From NCBI GenBank assembly GCA_044229845.1, contig JBGASG010000001.1, positions 1 to 64,000 of the forward strand: a stretch of 64,000 nucleotides of DNA. Direction: 5' to 3'. The DNA is from Candidatus Obscuribacteraceae bacterium (GTDB lineage: Bacteria > Cyanobacteriota > Vampirovibrionia > Obscuribacterales > Obscuribacteraceae). Shown here piece by piece: positions 1 to 64,000 of this stretch. The position numbers and the translations under genes were made by a program. Numbering within the stretch: the stretch's first letter is position 1; every line of letters starts with the position of its first letter. Under the pieces are notes generated by a model, which saw only the letters and a list, made by a program, of their open reading frames with translations, did no database searches and was not told where the DNA came from.

Positions 1-2676
1 GACGTCGAGGACAAGTGGACCGACTACTGGATTAAGCATGAGGTCTTCGACCTCGACATCATCCCGGACCGGCCGGCATTTTCCATTGCCATCCCGCCGC
101 CCAACATCACAGGCGCCCTGCACATGGGGCACGCCTTGAACGGGACGCTGCAGGATATCCTGGTGCGCTGGAAGCGCATGCAGGGTTACAACGTGCTCTG
201 GCAACCGGGAACCGACCATGCAGGCATCTCCACGCAGATGGTTGTCGAAAGGCAGCTCAAGAAAAACGGGCAAAACCGCCATGATCTGGGGCGCGAAAAG
301 TTCATCGAACAGTGCTGGGTCTGGCGTCGTCAGTATGGCGACAATATTTATGAGCAGTATCGGCGGCTGGGTGTCAGCTTTGCCTGGAATCGCCCTGCTT
401 TTACGCTCGACGATGATTATGTAAAAGCAATCTATCGCGTTTTTGTTACGCTCTTTCAGGAAGGCAAAATCTATCGTGGCACCCGTGTCAACAACTGGTG
501 CCCGCGTTGCCAGACTAGTCTTTCCGACCTGGAAGTCGAGCATAACGAGACCAAAGGGCACCTTTATCACATCCGTTATCTGGTCGCCGGTACCGATGGC
601 AAGGCCGTGAGCGCTGCCGCCGGCGCCGATGCGAAATCAGGAACCGCCATCATAGTTGCCACCACTCGTCCAGAATCGATGTTCGGAGACGTGGCGGTGG
701 CGGTCAATCCCAAAGACGAAAGATACAGTGCGCTGATCGGCAAAACCGTGATTCTGCCGCTTTCCAACCGACCGATTCCGGTGATCGGCGATGAATACGT
801 CGATATGGAATTCGGAACGGGAGCGCTGAAAATCACGCCCGCCCACGACCCTAACGACTGGGAGATTGGACAGCGTCACAAACTGGAAGAACCGGTGGTT
901 ATCGATAAGCATGGCAACATGATTGCCTGTGATTTCGTGCCGCAACAGTTTCAGGGTCTGGAACGCTTCAAAGCGCGGGCGGCGGTTGTCGAGGCGCTGG
1001 AAACAGCGGAACTGCTGGCTCACAAACAAGATTACGTGCACGGTGTCGGGCACTGCGAGCGGTGTCACACCGTTCTGGAGCCGTCGCTCACCGAGCAGTG
1101 GTATCTGGCCATGAAAGAGCTGGCGGAACCGGCCATTACATCGGTCGAAGAAGAGCGCGTGGTCTTCATTCCCAGCCGCTATGCATCGACCTATCTTGAC
1201 TGGATGCGCAACATTCGCGACTGGAACATCAGTCGTCAACTCTGGTGGGGACATCGCATTCCGGTCTGGACTTGCAGCAACGGACACGTTGACGCGTATG
1301 AGGAAACTCCGGAGCAATGCCGGCAGTGCGAGTCGAAAGAGCTGACGCAAGATCAGGACGTGCTCGATACATGGTTCAGTTCTGCTCTCTGGCCGTTCGC
1401 GACGCTTGGCTGGCCTGAGCAAACTGAGGAAATGCATCTCTTTTATCCGACGACGGTTTTGTCGACGGCGCGCGAGATCATCAACCTCTGGGTTGCACGC
1501 ATGATATTCATGGGTATCAAGTTTGCCGGCACCATTCCGTTCAAACATGTTTTGATCCACCCGGTCATTCAGACGCCTGATGGCAAGCGCATGTCCAAGT
1601 CGAAAGGCAACGCGGTCGACCCGATCGACATGATCAACAAGTTTGGTTGCGATGCCAACCGTTACTGGTTCACGTCTATCGGCGTCAAAGGCGATCAAGA
1701 CGTGCGTTTCAGAGAGGAGCGTTTAGAAGAATACAAGCGCTTCGTCAACAAGCTATGGAACGCCGGTCATTTCATTCTGGGAAAACTGGAAGGCTACACG
1801 CCGACGCCGCCGGATCACATGAAATTGACGCTGGCGGATCGTTGGATTCTCTCGCGTTACAGCGCATTGCTCAACGACGTGCACAACTGGCTGCGCGATT
1901 ATGATTTCGGCGAGATGGCGCGCGGTTTCTATGACTTCATCTGGGATTATTTCTGCGACTGGTATCTGGAAATTGCCAAGACGCAACTGGCTAATCCCGA
2001 GCAGGCGGAGCAGACACGCAACGTTCTCTATTACATCTTCGAAGGTCTGATGCGCGCATTGCACCCTGTGATGCCGTTTGTCACGGAAGACCTCTGGCAG
2101 AAACTGCCGCGCTGGAATTATTTTGAAGAGTACGACTCGATCATGTTTGCACCCTTCCCGCGGTCTGACGAGCGACTGCTTAACTCAGACGCCGACGCGC
2201 AGATGGATTTGATTATGCGGGTCGTGCGCGCTATCCGCAATATAAGGCAGACCTTCGGTGTGCCACCAAAAGCGGAGACGGAAGTGATTATTCAAGCCGC
2301 CGACAAAGACGAACGCGAGTTGCTCCAGAAGTGGAGCGACTACGTGAAGAGTCTGGCCAAAGCGCAACCGATGCAGATAAGCGATGGCGGCGGCGTCCCG
2401 ACAATGGCTGCCAGCGAAGTGATTTCGATGTGCAAAGTCTACGTGCCTCTGGCCAATGCAATTGATGTGCCGAAAACACGCGCCATGCTCAACCAGCGCC
2501 TGGAAGCGACCAAGAAAAAAATAGCTGAAGTCGAGCGCACTTTGAACAATCCGGATTTCGCCAAGCGCGCTCCGGAAGAGAAAGTCGCGGCTCTGCGCAT
2601 TGAGCACGAGCAACTGGTCGCCCAGCTGCACAGCGTAGAAGCGCAAATCAAGCTGCTCGAAGGCGGCGCGTCCTGA
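1..2676 (+). CDS. valS: Valine--tRNA ligase (5'-truncated at window edge)
   Basis: Frame is open from base 1 (DVEDKWTDYW...PPPNITGALHMGHA). Has the HIGH-type HMGH motif, DWNISRQLWWGH, RMSKSKGN (KMSKS) and the C-terminal coiled coil. Confidence 0.98.
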   Translation, partial: DVEDKWTDYWIKHEVFDLDIIPDRPAFSIAIPPPNITGALHMGHALNGTLQDILVRWKRMQGYNVLWQPGTDHAGISTQMVVERQLKKNGQNRHDLGREKFIEQCWVWRRQYGDNIYEQYRRLGVSFAWNRPAFTLDDDYVKAIYRVFVTLFQEGKIYRGTRVNNWCPRCQTSLSDLEVEHNETKGHLYHIRYLVAGTDGKAVSAAAGADAKSGTAIIVATTRPESMFGDVAVAVNPKDERYSALIGKTVILPLSNRPIPVIGDEYVDMEFGTGALKITPAHDPNDWEIGQRHKLEEPVVIDKHGNMIACDFVPQQFQGLERFKARAAVVEALETAELLAHKQDYVHGVGHCERCHTVLEPSLTEQWYLAMKELAEPAITSVEEERVVFIPSRYASTYLDWMRNIRDWNISRQLWWGHRIPVWTCSNGHVDAYEETPEQCRQCESKELTQDQDVLDTWFSSALWPFATLGWPEQTEEMHLFYPTTVLSTAREIINLWVARMIFMGIKFAGTIPFKHVLIHPVIQTPDGKRMSKSKGNAVDPIDMINKFGCDANRYWFTSIGVKGDQDVRFREERLEEYKRFVNKLWNAGHFILGKLEGYTPTPPDHMKLTLADRWILSRYSALLNDVHNWLRDYDFGEMARGFYDFIWDYFCDWYLEIAKTQLANPEQAEQTRNVLYYIFEGLMRALHPVMPFVTEDLWQKLPRWNYFEEYDSIMFAPFPRSDERLLNSDADAQMDLIMRVVRAIRNIRQTFGVPPKAETEVIIQAADKDERELLQKWSDYVKSLAKAQPMQISDGGGVPTMAASEVISMCKVYVPLANAIDVPKTRAMLNQRLEATKKKIAEVERTLNNPDFAKRAPEEKVAALRIEHEQLVAQLHSVEAQIKLLEGGAS

Positions 2677-2695
2677 GATAAACAGGCACGCACCG
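2664..2695. terminator. Stem-loop between convergent genes
   Basis: Minus strand reads CGGTGCGT-G-CCTG-TTTATCT-CAGG-ACGCGCCG. It spans the valS stop and abuts the opposite gene's stop. No U-tract. Confidence 0.4.
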
Positions 2696-2696
2696 G

Positions 2697-3785
2697 TCAG
2701 CGGTACAACCGCAGGATCGTGTTTTTGTCGCGCCTGGAAAGCACGGGCCAGACGGTCGGCGTGTCGACGGTATAAAACATGATGTCGTGATTGTTGGTTG
2801 AATGTCCCTGCAGACCGAGGGCGTGTCCGACTTCATGTAGGCAGGCCTTTTTGAGGTCGTCGTCGCTTAATGTGGCGGCGGAAAGCACCGGGCTTGTGAG
2901 GATGCGGATCGAGGCCCGACTGATGATATTGTTTTTGGCGAAAATTTGCGCGATGCCGCGTTCGCCCTGGGTGCCGTCGCCTCTCACGTCAGAGGCGTTG
3001 GCGGTCCAGTCGCAGACGATGTCAGCTTCGGACGGCTGGTTGACCAGGACGTAGGAGACTCTGCCACCGCTGGCGGTGATCCATTCTTCAAAGGCGGAGG
3101 CGAGAATGTCTTTGAATTCTGGGCGAAATCCGGGCACCGATTTGCCGTCAAACACGAAGACCTTGATCGGCAGAGAACTCTGACTCCAGCGAAATGCGCC
3201 GTTGCCGGTGACGGCGATGTAATAGTCTTGAAACTTCGCCTGCGCCTCCGGTCTGATCACCGATGACGCCGCGGCGTTGCGCTCATTCGTCTGCAGCAAA
3301 TTGATCAAATCGGACACCTGATGCCACTCAGGTGCATGCGGATTTTCGTCGAGAAACCGCTGGTACCAGGCCAATGAAAGAGACAGCTTGCCGGCGCACT
3401 GATAGCAGCCCGCCAGATCGAGCGTTGCCTCGGGCATACGTGGGTGCAGTCGCAGCGCTTCCTGATATGCGGCTGTGGCTTTCTGCAAGTTGCCCGAATT
3501 CTGATATGCCAGACCGAGATTGCAGTGCACCGCGGCAGAGCCGGGAGCCAGTTGTGCGGCTTTTTCCAGTGGAGCGCGCGCAGCAAATGCCTGGTCTTGT
3601 TCGAGCAGGCTGAGACCCTGATTGAAAAGCTCGTTGATTGCCTCTAACTGCGCTTGCTGATCGGCGCTGACTGTCTTGGTGGGCGGCTTGGGTTTTTCCG
3701 CCGCGTAAGCCGGTGCGCACACGCACAGCAAGCTGATGATTATCAGCAGCAGTGATCGAGTTGGTAAGCCGCGCAGCAGATTCAT
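2697..3785 (-). CDS. Exported TPR protein with C-terminal matrixin-like (M10-type) zinc metallopeptidase domain
   Basis: Signal peptide ending AYA, TPR repeats (VHCNLGLAYQNSG...) and the metzincin motif HEVGHALGLQGH with a Met-turn (DIMFY). Confidence 0.88.
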   Translation of the reverse strand: MNLLRGLPTRSLLLIIISLLCVCAPAYAAEKPKPPTKTVSADQQAQLEAINELFNQGLSLLEQDQAFAARAPLEKAAQLAPGSAAVHCNLGLAYQNSGNLQKATAAYQEALRLHPRMPEATLDLAGCYQCAGKLSLSLAWYQRFLDENPHAPEWHQVSDLINLLQTNERNAAASSVIRPEAQAKFQDYYIAVTGNGAFRWSQSSLPIKVFVFDGKSVPGFRPEFKDILASAFEEWITASGGRVSYVLVNQPSEADIVCDWTANASDVRGDGTQGERGIAQIFAKNNIISRASIRILTSPVLSAATLSDDDLKKACLHEVGHALGLQGHSTNNHDIMFYTVDTPTVWPVLSRRDKNTILRLYR

Positions 3786-3866
3786 AGTGGGTTATATTCA
3801 ATCATCATGGAAATTAGTCAGAATGACCAGTAGGTTAAGACGACCGCAGGGCATACTGAGGATAAC

Positions 3867-5780
3867 TTGACGGGACCCAGCCAATTGCAGCAGCCAGCTG
3901 AAAATCCGGGAATCGACACCGCTGTGTCTGATGCCGCCAGTGAGCGGACGATTCCGCTTGCCGACGGCAAAGTGCAGGAGAGCGTGCTGGTTCTGGTCTT
4001 CGGACCGGATTTGCTCGATGAACTGGAAGGCGTTGCCCACTCTAAGAAAAGTTTCGAAACCATCGTGGTCGACTGCCGCAAGAGCGGCTTCGTTTTTCCT
4101 GCCGAGACACTTCTGGAAGCGGCCAGCGCCGCCATGAGAGTGCTGGAGGTGCATGGCGTCATCACCTTCGTCAAAAGCGACAAAGTGGTGGTGGTGGTTA
4201 AGTCATCACTCCTGGGCGACATGATGCTGCATTCGTTCGATGCCATGGCTGATGTTTACGGGTTCTCGCCGTCCGTGGCGTTTCATATTTTGAAAGCCAC
4301 CGGGTCGTTGGGAGCGGAGAGCGAGACTACATCGGACCTGACTGAGCAAATCTGGATGTCCACGGTGCCTGTGCTCACACCTTTCGGCATCAAGTTGAAA
4401 GTCGGCATGGAAGCCGGAAAGCGACGCAACATACTGCTGGCGGCGATCGACAACTATACGCCTCTCAGCCTGATTCTGAAGCGCCTGGAAGGGCAGCTGA
4501 ATCGGGAAGAACTGACGGAAGACTTGCGGGATCTGGAAGTCAGTGGTGCCATTTTTCCAATCAACGCCAAGATACCATTTCTGGTGCACTGCTTCCGCAA
4601 CAAGATTCCGTTCAAGCTTTTGACTTACCTGGTCGAAGCTCGCCTGATATCGCAGTCTCAGCTCGATGAAATTCTCTTTCTGGCGCAGAATACCAAAGGC
4701 GGCGAGCGCTTGAGTGTGGGAGCGCAATGCGTAGCCAAAGGATTTATCTCAGCGCGCCAGCTGGAAATTGCTCTTCAGGACCAGGCATTCTACGGGCAGC
4801 GCAGCGAAAGTGAAAAGACCAAGGCCATGGAGCCGGAACAGCAAGATGTGGTGCAATCGCTGGTCGGACACCTGGGCACCACAGATCCATCCGGCATTTT
4901 GCAGAGCCTGTCCAGTAATCGCGAAACCGGCGTGCTCAGCGTGGAGCACAAAGATATGCAATTCCGCGCGCTCTTAGAAGGCGGCAAAGTGTCGAACGCG
5001 AAACTGGGCAAGTTGCGCGGCAACGATGCAATACTGGAATTTGCCTCCACCTGGAAAGACGGCGTGTTCGTCTTTATCGACCGGCAACCGCCGCCTGATC
5101 TGGTTGAGGATGCCTGTCGCACCACAAAGCTTCTGGACAAATTGCTCCTCGACTCGGCGCTGGCACGCGACAACATGGCAGTTGTCGTCAAGAAACTGCC
5201 GCGCGGGCTGGAGACGGCGCTGGAAAAACTCGATGACACGCTGAAGCTTTTGGACGGTGCAACTGCACTGACGGATCCGCAAGACAAAATGGCATTGACT
5301 GCAGCCGATATCGAACTCATGCAGCGCGTCTGGAAAGAGCTGGATGGACTGGCATCAGTCTCGGCTGTCATCAAACGTCTGGGCAACATCACGACCCTGA
5401 GCGCCGCTGCTGCGATTAATAGATTGCTGCACTTTGGACTTTGCCAGATACCTTCCTCTGATTTGCATGCCCCGATGCGCAAGTTCCAGGACATCGCCGC
5501 GGCCGTGGCCGAGCAACTGGGCAAAGAGCGCGTCGAGGTCTTGCTGCGACTGAGTTTGCAATCGAGTGCCGGTTATTCCGTGCGCGCCCGCATGTTCAAC
5601 ATCGGCACCGCCGGCGAAATCGGCGTCGACCTGTCCGCCGCCAAGCAAGCCGGCACCTCGCTGTCTGCCGTCACCCGCGAACTTGAAGATTGGCAAGTGC
5701 GCTTTATCGAGTATGTGAGCCAGGAACTGGATAAAGACGTGTTGCGGAACATTGTCTATCGCGTTCACCAGCGCCAGTAG
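3867..5780 (+). CDS. Cytoplasmic signalling-type protein with MshEN-like repeat and DUF4388/PATAN-like domain
   Basis: LLTYLVEARLISQSQLDEIL and VGAQCVAKGFISARQLEIAL resemble tandem MshEN motifs. GHLGTTDPSGILQSL...TGVLSV...GKVSNA...GNDAI...WKDGVFVF resembles DUF4388. Confidence 0.65.
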   Translation: MTGPSQLQQPAENPGIDTAVSDAASERTIPLADGKVQESVLVLVFGPDLLDELEGVAHSKKSFETIVVDCRKSGFVFPAETLLEAASAAMRVLEVHGVITFVKSDKVVVVVKSSLLGDMMLHSFDAMADVYGFSPSVAFHILKATGSLGAESETTSDLTEQIWMSTVPVLTPFGIKLKVGMEAGKRRNILLAAIDNYTPLSLILKRLEGQLNREELTEDLRDLEVSGAIFPINAKIPFLVHCFRNKIPFKLLTYLVEARLISQSQLDEILFLAQNTKGGERLSVGAQCVAKGFISARQLEIALQDQAFYGQRSESEKTKAMEPEQQDVVQSLVGHLGTTDPSGILQSLSSNRETGVLSVEHKDMQFRALLEGGKVSNAKLGKLRGNDAILEFASTWKDGVFVFIDRQPPPDLVEDACRTTKLLDKLLLDSALARDNMAVVVKKLPRGLETALEKLDDTLKLLDGATALTDPQDKMALTAADIELMQRVWKELDGLASVSAVIKRLGNITTLSAAAAINRLLHFGLCQIPSSDLHAPMRKFQDIAAAVAEQLGKERVEVLLRLSLQSSAGYSVRARMFNIGTAGEIGVDLSAAKQAGTSLSAVTRELEDWQVRFIEYVSQELDKDVLRNIVYRVHQRQ

Positions 5781-5812
5781 TCGAGCGGTTACAATGACGC
5801 TTCCACTTTTCG

Positions 5813-7810
5813 ATGGAGGCTGTTATCCGTATGATGCTTTCGCGCAAAGCCTGGCTTCTCTCTTTGTTGTCAATCGCGCAGCTGGGCTGGTCTTACCAGG
5901 CGGCGCCGGCTGCAGCCGATGAAAGCGCCGCTGCTCCGGCTGCAGCCGATCCGGGCACCGCACCGTCGCCCAAAGATGAGGGTAAGCAAGCCGCCAGCAC
6001 GGCCACTCCGGCTTCGGCGGCCAGCGAGCACGAGCAAACATTCAACGTGCCACCGCCGGCAATGCGAGTCAAGCTGTCCGTGGCCGGCAACCCCAATACA
6101 CCGCCGGCGGTGCTGAGCAAACTGGCCGGCGATCCCTCCGATTTGATTCGCCAGGCTGTGGCGCTTAACCCTAACACGCCGATCGAGGTGAGGGCGGCTC
6201 TCGCTTCCGATGCCGATCAGGCGGTGCGCGAGGCGGTTTTGCGCTCGGCGGCTCTGCCCGACAAAATGATTTTGCTGCGCCTGACACGCGACCAGCAACC
6301 GCGCGTTTATGAAATAATGGCTGCCAATCCCAAGACACCCGCTGATGTCCTGCGCAAGCTCTCGCAGTCTCCTCAACAGACTGAGTTCTTACTGCTCTCG
6401 CTGGCCCGCAATCCGTCGACGCCACCGGATGTGGTGCAGCGCCTGGCGCAAATAGGCGATCGCCTGGTACGGACATTTCTGGCCCGCCATCCTAAAATGC
6501 CGCCTGATGTGCTGTTGAAACTGGCTGAAGACGGCGATCTCGGGGTCAAATCCTACGTAGCTGCCAACACCTCCACGCCGGCGGCGGCGTTGAATCTTTT
6601 GTCCGACGATCTCAGTTTTGTCGTGCGCGAAGGCGTCGGTGCCAACTTGTCGACACCGCCGGCGACACTGACCAAATTGTCCAAAGACAAAGCCTGGGAG
6701 GTGCGGTCGGAGGTAGCGGGCAATCCCAAGACGCCGCTGGCCACCCTGCGTCTTCTGGTGCGCGATGCCAACTATAAAGTTCGCTGGGCTCTGGCAGCCA
6801 ATCCCAGTGCCACCGAAGACATCGAAACGTCACTGGCCACCGACAAAGAATCTATCGTGCGGGCAGCGGCCGCCGGGCATTCCAAGCTCGACGCCGCCAG
6901 CATCGGCAATCTAGCCAAGGACAACACAATTGGTGTTGTGCAGATGGTGGCGCGCCGGCCGTCGCTGCCGCCGGATGTGCAGCAGAAAGTGCTTGAGGAC
7001 AAGTCTTATCTGGTGCGCTCGTTCCTGGCTCTCAACCGCAGCGTCTCTCCAGAGTCAGCAGAGAAGCTGGCAGCTGACAGCGATCCGCGCGTGCGCCATG
7101 CTCTAGCCTCGAATCCGTCTTTGCCGCCGGCTCTACTGACGAAACTGGCAGCAGACAGCGACGAATTTGTGCGCATGGCTGTCGGTGCCAACCCGGCTAC
7201 CGCTGCCGACACTCTGACGGCGCTCGCCAGTGACTCTTCGTCATGGGTGCTCCTGGTGCTGGCGGTCAACTCAGCTACGCCGGAAGCAGCTCTGGTGGCT
7301 CTGGCGCAAAGACCGGATCACAACGTGCGGGCGAAACTGCTGGCCCGTGGTCCAGCTTTGCCTGAGAAAGCTTTCGCTGGTCTGTCGAGCGATCCTGACC
7401 TGACGATGCGGGAGAATATCGCTGCCATCACGCGCTCTAAAGACGTGCTGGCCGGCCTGGCGAAAGACCCCGAGTCGCGGGTGCGGGCGCGGGTCGGCAC
7501 CAACACAGCTACAGCCCCCGATACTATGACTTTACTGGCCAAGGATGCTTCACCGGGTGTACGAGCCGCTGTTGCCGCCAACAAAAGTGCACGAGTGACT
7601 GTGCTCGGGCAACTGGCGACCGACAAAGATCCCCGTGTCAGACGGGCTGTAGCACGCAATGAAGCGGCCTCCAAAGAACTGTTAATCTCTTTGTCGAAGG
7701 ATCTCGATCCTTCTGTCCGACAAGAGGTTGCAGGCAACACGAGCGCCCCGTCTTCGGTACTCAACGATTTGAGCGAAGATGCCGAGTTCTGGATCCCCGA
7801 CCACAACTGA
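5813..7810 (+). CDS. Exported leucine-rich-repeat-variant (LRV/HEAT-like) repeat protein
   Basis: Signal peptide and Ala/Pro linker, then about two dozen ~24-aa repeats of VRxxVAxNPxTPxxxLxxLAxD. Confidence 0.85.
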   Translation: MEAVIRMMLSRKAWLLSLLSIAQLGWSYQAAPAAADESAAAPAAADPGTAPSPKDEGKQAASTATPASAASEHEQTFNVPPPAMRVKLSVAGNPNTPPAVLSKLAGDPSDLIRQAVALNPNTPIEVRAALASDADQAVREAVLRSAALPDKMILLRLTRDQQPRVYEIMAANPKTPADVLRKLSQSPQQTEFLLLSLARNPSTPPDVVQRLAQIGDRLVRTFLARHPKMPPDVLLKLAEDGDLGVKSYVAANTSTPAAALNLLSDDLSFVVREGVGANLSTPPATLTKLSKDKAWEVRSEVAGNPKTPLATLRLLVRDANYKVRWALAANPSATEDIETSLATDKESIVRAAAAGHSKLDAASIGNLAKDNTIGVVQMVARRPSLPPDVQQKVLEDKSYLVRSFLALNRSVSPESAEKLAADSDPRVRHALASNPSLPPALLTKLAADSDEFVRMAVGANPATAADTLTALASDSSSWVLLVLAVNSATPEAALVALAQRPDHNVRAKLLARGPALPEKAFAGLSSDPDLTMRENIAAITRSKDVLAGLAKDPESRVRARVGTNTATAPDTMTLLAKDASPGVRAAVAANKSARVTVLGQLATDKDPRVRRAVARNEAASKELLISLSKDLDPSVRQEVAGNTSAPSSVLNDLSEDAEFWIPDHN

Positions 7811-7838
7811 TCGTTAGTTTCCATAAGGTAACCAAGTA

Positions 7839-9041
7839 ATGAAAGAGGCTGTGATTGTAAATGCGGCGCGCACCCCGATCGGGCGTTATGCCGGATCTCT
7901 CAAAGATGTGCGTCCCGATGATCTGGCGGCGCATGTGATTAGAGCTGTCGTCCAGAGAACCGGCATCGATGGCGCTCTGATTGAAGATGTGATTTTCGGT
8001 TGCGCCAATCAGTCAGGCGAAGACAATCGCAACGTGGCACGGATGGCTGGTCTTTTATCCGGCTTGCCGGTAACCGCCGGCGGCGTCACGGTCAACCGTT
8101 TGTGCGCGTCGGGTATGGAAGCCGTTTGCCAGGCGGCGCGCGCCGTGCAACTGGATTGTGGTGATACGTTCATCGCCGGCGGCGTCGAATCGATGACCCG
8201 CGCACCATTTGTGATGGGCAAGCCGGAAGTCGGCTATCCGCGCGGCGACTTGAAGATGTTCGATACAACTTTAGGCTGGCGTTTCATCAACGACAAACTC
8301 TCAAAAATGCACCATCCCTATTCCATGGGAGAAACGGCGGAGAACGTCGCAGAGAAGCACAGCGTATCGCGCGAGAGGCAGGATGAATTTGCGTTGCGCA
8401 GCCAGTCGAACTATGGACGTGCGCACAAAGATTCCCTGTTCAATGACGAAATCGTGCCGGTTGAAATTCCGCAAAAGAAGGGCGAGAAAGTCGTTTTCGC
8501 TGCCGACGAGCATCCCCGACCCAGCACCACCATCGAAGATTTGAAGAAACTGAAGCCGGCTTTCCGCGAGGGCGGAAGCGTCACCGCCGGTAATGCCTCC
8601 GGTATTAATGATGGTGCCTGCGCCCTTTTGGTCATGTCGTCTGATAAATGTCGCGAACTCGGTTTAAAACCGTTGGCTCGGTTCGTAACCAGTGCCGTGG
8701 CGGGCGTCGATCCGGCAGTCATGGGCATTGGTCCAGTGCCGGCCAGTCAAAAAGCCTTGCAACGAGCCGGACTGACCATTGACGATATCGGTCTGGTCGA
8801 ATTGAACGAAGCCTTTGCGGCTCAGGTTCTGGCCTGTATGGACCTGCTCAAAATTCCGCCCGACAAGCTGAATGTAAACGGAGGCGGCATCGCGCTCGGT
8901 CATCCTCTGGGTATGAGTGGCGCCAGAATTATTGCGGCGCTGGTCTATGAAATGCGCCGCCGGGGCGTCCGGTATGGCTTGGCAACCATGTGCATCGGGG
9001 TCGGGCAGGGGATGGCTACAATCGTCGAATCGCTTGCCTAG
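7839..9041 (+). CDS. Thiolase (acetyl-CoA C-acyltransferase, PcaF/PaaJ-like)
   Basis: Catalytic motifs NRLCASG, NEAFA, GHPLG and CIGVGQG. Confidence 0.95.
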
Positions 9042-9221
9042 CTTGTGTTTTGACCGTACACCCGGCTTGCATAGCCCCCTGGTGTCATCCCCATAAGGGC
9101 CCAGATCTAGTTAAATACCTAAGGGTATGGGCACATTGTTGGTGGGCGATTGGGCGAAAGACGCTCGTCCCTTCTCTCAAGTGTAAGTCGGTGAAACGAA
9201 ATTACCGGGCTAATACGTTTC

Positions 9222-10478
9222 ATGCCACAGGAATCTACATTCAGTTTCTTGCAAATCTCCGAGCTCTTGCTTGACTCCAAGCTGGCATCGAAGGTTTTGA
9301 CGTTGTCGCCTGCTCAGCGCCAGGAACGCAACGAAGAGTGCCTGGAAATTCTTATCAGACTGTGCAAAGAGGCGGCGTCTCGGCAGGTGGACGCCATTTT
9401 GATCCCGGGCGGTCTCTGGGATGCCGCCAGCGTCACCAACACTACCGCCGCCCGACTGATAGAGCTGTTTGCTTCCATCCCGAACATTGCCGTGGTGATG
9501 GTGCCCGGCGCCAGCGACGCGTACACGGTCGATGGTCTCCACAACAGCGGGGTGCTTGCCGCCCGCGGGTTGAAACCCTGGTCCGATAATGTCTTGCCCA
9601 TGACCAACACCAGCTTCGAGACGGTGTTGCATCCGACGCGCAAAGACGTCACTTTCACGGCGCGCGCTATGGCGCCCGCCACCGACGAAGGTGGAGCTTT
9701 CTCCACTGGCTTCCCGGCCCTCTCGCGGATGCCGATCCGCATTCTGCTATTGCCGGCTCGCCTGGCTAATCTGGAAGAAAACTCGGAGATGAACAAGGTC
9801 TGCGTGCCGCCGTACAAGGTGGACGTAGACCAGCTTGATGCCGCCGGCTTCACGTACACGGCTTTCTCCGGATTCCATAATTTCCACATGGTGCGCAACA
9901 GCGTCGGCAAGCTTCTCGGGGCCTACGCGGGCAGTCTGATCGGGCGCACAGTTCAAGAAGCGGGAGCGCGCAACGCTCTCTGGGGCAGGGTGATTATCAC
10001 GGGCAACGAAGTGATCGTCACAGTCGACCCGGTCGAACTGGATGCCCGCAAGGTGGTCGTCACCAGTTGCAGTATCACGGGCATCAAGCCGGAGCAACTG
10101 CAAAATACCGTCAAGCAGGTTCTCGCTAAAGATGGCGCGCGAGAACGCGACATAGTCTTGCTGAAACTCACCGGCATGTATCCGCACGGTGACCCACCGG
10201 TGGTGGTCGATGCCGCCATGCGCGAAGCGTTTTATCACCTGATCCTGGATGACAGAACTCGCCCCGACTACCTGGGTGCCCGTCCCGACGAACGCACTAC
10301 CGAGGGCAAGTTTATCCAGACGTTGCTGGAAATGAAGCATCGCGCCGAACTCAAAGGCGGTGCTCTCCCTGATACCGAATATGGTACCGAGCTGTCTACG
10401 AAGGTTATCGAAGACGCGCTCTATTACGGTCTGCAAGCGCTCAAAGAACGAAAAGTGGCGGTGCGCAATGTGGATTGA
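9222..10478 (+). CDS. Mre11/SbcD/YhaO-like metallophosphoesterase-fold protein with degenerate metal ligands
   Basis: Motif spacing matches SbcD (FLQISELLLD, VDAILIPGGLWD, VVMVPGASD, YTAFSGFH, YAGS) and its stop overlaps the start of an SMC-like ATPase. Confidence 0.8.
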   Translation: MPQESTFSFLQISELLLDSKLASKVLTLSPAQRQERNEECLEILIRLCKEAASRQVDAILIPGGLWDAASVTNTTAARLIELFASIPNIAVVMVPGASDAYTVDGLHNSGVLAARGLKPWSDNVLPMTNTSFETVLHPTRKDVTFTARAMAPATDEGGAFSTGFPALSRMPIRILLLPARLANLEENSEMNKVCVPPYKVDVDQLDAAGFTYTAFSGFHNFHMVRNSVGKLLGAYAGSLIGRTVQEAGARNALWGRVIITGNEVIVTVDPVELDARKVVVTSCSITGIKPEQLQNTVKQVLAKDGARERDIVLLKLTGMYPHGDPPVVVDAAMREAFYHLILDDRTRPDYLGARPDERTTEGKFIQTLLEMKHRAELKGGALPDTEYGTELSTKVIEDALYYGLQALKERKVAVRNVD

Positions 10479-13461
10479 GCGGCTGGAAGTTATAGGATTC
10501 GGTAACCTGACCGGACAGAAGATCGAGTTTGACAAGACGAAAGTCAACATCATCCTCGAGCCCAATGAGTACGGCAAATCGACGATTGCCGAGGCGATCT
10601 GGGCGATTCTTTATGACTATCCGCCTCTGGAAACGGCCAGCGAAAACGGCAACGGCAGACCGTCTCCCAAGCAGCCGCTTTCAGGCGCAGCCTTCAAAGG
10701 CTACCTCGATCTCAACATAGATGGGCGCCGGCTGCGCGTCATTCGCGATTTCGTCGAGCGCTCGGTAAAAGTGCTCGACCTGAGCAAAGACCTCGGTCGC
10801 GCTCAATCAGATGTGACCAGCGAATTCGTCACCGACACTGAGCATGGCAGTGATGTCGGACTTCTGCTGACCGGCATGGGGCGCGACCTGTTCCGCTCCA
10901 CCTGTCTGGTCGGGCAGCGCGAACTGGACAAGTTGCCGTTCGGCGGCGACCGCAGTTTGTCTTCGCTGCTTCTGCACGTCGCCGATTCGGCCGGCACCTC
11001 GACGACCGCTGCCGCTGCCATCGAGCGCTTGCAGTCATTGCTCGATGAGTTTCCCTACAAAGGCAAGACCTACAAGATGGCTGAGTTGCTCTCCGGTTTG
11101 CAGACCGGGCGCGAGATGCTGGCTGAACGCCTTTCGCAACTCGAGAGTGAGAAAAGCAACGTCAGCAAAGACCTTTTGAGACTGGCTGAATTGGATCAGC
11201 AGTTGACGGAGAAAGGCAAGCATGTGACAGCCGAGGAATATTTCCAGCTTTGCCTGGAAGTCGGCGAGCTGGATAACCGTTTGATGAAAGCCCAGGAGCG
11301 TATCTACAAGGTCGAGAACCTGCGCGCTTCGCTGGAAGAGCTGGGCAATTTCGAGCAGTTTCCGATCAATCGCCTGCGCACAGTTGAAGAAGTCTGGACG
11401 AAACGCACAGCCAGACTAGATGACATGACTCGTCTCATGGGCGAGATTGAGCATAAAGAAACCGAGGCTCGTGAGCGTGACCTGGCGTTTCGTGAACGCT
11501 CGGAGGGGCTCAGCATCTTCACCATCGAAGATGCACAGGCGCTCTTCAGTCTTGGCAAAACCCTGCAAACCGTGACGCAGGAAATTGAAGAAATCAAGCA
11601 TCGGCGGGACGGCGAAGTCAATCGCGTGCGCGCTTCCGGCGTCAATCTCGAAACTCTCAGCGGCACTCGCCGCTTGCTTCTCAGCCTGGAGTCGAAAGAC
11701 CTCGATGACGCGCACGTCTATCATGCCATGATCACCAATGCGCGCGACAAAATTTCCGAGCACCAGCGTTCAGCCTGGCGCGCCCGCACCAAGATCGACG
11801 AAATTGATGAACAGCGCACGCACTGGATCACGCTCTGTCGCAACGCCGGTATTGTTGAAGGACTGGTGATCGGTATCTCCGGACTGCTGCTCGGCACTCA
11901 GCTCTTCGCCATGCACAAGAGCCTCGGCGATCCGCCGGTGTTCTTCAGCGGCGTTGTCTTTGCTTCATTCGTGGCGTTCGGTCTGGTGACGGCAGCGTTT
12001 CTCTATTACTGGCAGAGCGTCTATTATCGCGAAGAGGAAGAAGAGTTTCTCGAAGAAGAAGAGAAACAGTCGCTTTCCGCTCAAGACCTGCAGCGCAAGA
12101 TTCTCAGCCTTGAGCAGCGCATGGAGGTTCTGGCTAAGAAAGCTGGTGTCGCCCATGGTGGCGAGCTGGTACGCTGCATTCAAGAATACGCCACCGCCGC
12201 CGCTCAGCTGAAAGACCTGGACGTCATCGAGCAGATGTGGGCTTCGCGCGACGCTCACGCCCAGAAACTGATGTCCGAAATGGCCGGTTACTTCAATCGC
12301 GCTAATCGCGGCGGTGAAGTCAACCCGCGCAGCGCGCTGGAACTTGCCGACCACATCATTCGCTTCCAGGATGACTACCGGCAATTGCAGGCGCAAAACA
12401 GCATGCTCGAGCATAAAAAGTCTGAGTTGCGTTTCTTGCACGACGAGGTGCGAGACATGGACCGCGTGCTGCATGAAGAGTTTATGAGAGCGCGTGTCGA
12501 AACTTATCAAAGCATCGACATCGGCTATGCCAACTACATGCATCTGATTGACGCGTTCCGCCGCTGGGAGGCGGCTCGCGATGAACTGACTTTGATCGAG
12601 TCTGAGACAACATCAGACATGGTGCCGGATGAGTTGCCGAAGATGATAGAACGTCTGGAAGGCAAGCGCTCGGACGTCTGGGAGCGGATGCAAGAGATCA
12701 TCATTAGAAACCCCGAAATTGCGCTCATGAAGCCACCGGTGCAAGACTCCATGGTGTCCAGCATCGGTCGCGAAATCACCAGCATGAAAAACTCACTCGA
12801 TGAGATGCGGCGTGAGCGTGAGAGCCTGTCCATCAACATCCGCGGCGCCACCAAGAACTATGACAGCTTTTATCTGAAGACCATGGAAGAGCTGGAGTCG
12901 CTGGAGCGCGACCTGGAGACACTGACTCAGACTCAAGCCAGTATCAGGTTGGCGGTCGATACTTTCAAACGACTGGCAGAACAGACACACGCTGCCTGGG
13001 CGAAGAAACTCACTGAGATCTCACGCGAGATGCTGCGTTATCTGGGCACCGATTACGAGAGCCTGGAATTCGATTCAAACCTGCGTCTTACAGTGCGCCG
13101 CAAAGGCATGCGCGATTCGCTAGGCGACTGGCAACTGGTCAATCAGGTATCCGGCGGCGTGCGCGAACAGGTGCACCTTTTGGCACGTATGGCCGTGGCT
13201 CGTTTCCTCTCTAAAGATCTGTCTTTGCCGATCGTGCTCGATGAGCCTTTCAGCGAATTCGACGATGAGCGCTTTACGCGCATCATGAAGTTCTTGCTGG
13301 CCAGCATGCTGAAGAACAACCAGATCATCCTCTTCAGTTGCCACCAGCAGCGCCATAAATGGCTGCTCAGCCAGCTCGATTTGCGGGAGCGAGATCAGGT
13401 CAACATCTGCCATCTGGAATCGCTCAAATCAGACTCCTCAGCGACCGCTGCGCGCCGCTAG
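10468..13461 (+). CDS. SMC/Rad50-like (YhaN-type) ABC ATPase with long coiled coil and two central transmembrane helices
   Basis: Start MWIERLEVIGFG. Walker A EPNEYGKST, signature VSGG, Walker B IVLDEPF, H-switch FSCH. Hydrophobic segments GIVEGLVIGISGLLLG and VFFSGVVFASFVAFGLVTAAFLYYW. Confidence 0.88.
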   Translation: MWIERLEVIGFGNLTGQKIEFDKTKVNIILEPNEYGKSTIAEAIWAILYDYPPLETASENGNGRPSPKQPLSGAAFKGYLDLNIDGRRLRVIRDFVERSVKVLDLSKDLGRAQSDVTSEFVTDTEHGSDVGLLLTGMGRDLFRSTCLVGQRELDKLPFGGDRSLSSLLLHVADSAGTSTTAAAAIERLQSLLDEFPYKGKTYKMAELLSGLQTGREMLAERLSQLESEKSNVSKDLLRLAELDQQLTEKGKHVTAEEYFQLCLEVGELDNRLMKAQERIYKVENLRASLEELGNFEQFPINRLRTVEEVWTKRTARLDDMTRLMGEIEHKETEARERDLAFRERSEGLSIFTIEDAQALFSLGKTLQTVTQEIEEIKHRRDGEVNRVRASGVNLETLSGTRRLLLSLESKDLDDAHVYHAMITNARDKISEHQRSAWRARTKIDEIDEQRTHWITLCRNAGIVEGLVIGISGLLLGTQLFAMHKSLGDPPVFFSGVVFASFVAFGLVTAAFLYYWQSVYYREEEEEFLEEEEKQSLSAQDLQRKILSLEQRMEVLAKKAGVAHGGELVRCIQEYATAAAQLKDLDVIEQMWASRDAHAQKLMSEMAGYFNRANRGGEVNPRSALELADHIIRFQDDYRQLQAQNSMLEHKKSELRFLHDEVRDMDRVLHEEFMRARVETYQSIDIGYANYMHLIDAFRRWEAARDELTLIESETTSDMVPDELPKMIERLEGKRSDVWERMQEIIIRNPEIALMKPPVQDSMVSSIGREITSMKNSLDEMRRERESLSINIRGATKNYDSFYLKTMEELESLERDLETLTQTQASIRLAVDTFKRLAEQTHAAWAKKLTEISREMLRYLGTDYESLEFDSNLRLTVRRKGMRDSLGDWQLVNQVSGGVREQVHLLARMAVARFLSKDLSLPIVLDEPFSEFDDERFTRIMKFLLASMLKNNQIILFSCHQQRHKWLLSQLDLRERDQVNICHLESLKSDSSATAARR

Positions 13462-13476
13462 GCTGAACGAGCGGTA

Positions 13477-14121
13477 TCAATCGTTAGCTGCCGGCTGCGG
13501 ACGCGGTGGAACTGTCTGGTTGCACAACGGAGCAATCTCTTCCATGAGCTTCCAGGTTACCGCTTCCAGGTCGGTGGAATATTCGATGGGCTTGCCGATA
13601 TTGACGATCCATTTGCCGTTCTTGTCCTGAGTGCCGATGATGCCCACCGGCAGCAGCGGAACTTTGTTGCTTTTGGCGAAGTATGCCGGTCCCAGATGCG
13701 GTTGGCCGAGCACGCCTGGATTTTTGTTGCGCGTGCCTTCGATGAACATCCCCAGGTTCCACCCGGCTTTGAACATCTCTTTGACTGCTTTAAATGTCGA
13801 CGGCTCCGGCTTTTCGCGGTCGATGCTGATGGCGCCGTAAGCGAGGATCAGCCAGCGGACAAACCAGTGCTGCTGAAACAGTTCGATCTTAGCCAGGTAT
13901 GCCATCGGCTCGTCCACGGCGTGAGAAATGAGCGGCGGGTCCCAGTTGCTCAGATGATTCGCTACGGCAATGAAAGAGCGGTCTTTGGGCACGTTTTCGC
14001 GCCCGTGTACCTCGAGTCTGTTGCGTATGCCGAACCAGGTGCCAAAGAAATACCTGGCGCTCAGGCGATAGCGCAGCGTGTTGTGAGGTTTGTAGGACTT
14101 AGGGTCGAAGAGGGTCGGCAT
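13477..14121 (-). CDS. plsC: 1-acyl-sn-glycerol-3-phosphate acyltransferase
   Basis: NHLSNWD (HX4D) and FIEGTR motifs. Confidence 0.92.
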   Translation of the reverse strand: MPTLFDPKSYKPHNTLRYRLSARYFFGTWFGIRNRLEVHGRENVPKDRSFIAVANHLSNWDPPLISHAVDEPMAYLAKIELFQQHWFVRWLILAYGAISIDREKPEPSTFKAVKEMFKAGWNLGMFIEGTRNKNPGVLGQPHLGPAYFAKSNKVPLLPVGIIGTQDKNGKWIVNIGKPIEYSTDLEAVTWKLMEEIAPLCNQTVPPRPQPAAND

Positions 14122-14127
14122 CGCTCG

Positions 14128-15492
14128 CTATTGCGGCTTAGATGACGCTTGCTGACGTGGCAACGAGATGCGGACGATCGAGTTGTCTTCCTGCTGGCTG
14201 ACGTAGAGATTGCCTTCGCGATCCAGAGTCAGGTAATAGGGCTTGCGCAGGTTGGTGGCAATCACTGTCGAGACGCCGGCCGGATTGATGCGAGCGACTG
14301 TGCCGTTGTTGTAATTGGCGACGTACAGGTTGCCCAGTTCGTCCACTGCCAGTCCGATTGGTCCACGCAGGTTGACGCCGCTGCTGAACTGGGTGCGCGA
14401 CCCGTCGGCCGAAATGCGGTCGACAGTGTTGGTCATGAAGTTGGCGACGTAGAGGTTGCCGGAGCGGTCGAAAGCCAGCCCCGCCGGAGCATTGAAGCCG
14501 GTGGCGATGACGCGCAAGGTGGTGTTGGCGAGCACCGGAACCGGGCTGCCGGAGCTGGGCGCGGGCGCGATGGTGGCTACCTGAGCTGGTTGTTGCGCCG
14601 GCGGCTGGTAGGACATCTGCGGCGGTTGTTGCGGCGGTTGCGCAGTGTACGCAGGCTGCTGTGCCGGCGGCTGCGCGAAGTCTCCGCCACCGTAAGCTGG
14701 TTGTGTTCCATAACCGTTGCTCACCGCCGGTGGTGCAGGCTGTTGTGCTTGCGATGGCGGAATGAAGGCTTGCGGATTGCCGTAGCTGGGTTGAGATGGG
14801 CTGCCATAGCTGGGTTGGGTGGTGCCGGTGTAGGCGGAACTCGGATTTGCGCCGTAACCAGGTTGCACCGCTGGTGGTGTCGGTTGCTGTTGTGGCGTTT
14901 GCAGCGCCGGGGTGGCAGGCTGTTGCGCACTGGTCACGGGCGGTGCATCGAATGTGGTGCCGTAGGCCGGCTGCGTGCTGCCTGCACCCTGGGCTGAGTT
15001 CATGGTGGCGAGTCGGCGTTGAGAATCGGAGAAATGTACATTGTTGGGGGCGATAGCGTTGAAGTGCGCCCGCGCTTCGGAGAAGCGACCCATGTCGAAC
15101 AATATGACGCCGATCTGGTAGTGAGCGTCGGGATCGGTGGGTTTCAGGCGCAGCACTTCTTCGTAGCGAGGAATGGCGTCACGGAAGCGCTTCTGAGACT
15201 GATAGATGACTGCCAGGTTGTATTGCGCATCGGCGAGGTTGGGGTCGATGTCGCAGGCGCGTTTGAAGAAGATGATTGCCGACTCGGGGCTGCCTTGCCT
15301 GAATGCGGTTAGACCGAGGTTGTAAAGGCTTACGGCTCTGGGGTTTTGTCCAGTTGCTCCGCCGCTCGTGATTTTGCCGCCTCTGGGGTCGTCCTGGGCG
15401 GCGGCAGGCAGCCCTGGCGCCAGATTAAACGCCAGAACGGACAGCAGTGCGCTGACCAATACGGTGGTTCTCTTCGCGAATACGTCGCTCAT
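14128..15492 (-). CDS. Exported TPR protein with Pro/Gln linker and C-terminal NHL-type beta-propeller repeats
   Basis: Signal peptide, three TPRs, and repeats of PxGLAxDxxGNLYVAN. Confidence 0.85.
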   Translation of the reverse strand: MSDVFAKRTTVLVSALLSVLAFNLAPGLPAAAQDDPRGGKITSGGATGQNPRAVSLYNLGLTAFRQGSPESAIIFFKRACDIDPNLADAQYNLAVIYQSQKRFRDAIPRYEEVLRLKPTDPDAHYQIGVILFDMGRFSEARAHFNAIAPNNVHFSDSQRRLATMNSAQGAGSTQPAYGTTFDAPPVTSAQQPATPALQTPQQQPTPPAVQPGYGANPSSAYTGTTQPSYGSPSQPSYGNPQAFIPPSQAQQPAPPAVSNGYGTQPAYGGGDFAQPPAQQPAYTAQPPQQPPQMSYQPPAQQPAQVATIAPAPSSGSPVPVLANTTLRVIATGFNAPAGLAFDRSGNLYVANFMTNTVDRISADGSRTQFSSGVNLRGPIGLAVDELGNLYVANYNNGTVARINPAGVSTVIATNLRKPYYLTLDREGNLYVSQQEDNSIVRISLPRQQASSKPQ

Positions 15493-15697
15493 TCCTGCGG
15501 CTCCGTCCTAAATTGTCGAGGTTGCTCGTTACTCAGCATATCCGGAATTGAAGGTTCCGGCTGAGTGCTCTGAAGTAGCGCTGACCGCCAACTGCGGTGA
15601 TGTCGCCCCTTTTCGGGTATAGATGTAATAGTAAACGTTTTTGTACATCCCTTCATGCAATGGTTATCATCTGGAAACCCCGGAGAAAGGCTGAACG

Positions 15698-16120
15698 ATG
15701 CGGACACTCGGGCACATAATCACCTCGGCGGGCGTGGGGCTGGCGACCTATCACCGTTACAAATCGGCACCGGCTGCGGTCGCAAGCTTTCTGGCGGGAT
15801 GGATGATCGATATCGATCATCTGTTTGATTATGTCCTTCCGCTCCACTCGTATGAATTATTGGCGGTACTCTGGATATTGCTGCGCAAAGAGCACCATCG
15901 TCCTTACCGCAACGGCATCACGCTTTCTATCCTGACTCATCTATTGCTGGATCAAAAATGTAATCCCTGTCGCCGTCCGGCCACCTATTTCCTCGCTCAC
16001 CGCATTCGGCAGCAATTTGATGCGACCAAAATCCTCTCGCTGGCCGAGCTGGCACCATCGGTAGTGCCAATGCCTGCGACCGCTCGCAATTTGCTGTCGC
16101 ACGCCGCTCCACGCAAGTAG
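15698..16120 (+). CDS. Putative membrane-associated metal-dependent hydrolase-like protein, possibly internally deleted
   Basis: GH...DIDH...LHSYE...HLLLD motif series set in hydrophobic helices. Confidence 0.55.
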   Translation: MRTLGHIITSAGVGLATYHRYKSAPAAVASFLAGWMIDIDHLFDYVLPLHSYELLAVLWILLRKEHHRPYRNGITLSILTHLLLDQKCNPCRRPATYFLAHRIRQQFDATKILSLAELAPSVVPMPATARNLLSHAAPRK

Positions 16121-16318
16121 AGGCGGTGGTCGCGACCGGTCCCCGAATGGCGCCTGGAAAAAAGTTCCGGTATAGCGTAACTGGTTCGAGACTGGCAAAA
16201 AAGGTCTGTGACTGCCGAAACAGTCTAGGGCTGCAGGTTTCGGTCGATGCCGCTTTCCGTACAGCTGCGCATGACAATCCCGGTATTCCGGGACAATTTC
16301 CCAGGTGACGATCGGGCA

Positions 16319-17449
16319 CTACTGGGCCGCCAGTACTTGCAGGCATTGATTGGCAATTGCCATGTTTTCCTGAGCCTTGATCACCAAGACCTTCATGCGC
16401 GACGCTGGGGAGGAAACAACTCCATCATTGCGCGTGCTGCGGTTGGTTTCTTCGTCCAGAGCCAGTCCGAGAAACGATAACTGGTCGCATATCTGCTTTC
16501 GAATCGCAGTCGCATTTTCTCCGATGCCGCCCGTGAAAATTAAAGTATCAGCACCATTCATGGTGGCAATGGCCGCGCCGATTTCACAACCCAGACGATA
16601 GACGAAAATATCGATGGACAGTCGGCTGCGTTCGTCACCCTGATCTGCTAGATCGAGCAGGGTGCGCATATCATTCGACTTGCCCGAGATACCCAGAAGC
16701 CCGGATTTTTTGTTGAGCACATCATCTAAATCTTTTTGAGAAACCAGTCCCGAGTTGAGTGCATAGACCAGAATTCCCGGATCAACGCTGCCGCTGCGAG
16801 TGCCCATGACCAGCCCTTCCAGCGGCGTATACCCCATCGATGTGTAGACGCTGCGGTTATCGATCAGTCCGGTTACCGAACAACCATTGCCGAGATGGCA
16901 GCTGATCACGCGCAAGTTGGCAGTGCCCAAAATCACCGCCGCTCGTTGCGCTACATATTCATGATTTATGCCGTGAAATCCATATCGCTGAATGCCATGC
17001 TCTTCGTACCAGCTGTATGGCAGCGCATATATAGCTCGTTCCGGCGGCAAGTCAGCGTGCGCGGCCGTATCGAAAACAGCAATCTGCGGGCAATCGGGCA
17101 GTCGCCGGCGAGCCAGACGGATGCCCGCCAATCCCGCCGGGTTATGCAGTGGTGCCAGCTCGCAAAGCCGTTCGATCTCTGCCACTACATCTTCGGTGAT
17201 CAACGTGGATTGTCGAAACTTGCGCCCGCCATGTACAACCCGGTGTCCGACCATAGACACATCTTTAAGCGGAACACGCTGATCCAGATCGGCGAGCTGT
17301 TCGTTCAGCACCGTTTCGCGATCGCGTCCTTTCAGGTCTTGACTGGACTCCCAGACCGCCTGCGAATTGACCCTGTCGCGGTCGACGGCAAACAGTGACA
17401 ACTTGTTGGTTGAAGAACCGATGTTAAAGACTAATATGTAGTTGGTCAT
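16319..17449 (-). CDS. ackA: Acetate kinase
   Basis: Motifs NIGSST, GHRVVHGG, LAPLHNP, YGFHG, CHLGNG, EGLVMGTRSG and FTGGIGEN. Start taken at MTNYIL. Confidence 0.96.
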   Translation of the reverse strand: MTNYILVFNIGSSTNKLSLFAVDRDRVNSQAVWESSQDLKGRDRETVLNEQLADLDQRVPLKDVSMVGHRVVHGGRKFRQSTLITEDVVAEIERLCELAPLHNPAGLAGIRLARRRLPDCPQIAVFDTAAHADLPPERAIYALPYSWYEEHGIQRYGFHGINHEYVAQRAAVILGTANLRVISCHLGNGCSVTGLIDNRSVYTSMGYTPLEGLVMGTRSGSVDPGILVYALNSGLVSQKDLDDVLNKKSGLLGISGKSNDMRTLLDLADQGDERSRLSIDIFVYRLGCEIGAAIATMNGADTLIFTGGIGENATAIRKQICDQLSFLGLALDEETNRSTRNDGVVSSPASRMKVLVIKAQENMAIANQCLQVLAAQ

Positions 17450-17571
17450 CAGAGTTTCTTGACTGTAGCCGCTTGAAGGCTTGGTACAGAAAATGGGAAC
17501 GGTTCCCATGGTTTGCCAATCTCGCGGATCTCTCGTAAGTATAGAAGAGACGAATGAGGAGAACTCAAAAC

Positions 17572-17910
17572 ATGTCCTGTAACACACACCAGGGTCACGA
17601 CCATCAACACGGAGCCGGTTGCGGGCACGCCGCCGTACGTCACGACGATCACGAATGCTACCTGCACGATGACCATCTGCATCATCAGCACGGCGACCAT
17701 GTGGACGAACACCAGATCAGCGTTGGTGCGGACAATCAAGCAGAATGCACGTCCGGTCACGAATGTGCGGACCACGGCCAAGACCACAAGCATGCAGCCA
17801 ATTGCGGGCACGCAGCGGTTCCCCATGGCGACCATGTTGATTACCTTGTAAACGGTCATTTGCATCATGCTTGTGGCGGACACTGCGATAATCACGGGGC
17901 GCTCAGCTAG
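17572..17910 (+). CDS. Small His/Cys-rich putative metal-binding protein with internal duplication
   Basis: GAGGAG RBS. 112 aa with 26 His and 8 Cys. Two copies of DHxHxxxCGHAAVxHxDHxxYLxxxHLHH. Confidence 0.85.
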   Translation: MSCNTHQGHDHQHGAGCGHAAVRHDDHECYLHDDHLHHQHGDHVDEHQISVGADNQAECTSGHECADHGQDHKHAANCGHAAVPHGDHVDYLVNGHLHHACGGHCDNHGALS

Positions 17911-17957
17911 AGACGAGTCAAACGACTGCCACCAGATTCGGTGGCGCAGCAGATGTG

Positions 17958-17987
17958 AAAAGAGCCGGACTTTCGCCCGGCTCTTTT
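17958..17987. terminator. Bidirectional intrinsic terminator
   Basis: AAAAGAGCCGG-actttcgc-CCGGCTCTTTT between the convergent His-rich gene and rpoC2. Confidence 0.85.
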
Positions 17988-18017
17988 GATTTCTGATTGT
18001 GTTCAGCAGTTGCGGAA

Positions 18018-21000
18018 TTACGGAGCGGTGAAGCTGCCTTCGCCGATCGGAGGATAGATATCTTCTTCCTCTTCTTCCTCTTCCGGAGCGACGCCGTGAC
18101 CGGGGAAGCCTGTTCCGGCTGGGATCAGACGACCGATGATGACGTTTTCCTTCAAGCCGCGCAGCCAGTCTTTCTTCCCTTCCACAGCCGCTTCGGTGAG
18201 GATACGGGTGGTTTCTTGGAATGACGCTGCCGAGATGAAGCTCTCCGTGTTCAACGAAGCCTTGGTGATACCGAGCAATACGGAGGTCACTTTCGCTTCT
18301 GTTGTGCCGGTTTGGCGGGCTTTCTCGTTTTCATGGTCAGCCGAGAAGCGCTCGAGCAATTCACCCGGCAACAAAATTGTGTCGCCTGGATCGTCGACGC
18401 GCACTTTGCGGGTCATCTGACGCACGATAACTTCGATGTGTTTGTCGGCGATGTCCACACCTTGAGAGCGGTACACAGCCTGCACTTCGTCCACCAGGAA
18501 TTTCTGAGCGGCTTCGATGTTGAGCAAGCGCACGATGTCGTGCGGATTGGCTGGACCGTCTGTCAATGCCTTGCCGACAGTGATTTGTTCGCCTTCTTCC
18601 ACAATGATGTTGAGTCCGGCCGGCACAATGATCTCTTCCTCGACGCCTTCCGCATACACGATGTAGAGGCGGCTGGAATCGTCTTCGGTGGTGATCTTGG
18701 CGCGACCCGGCTTCTCAGCCAGAATGGCGCTTTCTTTCGGTTTGCGAGCTTCCAACAGTTCTTCGACTCTCGGCAGACCCTGGACGATGTCCCCGGTCTT
18801 CTGGCGTTCGAAGATCAGTGTGGCGAGCAAGTCGCCCCGTTGCACCAGCGCTCCGTCGTCGCACTGCAGTTGGGTGTTGGCCGCGATCAGATATGGTCTG
18901 CCGCGGCGCAGTTTTACTTCACTGCCGTCGACCTTGACCACTTGACCGGAGTGCAAGGCTTCTGTCTGCTTGGAGATCGGGTCGGCGTTGCGTACGATGT
19001 CGCCTTCTTTGACCGTGACGGCGCCCTTGCATTTCTGCACGAACTGCTGTTCTTCGGTGATCAACAGCAAGCGGCGTTCGTCCGACTTCGAAAGTTGCAC
19101 GCGGGCAGCGCTCTTGGTGAGCACTTGCGTGGTGGCGACCGGTGCTGCCGGAGGAATCACCATGCCTGGTTCAACTTGCAACAAGGTAACGTTGAGATCG
19201 CTGTCGCGGCGCAAGAGGATGGTTTCTTGAACGACGATGTTCATTTCCTCTTCGATTTCGACAAGTCCCTTCAGTTGCGCCAGTGCGCCTTGCAGTTGCA
19301 GCACCAGACTGGTTCTGGTCAACTGGGCGCCTTGCAGGTGGCGAACTTTTTCGCGGTCGCGGAAGAGCAACTGCGTGACCGGACGCAACGAGATTTTTTC
19401 ATCCGATGCGCGGTACTTGAACTTGGTTTCTTTCGGTTCCACCCAGAACTCGAAGACCGGACGCACCAATATTTGATTGGTGCCGTCTTCGCGCTCGATG
19501 AACGAAACCATTTTGCGCTCGTTGGCTTTGTAGCCCGGCAGGATTTCGGTGCCGGATTCGACAATCTCGCCGTCGTTGACTTTGATTTCTTCCAGCGACT
19601 CAACCGGAACCAGGTCGCCTGGACGGATGATTACTTCGTGGATGATGTCGTTGTCGGCGACGATTTCGATGATGCCTTCGAGGTGTGCGAAGACGTCTTT
19701 GACGACTTCCTGTCCGGCTGTCACCAGTTCGCCCGATTCGCTCATCTTCAAGGAGATGTCTTTGGAGATGAAGTGCGTTTCTTCAGGAACGAAGAGCACT
19801 TTGCCCGGCTTGGTGACGACGCGGCGGTCATCGGTTTCGACGCCGTCGTAGATGATCTCTCCGCCGGAGGTGACGGCGTTGATACCGTCATCAACCAGTT
19901 CGGCGATGATCTTGCCGTTTTCCACCGATTCGCCGTTGACGACTTTAATCGTGTAGGCTTCTTTGGTTTTGCTGACTTTCCATGAATAGCCTTGCTTGGC
20001 GCCTTCCAGCTTGGCGTTGCCGGCACCGACCGAAGCGATGACGACGTTCAACTCCTTACCTTTGATAAGGCGCGTCGCTGTTTTGCGGCCGCTCTTCACG
20101 GTTTCGGTTTCGATGTCCGGACCGAAACGCACTTCGCCGCCGTGTTCGGTGGTGATGGTGATTTCAGCCAGCACATCGTGTCCATTCACTTCCTGTCCGT
20201 CTTTGACGACGACATGAGCGCCGGACGGCAGGTTGTACACGTCGCCTTCCAGGACCCAGATGATACCGGAGCGGTTGGCTGTGCGTGAGATGTTGCCCTG
20301 ACGGTCGCGTTTTTCATCAGAGTGGAAACCCTGGAAGCTGATACGACCGGAGACGCCGGCGGTAATATCCTTGGTGGCGCGTTCGGTGAGAGCTTTCTTT
20401 TTACCCGGCGGATCGTATTCAGCCAGCACTTGTCCGGCTTTCACTTCCGCCCCTGCGGGTACGTAGACTAGGGCGCCCGCCGGTACGTTGACGGTGGCTT
20501 CTTTCTTGCCGTCGCTGACGGTGATTTTGCCGTCGCGGGTCAGTTGTTCCACCACGTCGCCGTAAGCGGTGCGGTATTGGCGACCGGGGATTTTGAAGGC
20601 CACGGTGCCGGCCTGCGGTGCTTTCACCTGAGTACGACCGCCGCCGGTGGCAACCGCGCCGCCGGTGTGGAATGTTCTCATGGTCAGCTGGGTACCAGGT
20701 TCACCGATTGATTGGGCGGCGATAATGCCGATTGCTTCGCCGGTGTCGACCATCTTGTTGGTGGTCAGTGAGAAACCGTAGCAGCGCTGGCAAACGCCAT
20801 ATTGGCTTTCGCAAGTCAAAGGCGAACGCACCATAACAAAAGGTACGCCGGCCTTTTCCAGTTTGGCGGCTGCCGCGCGATCGAGAATTTCGTGGGCGCG
20901 TGCCATGACTTCACCGGTTTCCGGGTGCACGGCATCTTCTGCCAGGCTTCTGCCGTTGGCGCGCTCGGAGAGCTTGACCAGCGTCTTGTCGCCTTCTTTG

Positions 21001-21695
21001 ATCGGCGCCATCTTGATGCCGTGGGTGGTTTTGCAGTCGAGATCGCGGACGATCACGTCTTGCGCAACGTCGACCAGACGGCGTGTCAGATATCCCGAGT
21101 CGGCTGTTTTCAGAGCTGTGTCGACCAGACCCTTACGGGCGCCGTACGACGAGATGATGTACTCAGTGACGCTGAGACCTTCGCGGAAGTTGGCTTTAAT
21201 CGGCAAGTCGATGATCTGACCTTGAGAGTCAGCCATCAAGCCCCGCATACCGACCAACTGACGAACTTGCGAGATGTTACCTCTGGCGCCCGAGAACGCC
21301 ATCATGTACACCGGATTCAGTTTGTCGAAGTTGTCGACCACTTCCTTGGTGAGCAGTTCGGTGGTGGCGGACCACGTGTCGATCACTTTGTTATAGCGTT
21401 CGACTTCGGTGATTTCGCCGCGCTCGTAGCGGCGCTGCGCTTCTTCGATTTCTTTCTCGGCGCTGGAGATCAAGCCTTTCTTGGTCTCCGGAACGTCCAG
21501 ATCGTCGATCGAGATTGTCACACCGGCTTTGGTGGCGAATTTGAAGCCAAGATCCTTCAGTGAGTTGGCCAGTTCTGCCGAGCAGGCCGTGCCATAGCGC
21601 TCGTAAACTTCGGCCAGGAGGGCGCCGAGTTTCTTCTTGTCCATGGTGTGGTTGATGAATTCAAACGGTTCGTATTTCTTCGTGCTGCTAACCAT
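18018..21695 (-). CDS. rpoC2: RNA polymerase beta-prime C-terminal part (cyanobacterial-type RpoC2)
   Basis: Bridge helix [35 protein letters not shown] followed by a large SI3-type insertion, and [20 protein letters not shown] lies before MVSSTKK. Confidence 0.97.
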
Positions 21696-21844
21696 TTTTC
21701 CCTCTGTGTTCCTTGTTTCCCGGAGCGACTCGCCTTTGCGCGTCTGGCGTGCCAATTGACGTGCTGATTGGTGGCTTATTTTTGATTGCCGGCTTACGCT
21801 CTCAGGTAACTAACTGCGAATGCGAACTTCGAACTGCTGGACTG

Positions 21845-23725
<1,881 letters not shown>

Positions 23726-23730
23726 TTACT

Positions 23731-26700
23731 TTAAAAGTCGTCGTCAGCGGCTTCGTCGTCCATGTCCATGTCGTCGCCGGCTTCGGCATCTGATGATGAT
23801 TCAGACTCGGTTTCGGAATCGGAGACTGTCGCGGCCGGGCTGGCTGCGCCAACCACGAGCGGCAGACCTTCCTCGCCGTCATCGGCGCCGTCGTCGGCTC
23901 CGTCGTCGCCTTCGTCGTCACCACCGCCGCCGCCGCTTTCGCGCAGGGCAATCGGGGCGCCGCCGCCAGGCATGACAGCTTGACCGGCCAGTTCGTTGAG
24001 CTCGGCTTCCAGACCGATTTCGCCGAACGGGCTCATGCGTTTGCTGCCGCGTTGACGCGGTTCTTCCACTTCGGCCATCAGGTCGACTTCCAGTTCGCCA
24101 CCATCTCTGGTGCGTTTGGCCACCGACACATCAAGACCGATAGATTGCAGTTCGCGGACCAGCACCTTGAACGACTCGGGGATACCCGGACGTCTCAGGT
24201 TTTCGCCTTTAACAATCGCTTCGTAGGCTTTCGAGCGGCCGTTGACGTCATCGGATTTGATGGTCAGCATCTCTTGCAGCGTGTAGGCGGCGCCAAACGC
24301 TTCCAGAGCCCAGCATTCCATTTCTCCCAGACGCTGTCCGCCGAATTGAGCCTTACCGCCCAACGGCTGTTGGGTGACCAGGCTGTACGGTCCGGTCGAA
24401 CGAGCGTGAATCTTGTCGTCGACCAGGTGGACCAGTTTCATCATATAGATCTGTCCGACCGTGACAGCCATATCGAATGCATCGCCGGTGCGGCCGTCGT
24501 AGAGCGTCACCTTACCGTCGTTGCCGACCCATTCGACACTGGTCGCTTTCTTGCCGGTGGTGATCTCTTTGTGCACGAGGGCGTTTGAAGCTTCGCGCTC
24601 GAACATTTCATCGAACGGAGGAACTTCGTAGCGGTGCTCGGTCAGCATGGCTGCCAGACCCAGCAACGTCTCGTAAGTTTGTCCGACGTTCATACGGCTG
24701 GGCACGCCGAGTGGATTCAAAACGATGTCCACAGGTGTGCCGTCCGGCAGGAACGGCATGTCTTCTTGCGGAAGGATCTTGGCGACGATGCCTTTGTTGC
24801 CGTGGCGTCCCGCCACTTTGTCGCCCACCGAGATCTTGCGCTTTTGAGCGATGTAGACGCGGACGACCTTGTTGGCCACCGGCGGCAGTTCATCACCTTT
24901 CTCACGGTCAAAGACTTTCACGTCGACGACGCGGCCGCCTTCGCCGTGCGGAACGCGCAGCGAGTTGTCGCGAACGTCGCGGGCCTTTTCACCGAATATA
25001 GCGCGCAACAGTTTTTCTTCCGGTGGGTGTTCGGATTCACCTTTCGGGGTGATCTTGCCGACCAGAATGTCATCCGGATAAACGCGCGATCCGATGCGGA
25101 CGATACCGCTCTCATCCAAGTGACGCAGCGACTCTTCCGAGACGTTCGGCACTTCGCGAGTGATTTCTTCCGGACCCAGTTTTGTCGAACGAGCATCGAT
25201 TTCCAGTTTTTCAATGTGAATCGAAGTCATCACATCGTCGTAAACCAGACGCTGGCTGATCAAGATGGCGTCTTCGAAGTTGTAGCCTTCCCAGGGCATG
25301 AAGGCCACCAGGATGTTGCGACCCACAGCCAGTTCGCCGGTATTGGTGGCAGCACCATCGGCGATGACTTGCCCTGGCTTGACCGTGTCGCCGACTTTGA
25401 CGTTCGGCTTCTGGTTCAAGCAGGTGTCCTGGTTGGAGCGCTGGAATTTGGCCAGTTTGAATTTGACCAGACGGTCTTTGGTGCGCACGCGAATTTCATT
25501 CGCGCTCACATATTCCACTTTGCCTTCGATCTCGGAGACCACCACCATACCGGAGTCACGGGCGGCATGCTTTTCGATGCCGGTGGTGACAATCGCGCGC
25601 TCGGTTTTGATCAGCGGTACCGATTGACGTTGCATGTTCGAACCCATCAAGGCGCGGTTTGCATCGTCGTGCTCAATAAAAGGAATAAGAGCGGTTCCGA
25701 CCGAAATGATCTGAATAGGCGACACTCCGACGTAGTCAACTTGATCTGGTGCGGTTTCAAGGAACTCTGCCTTGTAGCGAACCGGGATCAGCTCGTGAGC
25801 GAATTGCCCCTTGTCGTTCATCGGCACATCGCCGGGAGCGACACGATACCGATCTTCTTCATCAGCGGTCAGGTAATGAACATCTTCAGTAACCAGTCCG
25901 CCGAGAACGCGGCGATATGGTGTTTCGATGAAGCCATACTCATTGACGCGTGCGTGTGTCGCCAGCGATCCAATAAGACCGGCGTTGGGACCTTCAGGTG
26001 TTTCTACCGGGCAGATGCGTCCGTAATGCGACGGGTGAATGTCGCGCACCGCGAATCCAGCGCGCTCGCGAGAGAGACCGCCGGGACCCAGTGCCGAGAT
26101 ACGGCGTTTGTGCGTCAGTTCTGCCAGTGGGTTGGTTTGATCCATGAACTGCGATAGTTGCGATGAACCAAAGAACTCACGGATAGCAGCGACGAGCGGT
26201 TTGGTGTTGAGCAGGTTGGCTGGAGTCAACGTATCGGCGTCTTGCAACGTCATTCTTTCTTTGACGATGCGCTCGAGACGCGACAAGCCGATGCGGAACT
26301 GGTTTTGCAAAAGTTCGCCCACTGATCTGATGCGACGGTTGCCGAGGTGATCGATGTCGTCGACTTGACCTTCGTCGTAGTGCAGGGCGATCAAGTAATC
26401 GACTGCCGCGACGATGTCTTCGCGAGTGAGGGTGCGTTGCGCTTCCGGAACCGAGAGGCTGAGCTTCTTGTTGAGTTTGTAGCGGCCGACCTTACCGAGG
26501 TCATAACGCTTGTCGTCGAAGAAGCGGCTTTCCAGAATGGTTTGACCGCCGGCAACCGACGGCGGATCGCCGGGACGCAGTTTGCGGTACACCTCGATCA
26601 AGGCTTCCTCTTTGGTCTTGGTGTTGTCTTTGTCGAGCGTCTTCTTCAGGAAGTCGCGGTGACGGAATAGACCTTCCATCTCGGTGTCCGAGTAACCGAG

Positions 26701-27300
26701 AGCGCGAATCAGTGTCGACGCGAGAAGCTTTCTGTTCTTGTCGATCTTGACGTAGATAACATCGTTGGTGTCGGTTTCGAACTTGAGCCAGGCACCACGG
26801 TTGGGAATGAGGGTGGCGCTGAACGTGCGCTTACCGTTGGTATCTACTTCGCGTTTGTAGTAGATGCCCGGGCTGCGGACGATCTGCGAGACGATGACGC
26901 GCTCGGCGCCGTTGATGATGAACGTACCGCGGTCCGTCATCATCGGGATATCGCCGACGTAAATCTCTTGCTCTTTGATTTCACCGAGTTCGCGGTTTAC
27001 GAGGCGCATCTGGATGCGCAGCTTCTTCGTGAAGCTGGCGTCCATCGAGCGCGCCTCATCGGGCGTCTTCGGTTTGTTTTGTTCTGTGTGATCATCGAAC
27101 GTGTAGGTCGGCAGGAAGTGCAACTCGAGCCGTCCGGTGTAGTCCTTGATCGGGCTGAAGGCGCGAAGCTCTTCACCCAGACCCTCATCGATGAACCATT
27201 TGAACGAACTCTTCTGGATTTCCGCGAGATCGGGGAGATTTGCGAAGCGGGAGCTACCGACTCCGAAAGTCCGGACGCGGTCAGGAACTTGTAAAGCCAT
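23731..27300 (-). CDS. rpoB: RNA polymerase beta subunit
   Basis: Motifs [33 protein letters not shown] and GGQRLGEME. Acidic C-terminal tail. Confidence 0.99.
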
Positions 27301-27914
27301 TTAGTACCTCGGAAAACTGCGTGGCTGCGGCGAAACGCTGAACTGTAGACTTGGACAGGTGACGAAATATCGTATCACTTAGGGATATTTGGAATATTCA
27401 TTTGTTGTGGGAAAACGGGGTGATCGGTCGGCGACCGGATTAAAGGTTTGCCAGAAACGCAAAAAGCCCCGTCGCGTGAGCGATTTGGAGAAATTAAATG
27501 CCTTTAAGCAGGCTTCTAGCATCTTAACGCAAACGGGGCAAATTTTGCCAAGCCCTTAATCAAAAGTAACGCACCGAACGCCGGAAGCTCGACGGGAAGC
27601 CGGTTCCGGCGGTTTGTTCTCGCTTACTCCGCGGCGCCGCCTGAGCGCCGCTTAAACAGCGGCGACCGGTGATTTCGCCTTGCATCGCCATCTGCAGTTT
27701 TCTCTGCCAAGCCGCATCGGTAGCCATTCATGGTTGTTTGACCTCGAATGCGATCATCATTAACAACTCCATAATCTTTTCCGTTCAAATCGCGCAATCT
27801 CACACCCCACTTGTTGGAATCTGTCTGAAAAGTCGGTGTTTTGGGATAGATACATATGTCCCCTCAGGACTAAAAGTCCCGCTCTTCCCCGTTTGTACTT
27901 CGGCGTGCGGCTCG

Positions 27915-30900
27915 ATGTCGAACACTTCAAACAAACTGCTCCTGGATGGTGGCTCAAAAGAGCCTCCTAAACCGAACCAGCCGGGCGGAACGTCCACGGA
28001 TGCTGCTTCCGCGCCCAGCACCGCCGACGAAGAGGAAAGGCTTCGCAACTGGAATTTGCTGGGCGTCGCTGCTCCAGACTTCAAGCCGCTCTCCGAAATG
28101 GTGACCCCGCTGGGACAAGTTGCGGGCTCGCGGAGCGTCACTGAGTTGGCGCGGAGCACGCAGAACGCGGGCGAAAATACTGCCAATCTGGCTTCGCTGA
28201 CTATTACACAGGCGCAGTCACAAGCCGCCAAAGGCTCAGACGGCGTCGGGGCTCCGGCCCCCACTACCGGCAATGATCAAAGCGATCCGCGCAACGCCAA
28301 AGATCGCTGGTTCGACGACTCCAAGTACCGCCCCGCATCCACCACGGATGGACAGTCCGTCCTGCAAACTGCAGGCGGGGAAGCCGGTATCGTCAACCAG
28401 GCACCGCCGCAAGGCGCAGCCGGGCAGGAGATTCGCCCCCTGCAGCAAACCGGGGCGGGGCAACCAGAGGTCCAGCCTGTTGAGCAAACCGGTTTTGGAC
28501 AGCAAGGAGTCCATCCAGTTCCGAAAGTCGGCAGCGGACAGCTGGAGGCTCCACAACAAGTGCCGCAAACGGGAGCAGTTCAGCTGGACTCCCAACCGTC
28601 CGCCGCACGCAGCGGCGGGTTTGCACCGCCATTTACCGATAATGCCCCCGCTGTAGTGGAGCCGACGGTTATCCAGAAACCTGCAGGCGAAGAAATGAGA
28701 CCGCCGGCAGAGCAAGTCAGACCTCCCGCCGATCAAGTCAGCCAACCCGTCGACAAAATCACTACCTCGACCGCGCTGGATACAGGCTTGGCTCCAACAT
28801 TTGTGGCGCCCGACCGGGGACTGGTCACTACCCCTCCTGACCGATTGGTGGCGCCCCTTCTGCCGCCTAAATCGCAGTCGGACATCATTCCTCCTCAACT
28901 GAGCGATAGAACCTTCTCAGCGGGTCGTTCGTTGTCTGTTGACTCCAAGGACATGCTGACGCCGTGGCGCGTCCCGGTCACAAACGATGCCGGTGTGCCG
29001 CGTACTGCAGTCAAGTCTGAACTGTCACCGGCCCTCACTCTCGGTGCGGTGCAAACTCGCCCGGCGGTGGATGCGGTGCTGCCTGTCAAAATCCCCGTCA
29101 AGGACGCAGCGCTGAAGCCTACAGATTTGAAAGGCGCTGAGACGGTGTTGCCGTCTCGTCTCACTCTCTCGACCTTCTCACTCGCAATTAAAGCTGGTGA
29201 GCTGCGCGCCCCGCTGCTTACTGATACGCGCAAACCGACTTCCGTCTCTCTTATCGATCGTGCACCACAGGTGGTGCGCCCGGAAATCAAATCCGGTACA
29301 CCGCGCACACTGGTTGCCAACGCGCTCACGGTGAACGATCGCACCGATCGAGTCAAACCTGTCGTGATCAAGGCGGAATCCGCCGCGGTCAGGGTTGATG
29401 CGGGCAAGCCGGTTGGGAATCGCGTCGATACTTGGCTTGACACTCGTCAATCTGCGTTGCGTGCGGAGAAAACAATTCCTGTCCTTGTCGCTCCTGCTAA
29501 AACTGTTCGCCTTGATGCCACCCGATCGCCGACCGAGCGGCTCGGCATGAAACCGGCATTGACGGCAGGCGAGCGCCCGGTTGCTCTGCGTTCCGATCAC
29601 TTGATTGCGGCGAACAAAGTTGGGAGCAAAGCTATCAACATCAGCGCGGCGCGTGCGGATCTGTTGATCGCCAAGCCGAATGGAGTAAAGTCAGAAACTG
29701 CGCACGCTGAGCGTTTTATCGTGAAACCTTTTTCAGCGCTCAAATCAGATCGACCCGTCGTTCGCGCCGATCGACAGGTGGTGGTGAAACCGGAGTCGCT
29801 GCGCGACGACCGCTTGGTCGTGAAACCTGTAGCGCTTAAAGCCGATAAGTCAGTAGTGCGCGCTGATAGCCCGGTGGTGAAGCCATCCATCACCCGTGCC
29901 GATGTATCGCGCTCTGATCGCCCGATAGTAAAACCGGCTCTGCGACCCGATGTACTGCGTCCCGATCGCCCGATTCCATCTCGTGATTTCGGAGCGCGCA
30001 ACCTGCTGCCGGTTAAGGCGGAAGCTGTGCGGGCGCTCAAGCTTGATGCGGCGAGGTTGCAGCCGACGCAGAACCTCAAGAACATCAGACCTGAGCGGCA
30101 AATCTGCCGCACTGATTCGCCGCTCACCAATCGCACATTCAAGGCAACTCATCGCGACACAGACCGCAAAGACCGCAACGACCGCACCAATGCACGAGCC
30201 GCGCGGGAACACAGCCAGTCCCGTGAATTCAAGGCGACAGTCAAGGTTTATGAGCGTCATGAGCGTGCCCAGTTCTCAATTCATTTGAAAGCCAATCTGC
30301 TCGGCAGTCGCACTGATGGGCGCGCTGAAGGGCGAGTCGAGGCGCCGAGATTCGCGGTCTCCGCCGGGGAAAATCAGACCCAGAAGGGCATCAAGTTCGG
30401 CGAGATTCGTCGCAGTTTGTCCGATCGCAACAAAGTCCTGGCGCGCGAGGGAGAGGAGAGATCGCTTGCCAGTTCCATCGAGCAGCGCTTGCTGGCAGCG
30501 CGCATGGATTACCTGGTACAGGCTATCGAAGAGCGCTCTTGCGCCGAAGACCGATATCTCACCTCGCTGGAACTCTTGCTTGGCTGCCTGCTGACCATGG
30601 CTGCCGTCGGCAAGCGCTCGGAAAGGTCTATTGCACCACGCGGTCAGGACATCGATGCCGCTACGACACTGGTCCTCAAGGACGCGGAAGACGCTCTGCG
30701 TGACGGCAAGCTTCGTATCGAATCCGAGCAAGTACAACAGGATGCCTCAGGTAAAGTGCTGCAGCGGCCGATCCATATGATGGCTCGTGGCGATACGCTC
30801 ACCGGTCTGGCGGAGCAATATTTCGGTGACGAGCGACTGGGCTGGTTGATTCTCGAACTGAACGCCGGCAAATTGAGACCTCAATGGAATGGCGATACCT

Positions 30901-31127
30901 GCCTCACCGAAGCCACTGAACGCTTACGCATCGAGTTGCCGGTCAGCCAGGATATTCAGGACTTCCGCAGCAATTCGATTTCTCGCTATGCGGGTAAACG
31001 GCTCTTGACCTACGTGCGCGAAAGCGGCATCGACCGCGAGCTGACGCTGTCCAGCTTTAAGAATAGCCTGTCTTCTGGTTCTAAGCGCGGTTGGAGGATG
31101 ACGGTGATGCAGGCGCAATCGACATAA
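27915..31127 (+). CDS. Large low-complexity protein with C-terminal LysM-like domain
   Basis: Pro/Gln-rich then Arg/Lys-rich repetitive regions, with C-terminal HMMARGDTLTGLAEQYFGDERLGWLILELN. Start chosen at MSNTSNK and is uncertain. Confidence 0.7.
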   Translation: MSNTSNKLLLDGGSKEPPKPNQPGGTSTDAASAPSTADEEERLRNWNLLGVAAPDFKPLSEMVTPLGQVAGSRSVTELARSTQNAGENTANLASLTITQAQSQAAKGSDGVGAPAPTTGNDQSDPRNAKDRWFDDSKYRPASTTDGQSVLQTAGGEAGIVNQAPPQGAAGQEIRPLQQTGAGQPEVQPVEQTGFGQQGVHPVPKVGSGQLEAPQQVPQTGAVQLDSQPSAARSGGFAPPFTDNAPAVVEPTVIQKPAGEEMRPPAEQVRPPADQVSQPVDKITTSTALDTGLAPTFVAPDRGLVTTPPDRLVAPLLPPKSQSDIIPPQLSDRTFSAGRSLSVDSKDMLTPWRVPVTNDAGVPRTAVKSELSPALTLGAVQTRPAVDAVLPVKIPVKDAALKPTDLKGAETVLPSRLTLSTFSLAIKAGELRAPLLTDTRKPTSVSLIDRAPQVVRPEIKSGTPRTLVANALTVNDRTDRVKPVVIKAESAAVRVDAGKPVGNRVDTWLDTRQSALRAEKTIPVLVAPAKTVRLDATRSPTERLGMKPALTAGERPVALRSDHLIAANKVGSKAINISAARADLLIAKPNGVKSETAHAERFIVKPFSALKSDRPVVRADRQVVVKPESLRDDRLVVKPVALKADKSVVRADSPVVKPSITRADVSRSDRPIVKPALRPDVLRPDRPIPSRDFGARNLLPVKAEAVRALKLDAARLQPTQNLKNIRPERQICRTDSPLTNRTFKATHRDTDRKDRNDRTNARAAREHSQSREFKATVKVYERHERAQFSIHLKANLLGSRTDGRAEGRVEAPRFAVSAGENQTQKGIKFGEIRRSLSDRNKVLAREGEERSLASSIEQRLLAARMDYLVQAIEERSCAEDRYLTSLELLLGCLLTMAAVGKRSERSIAPRGQDIDAATTLVLKDAEDALRDGKLRIESEQVQQDASGKVLQRPIHMMARGDTLTGLAEQYFGDERLGWLILELNAGKLRPQWNGDTCLTEATERLRIELPVSQDIQDFRSNSISRYAGKRLLTYVRESGIDRELTLSSFKNSLSSGSKRGWRMTVMQAQST

Positions 31128-31148
31128 GAAGATGGAGGGCAGCTCGTT

Positions 31149-31892
31149 TCATGAGCGGCGATACGCCAGGTCTTCCCACCATTCCAGCAATTCTTTATCC
31201 GGCTGATGCAAATCTTCGGCCGTGATCAGCCCTCGGCGCAGCGCAGCGCAGACAAGTCGCGTGCGCAAGTTGATCACTTCGATGCCGACTTCCAGCTCTC
31301 GATATTCACGATCTGTTTTGAGCAGCTTCTCCAGCAGCGTCGAGATGCGTTTTTCCACACCGCGGACACTCACGTGCCGGCGCATGGCAATAGCCCTGTC
31401 TGTGAGCCCTACAGCCACGTCCAGAAGGGTTTCGAATTCGATATCGGTAAGCGCGTGGTCGCGACTGCGAATCGCTGTTGCGACTCCGTGAACGATTGGA
31501 TCGATGAACGGCAGGTCGTCGACAGCCAGGGCCTGCAGAGCAACCGCCAGCCGATCTTCGTTGCCGCCTTTAAGGACATATCCATGGATAGCCACATCGG
31601 GCAAAATCTTGCTGATCGCCCGCACATAACCTTCATTATGGTGCTGCGACCAGAAAAGTATCTTCTGTGTCGGGTTGGTCGCCCAGATCATCTCGGCCAG
31701 CTTGATGCCGCTGATGTCCGGCATAGCGATATCCAACACGATCAACTCTGGCTGCTGCTGATTAATCAGCGGCAGAGCTTCCGTTGCCGAGGGCGCGAGA
31801 ATCACCTGCACGCCATCGCCCAGAGCTTCTGGAATGGCTCGCGACGCGTATTCGCGCAAAGCCACCAGATCTTCTACAACAACGACTTTCAT
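31149..31892 (-). CDS. NarL/LuxR-family response regulator
   Basis: Receiver domain VVVVED...LDIAMPD...GYVLK and HTH LTDIE...GLTDRAIA. ATGA overlap with the kinase stop. Confidence 0.92.
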   Translation of the reverse strand: MKVVVVEDLVALREYASRAIPEALGDGVQVILAPSATEALPLINQQQPELIVLDIAMPDISGIKLAEMIWATNPTQKILFWSQHHNEGYVRAISKILPDVAIHGYVLKGGNEDRLAVALQALAVDDLPFIDPIVHGVATAIRSRDHALTDIEFETLLDVAVGLTDRAIAMRRHVSVRGVEKRISTLLEKLLKTDREYRELEVGIEVINLRTRLVCAALRRGLITAEDLHQPDKELLEWWEDLAYRRS

Positions 31893-32866
31893 AGAGGTAC
31901 TCTCAGTTCGCAAGTGGTGCCGCGGCGATCCGCTCCATCAGTCCAGCCAACTATAGCGCCAATTACATCGGCTCGCACCATGATGAACTTCAATCCGCGA
32001 CCTGGTTGCTCGAATATCTGTCGTTCAATCCCCTTGCCGTCGTCGCTGACGCTGATGATCAGCTCTGAGTCGAGGCTGGACATTTCGAGGGTGATGGTCG
32101 ATGCCTGTGCATGCATAATGGCGTTGGTGATTGCCTCTTCGACGACGCGATAGATGACGATTGTCTCCAGTTCGTTCAACTGAGAGACGAGCTCCGGTTG
32201 CGAGCGATCTCTGAATCTGGCTTTGCATTTGGCAGCGCGGCAGGCGCGGCTGAGCATGGCATCTAAGGTATCGGTGAGCCCAATCACATTCAGCTGGGCG
32301 GGATAGAGTTTATCCATGATGTCCCGCGTCTCTGTCATTACTGCCGACAGCTTGTTAGTAATGTTGGTGAACTCTTCACGCTCAAGATTGCTCTTGTGTT
32401 TGTACAGAGCTTCTACTACTGCCTTTTGGTCGTTGAGGGCCTGATCGTGCAGGTCGGCGGCCAGCAGGTAGCGATTGACCTCATCGGATTTCAGCAACTC
32501 CAGTTGCGATGCGGCTACTTCGCGGTTTTGCCCGCTGAGCTGTTCGGCTTGTTGCACGCTGATATCGTTTCTTTCTTGAATTCTGCCGGCGATTACTCCC
32601 GCTCCCGCACCAAAGATGGTGGCGAGTGCGGGGGCGTGAAACACTGGAAGAAACATCGCGGCAGCTCCAGCTGTTCCCAGCGCTGCTGCCAGCTTCCAGT
32701 TTCTTCTCCCGACCAGGCATGAAAGCAGCCCGGCGGATGCTGTTAGAAACAAGGTCAGCCATCCTTGTTCGGCAAAGCCAACCACAGCCGAAATCACGAC
32801 CACAAACGCCGCTATCTGTGCGGTGGCGTTTTTCAGGTCTGATTCGTCAGGGGGGCGCTCGTCCAT
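31889..32866 (-). CDS. Membrane sensor histidine kinase (HisKA_3/NarX-like)
   Basis: N-terminal TM helices, H-box LAADLHDQ, N-box EEAITNAIMHA, DDGKG, and GRGL. Confidence 0.9.
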   Translation of the reverse strand: MDERPPDESDLKNATAQIAAFVVVISAVVGFAEQGWLTLFLTASAGLLSCLVGRRNWKLAAALGTAGAAAMFLPVFHAPALATIFGAGAGVIAGRIQERNDISVQQAEQLSGQNREVAASQLELLKSDEVNRYLLAADLHDQALNDQKAVVEALYKHKSNLEREEFTNITNKLSAVMTETRDIMDKLYPAQLNVIGLTDTLDAMLSRACRAAKCKARFRDRSQPELVSQLNELETIVIYRVVEEAITNAIMHAQASTITLEMSSLDSELIISVSDDGKGIERQIFEQPGRGLKFIMVRADVIGAIVGWTDGADRRGTTCELRVPL

Positions 32867-33053
32867 CCTATAAATAGTACTGCCCCGGAACGGTGTGGGA
32901 TGCCACACTTGTAGGAAGGTGCCCCAGCGCTTACCTTATAGACACACCGCACCGGATACCCGCTCCCTGAACACCAGGCGGTCAAGCCAGACGACGCAAG
33001 CTGCGGAGCTTGAGTTGCCGGCTGTTAATTAAGTCATTGTAGGAGGCGCAACA

Positions 33054-33520
33054 ATGTCACTATTCAATCATGTCAATGAGCTGGGCTTAGATGTCGTCAA
33101 AGTCGGAAAAGATGTTGCAGTCATTGGCAACGATCCAATCAACTCTCGCTGTTAGCTGTTACTACCGTAGCCGATAAGGCAACAATGCCGATCAGAGCTG
33201 GTGCTACTCAGCTGTACAACGAAAACAAACAGCTCGTCGATAGTGCCGCCAACCTGGCACAAGGCGCGGACACCAAGTCAAAGACGGCGTAGTCAACGAA
33301 GCGCAAAGGCTGGTCGCGGTTTCATCCGCACAGCACTGGCTGTGAAACAAGCTGGTGAGGCAACGATGGTGTTGTGGATGCAACGCAGACAGAAGCTGCA
33401 AGAATCGGCAATCAGATCACGCAACGGCCGATGACGACCATGCTTGAAATGGCGTTGCTCCCGCCGCTGGAGATTATTGATGCCAACCTGCGCGGCGACG
33501 CTTCCCAACAGGGTTCGTAA
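33054..33520 (+). pseudogene. Probable multiply frameshifted gene
   Basis: Strong AGGAGG RBS and ATG. Protein-like segments continue in successive frames to TAA at 33520. Confidence 0.5.
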
Positions 33521-33859
33521 GTTTCGCCCAGCCCACTGCCAGTGTCCTCGAGTACTTTAAATAGGTATGTAGGGACGACACGAGAGGACCCTGGCAACTT
33601 ACTATACGGTTTTAAACGGTTGGTTCGTGCACTCTACCCCTCCGACAGCATCTCCCGCATTGGTGCTGTCGGAGTTTCCTTTGGTGCCGGAAACAGCACA
33701 AAGCGGACGGTGAACAAACAGTGTGGGTCTCCACACCTGACAGCCGCGCGCTCAGTGCCTATAGTTTAAGAACCAGCGATTCCCACCGCCGCAAGTTCCA
33801 TCCATTTCCCTCTCACGCATTTACGTTCTGAACCGGGCTGGTTCAGGAAGGAGTTCCAC

Positions 33860-34318
33860 ATGACTGAAGTTAGTAAAGCTGGTGATGTTAACGCCGCAAC
33901 GAATCCTGTTGGCGATAGCAGCCCATGGGCAGCCGTTTCGCAGTGGGTGACCGATTCCGCAAAGCAAGGTTCCGCCACCAACTCGTCGTCTGATTCGCCC
34001 AATGGGGCAATCAAGCAAACTGAAGGCAACTTGCCGAACATCTCGATTGAAAACAGCAAAGACGGTGCACCGGGCGGCGGCGGACATTCCGCTGACGACA
34101 GTCAAGATGCACAACAGGAAGGTCAAGACGGACAGGGCAGAAAGAAACTCGAAGCCGTGCCGAAAGGAGAGGGCACCGGACAGGGTCAACAAGGAGCGCC
34201 GGGACCTCACGAAGGTCAAACGCCGAGCGGCAGCAGTGAAAAAGGTAAGCCCGGCTGCGCCGAAGAAGGCGAACAGACCGGCGGACAGGGCAATAAGCCC
34301 CATCCCACCAAGCACTAA
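33860..34318 (+). CDS. Hypothetical Gly/Gln/Ser-rich low-complexity protein
   Basis: AGGAAGGAG RBS, 152-aa ORF, followed by a hairpin. Confidence 0.65.
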   Translation: MTEVSKAGDVNAATNPVGDSSPWAAVSQWVTDSAKQGSATNSSSDSPNGAIKQTEGNLPNISIENSKDGAPGGGGHSADDSQDAQQEGQDGQGRKKLEAVPKGEGTGQGQQGAPGPHEGQTPSGSSEKGKPGCAEEGEQTGGQGNKPHPTKH

Positions 34319-34336
34319 GCCGCATACACCAATCAG

Positions 34337-34368
34337 AGAAGACAGCACCACTCATGGTGCTGTCTTCT
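34337..34368 (+). terminator. Perfect 14-bp stem-loop, probable terminator
   Basis: AGAAGACAGCACCA-ctca-TGGTGCTGTCTTCT followed by TGTTT. Confidence 0.7.
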
Positions 34369-34427
34369 TGTTTCAGATATTCGCGCCACGCTGACAACTG
34401 TTGTGCCATTACAATGGACATATCTAA

Positions 34428-34522
34428 GGGGATGCAGCGTCGCTGGTGTGGTGCTCGGTCTTCAAAACCGTTGTGGGGCAGTCAGTGCTGTCCTTGGTGG
34501 GTTCGATTCCTACGCATCCCCG
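34428..34522 (+). tRNA. selC: tRNA-Sec (anticodon TCA)
   Basis: 8-bp acceptor stem GGGGATGC/GCATCCCC, 6-bp D stem with 4-nt loop TGGT, anticodon loop CTTCAAA, long variable arm, 5-bp T stem with TTCGATT loop, G discriminator. CCA is not encoded. Confidence 0.95.
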
Positions 34523-34573
34523 CCTCTTTACTGTAAAGTGCGTTTTTTCTCAGACAGTGGTGGCAATTAAGGC

Positions 34574-34601
34574 TTTACAAACGATCTAAAGCGCATATAA
34601 T
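34574..34601 (+). promoter_or_regulatory. Sigma70-type promoter for the recombinase gene
   Basis: TTTACA-N16-TATAAT. Confidence 0.55.
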
Positions 34602-34645
34602 GTTTGCGATATCTGACGCCCTCGGGCCTAGAAAGTAGATGCCGC

Positions 34646-35680
34646 TTGGATACTCGGCAATCTCCACATATTCCACAGCAGTGGCTTGACCAGTTCGCCG
34701 TTTATTTAGAGTTCGAGAGAAACTACTCGTCTCATACTATTCGCGCCTACGTAAATGACCTGAAGCAGTTCATGACCGATGGTACGACTGCCCACACTGT
34801 CATTGAAACCGGCAACGGCAATGGTTTTAGCGACAATGGCATCGATAACAACACGTTGAACTTTCAACCGCCCAACGGCGGCGGACAGCTCGAAGCTGAC
34901 AAGCTGCGCGCGTACGTTCAATCGATTCAAGAACGTTATAGCCGTCAAACAGTGGTGCGCAAGGTCTCGGCCATCCGCACGTTCTGCCGTTATTTGCGCC
35001 GCGAACAACTGATCGACGAAGACCCGTCGAAAATGGTGCGCGGACCAAAACTGTCCAGACGGTTGCCACCATGTCTTGATAAAGAAGAAGTAGCTCGCCT
35101 GTTTGCGGCAACTGAACAACCTGCGGGAGACGATGGCGAAGCTCAGAACAACATTCGCGACAGAGCGATTTTGGAAACTCTTTACGCGACCGGTATTCGT
35201 GTCAGCGAACTGTGCAGCGCTCGGCTGTGCGATCTCAACCTGGAATCCATGGAACTGCGTGTGTTCGGCAAAGGCTCGCGCGAGCGCGTCGTTTTGCTCA
35301 ACAACAGCGCCGCCGATTGGTTGAAACAATACCTGGAACAACGCGGTCAGCGCCGCCGTGGCGAAGGCGAACCGTCAGCGATTGTTGATGTGAACAATCC
35401 TGAAGCGCCGCTATTCGTCAGCCGTCAGTCAACTCCGTTGTCGACGCGCTCGGTGCACCGTATCGTTCTGAAATACGCCCGTCTGGCCGGCATCGACAAG
35501 GTGATCACTCCGCATACCCTGCGGCATACCTTTGCGACGCACCTGCTTGAAGGGGGAGCCGATCTCCGTGTAGTGCAAGATCTCCTGGGTCACTCCAGCA
35601 TCAGCACGACGCAGATCTACACCCACGTGAGCATGGAAAGACTACGTCGTATTTACATAGCCAGCCATCCTCGTGCGTAG
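34646..35680 (+). CDS. xerC: XerC/XerD-type tyrosine recombinase
   Basis: Motifs YSSHTIRAYVNDL, RDRAILETLYATGIRVSEL, GKGSRER, HTLRHTFATHLLEGGADLR and LLGH...TTQIYTHV. TTG start chosen downstream of the promoter. XerC versus XerD is not resolved. Confidence 0.9.
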   Translation: MDTRQSPHIPQQWLDQFAVYLEFERNYSSHTIRAYVNDLKQFMTDGTTAHTVIETGNGNGFSDNGIDNNTLNFQPPNGGGQLEADKLRAYVQSIQERYSRQTVVRKVSAIRTFCRYLRREQLIDEDPSKMVRGPKLSRRLPPCLDKEEVARLFAATEQPAGDDGEAQNNIRDRAILETLYATGIRVSELCSARLCDLNLESMELRVFGKGSRERVVLLNNSAADWLKQYLEQRGQRRRGEGEPSAIVDVNNPEAPLFVSRQSTPLSTRSVHRIVLKYARLAGIDKVITPHTLRHTFATHLLEGGADLRVVQDLLGHSSISTTQIYTHVSMERLRRIYIASHPRA

Positions 35681-35791
35681 TAAAGCGCTATAATCGCCCT
35701 ATGGGTGATGCTGTAGTGGCATGCTCTATAAAATCTGGAGGGCGACGCTTGTGGCGTCGCCCCTCGGGTCCAAAGCGGTGGTTTTCAACCC

Positions 35792-38269
35792 GTGGCTAGA
35801 CAAAAGCGGGCGGCCAACAAAAAGAAGAAAAAGGGCGGTTTCTGGTCAACCGTTCAGCGTGTTGTCCTCATCCTCCTTTTCATTGTTGCTCTGCCCGTAG
35901 GATATGGAGTCGCATTCGTCTGGCAGTCCCTCAAGGACCTGCCGGACATTTCACTTCTGGAGAAGTACGAGCCCATCGAAGCGATTCAGATTTTCGACCG
36001 CAACGACCACCTGATTTGTACGGTGGAAGGCGACGAAGACAGACGGGTCGTGCCTCTGACGGCGGTATCGACGCAAATGCAGCAAGCCATGCTGGCGGCT
36101 GAAGATCACCACTTTTACGAACACCACGGCATCAACTTCATGAGTATCGGCCGCGCGCTGCTCACCAACGTGCAGGCGGGCAAAGTGCGTGAAGGCGGCT
36201 CGACCATTACTCAACAGCTGGTAAAGAACCTCTTCTTTGAAGACGCGAAGAGGACGTTCGACCGCAAAATCAAAGAAGCGTTCATTTCTTATGAAGTAGA
36301 GAGCCGGTACAAGAAAGAGAAGATTCTCGAGATGTACCTGAACCAGGTCTATTTCGGTAACGGTGGATACGGCATCGAGCGCGCCGCGCAAAGGTATTTC
36401 GGCAAGAGTGCCGGACAGCTGACGCTTGCCGAGTCAGCGTTTTTGGCTGGGCTGGTGAAGGCGCCAACCGAGATGGGTAACTCTTCAAATCGCACGGCGT
36501 CTATAGAAAGACAGCGCGAGATACTCGACAAAATGGTTGAGTACGGCTACGTGACGAAGGGACAAGCAGATGATGCACGCAAGCAAAAGCTGGTCTTCAA
36601 GAAAACCGTCAATCCGCTGCAAAAGTATCCGTTCTATATTAGTTTTGTTCTCGAGCAGTTGCGCCAGCACTTCAGTGCCAATGAAATGCGCCGCCAGGGG
36701 CTGCGCGTCTACACTAATCTCGATCCCAGTGCGCAAGACCTGGCCGAGAAAATTCTCGCAGAAGAGATCAAAAAGGCACCGCCGGGAGTATCGCAGGGTG
36801 CGCTGGTTTCAGTGTCCGTTCGTGACGGAGCTGTGGTGGCACTGGTCGGAGGTGTTGGCGACTACTGGAAAAACCAGTGGAATCGCGCTACCAACCCGCA
36901 CACCGCCGGCTCGTCCTTCAAACCTTTTGTCTATCTGGCTGCGATTGCTAAGGGCATCTATAAGCCTGATTCGCTGATCGACGATACGCCGATTACCATC
37001 AAACAAGGTTGGGGATTGCCTGATTGGAGTCCGAAAAATTTCGACCACAGATTCATGGGCAAGATCACCATTCGCAAAGCGCTGGCATTGTCACGAAACG
37101 TGCCGGCGGTGCGCGTCGGCAAAGCCGTCGGCATCGACAAGGTCGTCGAAACTGCTCGCCTGTGCGGTATCACCAGCAAACTGGATCAGAACCTTTCGCT
37201 GTCGCTCGGTTCATCGGCGGTGACGCCTCTGGACATGGCAGGAGCCTATGCGACCTTTGCGCGCGGCGGTATTGTCATCAAGCCGCAAGTTATTCGTCGC
37301 ACTGAGAACAACCGCGGTCAGGTGATTCAAAACTTCGAATCGCGCGTCGACAAGGCGTTCGATTCCGAAGCTGTGGCGCGTCTTTTAGATTGTCTGCAAG
37401 AAGTGGTCAATCATGGCACCGGCACCATGGCTAAATTGAAGGATCGTCCGGTGGCGGGCAAAACCGGTACCGCCGATGAAGGCAAAGATATCTGGTTTAC
37501 CGGGTTTACACCGGATATGGTGACCTGCACCTGGGGCGGCAACGACGACAACAAGCCGATTCCCGGACACAACGTCACCGGCGGTGTGGTCATGGCTAAG
37601 ATCTGGAAGCATTACACCGAAGAGTATTACAAGAAACATCCTACGCCGGCCGGCAGCTTCGTCGCGCCCAGCCGCATGTTGGATGTAGAACTGCAGCAGC
37701 AGGAACAACAAACGGAAACCGCACCGACCGTGCCTAAGCTGGTGCCGCTGACGCCCCAGCTGGGTAGTGAAGGCGACATCGTGGAAGGCGACACCACAGC
37801 CACAAATAGCGACGGTAGTGCGCCCACACCGGGAGTCACAGGCGGTCCCTCGACCGCTCCGGCGCCGCTGGAGCCGATCGATGCGCCTCCATCTCAACCC
37901 ATGACCCAGCCTAATCCGACAGCGCCCGCGGCCAATCCGATTGAGTCCCCGGCGCCCGCACCGGTGGCGGCTCCGGCTCCGACAGCGGCGCCCGGCATGC
38001 CTTCGGCGATGGCACCGGCGGTAGCGCCAGCGGTGGCGCCTGCAATCACACCGGCGACTGCCGCGACAGCGTCCCCTGTGCCGGCTCCTGCTTACAAGCC
38101 GACCTTTTCTCGATTACCGGCGGGGGCATCGACCACCGGATCATCAGCGTCGTCATGGTCTCCCGGAAGCACTGGTAAGCGCTTCAGCGCCGGCGACAGC
38201 AGCACCGGTACAACCGTGGGTGGCCGCCGGTTTTCGCCGACGACGACCCAGCCTGGTTCCGGTTTCTAA
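35792..38269 (+). CDS. mrcA: Class A penicillin-binding protein (PBP1A family)
   Basis: TM anchor. GT51 motifs EDHHFYEHHG and GGSTITQQL. Transpeptidase SSFK, SRN, KTG. Pro/Ala/Ser tail. Confidence 0.94.
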   Translation: MARQKRAANKKKKKGGFWSTVQRVVLILLFIVALPVGYGVAFVWQSLKDLPDISLLEKYEPIEAIQIFDRNDHLICTVEGDEDRRVVPLTAVSTQMQQAMLAAEDHHFYEHHGINFMSIGRALLTNVQAGKVREGGSTITQQLVKNLFFEDAKRTFDRKIKEAFISYEVESRYKKEKILEMYLNQVYFGNGGYGIERAAQRYFGKSAGQLTLAESAFLAGLVKAPTEMGNSSNRTASIERQREILDKMVEYGYVTKGQADDARKQKLVFKKTVNPLQKYPFYISFVLEQLRQHFSANEMRRQGLRVYTNLDPSAQDLAEKILAEEIKKAPPGVSQGALVSVSVRDGAVVALVGGVGDYWKNQWNRATNPHTAGSSFKPFVYLAAIAKGIYKPDSLIDDTPITIKQGWGLPDWSPKNFDHRFMGKITIRKALALSRNVPAVRVGKAVGIDKVVETARLCGITSKLDQNLSLSLGSSAVTPLDMAGAYATFARGGIVIKPQVIRRTENNRGQVIQNFESRVDKAFDSEAVARLLDCLQEVVNHGTGTMAKLKDRPVAGKTGTADEGKDIWFTGFTPDMVTCTWGGNDDNKPIPGHNVTGGVVMAKIWKHYTEEYYKKHPTPAGSFVAPSRMLDVELQQQEQQTETAPTVPKLVPLTPQLGSEGDIVEGDTTATNSDGSAPTPGVTGGPSTAPAPLEPIDAPPSQPMTQPNPTAPAANPIESPAPAPVAAPAPTAAPGMPSAMAPAVAPAVAPAITPATAATASPVPAPAYKPTFSRLPAGASTTGSSASSWSPGSTGKRFSAGDSSTGTTVGGRRFSPTTTQPGSGF

Positions 38270-38351
38270 TACCTGCCATAAAAAATTCTCACCAACGAAA
38301 TCGAGCCGCTGGGCGAAGATTATGGCGTGCTGCGGTTTTGAGGCGTAGTCA

Positions 38352-39662
38352 ATGGACCTCTCCCGTTTTCAGGGGTTGCTCGGAGTAATAGCCATATTCG
38401 GCATCGCCTTCTTGATGTCGAACAACAAAAAGCGCATCAACCTGAGGCTCGTGGGCACCGGGCTAGCACTGCAAATTTTGATGGCAGTTTTCGTGCTCAA
38501 AACCGACATCGGGCAGCAAATATTCCGCACCGTCGGCGATGGCATCACTGAGCTGCTGCATTATTCAGACGCCGGGGCTAATTTCGTCTTTGGACCACTG
38601 GCGCCCAATGCGTCGGAAACTGAAAAGACTGTTTCCGCGTTGGGTCCTAGAGGTGCCTTCATTTTTGCGTTTCGCGTCGTGCCAACAATCATCTTCGTCG
38701 CCAGCCTGGTGAGCATTTCCTATTACTTGGGAATTATGCAAAGAGTGGTGCAAGTCATCGCATTTGTCGTCTCAAAGATCATGGGTGCCAGTGGTTCCGA
38801 AGCCCTGTCCAATGCCGCCAGTGTTTTCGTCGGACAGGTTGAAGCGCAGCTTTTAATCAAGCCTTACGTTCCTTCAATGACAATGTCGGAACTGCTGGCT
38901 TCCATGGCCGGTTCGATGGCTTGTGTGGCTGGCGGCGTCTTAGCCGTATATATTGGTTTCGGAATTAAAGCATCGTATCTACTCACAGCTAGCATAATGG
39001 CGGCCCCTGCTGCTTTGGTCATTGCGAAAATCGTTTGGCCCGAAACAGAAGAGTCAAAGACCAAAGGCAAGGTTCAGGTGCACATCGAAAAGACGAACGC
39101 CAACGTCATTGATGCCGCTGCCCATGGTGCTTCAGACGGCTTACGAATTGGATTAAACGTGGTGGCCATGCTGATTGCCTTCATTGCGATCATTGCGTTG
39201 ATAAATGGAGGATTGGGGCTGCTCGGACAGGGACTCAGCAATCTTGGAATGAGTGCGAGCGGGATTGGCATCGATCTCGCAAAGCTGCAAATGGAAGATC
39301 TGTTCGGTCTATTTTTCGCTCCCATTGCATGGCTGCTTGGTTGTCCATGGGGGGACGCTCATCTCGTCGGAACCTTGATGGGCAAGAAAATGGTGATCAA
39401 CGAATTTATCGCCTACACCGAGCTGTCGGCGATTGTCAAAGGGGCGGTGACTGGAGTGTCGCTGTCACCGAAAGCGGAGACTATTGCCACTTTTGCGCTG
39501 TGTGGCTTTGCCAACTTTAGTTCTATCGCCATGCAGATCGGCGGCATCGGCGAAATCGCACCGTCCCGGCGGCAAGACCTGGCGCGGCTGGGCGTCAAGG
39601 CACTTATCTGTGGCACAATGGCCAGCTATCTCTCTGCCACCATCGCTGGTTTGTTGATCTAA
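38352..39662 (+). CDS. nupC: CNT-family nucleoside transporter
   Basis: Motifs FVFG, FVGQVEA, KMVINEFIAY and FALCGFANFSS. Confidence 0.93.
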   Translation: MDLSRFQGLLGVIAIFGIAFLMSNNKKRINLRLVGTGLALQILMAVFVLKTDIGQQIFRTVGDGITELLHYSDAGANFVFGPLAPNASETEKTVSALGPRGAFIFAFRVVPTIIFVASLVSISYYLGIMQRVVQVIAFVVSKIMGASGSEALSNAASVFVGQVEAQLLIKPYVPSMTMSELLASMAGSMACVAGGVLAVYIGFGIKASYLLTASIMAAPAALVIAKIVWPETEESKTKGKVQVHIEKTNANVIDAAAHGASDGLRIGLNVVAMLIAFIAIIALINGGLGLLGQGLSNLGMSASGIGIDLAKLQMEDLFGLFFAPIAWLLGCPWGDAHLVGTLMGKKMVINEFIAYTELSAIVKGAVTGVSLSPKAETIATFALCGFANFSSIAMQIGGIGEIAPSRRQDLARLGVKALICGTMASYLSATIAGLLI

Positions 39663-41825
39663 ATGGCACTACCGAGAATCGCAAGCATAATCATCTGGTG
39701 TGTGGTCGGTGCTGTGGGAGCTTACTCCCTGGGCACGGTAGCCCTGGTGCGCAACGAACAGATCAATGCCATCTGGCTTTTGACGGCAGCACTTTGCACT
39801 TTTGCCATCGGCTATCGGTTCTACAGCAAAATCATCTCCGACAAAATCTTCGCTCTGGACGACGATCGCAAGACACCGGCCGTGGTGATAGATGACGGCA
39901 AGGACTTTCACCCGGCACCGAAGTGGGTCGCCTTCGGGCATCATTTCGCCGCCATCGCCGGTGCCGGTCCGCTGGTGGGTCCGATTCTGGCCGCCCAGTT
40001 CGGCTATCTGCCGGGCACTTTGTGGATTATCATCGGGGTTGTGCTAGCGGGCGCAGTGCAGGACTGCGTGATCTTGTGCGCGTCTATGAGACGAAATGGC
40101 AAATCGCTAGGGCAGATGGCTAAGGAAGAGATTGGTCCTCTAGCCGGAGTGATTTCGCTGACTGCGATCCTGCTCATCATGTTGATCTTGATGGCGGTAT
40201 TGGCTGTCGTCATCGTCAATGCTTTGAAGTCCAGCCCTTGGGGCGCATTTACACTGTTAGCGACGGTTCCGATCGCTATGCTGGTCGGTTTCTACATTCG
40301 AAACATTCGTCCGGGAGCCATCAAAGAAGGTTCGGTAATTGGCGTGGTGCTGACCTTGCTCGCTGTAGTTGCCGGCAAGTGGGTTGCCGAGTCGCCGACC
40401 CTGGCACCAATCTTCACGCAGAGCGGTACGACCATCGCCATCGCCATCATGATCTACGGATTTGTGGCGTCAGTCTTGCCGGTCTGGATGCTGCTTTTGC
40501 CGCGCGATTATCTGTCGGCATATATCAAGATTGGCACGATCAGCGCGCTGGCACTGGGCATTTTTCTGGTGCGTCCGACACTGCAGATGCCGGCTACCAC
40601 GATTTTCTTCACTAACGGGCAGGGTCCGCTTTTTTACGGTGACGTCTTTCCGTTCTGTTTCATAACTATTGCTTGTGGTGCTATCTCCGGCTTCCATTCG
40701 CTGGTGTCATCGGGGACGACTCCCAAGATGATCACCAAGGAACGCGATGCGCGCGCCATCGGATATGGTTCCATGCTTTGCGAAGCCGCGGTGGCAATCA
40801 TGGCGATTGTGGCGGCAGGCGTTCTTGCTCCTGGCTGTTACTTCGCGATCAACAGCCCGGCGGGCGTGGTCGGCGCGGATCCGGCAACCGCAGCCACCAA
40901 AATTTCATCCTGGAACTATCTGGTGACCGTGGAGCAGATGAATCAGTTGGCTCAAAATGTCGGTGAGACCTCACTCTGGGGGCGCACCGGCGGCGGACCG
41001 ACTCTGGCTGTCGGCATGGCTCACATCTTTTCGCAGGCGCTGGGCGGTTTCGCCCAGGCGTTCTGGTATCACTTCGCGATCATGTTCGAGGCACTCTTCA
41101 TTCTCACTTGCCTCGATGCCGGGACCCGGGTTGGACGGTTTCTTCTCCAGGACTTTCTAGGTCTATTGTGGGCGCCGCTTGGCAAGACCAGCTGGTATCC
41201 TTCGATTCTGCTCAGCTCGTTTTTGATTGTTGCCGGCTGGGGGTATTTCCTCTATCAGGGCATTGTCGATCCGCTGGGCGGTGTCAATAGTCTCTGGCCG
41301 CTTTTCGGCATTTCCAACCAATTGCTGGCAGTGGTGGCACTCTGTGTCGGCACGACTGTAATCATCAAAATGGGCAGAGCCAGGTGGTGTTGGATCACGA
41401 TTGCCCCGCTGGTGTGGCTGCTTGCTGTAACCCTCACCGCCGGCTATCAAAAGGTATTCAGCGATAATCCGAAGCTCGGTTTTATGGCGCATGCTCGGTC
41501 ACTGGCAGACAAAATCACAAGCGGTGCCATCATCGACCCGGCGGAGATAGCAAAGACCAAAACGCTGATCTTCAACGACTATCTGGATGCGTTTGTCGGC
41601 GGGCTTTTCATGGCGCTCGTACTGGTGGTCGTGATAGCCGCGGTGAGGGCGTGGTTCCGAAAATCCCCAGCGCAGCCTGCTGAATCAGGCGCTTCTGAGA
41701 AGCCTGCCACCAGTCCCGGACTGCCACCGGAGTGTCCTGAACTTGTGGACGGCACGGGGCTGGCTCGCGCTGCCGACATGTTGAATGGACTCCGCGACGG
41801 CGACAATCCGTTGCGTTGCTGCTGA
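39663..41825 (+). CDS. cstA: Carbon starvation protein A family transporter with C-terminal RCC tail
   Basis: Motifs [43 protein letters not shown] and [11 protein letters not shown]. Confidence 0.95.
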
Positions 41826-41826
41826 T

Positions 41827-43149
41827 ATGGCTAAGAAAAATCCCCAACTCAGGATAGATCAATCCGGACAAGATCCTAAGGATCCTGAGTTTTCGTTGAT
41901 GGTGCCGGAGAAGCAGAAGGCACTTGAGGCGATCAAGAAACTGAAGTTTCGCACCACTCCGCCGGAACTGGCGTCGACTTCCGGACTAACTATCAACCAG
42001 TCGCAGTACTGGCTTAATAAGATCGCCGGAGAAACCAAAGGCAAACTCGAAGTCGCCAACGACGGCACGATCTTCTATTCCTTTTCGCCGGCTTTCACTA
42101 ACGCCTACTTGCAGCGCGGGTTTCGCAGAGCGGCACTGCTTTTTGGTGCGGCGATGTTCCAGTTTCTTTACTGGGTCGTTCGCATGTCTTTTGGCGTCGC
42201 GTTGGTCGGCTCGATTCTTGTGATTTTGTGCATTATTCTTGCCATCATGCTGGCTGCACTTGCGGACAGCAACAGCAACGACGGCGGCGATTTCTTCGAC
42301 TGGATCGACTTGCGTTTCTTGCTAGACCTGTTCGCGTGGAACTACAGTCCATCGGTCAACTACTACGCTAACAGCGTTCCCAGTACACAGCGTGACAGAT
42401 ACAACAACATCTTCATCGAAAAGAAGAAGAGCAATTACTTTGTCGCTTGCTTCTCATTCTTGTTTGGTGACGGTGCTCCCAACTCTAATCTGGAGCAGAT
42501 TCGCTGGCAGCACATTGCCCGCATCATCAAGGAAAATGGTGGTGTGGTTTCGACCGAGCAGCTGGCGCCGTTTCTTGACGGAGACCGCTCTGACTCGGGC
42601 AAAATCATGAGTGCACTGGCGCAATTCAATGGCAAACCGGAGGTCACCAAAAGCGGTTACATCGTTTATGTGTTTCCCGACTTTCTGGTGCCCGGCGCGG
42701 CGCCGGCCTTGCCGCCAATGAGCGCCGACAATTATTTGAAGGAAGACTATTGGAAATTCTCGGCGTTCGAAGACAAGATTCCCATGGTGTTGACACTGGC
42801 GGTCTTGAACTTCGCAGGCAGCTGGTGGCTATTCAAGCACATCGCGACGATCACTCTAGTGCACGCTCTTGCTGTTTTGGTCGACGTGCTGCTCACCTAT
42901 GCAATTGTCTTTTTGATGATTCCGCTGATCCGTTTTCTTGTGCTGATGGTGTTGAACAAGCGAATCGATGCGCGCAACGAACGACGTAGGCAGGCTTGGG
43001 AACTGGTTGCAGAGCCGAAGGACGATGTCTGGGAAGAACTGAAAGAAGCGAAGCAGATCCGGTTGGAACAGCTAGATGGACTCACCGCCGATAGTACTAT
43101 CGTCTACGACTCAGACAAAGATTATTTGGAGCAACAGTTCGACAAATAG
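41827..43149 (+). CDS. Conserved membrane protein resembling the cyanobacterial/plastid At5g03900-like family
   Basis: Duplicated module (GKLEVANDGTIFYSF and FNGKPEVTKSGYIVYVFP), FSFLFGDGAPN, and TM pairs. Family recognised from memory. Confidence 0.7.
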   Translation: MAKKNPQLRIDQSGQDPKDPEFSLMVPEKQKALEAIKKLKFRTTPPELASTSGLTINQSQYWLNKIAGETKGKLEVANDGTIFYSFSPAFTNAYLQRGFRRAALLFGAAMFQFLYWVVRMSFGVALVGSILVILCIILAIMLAALADSNSNDGGDFFDWIDLRFLLDLFAWNYSPSVNYYANSVPSTQRDRYNNIFIEKKKSNYFVACFSFLFGDGAPNSNLEQIRWQHIARIIKENGGVVSTEQLAPFLDGDRSDSGKIMSALAQFNGKPEVTKSGYIVYVFPDFLVPGAAPALPPMSADNYLKEDYWKFSAFEDKIPMVLTLAVLNFAGSWWLFKHIATITLVHALAVLVDVLLTYAIVFLMIPLIRFLVLMVLNKRIDARNERRRQAWELVAEPKDDVWEELKEAKQIRLEQLDGLTADSTIVYDSDKDYLEQQFDK

Positions 43150-43446
43150 CCTTGGGCTCAGCCGCCACTACAGGTAGTACCACGTGTTTGATGCAGGCGA
43201 CTGTCTGCCTTAACGAGCGGTCACGCTTTGACGGTTCTCAAGATTACCAGCCGTTCAGATTTCATATTAGAAAAATCGCTTGAGAACCCGGGCTTTTGCC
43301 TTTCCAAGTGTGCGCCAATGCAGACTTGCGGAGACGTGTTCGAGCTTATCAAGAGAACAATCTATCGATCGGTTCTCAAGAATTGTCTATTAAATTATCT
43401 GACATTAGGATCCCTTAACGGCAGCTATGACTAACAGGTGATTGTC

Positions 43447-43611
43447 ATGCCGGGTACGGCGCTTGGAATTTTCTGGATCGATTTTCTGTGCAAGCCAGCA
43501 TATAAATATCTGCTGCACCATCCAGTACTGGTTATTTTGCTGATCTGCTGTGTTTACGGCTTCATCGGCTATCACGTTCTCAAATCTGCATATCTCTGCG
43601 AGCGCTATTAG
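43447..43611 (+). CDS. Possible 54-aa membrane protein
   Basis: AGGTG RBS, then MPGTALGIFWIDFLCKPAYKYLLHHPVLVILLICCVYGFIGYHVLKSAYLCERY. Confidence 0.35.
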   Translation: MPGTALGIFWIDFLCKPAYKYLLHHPVLVILLICCVYGFIGYHVLKSAYLCERY

Positions 43612-43689
43612 AGTCAGCCTGGCTCCGCTATACTTGCACGACCGCTTCCAGCCTGGCGCGCTGCTGCACGCTCCATCACCTCTGTGTCG

Positions 43690-44387
43690 GAGATGTGAAG
43701 CAAGGTTTGCCCATCGATAAGGTGTTTCTTCCAGGTTGTGGTGTCGGCCGCACAGACGAGCGATGAAGGTTGGCATGTCATTGCCACCACAGCCGCTGCA
43801 CAAACCCAAATGGAGAACGTGGGGCGTTTCATCGAATATCCCTCTTACCCACCCCGGAAGAGCTGAAAAGCGGTCGCGCGGAACTGGAGAAAAGTCTCCA
43901 GTTGGCACAGCAACAAGTGCCGGCATTGCGAGCACTCAAAAGCAAGGAGACAGCTGAATCAGTGATTCAACTCGTAAATGCGGTGGGTTACTTGAACTCG
44001 CTTGATGCAGTCACCGTGGCGAGCATCTTCTCCGAGTTCAAAGAAGCGAAAGATGAGCATCCGGAGGCGTTGCTGGCTATGTTGCGTCGCTGTCAAACCA
44101 TCGCCAAACGCTTGAACGCGATGGACGAACAAGTCAGCGCTGTCGTGGATAAAGCCTTAGAGACGGATGGTGCAAAGATTCAGTGGCAGCCGGACGGTCC
44201 GGACAAGGAAAAAATGGTCGACGAGCTGAGCAAGTTTCCTGCGCAGATGAAACAAGCGGCAGCCGACGTTCACAAAAGCATGGACAGCGTCGATGAACAG
44301 ATACAGAAGCTTGAGCAGGCTGAAGCTGAGAAGAAAGCCACAGGCAAGGAAGCGTCAGCAGGCAAGGAAGCGTCAGCAGGCAAATAG
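43690..44387 (+). pseudogene. Helical hypothetical protein with apparent 5' frameshifts
   Basis: The ORF from about 43851 (TPEELKSGRAEL...) is clearly protein-like. The most protein-like upstream text lies in other frames. True start unknown. Confidence 0.5.
44341..44383 (+). repeat. 18-bp tandem repeat (2.4 copies) encoding GKEASA
   Basis: CAGGCAAGGAAGCGTCAG twice, plus CAGGCAA. Confidence 0.9.
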
Positions 44388-44469
44388 CGCCAACTTCGTG
44401 GAATCACCAGTGACAGTACGCCTCTGACGGACTATTGTTTGGTCACTGGGCTACGGGAGTCTTGTCTCA

Positions 44470-45360
44470 ATGAGTCGAACAGCGCTCGATCTGGCACGTA
44501 TTTCGGAAGGTACCGAGGACCAGGTGGCGAAAGTCGCGCTGCAGACCTTCCAGGACCAGATCACCAGCCTGCGTGCCGCCGATATGGGTGGCAACCTTGG
44601 TAGGTCGAACGGTACCGGGCGCGCGGACATCATGCCGGCAGCCTGGCGCACCGAACAGGGCGTGGCAACTCCGGGCGCCGATGACAATTTCAACCCCCTC
44701 GAGCAAGTGGCTGGAACGCCAAAAACCCGCGCCATTCCGCTTAGCCGGGCGCAGATGTCGCTGCTCGATGCCATGAAAGGCTTCGAAACCGCCAAAAATC
44801 CCTTCGAGGGCATGAAGAAATTCGGTCCCACTTTCGAAACCGCCATCAAGCAAGCAGACGAAGACTTCACCACCAAAATGACCGCCATGGCTAAAGACTA
44901 TGAAGCTAGTAAGCCGGCAGTCGAGAAAGCCGACAAAGAAATGACAGCGGCAGAAACGGCGTTATCCGCCTCGTTGCGGGGCATCAAAGACCCGCAGGAT
45001 AAACAGGCGGCAGCCGCCCTGGCGCTGCAATATATGATGCTCCCGGATAGCGATAAGGCCAAAATCGATCTCGACAAGGTCTTCAAGCCGTATCCCGAGG
45101 TCGCCCAGGCGTTGCTGGCGCGGGATAAAGCCGCGACCGAGAACGCCCCGATTCTGAAGAAGATGGACGAGTGGCGCACCAACACGGAAGCCCTGGTTAT
45201 GGACAAGTTCATGACTCGCGTGGCTTATGGTTCGGCTCTTGATTCCATGGGAGCCGGCTCTCGCGCCCAGGAGCAATACAAAGCCGGTTTCGGAGTCCTG
45301 GGTCTGCCGGTGCCAAAACAGCTGTTGCCCAAACGAGACCCCAACATCCGCGAAGCCTAA
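44470..45360 (+). CDS. Hypothetical alpha-helical protein
   Basis: GGGAG RBS and a 296-aa ORF with host-like codon usage. Confidence 0.75.
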   Translation: MSRTALDLARISEGTEDQVAKVALQTFQDQITSLRAADMGGNLGRSNGTGRADIMPAAWRTEQGVATPGADDNFNPLEQVAGTPKTRAIPLSRAQMSLLDAMKGFETAKNPFEGMKKFGPTFETAIKQADEDFTTKMTAMAKDYEASKPAVEKADKEMTAAETALSASLRGIKDPQDKQAAAALALQYMMLPDSDKAKIDLDKVFKPYPEVAQALLARDKAATENAPILKKMDEWRTNTEALVMDKFMTRVAYGSALDSMGAGSRAQEQYKAGFGVLGLPVPKQLLPKRDPNIREA

Positions 45361-45412
45361 GCCTGAAGCCTGAGGCGCGTGCTATAACGCGATCTGGAGG
45401 CAGTCATTCCAC

Positions 45413-45994
45413 ATGAAGTTTCGGCAGGCGCGCGCATTTTCTCTCTTGTCGGTCATGGCATTGTTCGGCTGGGGCACCACCGCCGAACCGGTTAATGCCG
45501 CTCCCGCCCCTGCCGGTAGCGTCGACCAGCAAATTCTGCAGACCGCAAAAGGCAGTCTTGGCAAGGAGATGTGGCACGGCTATGGCTTGTCCAGCGGTAA
45601 GCTGGGGTGTGCGGCGGCAGTTTCGAATGTCCTGAAGAACGCTGGTGTTCTCGGCGTCAATTCAGCTGCGGTAGTCATCATTCGCAGACAAATCCTCAAT
45701 CACCCCAAGTACAGCTCTCAGGAAATTTGCGTCAAGAAGGCTGGTCTGTACGGCGTGGATGCGCAGACATTTCAAACCCTTTCCAGACCTGGTGATGTGC
45801 TGCTGGCGTTCATGGAACCGCCCACTAAACCCAATTTGGGACCCAACGCCCATTGCGGATTTGTCGGCACCGACGGCAACGTCTATACAAATGATTGGAA
45901 TGACGGCATCTGGAAATACGCTCCAATAGAGCAGTACTTCAGTTATTACCCCTACATCTACGTGATTCGGCTCAAGCCCAAATCGAGTAAATAG
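45413..45994 (+). CDS. Exported protein with putative CHAP/NlpC-P60-like Cys-His dyad
   Basis: GGAGG RBS and signal peptide. GCAAAVSNVL...PGDV...HCGFV...YTN. Confidence 0.6.
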   Translation: MKFRQARAFSLLSVMALFGWGTTAEPVNAAPAPAGSVDQQILQTAKGSLGKEMWHGYGLSSGKLGCAAAVSNVLKNAGVLGVNSAAVVIIRRQILNHPKYSSQEICVKKAGLYGVDAQTFQTLSRPGDVLLAFMEPPTKPNLGPNAHCGFVGTDGNVYTNDWNDGIWKYAPIEQYFSYYPYIYVIRLKPKSSK

Positions 45995-45995
45995 G

Positions 45996-46121
45996 TTATG
46001 ACTGCGACGATACTTCGACGGTTTCGTCAGCCATGTAGTCGGCTTTCGAAACGTGATCGTTGAACCAGGTCGTCACGAAGGTGACTAAGACAACAACCGC
46101 AAATCCGGTCAATAATTCCAT
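45996..46121 (-). CDS. 41-aa single-TM small protein
   Basis: GGAGGA RBS, then MELLTGFAVVVLVTFVTTWFNDHVSK... Confidence 0.6.
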   Translation of the reverse strand: MELLTGFAVVVLVTFVTTWFNDHVSKADYMADETVEVSSQS

Positions 46122-46291
46122 ATATCCTCCGGCAGTGTAATCTGCGCTTGGAATTGTGCAAATGATGGCAAGAAAGCCGCATTCAGGCAATGTTTTTTGA
46201 CTTCATTCGATAGCAAAACTGGAGAATTCTTTCTAATCCAGCGAACCGCGATAGTAGTTAGGCTAATGGCGTCGGTTTCCTGGTGAGGCTT

Positions 46292-47518
46292 ATGAATTTC
46301 AGCAGTTTTTCGCGCGTCCTTTTCAGCGCTGCGCTTCTGTTCAGCGTGATGACACAAGACGCATTCGCGGTCGTCGAAGACCCGGTGTATCAAGAAGACA
46401 AAGGCAACGTTCCTGCTGAGGCGGCGGTTAACTGGACCATGGTCGAAATGCACCCGACAAGTACGCCGCAGCTGTTTCAGGGCGGCGATAACCGCTACAA
46501 CCTTGCCTACGAAATGAGTCTGCAAAGCTTCAATCGGTCACCAATGACGGTGACCGAGTTCACGGTGCTTGATGCCGACACCGGCAAAGCAATCTGGAAA
46601 TTGACTGGCGAGGATGTCGCCACTCGCATGCTTTCCACCAGTGGGCCCAAGGTCAACAAATTGGGCAGCGGGCAATCAGGGATCCTGTTCGTCAACCTTG
46701 TCTTTGACAAGCAGGAAGAGGTGCCCAAAAAACTCAAGCATCGCCTGGTGCTCAGCGGCGGCGATATGCAAGGTCACCCCTGCACCAATATTGTTGAAGG
46801 CGCTCCGCTGGATGTGAATATGATACCGCCTGTGGTGATTGGCTCGCCATTCAAAGGTGGCAACTGGATCCCCGGCGGCGGGTACGATGCGGTCGACGGA
46901 CACAGGCGGGCCCTGTTTCCCATCAACAATACTTTGCTGGCAGCGCAACGGTTTGCCATCGACTGGCTGAAGGTCGATAAGACCGACATGTGCGCCAACG
47001 GTGACATAAGCAAGGTGGAAAATTACTTTGGATATGGCGAGCCGATTCTGGCGGTCGCCGACGGTACAGTTGCCGGCATAGTCAATCGATTTGAGAATCA
47101 GGTGCCACCGAAGGCGGTGGGCAAAGATCTGGTTCTATATCCGGCAGGAAACTCGATCGTGCTTGATTTGGGAAACGGTCGCTACGCAATGTACGCGCAT
47201 TTGAAACCAGGGTCGATCAAAGTGAAGCGCGGCGACAAGGTAAAACGTGGTGACGTGCTTGCGAACATGGGCAACAGCGGCAATTCCTCCGCGCCGCACT
47301 TGCATCTACACATTATGGACGGTCCCCAAATTTTGGGCAGCAACGGCGTTCCCTATTACTTTGACGAGTTCAACGTGATTCGCGAAGTGCCTGATATGTC
47401 GGACTTCGACAATCATGACGGCATAACCGCACCTATGAAAACAGCGCAGTCGAAGGTGGCCGGCAAGCACACTAATCAGTTGGTGCGGCAAGGACAGATA
47501 GTTGCCTTTCCGGAATAA
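46292..47518 (+). CDS. Exported M23-family metallopeptidase
   Basis: Signal peptide, then QRFAIDW, YAHLKPGS and GNSGNSSAPHLH. Confidence 0.9.
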   Translation: MNFSSFSRVLFSAALLFSVMTQDAFAVVEDPVYQEDKGNVPAEAAVNWTMVEMHPTSTPQLFQGGDNRYNLAYEMSLQSFNRSPMTVTEFTVLDADTGKAIWKLTGEDVATRMLSTSGPKVNKLGSGQSGILFVNLVFDKQEEVPKKLKHRLVLSGGDMQGHPCTNIVEGAPLDVNMIPPVVIGSPFKGGNWIPGGGYDAVDGHRRALFPINNTLLAAQRFAIDWLKVDKTDMCANGDISKVENYFGYGEPILAVADGTVAGIVNRFENQVPPKAVGKDLVLYPAGNSIVLDLGNGRYAMYAHLKPGSIKVKRGDKVKRGDVLANMGNSGNSSAPHLHLHIMDGPQILGSNGVPYYFDEFNVIREVPDMSDFDNHDGITAPMKTAQSKVAGKHTNQLVRQGQIVAFPE

Positions 47519-47768
47519 ACTACTTCCAGCCTTCGCCAACCAGCTGCCAGCCTGACCAGTAAACCGGGCGTTTCCAGGACGGGTGCTGTGCATCGTTCTT
47601 AATGGCTAACTGAGCCTGCTTCAAGGCTTCCGCCTTGTTCATTTTCTTCGACCAGAGGTTGGTGTAAAACTGCCGCATCAAACCGATGTTTTCTATCTCG
47701 AATCGCGAATCTCCTCCCTAGAGCGTAACACGATATGATTACGCTCTCTCCGACCAAAGGGCTCCCCC

Positions 47769-48542
47769 GTGCACGACAAGACCAAATATAGACCGACAGA
47801 GCGGTTTACGGGACTTGCCGAAGTCTATGCAGCCGCCAGACCCAGTTATCCGGAAGCCGCCATCGATTTCATCATGAAGCGGTGCAATCTTAAAGAAGGT
47901 TCGGTAATAGCTGACGTGGGTTGCGGTACCGGTATTTCATCCAGGCTTTTCGGACAAAGGGGACTGGGAGTTCTTGGCATCGAGCCTAATTTCGAAATGA
48001 GGGAAAACGCCCGGGCCGATCGGTCACCCGGTTCCTCCACGGTCGCCTACATGGAAGGCACGGGTGAAGCCACCGGATTGGGCGACGGTGAGGTTGACGC
48101 AGTGGTTTCCGCCCAAGCGTTTCACTGGTTCGATCCCGAAAAGGCGCTCGAAGAGTTCCATCGCATCTTGATCAAAGATGGATGGGTGGTGCTCATGTGG
48201 AACGAGCGCGATGAGAACGACCCATTCACAGCGGCTTACGGAGAGGTGATTCGCTCCGTGCCCGAGACTGCTTCTGTAGAGATGCCGCGCGGCAACGCTG
48301 GAGATCCGCTATTTCACACGCCTTTGTTCGATCAGGTAGAACGCACCACTTATCCAAATCAACAGCTGGTCGATGAACATGGATTGATTCAGCGCGCCTG
48401 CTCGGCATCGTACGCGCCCAAGGAAGGCGAGTTGCTGGTGAAGTTCAAGAAGGATCTGAAGGCTGTGTTCGCTAAATTTGAGCAGGACGACCAGGTTGCA
48501 ATCAAGTACAAAACTTCGGTTTATACCGGGCATCGAGTGTAA
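47769..48542 (+). CDS. Class I SAM-dependent methyltransferase
   Basis: Motifs RPSYP, ADVGCGTG and AQAFHWFD. Confidence 0.92.
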   Translation: MHDKTKYRPTERFTGLAEVYAAARPSYPEAAIDFIMKRCNLKEGSVIADVGCGTGISSRLFGQRGLGVLGIEPNFEMRENARADRSPGSSTVAYMEGTGEATGLGDGEVDAVVSAQAFHWFDPEKALEEFHRILIKDGWVVLMWNERDENDPFTAAYGEVIRSVPETASVEMPRGNAGDPLFHTPLFDQVERTTYPNQQLVDEHGLIQRACSASYAPKEGELLVKFKKDLKAVFAKFEQDDQVAIKYKTSVYTGHRV

Positions 48543-48660
48543 AAAAGCAGCGCGCAGAAATTTTTCCGCCAAGAAGTAACAGTTCGGGCGGTTGTCTATG
48601 TGTTTCTGGACAATCTCGGCGAGCGTTTCAAGAAACCGCGCGGCAAGTCACGAATAAATT

Positions 48661-48746
48661 CGGAGAGAGAGGGAATCGAACCCTCGGTACCCTGAGAGAG
48701 TACCCGGTTTAGCAAACCGGTGCCATAACCACTCGGCCATCTCTCC
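48661..48746 (-). tRNA. tRNA-Ser (anticodon GCT)
   Basis: GGAGAGATGGCCGAGTGG...CCGGT-TTGCTAA-ACCGG, long variable arm, GGTTCGATTCC...TCTCTCCG. CCA is not encoded. Confidence 0.97.
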
Positions 48747-48991
48747 CGAAGTGTGCGCGCGACTAGCTGCCACTGCATATGGTGGCATGAAAGAAACAGC
48801 GCCTGCGCAAGCCCGAGCGGCTAGCGCGCACAGCGCACTAAAGCACGAGTATGGAAACGCAGCGCGAAACAGCGCGCTGCTATGTACTGGTGTGGCGCGC
48901 CAGTACGTTGACCAGAAGGTGTCGTGCTAATTGTCGAAAGCGGAACATGAGTTGAACTCCGTGAGCACGCAGGGAAAGCATAACACCAAAT

Positions 48992-49858
48992 TCAACTCAT
49001 GTGGCGATCGAAACGCTTGAATTTTTGGCTGCTGTTACTGAAGTCGACGAGCATTGAAATCATTTCGCCAAGTTTTTCAGGCGAGCGATTCATGTACTTC
49101 TCGCGCCCGGTGACGCGAACTTCAGTCAGTTTCTTCTCGTACTCAGCAGCGATTTTCTGCAAGTCTTCGCTGGCACCATGTGTAGTCAGGTCTTGCAGGT
49201 GCTGGTGGTAATCATCGGCTTTCGCTTTTTGATCGGCGAAGTCAGCTATCACTGATATCGCCAGCAGTGCTTTGCAGTCGGTGAACTCGCCTTTCAGCTG
49301 ACGCAGCATTTGCTCAGCGACAGTGAGCGCATCCGCAGCTCCCTTCTGCAGATCGATGTCCTGCAGAGATTTGCATTGCAACTGGTGCACAAGCAGCAGC
49401 TGGTTGAGCCAGTAGGAGTTATCTGGCTCGATCTGGCGAATTCTCTTGAGCAGTTCTTGTGCCAGCTGTGGGTCGGCAAACATCACAGTGGACATTGTGT
49501 TGCGCATGATGCGCACATCCTGCGGGTGGGTTTCTGTTTGCTTGAGCAGCATACGCTTCGCTTGCGGGTAGTTTGGATCATCGAAGGAAAACTGACCTTC
49601 GGGCCAGTCAAGCACCAGGTGACCGGGCTCCTGCCGGATAAACCAGAAGATGTGGGGAGCCCGCAATTTCGCTGCTCGTTCGCGGGTGTCTTTCTTGTTA
49701 TAGCCCCGCATGTAATGCCCGAGTAGCATGATCCGTTTATCAGCCGCAGCCGCGTCGTCGCGCACTTCACTCTCGATGAGCGGTGCGCGAGTCTCAGAAA
49801 GCTCCGCGCCTTTGCTCAACAGATCCTGTAGTGAAATCAGCGGTAATGGCGACGGCAT
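48992..49858 (-). CDS. Hypothetical helical-repeat protein
   Basis: About 288-aa ORF with amphipathic, TPR-like helices. Confidence 0.65.
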   Translation of the reverse strand: MPSPLPLISLQDLLSKGAELSETRAPLIESEVRDDAAAADKRIMLLGHYMRGYNKKDTRERAAKLRAPHIFWFIRQEPGHLVLDWPEGQFSFDDPNYPQAKRMLLKQTETHPQDVRIMRNTMSTVMFADPQLAQELLKRIRQIEPDNSYWLNQLLLVHQLQCKSLQDIDLQKGAADALTVAEQMLRQLKGEFTDCKALLAISVIADFADQKAKADDYHQHLQDLTTHGASEDLQKIAAEYEKKLTEVRVTGREKYMNRSPEKLGEMISMLVDFSNSSQKFKRFDRHMS

Positions 49859-49946
49859 AGTACCTTTCAACCGCGGGCTGTCGCGGTTGCTCTACCCCTG
49901 TCTCTAGTATAGGCCTGATCTCTCAATTCAAAACGTAGTGGCTCGT

Positions 49947-51497
49947 TTAGTTGCTTATCCGCTGGATTCGGCCGTCAACTTTTGGCGCTATCGGCTTGGA
50001 TTTCTCCAGCGCGTCGAGCAGGATAACCGTCTCGGCGCGCCCTTCTTCGGGTTTGACCAGGAAGGGCTGGTCCTTGAACATGGAGTACCCGTCGCCGCCG
50101 GCAAGCACGAAAGCAGTGGTTGCAAGTGTGTAGGTCGCTTTGTCGTCAAGTGGCTTTCCGTTGACTAACACCTCGACTACTCGGTTTCCGATTGGGCGCG
50201 CTGCGTCGTACCGGAATCGCAGCCCCGACACCTGAGGAAACCGGCCGTCGCCTTTGTTGCTCTCCAGACTCACACGGCTTACTCCGTGTTCGAGCGCCTG
50301 TCGGATTGTGGTGCCATGCACCTTGAGTTTGACGACGGGATTTTCAAACGGCAAGACGCTCATCACGTCTCGGTGGGTGATGGCGCCTGCTGGATAAACC
50401 TGGTTGGAGCGCACGGCGCCACCATTGAATATGGCAATGTCAGACTCGGTTGCTTCGCGAAATGCATCAGCGATCATGTTGCCCAGGTTGGTTTCTTCCT
50501 GGGTGTTGTGATTCTGGAGCGCATCCAGATCAACGGTTGTGGTGCCCGCCGGCATGTCGAGTTCTTTGTGCAGTTTGGTTTCGTAATCAGCCAGGGCGCG
50601 CGTCACCTCCGGGTCATCGCGCAATTCTTGCGTGACTGGAATGATCTCCCAGTCGATGCTCTCGACCTGGTTTTTCTTCTTTGAATAACTGATCTCAATC
50701 TTGCCGAGGTTGCGAGCATCGGAGCCCATTTTCAAGATCGGCGTTTGTCCGGTAAAGGCTTGAATGACAATGTGTTCGTGCCCGCCGAGAATGAGGTTAA
50801 TCGGCGCGATGCGCGCGATCTCCTTGTCCTGTTCGATGGTCAGGTGCGTCAAGCCGACAATCACTTGTGCTCCGGCTTTCTTCATTTCGGCGACCGTTTT
50901 TTCGACAAGAGAATTGGGATTTTCGATTACAACGTTCGGACCCGGGCGCGATTGTTTTTCGGTGTCGGTGGTGAGCATGCCGAAGATGCCCACCTTGACG
51001 CCATCGATGTCTCGGATCACGAAAAGTTTGGCACCACCAAAGGGTTGCCTGGTTGATTTGTCGAGGACGTTGCTGCATACCCATGTGAACTTAGAGTCCT
51101 TCATGCGTTGCAGAAGTTCGAAAGGACCGAAGTCGAATTCATGGTTGCCGAAAGTGGAATAGTCGAGATTGAGCGCATTCCAACCCGCGATCATCTGCTG
51201 ACCTTTGAACACTTTCGATGCCACAGATGGTGACAGCGTGTCGCCCGCTAGCACAAAAATCGCATCCGGAGTTTTCGCCATGATCTCCCGCTTCAGCGTC
51301 GCCACGCGTGCTAATCCGCCATGCAAGCCGTGATCGACGGGATCGATCTGGTAGACGTCGTTCAACTGAAGAAACGTGATTTTCACCAGATCATCGCTGA
51401 TTTTGAGAGCCATCGCCGGTGGTGCGATGGACAGCACTGCGATGAACGTGGAGACGACTAACGCGACTATGGGACTGATTGTTCGTGAGCGGGACAT
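49947..51497 (-). CDS. Exported 5'-nucleotidase / bifunctional metallophosphatase
   Basis: Signal peptide. NDVY, AGD, GNHEFD, GGHEH, and a C-terminal domain with NGGAVR, FPQVSG and GGDGY. Confidence 0.93.
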   Translation of the reverse strand: MSRSRTISPIVALVVSTFIAVLSIAPPAMALKISDDLVKITFLQLNDVYQIDPVDHGLHGGLARVATLKREIMAKTPDAIFVLAGDTLSPSVASKVFKGQQMIAGWNALNLDYSTFGNHEFDFGPFELLQRMKDSKFTWVCSNVLDKSTRQPFGGAKLFVIRDIDGVKVGIFGMLTTDTEKQSRPGPNVVIENPNSLVEKTVAEMKKAGAQVIVGLTHLTIEQDKEIARIAPINLILGGHEHIVIQAFTGQTPILKMGSDARNLGKIEISYSKKKNQVESIDWEIIPVTQELRDDPEVTRALADYETKLHKELDMPAGTTTVDLDALQNHNTQEETNLGNMIADAFREATESDIAIFNGGAVRSNQVYPAGAITHRDVMSVLPFENPVVKLKVHGTTIRQALEHGVSRVSLESNKGDGRFPQVSGLRFRYDAARPIGNRVVEVLVNGKPLDDKATYTLATTAFVLAGGDGYSMFKDQPFLVKPEEGRAETVILLDALEKSKPIAPKVDGRIQRISN

Positions 51498-51898
51498 GAG
51501 ACTCCTTGAAAAGGCAACGGGGCGCAGGTTGCTATTCTATGGCATGTCCGCGCGTCTTCGGCGTTCCGATCGGGCGTTCGTGGTAGGCAAGCAGTTGGCA
51601 ACCGACAGCCATTTCTGGTGAGGTTGGTTATCTGGCTCAAATGCGAGCTGCCTATTACAATTCGGTCCCCTGTATCCGCAAGCTCATAGCCTGGCGACCC
51701 AAGCTTGGGTAATCGCACGTGTCAATCGAAATCACGAAATCAATGGATGATCGAACTCGCCGATCAGTTTGCCACGCCTGCCCAAAGGGAAACCCTGCAT
51801 AAGCGGTATCAGAAGTAAATTCTGAAGGTCCTCCTAATTTTCGAAAGCGCGACGTATTGGGTTTATACGGTTATCTATTTTGGAGCAAGCGCTAAGCT

Positions 51899-52411
51899 AT
51901 GTATAAAAAGCTCCTGGTCATGGTGCCGCTGGCGGTTGTGCTGACAGGGTGCGGAAAAGCCGGCTCGGATGCGGGAAGCAACATTCTCTCGGGCTTACCC
52001 GACAGCTACAAAATCGGCATACACCTGGGTGCCGGTGAGACGATGTTCGAGAAAGGGCAGTACAAGCTGGCGGAGCACGAGTTTCTCGAAGCTCTCAAAG
52101 TCGCCCAGAAGGAAAAGAACGACGTAGACATTGGTGAAAGCTGGACTCGACTGGGTCAAACCTATAAGCGTCTGGGCGAAAACGACCTTTCGCGAGAGGC
52201 GCTGGCGAAGGCGAATGAAGCTTATGAGGGGGCCGACTTCTTGTTTAAAACAGACAAGCGCGTTTGGGCGCAGGGATTGAAAGAGTATCAGCTGCTTCTA
52301 AAAGAACACGGCGACGAGGAGCAAGCTGCGGCAGCCATGGAGAAGTGGAAGGAACTGCGTGAGGAACTAGGGCCCATGGAAAACTTGCGCGAGAAGATGA
52401 CGCAGTTCTAG
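51899..52411 (+). CDS. TPR-like lipoprotein
   Basis: Lipobox LTGC and TPR helices. Confidence 0.8.
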   Translation: MYKKLLVMVPLAVVLTGCGKAGSDAGSNILSGLPDSYKIGIHLGAGETMFEKGQYKLAEHEFLEALKVAQKEKNDVDIGESWTRLGQTYKRLGENDLSREALAKANEAYEGADFLFKTDKRVWAQGLKEYQLLLKEHGDEEQAAAAMEKWKELREELGPMENLREKMTQF

Positions 52412-52413
52412 TT

Positions 52414-52869
52414 CTAGAGCACGTAAGAAACGCTGTCCGTGCCGGGCAGCGCGACGAAAATGACGCGATCCGGGTTCCCTTCGTCGGTCAAATCGACGCG
52501 CTTATCGAGAACCGTTGCCAATCCCAAGAGGAAGCCGAATAGCTCGTCCAGAGTTTCGTCGGACGTAACTTGCTTGGGATCGATATCCATCTCCAGGTCG
52601 TCGACATCGAAGAAGTGGCAATTCACCTGGACACTGCCCACATGAATCGAGAGCAATGTGGCTGCCGTTTTGCGCAATGACAGTGCGTCTTGCGGGTCCT
52701 CAGGCAACTCCCGGGCTTGCCCATCAACCGAATAATTCAATTGGTATCCTTTGGCGCACAGCCATGCCCAGACGCTGCGCCAATCGCCGATAGTGGTGTC
52801 ATGAACGTATATGTCTCGAAGACTACCGTCCAACGCCCGAAATTCTTTTTGGTACAACGACCAGTTCAT
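52414..52869 (-). CDS. Hypothetical protein
   Basis: MNWSLYQKEFRALDGSLRDIYV...NCHFF...EMDIDP, with globular composition. Confidence 0.7.
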   Translation of the reverse strand: MNWSLYQKEFRALDGSLRDIYVHDTTIGDWRSVWAWLCAKGYQLNYSVDGQARELPEDPQDALSLRKTAATLLSIHVGSVQVNCHFFDVDDLEMDIDPKQVTSDETLDELFGFLLGLATVLDKRVDLTDEGNPDRVIFVALPGTDSVSYVL

Positions 52870-52955
52870 CGCCCTATGGTAACAGCGGCGCTTGCTTTTG
52901 AAAATACTGACCGGGCGCCTTATAATCGGATTTGCGTCGTTATTCGGAATGCCTG

Positions 52956-53513
52956 ATGACCGTAGGTTCTTATTTGAAGAAACTGAACCGTAGTCGCCTG
53001 GTACCATATGTGGTGCTCAGCGCCGGTCTTTGTCTCTTCGGCACTTTTGGTTGCTCCTCGATACAGCCCACCGATGAAGAAAAGAAAGAGGCGGCGATTG
53101 CCAATATCGAGACGCGATTCAACTTGTCCAGACCGACCGCCGCGACATTGAAGCGCGCCTACAAAGGTGGCGAAGTGATTGGCGAAGGCGATGTCGAACC
53201 GATGACCGATGCACAGGAGATCCCGGAAGATGCGGTTCCCGTCGAGGCGCTCCCGGGCGTGGCGGTGCGCGGCGATGTGCAGCCCGGTGTGGTGATACTG
53301 AAAAGGCACGTCGCGCAGGATAGGCACATCGTATATGCGGCACGCGATATCGCCGCCGGAACAATTCTCGCCGCACCAGATCTCGACGAGCGTCAGCTTC
53401 AAGAGGTGATCATGCCTGCTCGTAGCTGTGCTTCAGCAGCGAAGTTGATAGGCAGACGGAGCAAGACTGATATCGGGCAGGGCTGCGTGATCATGGAAGA
53501 CAATCTGCAATAA
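52956..53513 (+). CDS. SAF-domain (FlgA/CpaB-like) probable lipoprotein
   Basis: Hydrophobic leader ending TFGC. IVYAARDIAAGTIL...LIGRRSKTDIGQGCVI plus a preceding similar repeat. Confidence 0.7.
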   Translation: MTVGSYLKKLNRSRLVPYVVLSAGLCLFGTFGCSSIQPTDEEKKEAAIANIETRFNLSRPTAATLKRAYKGGEVIGEGDVEPMTDAQEIPEDAVPVEALPGVAVRGDVQPGVVILKRHVAQDRHIVYAARDIAAGTILAAPDLDERQLQEVIMPARSCASAAKLIGRRSKTDIGQGCVIMEDNLQ

Positions 53514-53520
53514 TACGAGC

Positions 53521-54108
53521 ATGTTGCGCGAGCTAATTTCCAAGGTGAGGTCTTCTATGCACAAGGCGGGCGCGTCGCTGTGTCTGGCCCTGATACTGGT
53601 ATTTTTGCCGGCCATGGCGCATGCCGACACATATCCGGTTGGGGATATGACGGCATTCAATGTGGTGGCAGCAGATCTGCCTACTGACGCAACCGGAGCC
53701 GGCTTGGACAAAGATGCGCTGGCTGCCACCGCGACGGCGGCATTGAAAAAGGGCGGCATGCAGATTCTCGACGAGGCCGGACCGCCCGGCACCGGCACTT
53801 TTCAAATAAGCATCGGTGCGGTCAATGGGGGTGGTGAAGATCAAGCTTACGCCGTGCGCTGCGAAGTTGGACGTCTCGTCTACTTCTTCAAGCAAGGTGA
53901 CATGGAGAAGAAAAATCCGATTGTCGGCAAACAATTTGTGCGCGGCATCATCTGGAGCGACATGTTTTCCATCGCCGTGCCCAAGGCGCAAGCCAAGCAA
54001 GTTATTACAGATACGGTCAAGCAGTCGGCTGAAAAATTTGTCCAAGATTGGAATGCCGACCGGGCAGAGATTGCCAAGGAACCGCCACCGCCTGCAGCGG
54101 CGGAGTAA
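53521..54108 (+). CDS. Hypothetical exported protein
   Basis: Signal peptide ending AHA. Confidence 0.75.
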   Translation: MLRELISKVRSSMHKAGASLCLALILVFLPAMAHADTYPVGDMTAFNVVAADLPTDATGAGLDKDALAATATAALKKGGMQILDEAGPPGTGTFQISIGAVNGGGEDQAYAVRCEVGRLVYFFKQGDMEKKNPIVGKQFVRGIIWSDMFSIAVPKAQAKQVITDTVKQSAEKFVQDWNADRAEIAKEPPPPAAAE

Positions 54109-54120
54109 TCGCACGTCACG

Positions 54121-54558
54121 TCACGTTGCGTCAGGTCGCTCCAAGTCTGCAAGCACGGCACGCACAACTTGCCGGCGTTCGTGCCTTTCCATGCGCGAAA
54201 GCAGCGCGCAATACTCTTCGATCATGCTTTTGAAATATTCAACCTGATTGTGATTGGGTTGATATCCGTTGGATAGCGCCGTTTGCAATATCTGGTAGAG
54301 ACGTTCGAAGGAGCGTGCACTCTCCTCCAACAAATCGACTGCCACAAATTTTCGTGCGGCGGATAGCAGCATCTCCATGGCGCGACCGTCGATGCGTCCA
54401 GTGCGCGCCGATTCGATTGCGCCGAAATAAAGTGTGTCGGTATCCGACTGATTCATGGTCGCAGTATACGTTGTCTCAGCGGCTGTAAAAGACTCGCCAG
54501 CCAAAACATCCACAGCGGACAAAACTCTCAAAACTTCCTCGCGTGCAGGATTGCTCAT
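54121..54558 (-). CDS. Hypothetical helical protein
   Basis: 145-aa ORF filling the gap between neighbouring genes. Confidence 0.6.
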   Translation of the reverse strand: MSNPAREEVLRVLSAVDVLAGESFTAAETTYTATMNQSDTDTLYFGAIESARTGRIDGRAMEMLLSAARKFVAVDLLEESARSFERLYQILQTALSNGYQPNHNQVEYFKSMIEEYCALLSRMERHERRQVVRAVLADLERPDAT

Positions 54559-54638
54559 TTTGGCAGTCCACTGCAGTGTTCGAAAAAAGATTAAATCAGG
54601 GTGTTGTGAGCAGGATTGCTCATCTCGAGTGGTGGTGC

Positions 54639-55475
54639 CTAGTCTCTCGGTGCCGCAGGTGGTGGCGCAAGTGGCGGAGCGCCTGGTGTCTCGCCGGGAG
54701 GTAGTGCTAGTAGTTCTGCAGGCAGCTTGTCGCCCAGATTGTGCGAGAGCATGTAGTCACGAAACGAGCTGCGCATATCGATGCCCTCGTAGACTGCTAT
54801 CGGGGCGTATGACCGCGTGCGATAAAGCGGCACAATGTGTTTGGACTGTGCGCGCGGCTGTCCGTCTTCCTGAAACATCTTTACCGAGCCGTTCATCCGC
54901 ACATTGCCTTCCGGCACCGGAACGAATGTCATCAGACTTTCCTGCTGGTGTACGCGCAGTATTTTGCCGGAGCGTGCGTTGACGGTGAAGGCTGTAAATC
55001 TGTAACGTGCCACCACTCGCCCCTCATCGACATAGGGGAATTCTTTGGAGAGTTCGTGACGATATTCGTAAGTCTTGTCAGTCAGCACTTTTCTGTGCGA
55101 AGGGACATTGATGAAGTGCCAGATGCCACCGGCATTATCGGATTGCATGCCGAACACCCACTGGTCGGAACGAGGGAACGTGCGGGCAATCCGGTTGGAC
55201 AAAAACGGAAACTTGAAATCGGTGACGCTCAGTTGCGTCTCGGTGCGCGTTTCCCAAACGCCGGCCAGCCAGGGTGGAATTTGCACCCAGAGGTTGTTGG
55301 GATGAACGTTGTTGAAATAGCTGTCGTCGAAACCGGCTCCGACTTGCAACCGATTGTCAGCCGGCGGCAGCACTTCCGCATGCTCGACGCCGCCCTTCAG
55401 TTGGGCGAACGCGTTTGTTGATGGCGCGCAGGCAAACGCGACGGACAAGAGCAAAGATAAAGTGACTCGCCACAT
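54639..55475 (-). CDS. Hypothetical exported beta-rich protein
   Basis: Signal peptide MWRVTL...AFA, then IPPWLAGVW and alternating beta strands. Confidence 0.75.
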   Translation of the reverse strand: MWRVTLSLLLSVAFACAPSTNAFAQLKGGVEHAEVLPPADNRLQVGAGFDDSYFNNVHPNNLWVQIPPWLAGVWETRTETQLSVTDFKFPFLSNRIARTFPRSDQWVFGMQSDNAGGIWHFINVPSHRKVLTDKTYEYRHELSKEFPYVDEGRVVARYRFTAFTVNARSGKILRVHQQESLMTFVPVPEGNVRMNGSVKMFQEDGQPRAQSKHIVPLYRTRSYAPIAVYEGIDMRSSFRDYMLSHNLGDKLPAELLALPPGETPGAPPLAPPPAAPRD

Positions 55476-55527
55476 AGTGCATATCTTAGCATTATCACAG
55501 CAGCCACAGCATCGTTGGTCGACGCGG

Positions 55528-57036
55528 TTATCGCACCGAATGCGGTGCCTTGCCGGCGATATGTTTGTCCAGCCACCCGCCGGCAAAACCGGCGCGCTGC
55601 AATCCGGCAAGTATGTCGGGATCGCGCTTGAGGAGGTTCCAGACAAACTCGGAGCGAGCATTCTCGAAGGCTATCACGATTGGACCCTGATCGATACCGA
55701 TGCGTTCTTTGTCGACCCAACCGGATTGGGTGGTGGCATCGAAGGTGGGGTTGAAGGCGTCGACAAATCCGCGGTTGGGATCGAACAACTCGGGGCGCTT
55801 TTTCAGCCAGTAGCGCATGGTATCAATGACCAGCTTTCGATCATACGGCAGTGCCGACATAGCTGCGGTCGGTGCAATCGTCCCGTCGTCAAAGCCGTTC
55901 GGTCCGCCGCGCTCGCTATATTCGCGGAACGCGATCTCGCGCCCATCGATGCGCCGCTCCGCATCACCGGGACCATCGCATGCCGTCAGCCCCCAGTCGA
56001 GAGCGCCATATCCACGGAAGTGCTTGGGATTGTCGATGGCGTAGGCATGGTGAACCTGGGTGACGCGGCAGGCATTCTCGTGATAATCGAAGCCGATGCG
56101 ACGGTTTACCTGATCTTTGATATTTCGAAAGTCGATGAATCCTTGCGGATACTGATAACAGAAAAGGGGCATGCCCGGCATGCCTATGTAAGTGTGTCCG
56201 TAACTGCGGGTGGTGGCGGCATCGCCGATAAATGCTTGCCATGACTGAGCCGGAATAGCATGGTCACGTGAGCCCAGTGCGAGGAGGTAGAGCAGAAGCG
56301 CTTCGCTGTATCCGCAGTAGACGCCGTCGTACATGCCGCCTTCGGGGGTCCAGGCGTGAATGATCAGTTTTTTGTCGTTCAAGAAACGATCCCATTGCAC
56401 GCGATCGACGATGAAGTTTGCATCGGCGCGCAGTTGTTTCTCATCGGCATCGGCAGCGCCGTCGAAGTAGTTGCGCGCGGAAAGAATGCCTGCCACCAGA
56501 AGCGCGGTATCGATGGTGGACAGCTCGCTGTTCCACCCAAACTTGCTTTGCTTAGTGGCCCGCAAACCGGTCGCCGGGTCGAGGAAGTGATAGTACATGC
56601 CCCAGTTGCCGCTGCGACCTTCCTTTTCACCGCCCTGCGGCGCGCCGGCGAGCGTCTTCAGAGTTTTTCGCGCATACCGTCGCGCCTCATCCCGCGAGAC
56701 CCAGCCACGCTCGGCGGCGATAGTGTAGGCGGTGAGCGAAAAGCCTGTGGCGGCGATGCTGGCTGGCGCCCCCGGGCGGTCGCGATCCAGAACCAGCCCG
56801 GTAGCCGGGTTTTGATTGGCGCGGAACCACTCGAAGTGCGAGCGTTCCACCAGGTCGATCAGCTTGTCGTCGCTGGCGGCGTCTACGAGCGCCGCGCGCT
56901 CTGCCGGCGAGTCCCAGACCTTTTTGAGAGTGGCGAAATCTTCGTTACTCACGGCGGCAACATTGCATGTACAGAGGGTGAGGGTGACCGCCAGAGTGGT
57001 CAGAGCCCCTAAAAGGTTACGCACGCCTGTTCTCAT
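55528..57036 (-). CDS. GH144-like (DUF3131/'glucoamylase') putative endo-beta-1,2-glucanase, exported
   Basis: Motifs SIAATGF, GMYYHF, ELSTIDTALL, YSEA, LFCYQY, WGLTA and GIDQG. Signal peptide from MRTGVRN. Confidence 0.85.
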   Translation of the reverse strand: MRTGVRNLLGALTTLAVTLTLCTCNVAAVSNEDFATLKKVWDSPAERAALVDAASDDKLIDLVERSHFEWFRANQNPATGLVLDRDRPGAPASIAATGFSLTAYTIAAERGWVSRDEARRYARKTLKTLAGAPQGGEKEGRSGNWGMYYHFLDPATGLRATKQSKFGWNSELSTIDTALLVAGILSARNYFDGAADADEKQLRADANFIVDRVQWDRFLNDKKLIIHAWTPEGGMYDGVYCGYSEALLLYLLALGSRDHAIPAQSWQAFIGDAATTRSYGHTYIGMPGMPLFCYQYPQGFIDFRNIKDQVNRRIGFDYHENACRVTQVHHAYAIDNPKHFRGYGALDWGLTACDGPGDAERRIDGREIAFREYSERGGPNGFDDGTIAPTAAMSALPYDRKLVIDTMRYWLKKRPELFDPNRGFVDAFNPTFDATTQSGWVDKERIGIDQGPIVIAFENARSEFVWNLLKRDPDILAGLQRAGFAGGWLDKHIAGKAPHSVR

Positions 57037-57187
57037 GTTTCCCCAACGCAGCGCCTGCGTTTGTGCGAGCCAACTCCTTATTCTCTCGCGCCCGACGTGC
57101 AAAGCTTGTGTCAGGCGCCCCCTGACAACCGCCGTAGCTTCACATATATAAGGGGGAATAAGAGCTAAAAGACACCCAGATGGGCGT

Positions 57188-59344
57188 ATGCAGCAAGAAG
57201 ATACCCTGATTGAGATAGAGAAGTTCTGTCCGTCGTGCGACCGACGATTTGGTTCGGACGACCTGACTCTGGCGTGCCCCTTCGACGGCGCGGCGCTCAT
57301 GCCTGTCACCGAAGACCCGATCGTTGGTGCAGTGATCGGCGGTAAGTATGAGATCGGCGAGCTGATCGGCACCGGCGGCTGGAGCAAGGTGTACGTCGGG
57401 CATCATACGCAGCTCGACCGGGTGATTGCCTTCAAGCTGTTGCGAGCCGACCTGGTTGCCAGCGCCGAGCGCATCAAGCGGTTTGATTCGGAAGCGCGGT
57501 TGGCCAGCGGACTGAGCCATCCCAATATTTGTACCGTCTACGACTGTGGCATCATGGACAGCGGGCAGCCCTACCTGATTCTCGAACACATCGAAGGCAA
57601 GAGTCTGGCTCGCCTTCTGCAAGACGAAGGCTCGCTCGACCCGGCGCGCAGTGTGCGCTTGCTCAAGCAAATCGCCGGCGCTCTGGAAGCCGCTCACGAA
57701 CGCACCATTGTCCACCGCGACTTGAAGCCGGGCAACATCATGGTGGTCGGCAGCGGCGCAGACGAAAAAGTGAAAATCATCGACTTCGGACTGGCGAAGG
57801 CGTTCGCTGCTGAAGACCGCGAACAACTGACGCACACCGGTATGACCATCGGCACTCCTTGCTATATGAGCCCCGAGCAGGTGCGGGGCGACGTGCTCGA
57901 TTGCCGGTCGGACATCTACTCGCTCGGATGTCTGGCTTACGAGATGCTCACAGGATGGAAGCCGGTACAGGGTGGTTCGGTTTTCGAAACCATGCAGGGA
58001 CACCTGGACAGAGAACCGCGCCCGATGGCGAATGCTAAAAATCCCATTCCGCAGCCGTTGCAAGACCTGACCATGCTTTGCTTGCGTAAGCGTCCGCAGG
58101 ACAGATACCAGACCATGGCTGACATCGAGCGCGCACTGACCACTTATGAGAAACATGGACGCATCGAAAAGCCCAAGATGGGTGCCGGACACCTGGCGCA
58201 CAAGGTGTCCTATTCGCTCAATAAGATGGTCGGTACGGTCAAGAAGCGCTTGTCTCCGCACCGCCGCCTTTTCCAGGGGTTGATCATTGCCAACACTTGC
58301 GTTTTGCTGGCGGCACTTTTGGCGATGGCGTTTGCTCCGCAGTTTATCCTCAGGCTTCCGTTTGTCGCTCAGCAGCAACAGCCGGTGGCGTCGGTTAAGA
58401 TGCAGGAGTTTATGCGTCTGCGGGATAGCGATGACTTCCCGGCTGCCGAGCAATTCGGCAAGGACTACTTCAACGATCTGGTGGCCAACAAAAAGCAGTC
58501 AGACCCAGATTTTCTGAAACTGTGCGACATGATGCAGCGTATGCTGGTGCAACATGGACGGCATCGAGACGCGGTGCCTTATATCGAGGCCGCTTTCAAA
58601 CAAGCGCAGACGGAGGCGAAGCCGGGCACCGACGATTTGCTCAAGGCTTATGCCAACGCCGCCAATGCGCTTTTGACGATTGATGATCGTGATGCCTTAC
58701 CCTATCTGGAGAAAACCACGGAACTCACCAAGGCCAGATACGGTGCCGACAGCAAGGAAGTATGCGAGCCTCTCTATCACACGGCGTGGTGCCGGTTTCG
58801 CAAGGGCGACGCCGAAGATGCCATCAAGGGATACAAAGAACTCCTGGTGCTGTTGCACAAATACTATCCGCCCAATGATGTGCTGACAATCAGGACTCTT
58901 CATCGCCTGAGTGTCGTTCAAGTGCACGTGCGTCGCTATGCGGATGCGGCCGCGACCTGCGATCAGGCTTTGCCTTTGATCTCGGATACCAGCACTCCCG
59001 GAGATCTGTTGCGCGACTTGCTGCAGTCTGCTGCTCATGCCAATCAACACATCGGCAACTATGACAAAGCAATTGCGCTCTTCAAGCGGGCATTGGCAGT
59101 CTCTGAAAAAGTAACCGTCGTGCAGGCGGAAATTATCGAAGCCGACATGGGCGTCTGCATGGTGGAAGCCAAACAATACAAACAGGCCGAGCCGGTTTTG
59201 CTTGACGCTATGCGACGCATCGCTTCCCGCTGGGGACCGGAGTCCGAGTCATATCAAGTCTGCTTGACCAAGTTTGTCGAGATGCTGCGAGCTACCGGTG
59301 ACAGCAAGCGCGCAGACGCCATCGAAGCTGCGGGCCGAGTCTAG
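57188..59344 (+). CDS. Hanks-type Ser/Thr kinase with N-terminal zinc ribbon, TM helix and C-terminal TPRs
   Basis: CPSC...CPFD, GTGGWS, AFK, HRDLKPGN, DFG, YMSPE, then TM helix and TPRs. Confidence 0.95.
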   Translation: MQQEDTLIEIEKFCPSCDRRFGSDDLTLACPFDGAALMPVTEDPIVGAVIGGKYEIGELIGTGGWSKVYVGHHTQLDRVIAFKLLRADLVASAERIKRFDSEARLASGLSHPNICTVYDCGIMDSGQPYLILEHIEGKSLARLLQDEGSLDPARSVRLLKQIAGALEAAHERTIVHRDLKPGNIMVVGSGADEKVKIIDFGLAKAFAAEDREQLTHTGMTIGTPCYMSPEQVRGDVLDCRSDIYSLGCLAYEMLTGWKPVQGGSVFETMQGHLDREPRPMANAKNPIPQPLQDLTMLCLRKRPQDRYQTMADIERALTTYEKHGRIEKPKMGAGHLAHKVSYSLNKMVGTVKKRLSPHRRLFQGLIIANTCVLLAALLAMAFAPQFILRLPFVAQQQQPVASVKMQEFMRLRDSDDFPAAEQFGKDYFNDLVANKKQSDPDFLKLCDMMQRMLVQHGRHRDAVPYIEAAFKQAQTEAKPGTDDLLKAYANAANALLTIDDRDALPYLEKTTELTKARYGADSKEVCEPLYHTAWCRFRKGDAEDAIKGYKELLVLLHKYYPPNDVLTIRTLHRLSVVQVHVRRYADAAATCDQALPLISDTSTPGDLLRDLLQSAAHANQHIGNYDKAIALFKRALAVSEKVTVVQAEIIEADMGVCMVEAKQYKQAEPVLLDAMRRIASRWGPESESYQVCLTKFVEMLRATGDSKRADAIEAAGRV

Positions 59345-59345
59345 C

Positions 59346-59739
59346 ATGTGCCCACACGGCATTACCGTCGAGAAGTACTGTCCGGCTTGCGCTCGCAAGT
59401 TTGCACCGGAGGACGAGTCCCTGACGTGTCAGGAAGACAATGCCGTCCTGTTGCCGGTCACCCGCGATCCGCTGCTGGGTAAGCTGATCGACGAAAAGTA
59501 CCAGACAGATTATCGAGCTGATCGGCGCCGGCGGATCAAGCATGGTGTATCGGGCAAAACAGCTGGAGTTGGGGCGCGAGGTTGCGTTCAAATTGTTGCG
59601 GACAGATCTGGTTTCTTCAGCCGAAAAGATTCAGCGTTTCGGTCTGGAAGCGCGGCTGGCCGGCAAGGTCAGTCACAACAATATCTGTACGGTCTGCGAC
59701 TTCGGCATCATGAGCAGCGGGCAAGGCAAGCCCAGGTAA
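59346..59739 (+). pseudogene. Frameshifted, truncated paralogue of the upstream Ser/Thr kinase
   Basis: Same zinc ribbon and N-lobe as the neighbour. A CAGA duplication at 59502-59509 shifts the frame, and the ORF stops after DFGIMSSGQ. Confidence 0.88.
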
Positions 59740-59743
59740 TTCG

Positions 59744-60517
59744 CTAGCTGAGCAGGGCTCGACGTGACGCTCTATAGAAAGTTTTTGAACACTCCAGTAA
59801 GAAGTCCCTGGAAGAAACTTCTAGTGCCGCCAGGCTTTTCGCATGATCTGCGATGAATACAAAACAGGCAGTGAAGAACATCGCGCACCAGGCGTAGTGC
59901 ACGAACCGGCGCACCGCTGGAGGAAACCTGCACATCTGGTTGCGCAAGAAACTGCAGTGAAACTCCAGGTGTCCCAGTTCATCCAGGACCATAAGTGAGA
60001 AGGCGCTGCACATGATAGGACTGGTCAGGTTTTCGGCGCACGCCTTGTAGAAACATTTGCCTATAATTTCAGCAATCAGGAGAATGAAAAGTTCGGTCTT
60101 CAATCCGAACATGCGGCGCAAGGCAATGAAAGCCAGATCAGTCCAGTGCCACGTAAGCAGAGTTCCATCTATCGCTTGAATCATCTCGGCGAGCACGCGA
60201 GCGTGGAACTGTTCTTCTTTGATGAACAGATCGATCGATTCTTCGTATAGCTTGTCTCCGCTATTGCGCGCGTACTTCCGAAGGTGCTTACCTTCGCCGG
60301 TTTCTCCAATCTGAAAGCGTTGCAGCGAGCGAATTAACGGTGTGCGAACCGCTTGCGGTATCTCTCCTGTCATGTCGCCGGGAAAGGTGATGTGCACTCG
60401 CTCTTCTTTGTTAGTCTGGAAATACCAGAGCCAATAGGATGAAGAGTAGATATCCGCAGGTTCTTCTATCGATGGTGTCGGGACCTTCAAAGTCGTCGAC
60501 AGATCATCCATGATCAT
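59744..60517 (-). CDS. Ferritin-like domain protein
   Basis: Diiron-type pattern FQIGE, EEQFH, IAE, DELGH. Confidence 0.8.
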   Translation of the reverse strand: MIMDDLSTTLKVPTPSIEEPADIYSSSYWLWYFQTNKEERVHITFPGDMTGEIPQAVRTPLIRSLQRFQIGETGEGKHLRKYARNSGDKLYEESIDLFIKEEQFHARVLAEMIQAIDGTLLTWHWTDLAFIALRRMFGLKTELFILLIAEIIGKCFYKACAENLTSPIMCSAFSLMVLDELGHLEFHCSFLRNQMCRFPPAVRRFVHYAWCAMFFTACFVFIADHAKSLAALEVSSRDFLLECSKTFYRASRRALLS

Positions 60518-60656
60518 GTGTTTTCCTCATCGTTACGCGCACGCCAGTGCACGTTGCTTCGAGCGTAGCACGGAGAGTAAATGCGCAGATCTGCGGCCTC
60601 AGGTATTCCAACCTAGCTTTTACGGCACTCTAACAAAGCATTTCCCTTGTGCCAAT

Positions 60657-61721
60657 CTATTGTGCCAACTTGCGAACAACGCACAGGAGACCGCTTTGAA
60701 TGCGAGCCAGTTTGTCGTAATCGACTTTGTCGGGTGTGTCGTTTTGCGTGTGATAAAACGGATTGCGCAAAAACGCCGTATCCGTCACCATAACGCCCGG
60801 ATAGCCGTTTTGCCAGAAGCCCAATTGATCCGAAAAGTCGATGCCGGGAATCAGCTCCGGTGCAACCAGTCCCTCGCTGGGAAACTTCGTCGATTCACGA
60901 AAAGCACCGACGCACTGGTGCACCAGAGTGGATGAATCCAGGTTACCGACGAAGGCGAGGAAGTTTCCTTTGTCAGGATAAAACCAGCCGATCGGTCCCG
61001 GATACTTCTGCGACCCGGCTTCATCAGAGTAATAACCAAGTGTCTCCAACGCCAGCATGGCAACAATTTTTTCTTTGCGGCTGGCGCACAAGTCGGCATA
61101 GTGAGTGCTTCCCATATCGGGGCTGCGGAAGAATGGTGGCTCTTCATTGGTGAATGCGACAAATCTGATTGTTCGTCCAGGACTCTCCTTAGTCATGGTG
61201 CGCGCCAACTCCAGCAAAGTAGCGACGCCGCTGGCATTATCATCGGCGGCCGGACAGTCGAATACGGAATCATAATGTGCACCGATTACGATGATTTCGT
61301 CAGCATGTTGGCTGCCCTTCAATGTCGCAATGATGTTGTGGGACCTCTTTCCCATCAGTGCAACAGCAGTGTTTCCTGCCTGATGCGCGAGGTCTTCCGT
61401 TTCTTTGACCTCAGGACTGCTGACGGCGTACTCTTGAGTTTCTATCTGATATCCAAGCTGGCGCAGCTCTGATTCGATATGTTGCGCGGCAACTTCCAGG
61501 TGTTCAGGAGCGCTGGTCAAACTGCGGGCACCAAGCGCACCGGCAAGAATCTCTACGGAATGTTGCAGACGTTTTGCCGAGTCCTGTTCTGTTTGCGTGA
61601 GCGGTGGCACGGCACCATTGTATGAGTGCCCAGGCATGATCACGAACGAGCCGATGACGACCACCCCAGCCGCCACCAGCATCACTATTAACACTGCCAG
61701 TAGCCTTACAAAGCGACGCAT
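60657..61721 (-). CDS. M28-family peptidase
   Basis: N-terminal TM helix and motifs GAHYDS, ADDNASG, NEEPP and YHT. Confidence 0.92.
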   Translation of the reverse strand: MRRFVRLLAVLIVMLVAAGVVVIGSFVIMPGHSYNGAVPPLTQTEQDSAKRLQHSVEILAGALGARSLTSAPEHLEVAAQHIESELRQLGYQIETQEYAVSSPEVKETEDLAHQAGNTAVALMGKRSHNIIATLKGSQHADEIIVIGAHYDSVFDCPAADDNASGVATLLELARTMTKESPGRTIRFVAFTNEEPPFFRSPDMGSTHYADLCASRKEKIVAMLALETLGYYSDEAGSQKYPGPIGWFYPDKGNFLAFVGNLDSSTLVHQCVGAFRESTKFPSEGLVAPELIPGIDFSDQLGFWQNGYPGVMVTDTAFLRNPFYHTQNDTPDKVDYDKLARIQSGLLCVVRKLAQ

Positions 61722-61759
61722 GAGAGACCTTTCTGCACTGCTGGGAGTATAATGCATCC

Positions 61760-62092
61760 ATGATCGACGATCCCCCGGTTGACGAGTTGGAGCAGCGCCG
61801 ACGGAAGAGAGCGCAAGAAACACCTGTGGGCGGAGTTAGCGATGCCTGGAAAAGCTTTGAGCCGGGGCAGCAAGTGCTGTGTCGCGTGGTGGCACCGGAA
61901 GAAGGCGGCTACAGCGTGGTGCTGATCGAAGGACATACGCCCGGATATCTGCCTACCGAGCGCAAACACAAGCACGGCGAAGACGTCCGCGCGCAGTTCG
62001 TCTGTGTCAACGGCGGACGCTTGCTGCTCGTACCGCTGCTTCGCAACCTGGCTGAATCGCCTGACTTGAGTAACTCCAGCGACTTCGACTGA
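61760..62092 (+). CDS. Small S1/OB-fold-like protein
   Basis: GGGAG RBS. FEPGQQVLCRVV...GGYSVVL...GYLP...GEDVRAQ pattern. Confidence 0.6.
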   Translation: MIDDPPVDELEQRRRKRAQETPVGGVSDAWKSFEPGQQVLCRVVAPEEGGYSVVLIEGHTPGYLPTERKHKHGEDVRAQFVCVNGGRLLLVPLLRNLAESPDLSNSSDFD

Positions 62093-62098
62093 ATTGGC

Positions 62099-62117
62099 TG
62101 ACGGCAACCTACCGTCA
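62099..62117 (-). promoter_or_regulatory. Candidate bacterial SECIS element
   Basis: UGACGGUA-GGU-UGCCGUCA hairpin starting 11 nt after the UGA at 62131-62129, with loop G at +23. Confidence 0.65.
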
Positions 62118-62119
62118 AG

Positions 62120-62617
62120 TTAACCGCCTCAACTGAAACCCTGACGCGGTGCGGCGCTGCCGCCCGGACCGGCGCGCCCGCCTTTGTCGAAGTAGTTGCC
62201 CTGTCCGGCGAATGTGCGGTGCTGGTTGTAGTACGCCATCGTCTGGTTGGCGTAGTCGGCGTACGAGCGCAGCGTCGGATCCTGACTGCGGGCGACTACC
62301 CAGTCGTAATGCTGTTGTGCTGCGGCAGTCTGATTCTGGTGCTGATAGCATTGCCCGATGTAATAGTGAACCAGGTCGCAGCAAAATCCGCTGCTGTCCA
62401 GCTTGAAGAAGCATTTCAACGCACCGGAATAGTTTCTCTTCTGATACAGACTCAAGCCTTCTTTGTAGGTTGCCTGACTGAGAAGCTTCGCCCGTTTTGC
62501 CTGGGCTGCGGAGGTCTTCTTAGAGGCACCTGACTTAGCCGCCTTCGCGTCCACCGATATGGCTGGCAATGACAGCAGGGCGGAAAGTACCAGCAGGAGA
62601 GCAAGCGGTTTTTGCAT
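62120..62617 (-). CDS. Exported TPR-like protein, candidate selenoprotein ending F-S-U-G-G (ends at 62129 if UGA is a stop)
   Basis: GGAG RBS, signal peptide, TPR pair containing CC, Gly-rich tail, then TGA GGC GGT TAA and the SECIS-like hairpin. Confidence 0.75.
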
Positions 62618-62676
62618 ATGAAATCCACTCGGGGGGCTATCTATCTGATGCCCAAAATAGGGTTTTCCAAATCGGT

Positions 62677-63483
62677 TCAACGCGGATCGAACCAATATCG
62701 ATACATCGGAAAGCCCTGCCAGTTCGTGTCTCCCGTGTTTTGCAGCCAGCCGCGCGGAGCACCGGGCTCGGTCGCGGAAAAGGTGAAATTGCCCGGTGCC
62801 TGATCGATGGGAATCGCCAGGATCATGCATGGGTCTGGGACATAGCCGTTCCAGTATCGAGAAACTGAAGTCGACAACTTCATCCATTGCCGGCGATTCG
62901 GTATGGCACGCTTGTCCCAGAAGAAGATGTCGAGATTGTGATAAGGAGCGACCATGGCGTCATTGCTGTAAGCGTAGGCCGGTAGCCAGTTCGGGCGACC
63001 TTTGGGTTGTTGATTCTTGTCCTGTGCTTGTCCCTGCAGTGGGGCTTGTTGTGTTGCGCGCGGGAAAAGCTGTGCCGGTGCTGCCGTCCGTGCTTGCATC
63101 GGGTTGCCGAACTGCCAGGGCGTGTAGGGCGAGCCACCAGGGGCGGTGCCGGGAGGAGGTTGCTGTTGTTGTTGGAGATATCCCGGAAATACTGGAGTTG
63201 CGGGCGGTGCCACCTTTTGTGTTTGCTCGACCTGTCCTTGCAGCATGCCGGAGTTGTTGCCGGGATACGCCGGATACTGCTGATTGTTGCTCGGATACTG
63301 GTTGGTCGGTTGAGTGTACTGCGTGTTGGGCGGGATGTACGGCAGGTTGGGCGGCGGGCTGGGAGGCGCGGCATAGCTCGGCACGTAGTCCATTGGCACA
63401 TAATCTTCTGCCAACGCTGGACCGGGGCTCTGCCAAGCCACCAGCACCATGGCGAGAATCTCTAAAAATCGTACTTTACGCAC
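62677..63483 (-). CDS. Exported Pro/Gln-rich protein with Trp-rich C-terminal domain
   Basis: GTG start, signal peptide ending ALA, low-complexity linker, and a ~95-aa globular C-terminus. Confidence 0.7.
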   Translation of the reverse strand: MRKVRFLEILAMVLVAWQSPGPALAEDYVPMDYVPSYAAPPSPPPNLPYIPPNTQYTQPTNQYPSNNQQYPAYPGNNSGMLQGQVEQTQKVAPPATPVFPGYLQQQQQPPPGTAPGGSPYTPWQFGNPMQARTAAPAQLFPRATQQAPLQGQAQDKNQQPKGRPNWLPAYAYSNDAMVAPYHNLDIFFWDKRAIPNRRQWMKLSTSVSRYWNGYVPDPCMILAIPIDQAPGNFTFSATEPGAPRGWLQNTGDTNWQGFPMYRYWFDPR

Positions 63484-63657
63484 ATATTCACCGGCGCAAA
63501 CTGTAACCAGCATATCATTTCAGCCAACTCAACCGTGTGAGCGTGCCTCCGCACCGGCAGTGGTCAAGCGGTGCCGCGGGTGACAATCGCGACAGTGGAA
63601 GCGGTATCCTATAGCCGGGAACGAACTAGAGTCGTTTCAGCACAAGGAGGACAACTG

Positions 63658-64000
63658 GTGCATACATTCACAGGCGGCGAATTCATCGTCATGGGCATTC
63701 CAGCGGAGACTCTGGATTCCGAAACGCTCAGCATCATCAAGCAGGTGCAGCCCGCCGGTTTCATCCTTTTTTCAAGAAACGTCAAGAGCCCGCAGAAACT
63801 GCGCGACCTCACGGAAAGTCTGCGGCGCGCCGTCAACCACGAACCGATTATCACCATCGATCAGGAAGGTGGTCGGGTTTCTCGCCTCAAAGAATTCATG
63901 ACCGAGCCGCCCAGCGCGCGGCAGTTCGCCGAACGCGATGACGTTGCGTTGATCGAAGAGCATGGTCTTTTGACAGGAAAGCTGTTGCGCTTATTCGGCT
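63658..64000 (+). CDS. nagZ: GH3 beta-N-acetylhexosaminidase-like protein (3'-truncated at window edge)
   Basis: AAGGAGG RBS and GTG start. GFILFSRN and IDQEGGRVSRL. Absent from the ORF track because its stop lies outside the window. Confidence 0.85.
   Translation, partial: MHTFTGGEFIVMGIPAETLDSETLSIIKQVQPAGFILFSRNVKSPQKLRDLTESLRRAVNHEPIITIDQEGGRVSRLKEFMTEPPSARQFAERDDVALIEEHGLLTGKLLRLFG

What the first reader, a model, noticed from the sequence alone, without database searches (positions are those of the whole stretch)
62098..62617. Candidate new selenoprotein: exported TPR protein ending F-S-U-G-G with a correctly placed SECIS-like hairpin
Seen: the ORF appears to end ...APRQGFS-TGA (62131-62129), but the frame continues GGC GGT TAA. 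Exactly 11 nt after the UGA, an 8-bp hairpin begins (UGACGGUA-GGU-UGCCGUCA, +15 to +33 with U of UGA as +1), with AGGU at the apex and G at +23. There is no U-tract on either strand. A tRNA-Sec gene lies in the same window. Established: the minimal E. coli fdhF SECIS starts 11 nt after UGA and has AGGU with G23 at its tip. Sec near a Gly-rich C-terminus occurs in eukaryotic SelK, SelS and thioredoxin reductase. Inference: a 165-aa protein with Sec163 on a flexible tail, a signal peptide, and a TPR pair carrying a Cys-Cys that could be its redox partner, suggesting an extracytoplasmic redox adaptor. I know of no described selenoprotein family like this. Standard gene callers would miss the last three residues.
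Basis: partly seen in the sequence, partly recalled or inferred. Interest (0 to 1): 0.92.

Follow-up and report, generated by a model that had tools for sequence, protein, structure and literature searches.

The report
New selenoprotein family in Obscuribacterales
The gene very probably encodes a previously undescribed bacterial selenoprotein, a small TPR protein whose flexible glycine-rich tail ends in selenocysteine-Gly-Gly, and gene callers cut it short because they read the selenocysteine codon as a stop.

Summary
The minus-strand ORF 62617..62132 ends GFS-TGA-GGC-GGT-TAA. An 8-9 bp hairpin (62118..62098) puts the first G of its GGU loop at +23 from the UGA.

- **Conserved TGA.** Relatives were defined by a hinge motif (RTYxGQGNxF), not by their stop codon. 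All are from Obscuribacterales/Melainabacteria. The first stop is TGA in 22 of 23, 37 of 37 and 17 of 18 loci in three searches. Background TGA use in this genome is 36%.
- **Translated extension.** 1-7 codons follow (mostly GG or R). Arg codons vary synonymously.
- **SECIS-like hairpin.** It covaries (8 of 8 pairs) and keeps an A-GGU-U apex. Its position is fixed relative to the UGA.
- **Sec machinery.** The genome has selA, selB, selD and tRNA-Sec. A paralogous thioredoxin with a W-U-K-Y-C site carries the same GCAGGUUGC apex.
- **Cys homologues.** The one relative genome lacking Sec machinery ends ...RCQPN-TAG with no hairpin. Other Cys-tailed homologues exist (...GCGG, ...GGCQ).
- **Novelty.** No Pfam or NCBIfam selenoprotein model matches. 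It is not among the 119 families in a 2026 review.

Function (redox arm or metal ligand) is inferred, and selenium incorporation is untested.

The parts
62120..62617 (-). Full selenoprotein ORF: ATG 62617, 165 codons with UGA (Sec163), Gly164, Gly165, then the true stop TAA 62122-62120
   Evidence: homologues
62546..62617 (-). Residues 1-24: hydrophobic N-terminus ending V-D-A|K. Probably a cleaved signal peptide (read by eye), followed by a Lys/Arg-rich linker
   Evidence: the family consensus has A-x-A-K after the hydrophobic stretch (A6); AF2 pLDDT about 50-55 here
62219..62509 (-). Residues 37-133: six-helix TPR-like domain (three repeats)
   Evidence: AF2 pLDDT above 90, helices 37-46, 49-59, 63-75, 81-93, 97-110 and 114-133; best Foldseek matches are small TPR domains such as Tah1, YbgF-TPR, IpgC and BamD, with E >= 0.046; weak Pfam TPR_1/TPR_2
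62189..62221 (-). Residues 133-143, H-R-T-F-A-G-Q-G-N-Y-F: the family-defining hinge motif (RTYxGQGNxF) just after the last helix
   Evidence: nearly invariant columns R134, T135, Y136, G138, G140, N141, F143 (A3-A6); used as the search pattern
62123..62188 (-). Residues 144-165: disordered Gly-rich tail ending G-F-S-U-G-G
   Evidence: AF2 pLDDT below 50 for 144-160; the last residues x-G-F-[GS] are conserved in close relatives (A2)
62129..62131 (-). UGA read as selenocysteine (residue 163)
   Evidence: the first stop is TGA in 22/23, 37/37 and 17/18 motif-defined homologues; Cys aligns here in the G013 homologue
62098..62118 (-). SECIS element in the 3' UTR: 8 bp (62117-62110 / 62106-62099) plus an optional U.G pair; apical loop GGU at 62109-62107, so the first G is +23 from the U of UGA
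34428..34524 (+). tRNA-Sec (anticodon UCA), needed to decode the UGA
   Evidence: ARAGORN; Rfam RF01852, 66.9 bits against a gathering score of 47

Best explanation
This is a real selenoprotein gene of a previously undescribed family.

Decoding (inferred from comparative evidence, not shown biochemically). UGA 62131-62129 is read as selenocysteine. SelB carrying Sec-tRNA(Sec) binds the hairpin 62118-62098. That hairpin presents a GGU loop 23 nt from the UGA and lies wholly in the 3' UTR. The ribosome then adds Gly-Gly and stops at UAA 62122-62120.

Product. The protein is 165 aa:
- an N-terminal signal-peptide-like segment;
- a Lys-rich linker;
- a three-repeat TPR domain;
- a conserved hinge, RTYxGQGNxF;
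- a disordered Gly-rich tail of about 25 residues carrying Sec third from the end.

Function (inferred). The tail acts as a selenol on a flexible arm, with the TPR domain as the docking or scaffold part.
- About 50%: a redox-active arm, comparable to the C-terminal Sec tails of thioredoxin reductase, SelK and SelS. It stands in for the thioredoxin domain that paralogues carry at the same place after the same hinge.
- About 30%: a metal or metalloid ligand.
- The remainder: other roles.
For: 1. **Conserved TGA.** Homologues were defined without reference to their stop codon. In the search they are the hits that carry the hinge motif. In the scans they come from the pattern RTYxGQGNxF plus tblastn confirmation. 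The first stop is TGA in 22 of 23, 37 of 37 (ten of them the same loci as) and 17 of 18. Four tandem second copies also end in TGA. TGA ends 35.6% of 3077 crude genes in this genome.

2. **The extension looks translated.**
- It is 1-4 codons in 47 of 48 loci. The next in-frame stop lies that close in only 18% of TGA-ending genes.
- Its peptides are restricted to GG, R, GR, RR, RAR, N and Q.
- Single Arg uses CGA, CGC, CGG and CGT (4, 3, 6, 5 loci). RR uses AGA-CGC, AGG-CGT, CGA-AGA and CGG-CGC. GG uses four codon pairs.

3. **The hairpin behaves like a SECIS.**
- 97.8% of cells are paired, 8 of 8 pairs show double changes, and the covariation score is 0.856 against 0.297 in shuffles (0 of 500 reach it). 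Slid registers collapse.
- The apex A-GG-U-U is nearly invariant (A1).
- A model built on 17 loci finds it on the coding strand in 26 of 27 further loci, always scoring higher than on the opposite strand.
- The loop starts at +23..+27 in 44 of 48 loci whatever the extension length. Medians are 26, 25, 25 and 27 for 1-4 codons.

4. **Sec machinery.** The genome has selB (327 bits against a cut-off of 242), selA, selD and tRNA-Sec. Of 21 relative genomes with a TGA member, 17 have selB. The other four all have selA, and three have tRNA-Sec.

5. **Positive control in the same genome.** The C21 gene is TPR plus thioredoxin (PF00085, 46 bits) with TGA at the first Cys of W-C-x-x-C. It is followed by a hairpin with the same GCAGGUUGC apex.

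6. **Sec/Cys pairing.** G013 lacks selA, selB and tRNA-Sec above cut-off. Its homologue ends ...GWQRCQPN-TAG without a hairpin, and the Cys falls in the U column. Other representatives end ...GCGG...GGCQ...RGCH...SCGRR.

7. **Resemblance to a working E. coli SECIS.** The 17-nt element used to make rat TrxR1, whose Sec498 is followed only by Gly499, contains GCAGGU at its tip (passage in PMC3834832).

8. **RNA cover.** Metatranscriptome contigs from two studies span the TGA and the hairpin (62000-62436 and 61998-62224). This is weak: they are contigs with no strand information, and DNA carry-over is possible.

9. **For a redox role.** Paralogues and hybrid forms carry a thioredoxin domain after the same TPR and hinge. 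In 12 of 60 distinct tails a Cys lies within 9 residues of U, as C-G-P-x-G-U or U-x5-C-P.
Against: - No selenium incorporation, C-terminal peptide or readthrough has been measured.
- Homologues are related to one another, so the counts overstate independence.
- The hairpin slices in A1 were picked by my own stem finder, which inflates the percentage paired. The conserved apex, the fixed distance and the control do not depend on that choice.
- The hairpin of the window alone is thermodynamically unremarkable (z = -1.7).
- No Rfam family matches it.
- 11 of 59 family hairpins are followed by a T-rich run, so some could also terminate transcription.
- selB was not found at E <= 1e-60 in 4 of 21 carrier genomes. 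One of these, G006, is 95% complete in 4 contigs.
- Against redox: 3 of 60 members have no Cys at all from the TPR onward. Some representatives end in His runs, which suits metal binding better.
- Gene neighbours are not conserved, so there is no operon clue.
Confidence: 0.87

Rival explanations
1. UGA is the real stop. The protein ends ...GFS, and the hairpin is a transcript-end or stability element (or a bidirectional terminator) between two convergent genes.
For: - The hairpin sits between convergent ORFs; the plus-strand ORF 61760..62092 ends 6 nt from it.
- 11 of 59 family hairpins are followed by T-rich runs.
- The fold of the window alone is not exceptional.
Against: - There is no U-tract here and no terminator call.
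- A terminator does not need an invariant, strand-specific GGU loop.
- It does not need a fixed distance to the first stop regardless of where the second stop lies.
- It does not need TGA in every homologue.
- It does not explain synonymous codon variation in the 1-2 codons after the stop.
- It does not explain a Cys at that position in the homologue of a Sec-less genome.
Confidence: 0.04
2. The hairpin binds SelB, but productive insertion is rare. The element mainly tunes termination or mRNA fate, so most protein is the 162-aa truncated form.
For: - Sec insertion competes with release factor 2 in E. coli (the abstract of PMC3834832, seen in the listing, describes Sec insertion instead of RF2-mediated termination).
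- Nothing here measures efficiency.
Against: - Protein-level constraint on the extension and the Cys-tailed homologues show that the residues after position 162 matter to the protein.
- In three loci the extension is 7 codons (L013) or 4 codons (L083), and the two 7-codon ones contain a further Cys.
Confidence: 0.06
3. This rival concerns function only. The Sec tail is a metal or metalloid ligand (a chaperone, scavenger or sensor arm) and not a redox catalyst.
For: - Representatives of the family end in Sec (inferred), Cys or runs of His: P0039, P0061 and P0116. These three residue types share metal binding, not redox chemistry.
- 3 of 60 members have no Cys that could resolve a selenenyl intermediate.
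- The 2026 review says Sec in the UXX-star families and in SaoB/SaoC may act as a metal ligand (passage).
Against: - The same TPR and hinge is fused to thioredoxin domains in paralogues and hybrids.
- Subfamilies carry a nearby Cys, C-G-P-x-G-U or U-x5-C-P.
- I could not see the DNA behind the His-ended proteins, so they may simply be cut at a following TGA.
Confidence: 0.3
4. TGA is reassigned genome-wide, for example to Trp or Gly as in NCBI tables 4 and 25, so the extension is ordinary sense reading.
For: An open frame through TGA is compatible with such codes.
Against: - TGA ends 35.6% of 3077 crude long genes, about the same share as TAA and TAG.
- selA, selB and selD are read without internal stops.
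- Only 1 of 14 thioredoxin-domain hits and 0 of 8 AhpC/TSA hits contain a TGA.
Confidence: 0.01

Closest known systems
'UXX-star' and related C-terminal-Sec bacterial selenoproteins (NF041114, NF041211 'gluta_UXX_star_2', NF041212, the KCU-star family), as listed in Table 1 of PMC13188914
   Same: Sec lies one to a few residues from the C-terminus, so the SECIS must lie beyond the true stop in the 3' UTR. Gene callers truncate them at the UGA.
   Different: - There is no sequence relationship. 23 family members were scanned against NCBIfam and hit none of these models.
- NF041211 finds nothing at the window.
- By its NCBIfam name NF041211 is glutaredoxin-like, and the review lists family 1 as a distant Grx-like protein. 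This family is a TPR domain with a disordered Gly-rich tail.
Eukaryotic SelK/SelS and the GCUG tail of mammalian thioredoxin reductase (features recalled, apart from the TrxR1 Sec498-Gly499 end seen in PMC3834832)
   Same: Sec sits second or third from the C-terminus on a flexible, Gly-rich segment. One family member ends GGGGG-U-G-R (L004). The arrangement of UGA, one or two codons, a stop and then a SECIS matches the engineered E. coli constructs for TrxR1.
   Different: - No homology: there is no Pfam SelK/SelS hit at E <= 1.
- The scaffold is a TPR domain with a signal-peptide-like N-terminus, not a membrane anchor or a flavoenzyme.
- There is no adjacent Cys in most members.
- It uses a bacterial SECIS and SelB, not the eukaryotic machinery.
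Thioredoxin-fold selenoproteins with U-x-x-C (Trx, PF00085)
   Same: Paralogues in the same genomes have the same N-terminus, TPR and hinge, followed by a thioredoxin domain with W-C-G-P-C or W-U-K-Y-C. They share the same lineage-typical SECIS apex.
   Different: The window's protein has no thioredoxin domain. A tail of about 25 residues with a single Sec takes its place.
E. coli fdhF-type minimal SECIS
   Same: A short stem-loop whose loop G lies about 23 nt from the U of UGA. The apex GCAGGU appears in the 17-nt element quoted in PMC3834832.
   Different: The family apex is a closed A-GGU-U (3-nt loop on an 8-bp stem) with no obvious bulged U. The element lies entirely outside the coding sequence. 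No Rfam model matches it.

Membership tests
Bacterial SelB/SECIS-dependent selenoprotein gene | In-frame UGA conserved among homologues | tested here: met
   TGA is the first stop in 22/23, 37/37 and 17/18 homologues that were defined by the hinge motif. Background TGA use is 35.6%.
Bacterial SelB/SECIS-dependent selenoprotein gene | Stem-loop just downstream of the UGA at a fixed distance, with G(U) in the apical loop | tested here: met
   The loop GGU starts at +23 in the window and at +23..+27 in 44/48 loci. 44/59 family loci meet the strict criteria, against 4/1096 TGA-ending and 0/1980 other genes.
Bacterial SelB/SECIS-dependent selenoprotein gene | Stem supported by compensatory changes | tested here: met
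   8/8 pairs show changes on both sides. Covariation is 0.856 against 0.297 in shuffles, with 0/500 reaching it. Caveat: my stem finder picked the slices.
Bacterial SelB/SECIS-dependent selenoprotein gene | selA, selB, selD and tRNA-Sec present in the genome | tested here: met
   carrier genomes
Bacterial SelB/SECIS-dependent selenoprotein gene | Cys-containing homologues with Cys aligned to the UGA | tested here: met
   The homologue in G013 (which lacks Sec machinery) ends ...RCQPN-TAG, with its Cys in the U column. Cys-tailed representatives include P0037, P0068, P0094 and P0123; their DNA was not seen.
Bacterial SelB/SECIS-dependent selenoprotein gene | Coding signature downstream of the UGA | tested here: met
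   Synonymous Arg and Gly codon variation in the extension, and a restricted set of extension peptides.
Bacterial SelB/SECIS-dependent selenoprotein gene | Selenium demonstrably incorporated at the UGA | not testable with these tools
   This needs 75Se labelling or MS of the C-terminal peptide.
UXX-star selenoprotein families (NF041114, NF041211, NF041212) | Match to the NCBIfam model above its cut-off | tested here: not met
   None of 23 members hits these models at E <= 1. NF041211 searched over the whole genome gives only a 20-bit hit elsewhere, against a cut-off of 100.
SelK/SelS family | Sequence match to the family's Pfam model | tested here: not met
   The Pfam scan at E <= 1 returns only TPR models and DUF7096.
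TPR repeat proteins | Pfam TPR match above the gathering score | tested here: inconclusive
   TPR_1 scores 21.9 bits against 27.8, and TPR_2 scores 20.8 against 27.
TPR repeat proteins | Helix-turn-helix repeat fold | tested here: met
   The AF2 model has six helices with pLDDT above 90. The top Foldseek matches are all small TPR domains, with TM-score normalised to the target up to 0.83 but E >= 0.046.
Intrinsic (Rho-independent) terminator | GC-rich hairpin followed by a U-tract | tested here: not met
   No terminator-like site at 62098-62118. Only 11/59 family hairpins are followed by 5 or more T in the next 8 nt.

The most novel reading that the evidence does not exclude
Obscuribacterales evolved a minimal 'selenol on a string'. 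In a lineage-specific, much-duplicated TPR family, a whole thioredoxin domain has been exchanged for a disordered Gly-rich tail of about 25 residues. The only reactive group on that tail is a C-terminal Sec (Cys, and possibly His, in other members). This would be a bacterial, probably extracytoplasmic, counterpart of the SelK/SelS/TrxR tail principle. In this genome I found no FdhA, no Sec-type SelD and no Sec peroxiredoxin. The TPR superfamily may therefore be the main reason the Sec machinery is kept in this clade.
Probability: 0.35. Interest if true: 0.8.

Novelty: new member of a known kind. Interest (0 to 1): 0.68.

Why it matters
- **A new family in a new clade.** It adds a well-supported selenoprotein family in a clade (non-photosynthetic relatives of cyanobacteria) for which I found no selenoprotein literature. 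Every current annotation I saw truncates the gene and calls it hypothetical.
- **A natural 3'-UTR SECIS.** A bacterial SECIS lying wholly in the 3' UTR serves a Sec only 1-2 codons before the true stop. Until now I knew this arrangement mainly from engineered constructs and a few NCBIfam 'star' families.
- **A chance to study why Sec is used.** Within one family the same scaffold carries Sec tails, Cys tails, thioredoxin domains with Cys and thioredoxin domains with Sec. That makes it a compact natural system for asking what Sec buys over Cys and what a free C-terminal selenol does.
- **Practical use.** The hinge motif plus the UGA-hairpin rule gives annotators a simple way to correct hundreds of gene models. 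The profile search found 494 representative clusters at E <= 1e-10, a figure that includes the thioredoxin-type relatives.

Tried and rejected
- **Rfam.** No SECIS or other family matches the hairpin, at gathering score or at E <= 10 on 141 nt (two chance hits).
- **Genome-wide search with model R1**. Of 10 hits at E <= 10, only the window and the paralogue C1:700214 lie behind an in-frame TGA of a family gene. The model is too short to list a selenoproteome. A permissive script gave mostly noise.
- **Strict apex scan**. Hits were 4 TGA, 7 TAA and 1 TAG frames. This scan counts any open frame of 100 codons or more, so it says little. The later control on crude genes replaced it.
- **Gene neighbourhood**. 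No neighbour is conserved across the family. Subgroups sit next to an M1 peptidase, a glycoside hydrolase, a DUF2807 protein or an ABC permease. This gave no functional clue.
- **The search for related loci with the 23-row alignment** failed for lack of a conserved stretch. An 11-row subset worked.
- **Searching the order's 107 genomes for the Cys-tailed P0037**. No genome encodes it (best identity 40-46%), so no DNA check of that Cys form was possible.
- **FdhA** was not found in the genome, which is 88% complete. No TGA was found in 8 AhpC/TSA hits.
- **Candidate C3:63743-64423** (...GLRCP-TGA-EGPP plus hairpin). The TGA is kept only in the same-genus genome, so this is undecided.
- **Haft & Tolstoy 2025 (PMC12013261)** is not held. 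I know its families only through the review's table.
- **The protein-atlas search** did not accept the read-through protein, so that lead was dropped.
- **RNA contigs**. Parts of the region without cover, and the shared contig ends near 61998-62000, are not interpretable.
Full report
**1. What is in the sequence**

On the minus strand an ORF starts at ATG 62617 and reads ...R-Q-G-F-S. It is followed by TGA (62131-62129), GGC GGT (62128-62123) and TAA (62122-62120). Read with TGA as Sec it gives 165 residues with U163.

One to two nucleotides after the TAA a hairpin begins. Its 5' arm is at 62117-62110, the loop GGT at 62109-62107 and the 3' arm at 62106-62099, with an optional ninth U.G pair (62118/62098). 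RNAfold recovers this stem.

There is no U-tract and no terminator-like site. A tRNA-Sec gene lies at 34428-34524. A convergent plus-strand ORF (61760..62092, no Pfam match) ends 6 nt from the hairpin.

**2. The homologues settle the question**

A six-frame search of 60 relatives plus the window's own genome found related genes in many genera of the same family. The relatives share a hinge motif, RTYxGQGNxF, just after a TPR-like domain. Among the homologues with that motif, 22 of 23 end at TGA. The TPR-thioredoxin hits from the same search end in TAA or TAG.

I then scanned one genome per species of 185,579 prokaryote species for the peptide pattern RTYxGQGNxF.
- It gave 53 matches, of which 37 were confirmed relatives. 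All are from MAGs labelled Melainabacteria, Obscuribacterales or Cyanobacteria, apart from two labelled Drouetiella and Proteobacteria and one labelled only 'bacterium'.
- All 37 end at TGA. Ten of these are the same loci as before.

The same pattern run on JGI metagenomes gave 18 relatives. Seventeen end at TGA, and one ends at TAA with a quite different Asn/Pro/Tyr-rich tail. Four tandem second copies also end G-TGA-(N or R)-stop plus hairpin.

As background, TGA ends 35.6% of 3077 crude long genes in this genome. The homologues are related to one another, so a product of probabilities would overstate the case. Even so, they span identities down to about 30%, and stop codons are not conserved by descent over such distances.

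**3. The codons after the TGA look translated**

The next stop follows after 1 (20 loci), 2 (23), 3 (2), 4 (2) or 7 (1) codons. In TGA-ending genes of this genome, the next in-frame stop lies within 4 codons in only 18%.

Among 60 distinct tails the extension peptides are GG (18), R (18), GR, RR and RAR (4 each), N (3), Q (2) and single cases.
- The single Arg is written CGA, CGC, CGG or CGT.
- RR is written with both Arg codon boxes.
- GG is written with four codon pairs.

The amino acid is conserved while the nucleotides vary, which is the signature of a translated sequence.

**4. The hairpin behaves as a SECIS**

Seventeen hairpin-centred slices align without gaps. The apex is A-GG-T-T, with GG invariant and A and T in at least 90%.
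- All 8 stem pairs show compensatory changes.
- 97.8% of cells are paired.
- The covariation score is 0.856 against 0.297 in shuffles (0 of 500 reach it).
- Shifted registers collapse.

My stem finder chose the slices, which favours pairing. Three checks are independent of that choice.

First, a covariance model built on the 17 finds the element on the coding strand in 26 of 27 further loci, always scoring above the opposite strand. It also finds the element behind the Sec codon of the thioredoxin control.

Second, the loop starts at +23..+27 in 44 of 48 loci. The medians are 26, 25, 25 and 27 for extensions of 1, 2, 3 and 4 codons. The element is therefore placed relative to the UGA, not relative to the true stop.

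Third, I ran the same finder on crude genes of this genome. A stem of at least 7 bp with a GG-initial loop at +23..+27 occurs behind 4 of 1096 TGA stops and 0 of 1980 TAA/TAG stops. In the family it occurs at 44 of 59 distinct loci.

The tip resembles the E. coli element used for recombinant TrxR1, which contains GCAGGU (passage in PMC3834832). That protein has Sec498 followed only by Gly499, so I infer the SECIS in that construct also lies beyond the stop.

**5. Machinery and positive control**

The genome (5.16 Mb, 22 contigs, 88% complete) encodes selB, selA and selD above the NCBIfam cut-offs.

Of the 21 relative genomes with a TGA member, 17 have selB at E <= 1e-60. The other four (G006, G021, G009, G029) all have selA. 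Three of them have tRNA-Sec above the Rfam cut-off.

In the window's own genome a paralogue on contig C21 has the same N-terminus and TPR, followed by a thioredoxin domain (PF00085, 46 bits). Its TGA sits at the first Cys position, W-U-K-Y-C. This is a known kind of selenoprotein (Trx U-x-x-C in Table 1 of PMC13188914). Its UGA is followed by a hairpin with the same GCAGGUUGC apex. Only this one of 14 thioredoxin-domain hits contains a TGA, so TGA is not generally read through.

**6. Sec/Cys pairs**

G013 (91% complete, 10 contigs) lacks selA, selB and tRNA-Sec above cut-off. Its family member ends ...GWQRCQPN-TAG with no hairpin, and the Cys aligns with the Sec column.

A profile search of 1.84 billion representatives found 494 proteins at E <= 1e-10. 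I sorted the best 150 with a script.

| Type | Count |
|---|---|
| Tail-type proteins ending in G/S/T/A, as expected for callers stopping at the UGA | 65 |
| Tail-type proteins with a Cys in the last nine residues | 15 |
| TPR-thioredoxin proteins with W-C-x-x-C | 14 |
| Thioredoxin forms cut right after the W | 7 |

- Some of the 15 with a late Cys are Cys-tailed forms: ...GCGG, ...GGCQ, ...RGCH, ...SCGRR and ...RCQPN. The script left further ones unsorted, such as ...VCGRH and ...GCGHRRSR.
- Others of the 15 are Sec forms with an upstream Cys, such as ...DCGPSG.
- Hybrids carry the hinge motif followed by a thioredoxin domain (P0079, P0133, P0159).

I could not see the DNA of these representatives.

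**7. The protein**

AlphaFold2 on a 52-row alignment gives a confident six-helix TPR-like domain (residues 37-133, pLDDT above 90) and a disordered tail (144-160, below 50). Foldseek finds only generic small TPR domains.

The N-terminus is a short hydrophobic stretch followed by A-x-A-K and a Lys-rich linker (A6 consensus). I read this as a signal peptide, but I ran no predictor, and the basic linker is unusual for an exported protein.

A Cys lies within nine residues of Sec in 12 of 60 distinct tails, as C-G-P-x-G-U or U-x5-C-P. Three members have no Cys at all from the TPR onward.

**8. How it most likely works**

*Supported by comparison:* UGA163 is recoded to Sec by SelB bound to the 3'-UTR hairpin. 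Translation then adds Gly-Gly and ends at UAA.

*Inferred:* the TPR domain docks the protein, and the tail presents a selenol.
- I favour a redox arm (about 50%). The tail occupies the place of a thioredoxin domain in paralogues, and some subfamilies pair Sec with a nearby Cys.
- A metal or metalloid ligand (about 30%) is favoured by the members without Cys and by the His-ended representatives.
- Gene neighbourhoods give no help.

Metatranscriptome contigs from two studies span the TGA and the hairpin. This fits an mRNA that includes the element, but it is weak evidence because contigs carry no strand information and may contain DNA.

**9. Comparison with what is known**

The kind is known: bacterial selenoproteins, including ones with Sec at the very C-terminus. 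Examples are the 'UXX-star' and 'KCU-star' families in Table 1 of the 2026 review PMC13188914, of which I read parts 1 and 2 of section 7.

The family itself is not known.
- None of the 119 listed families is a TPR protein or resembles it.
- 23 members hit no NCBIfam selenoprotein model.
- NF041211 finds nothing here.
- Pfam gives only sub-threshold TPR hits.
- Every source name I saw is 'hypothetical protein' or none.
- Full-text searches for selenoprotein or selenocysteine together with Melainabacteria, Obscuribacter or Vampirovibrionia returned four unrelated papers or none.
- The deep-Sep paper, of which I read passages only, lists nine other families.
- Haft & Tolstoy 2025 could not be read.

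The resemblance to SelK, SelS and the TrxR tail is one of design, not of descent.

**10. Verdict**

This is a new selenoprotein family in Obscuribacterales, with high confidence for Sec decoding (0.87) and moderate to low confidence for function. It is a new member of a known kind, with interest 0.68.

Noticed in passing
G000 contig C21:22534-23149 (-) (locus L073:654-1349 -): A paralogue with the same N-terminus and TPR, followed by a thioredoxin domain with TGA at W-U-K-Y-C and a hairpin with the same GCAGGUUGC apex about 32 nt downstream. It is a Sec-thioredoxin fused to a TPR. Seven database representatives of this type are cut right after the W.
   Followed up: yes
G000 contig C1:700238-700717 (-) (locus L074:439-918 -): A second tail-type member in the same genome. 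It ends ...STGSA-TGA-QRRGMCP-TAG, with the hairpin starting at the second stop. It has a 7-codon extension containing a Cys (U-x5-C-P), like L013 in G020.
   Followed up: yes
G000 contig C3:63743-64423 (-) (locus L075:441-1124 -): A 227-aa protein with no Pfam family ends ...GLRCP-TGA-EGPP-stop, followed by an 8-bp hairpin with a GGT loop at +25 (R1 score 14.2 bits). This is a possible second C-terminal selenoprotein with C-x-U. The TGA is kept only in the same-genus genome. An upstream tandem paralogue has no TGA.
   Followed up: partly
whole genome G000: I found no FdhA (TIGR01553), no TGA in selD and no TGA in 8 AhpC/TSA hits. Only 1 of 14 thioredoxin hits has a TGA. All three selenoprotein genes I could find belong to the one TPR superfamily.
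   Followed up: partly
L012, L042, L045, L051, L053 (relatives): Tail-type genes occur as tandem pairs. One copy ends ...DCGP[RS]G-U-R and the next ends ...GGGG-U-N. Each copy has its own hairpin.
   Followed up: partly
proteins P0039, P0061, P0116; P0023, P0030: Family representatives whose called product ends in a His run (...HHHH...GRHH...HSHH) or in ...GGGC. Whether a TGA and hairpin follow could not be checked. If one does, the tails would read His-rich plus Sec, or G-C-U as in thioredoxin reductase.
   Followed up: no
window 62677-63513 (-): The gene directly upstream on the same strand, 60 nt away, encodes a 278-aa Pro/Gln/Tyr-rich protein with a hydrophobic N-terminus and no Pfam match. 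It may be co-transcribed. It is not a conserved neighbour across the family.
   Followed up: partly
window 61998-62000: RNA-library contigs from two different studies both end here, about 100 nt past the hairpin. This may hint at a transcript end or may be chance. Contigs cannot show it.
   Followed up: no
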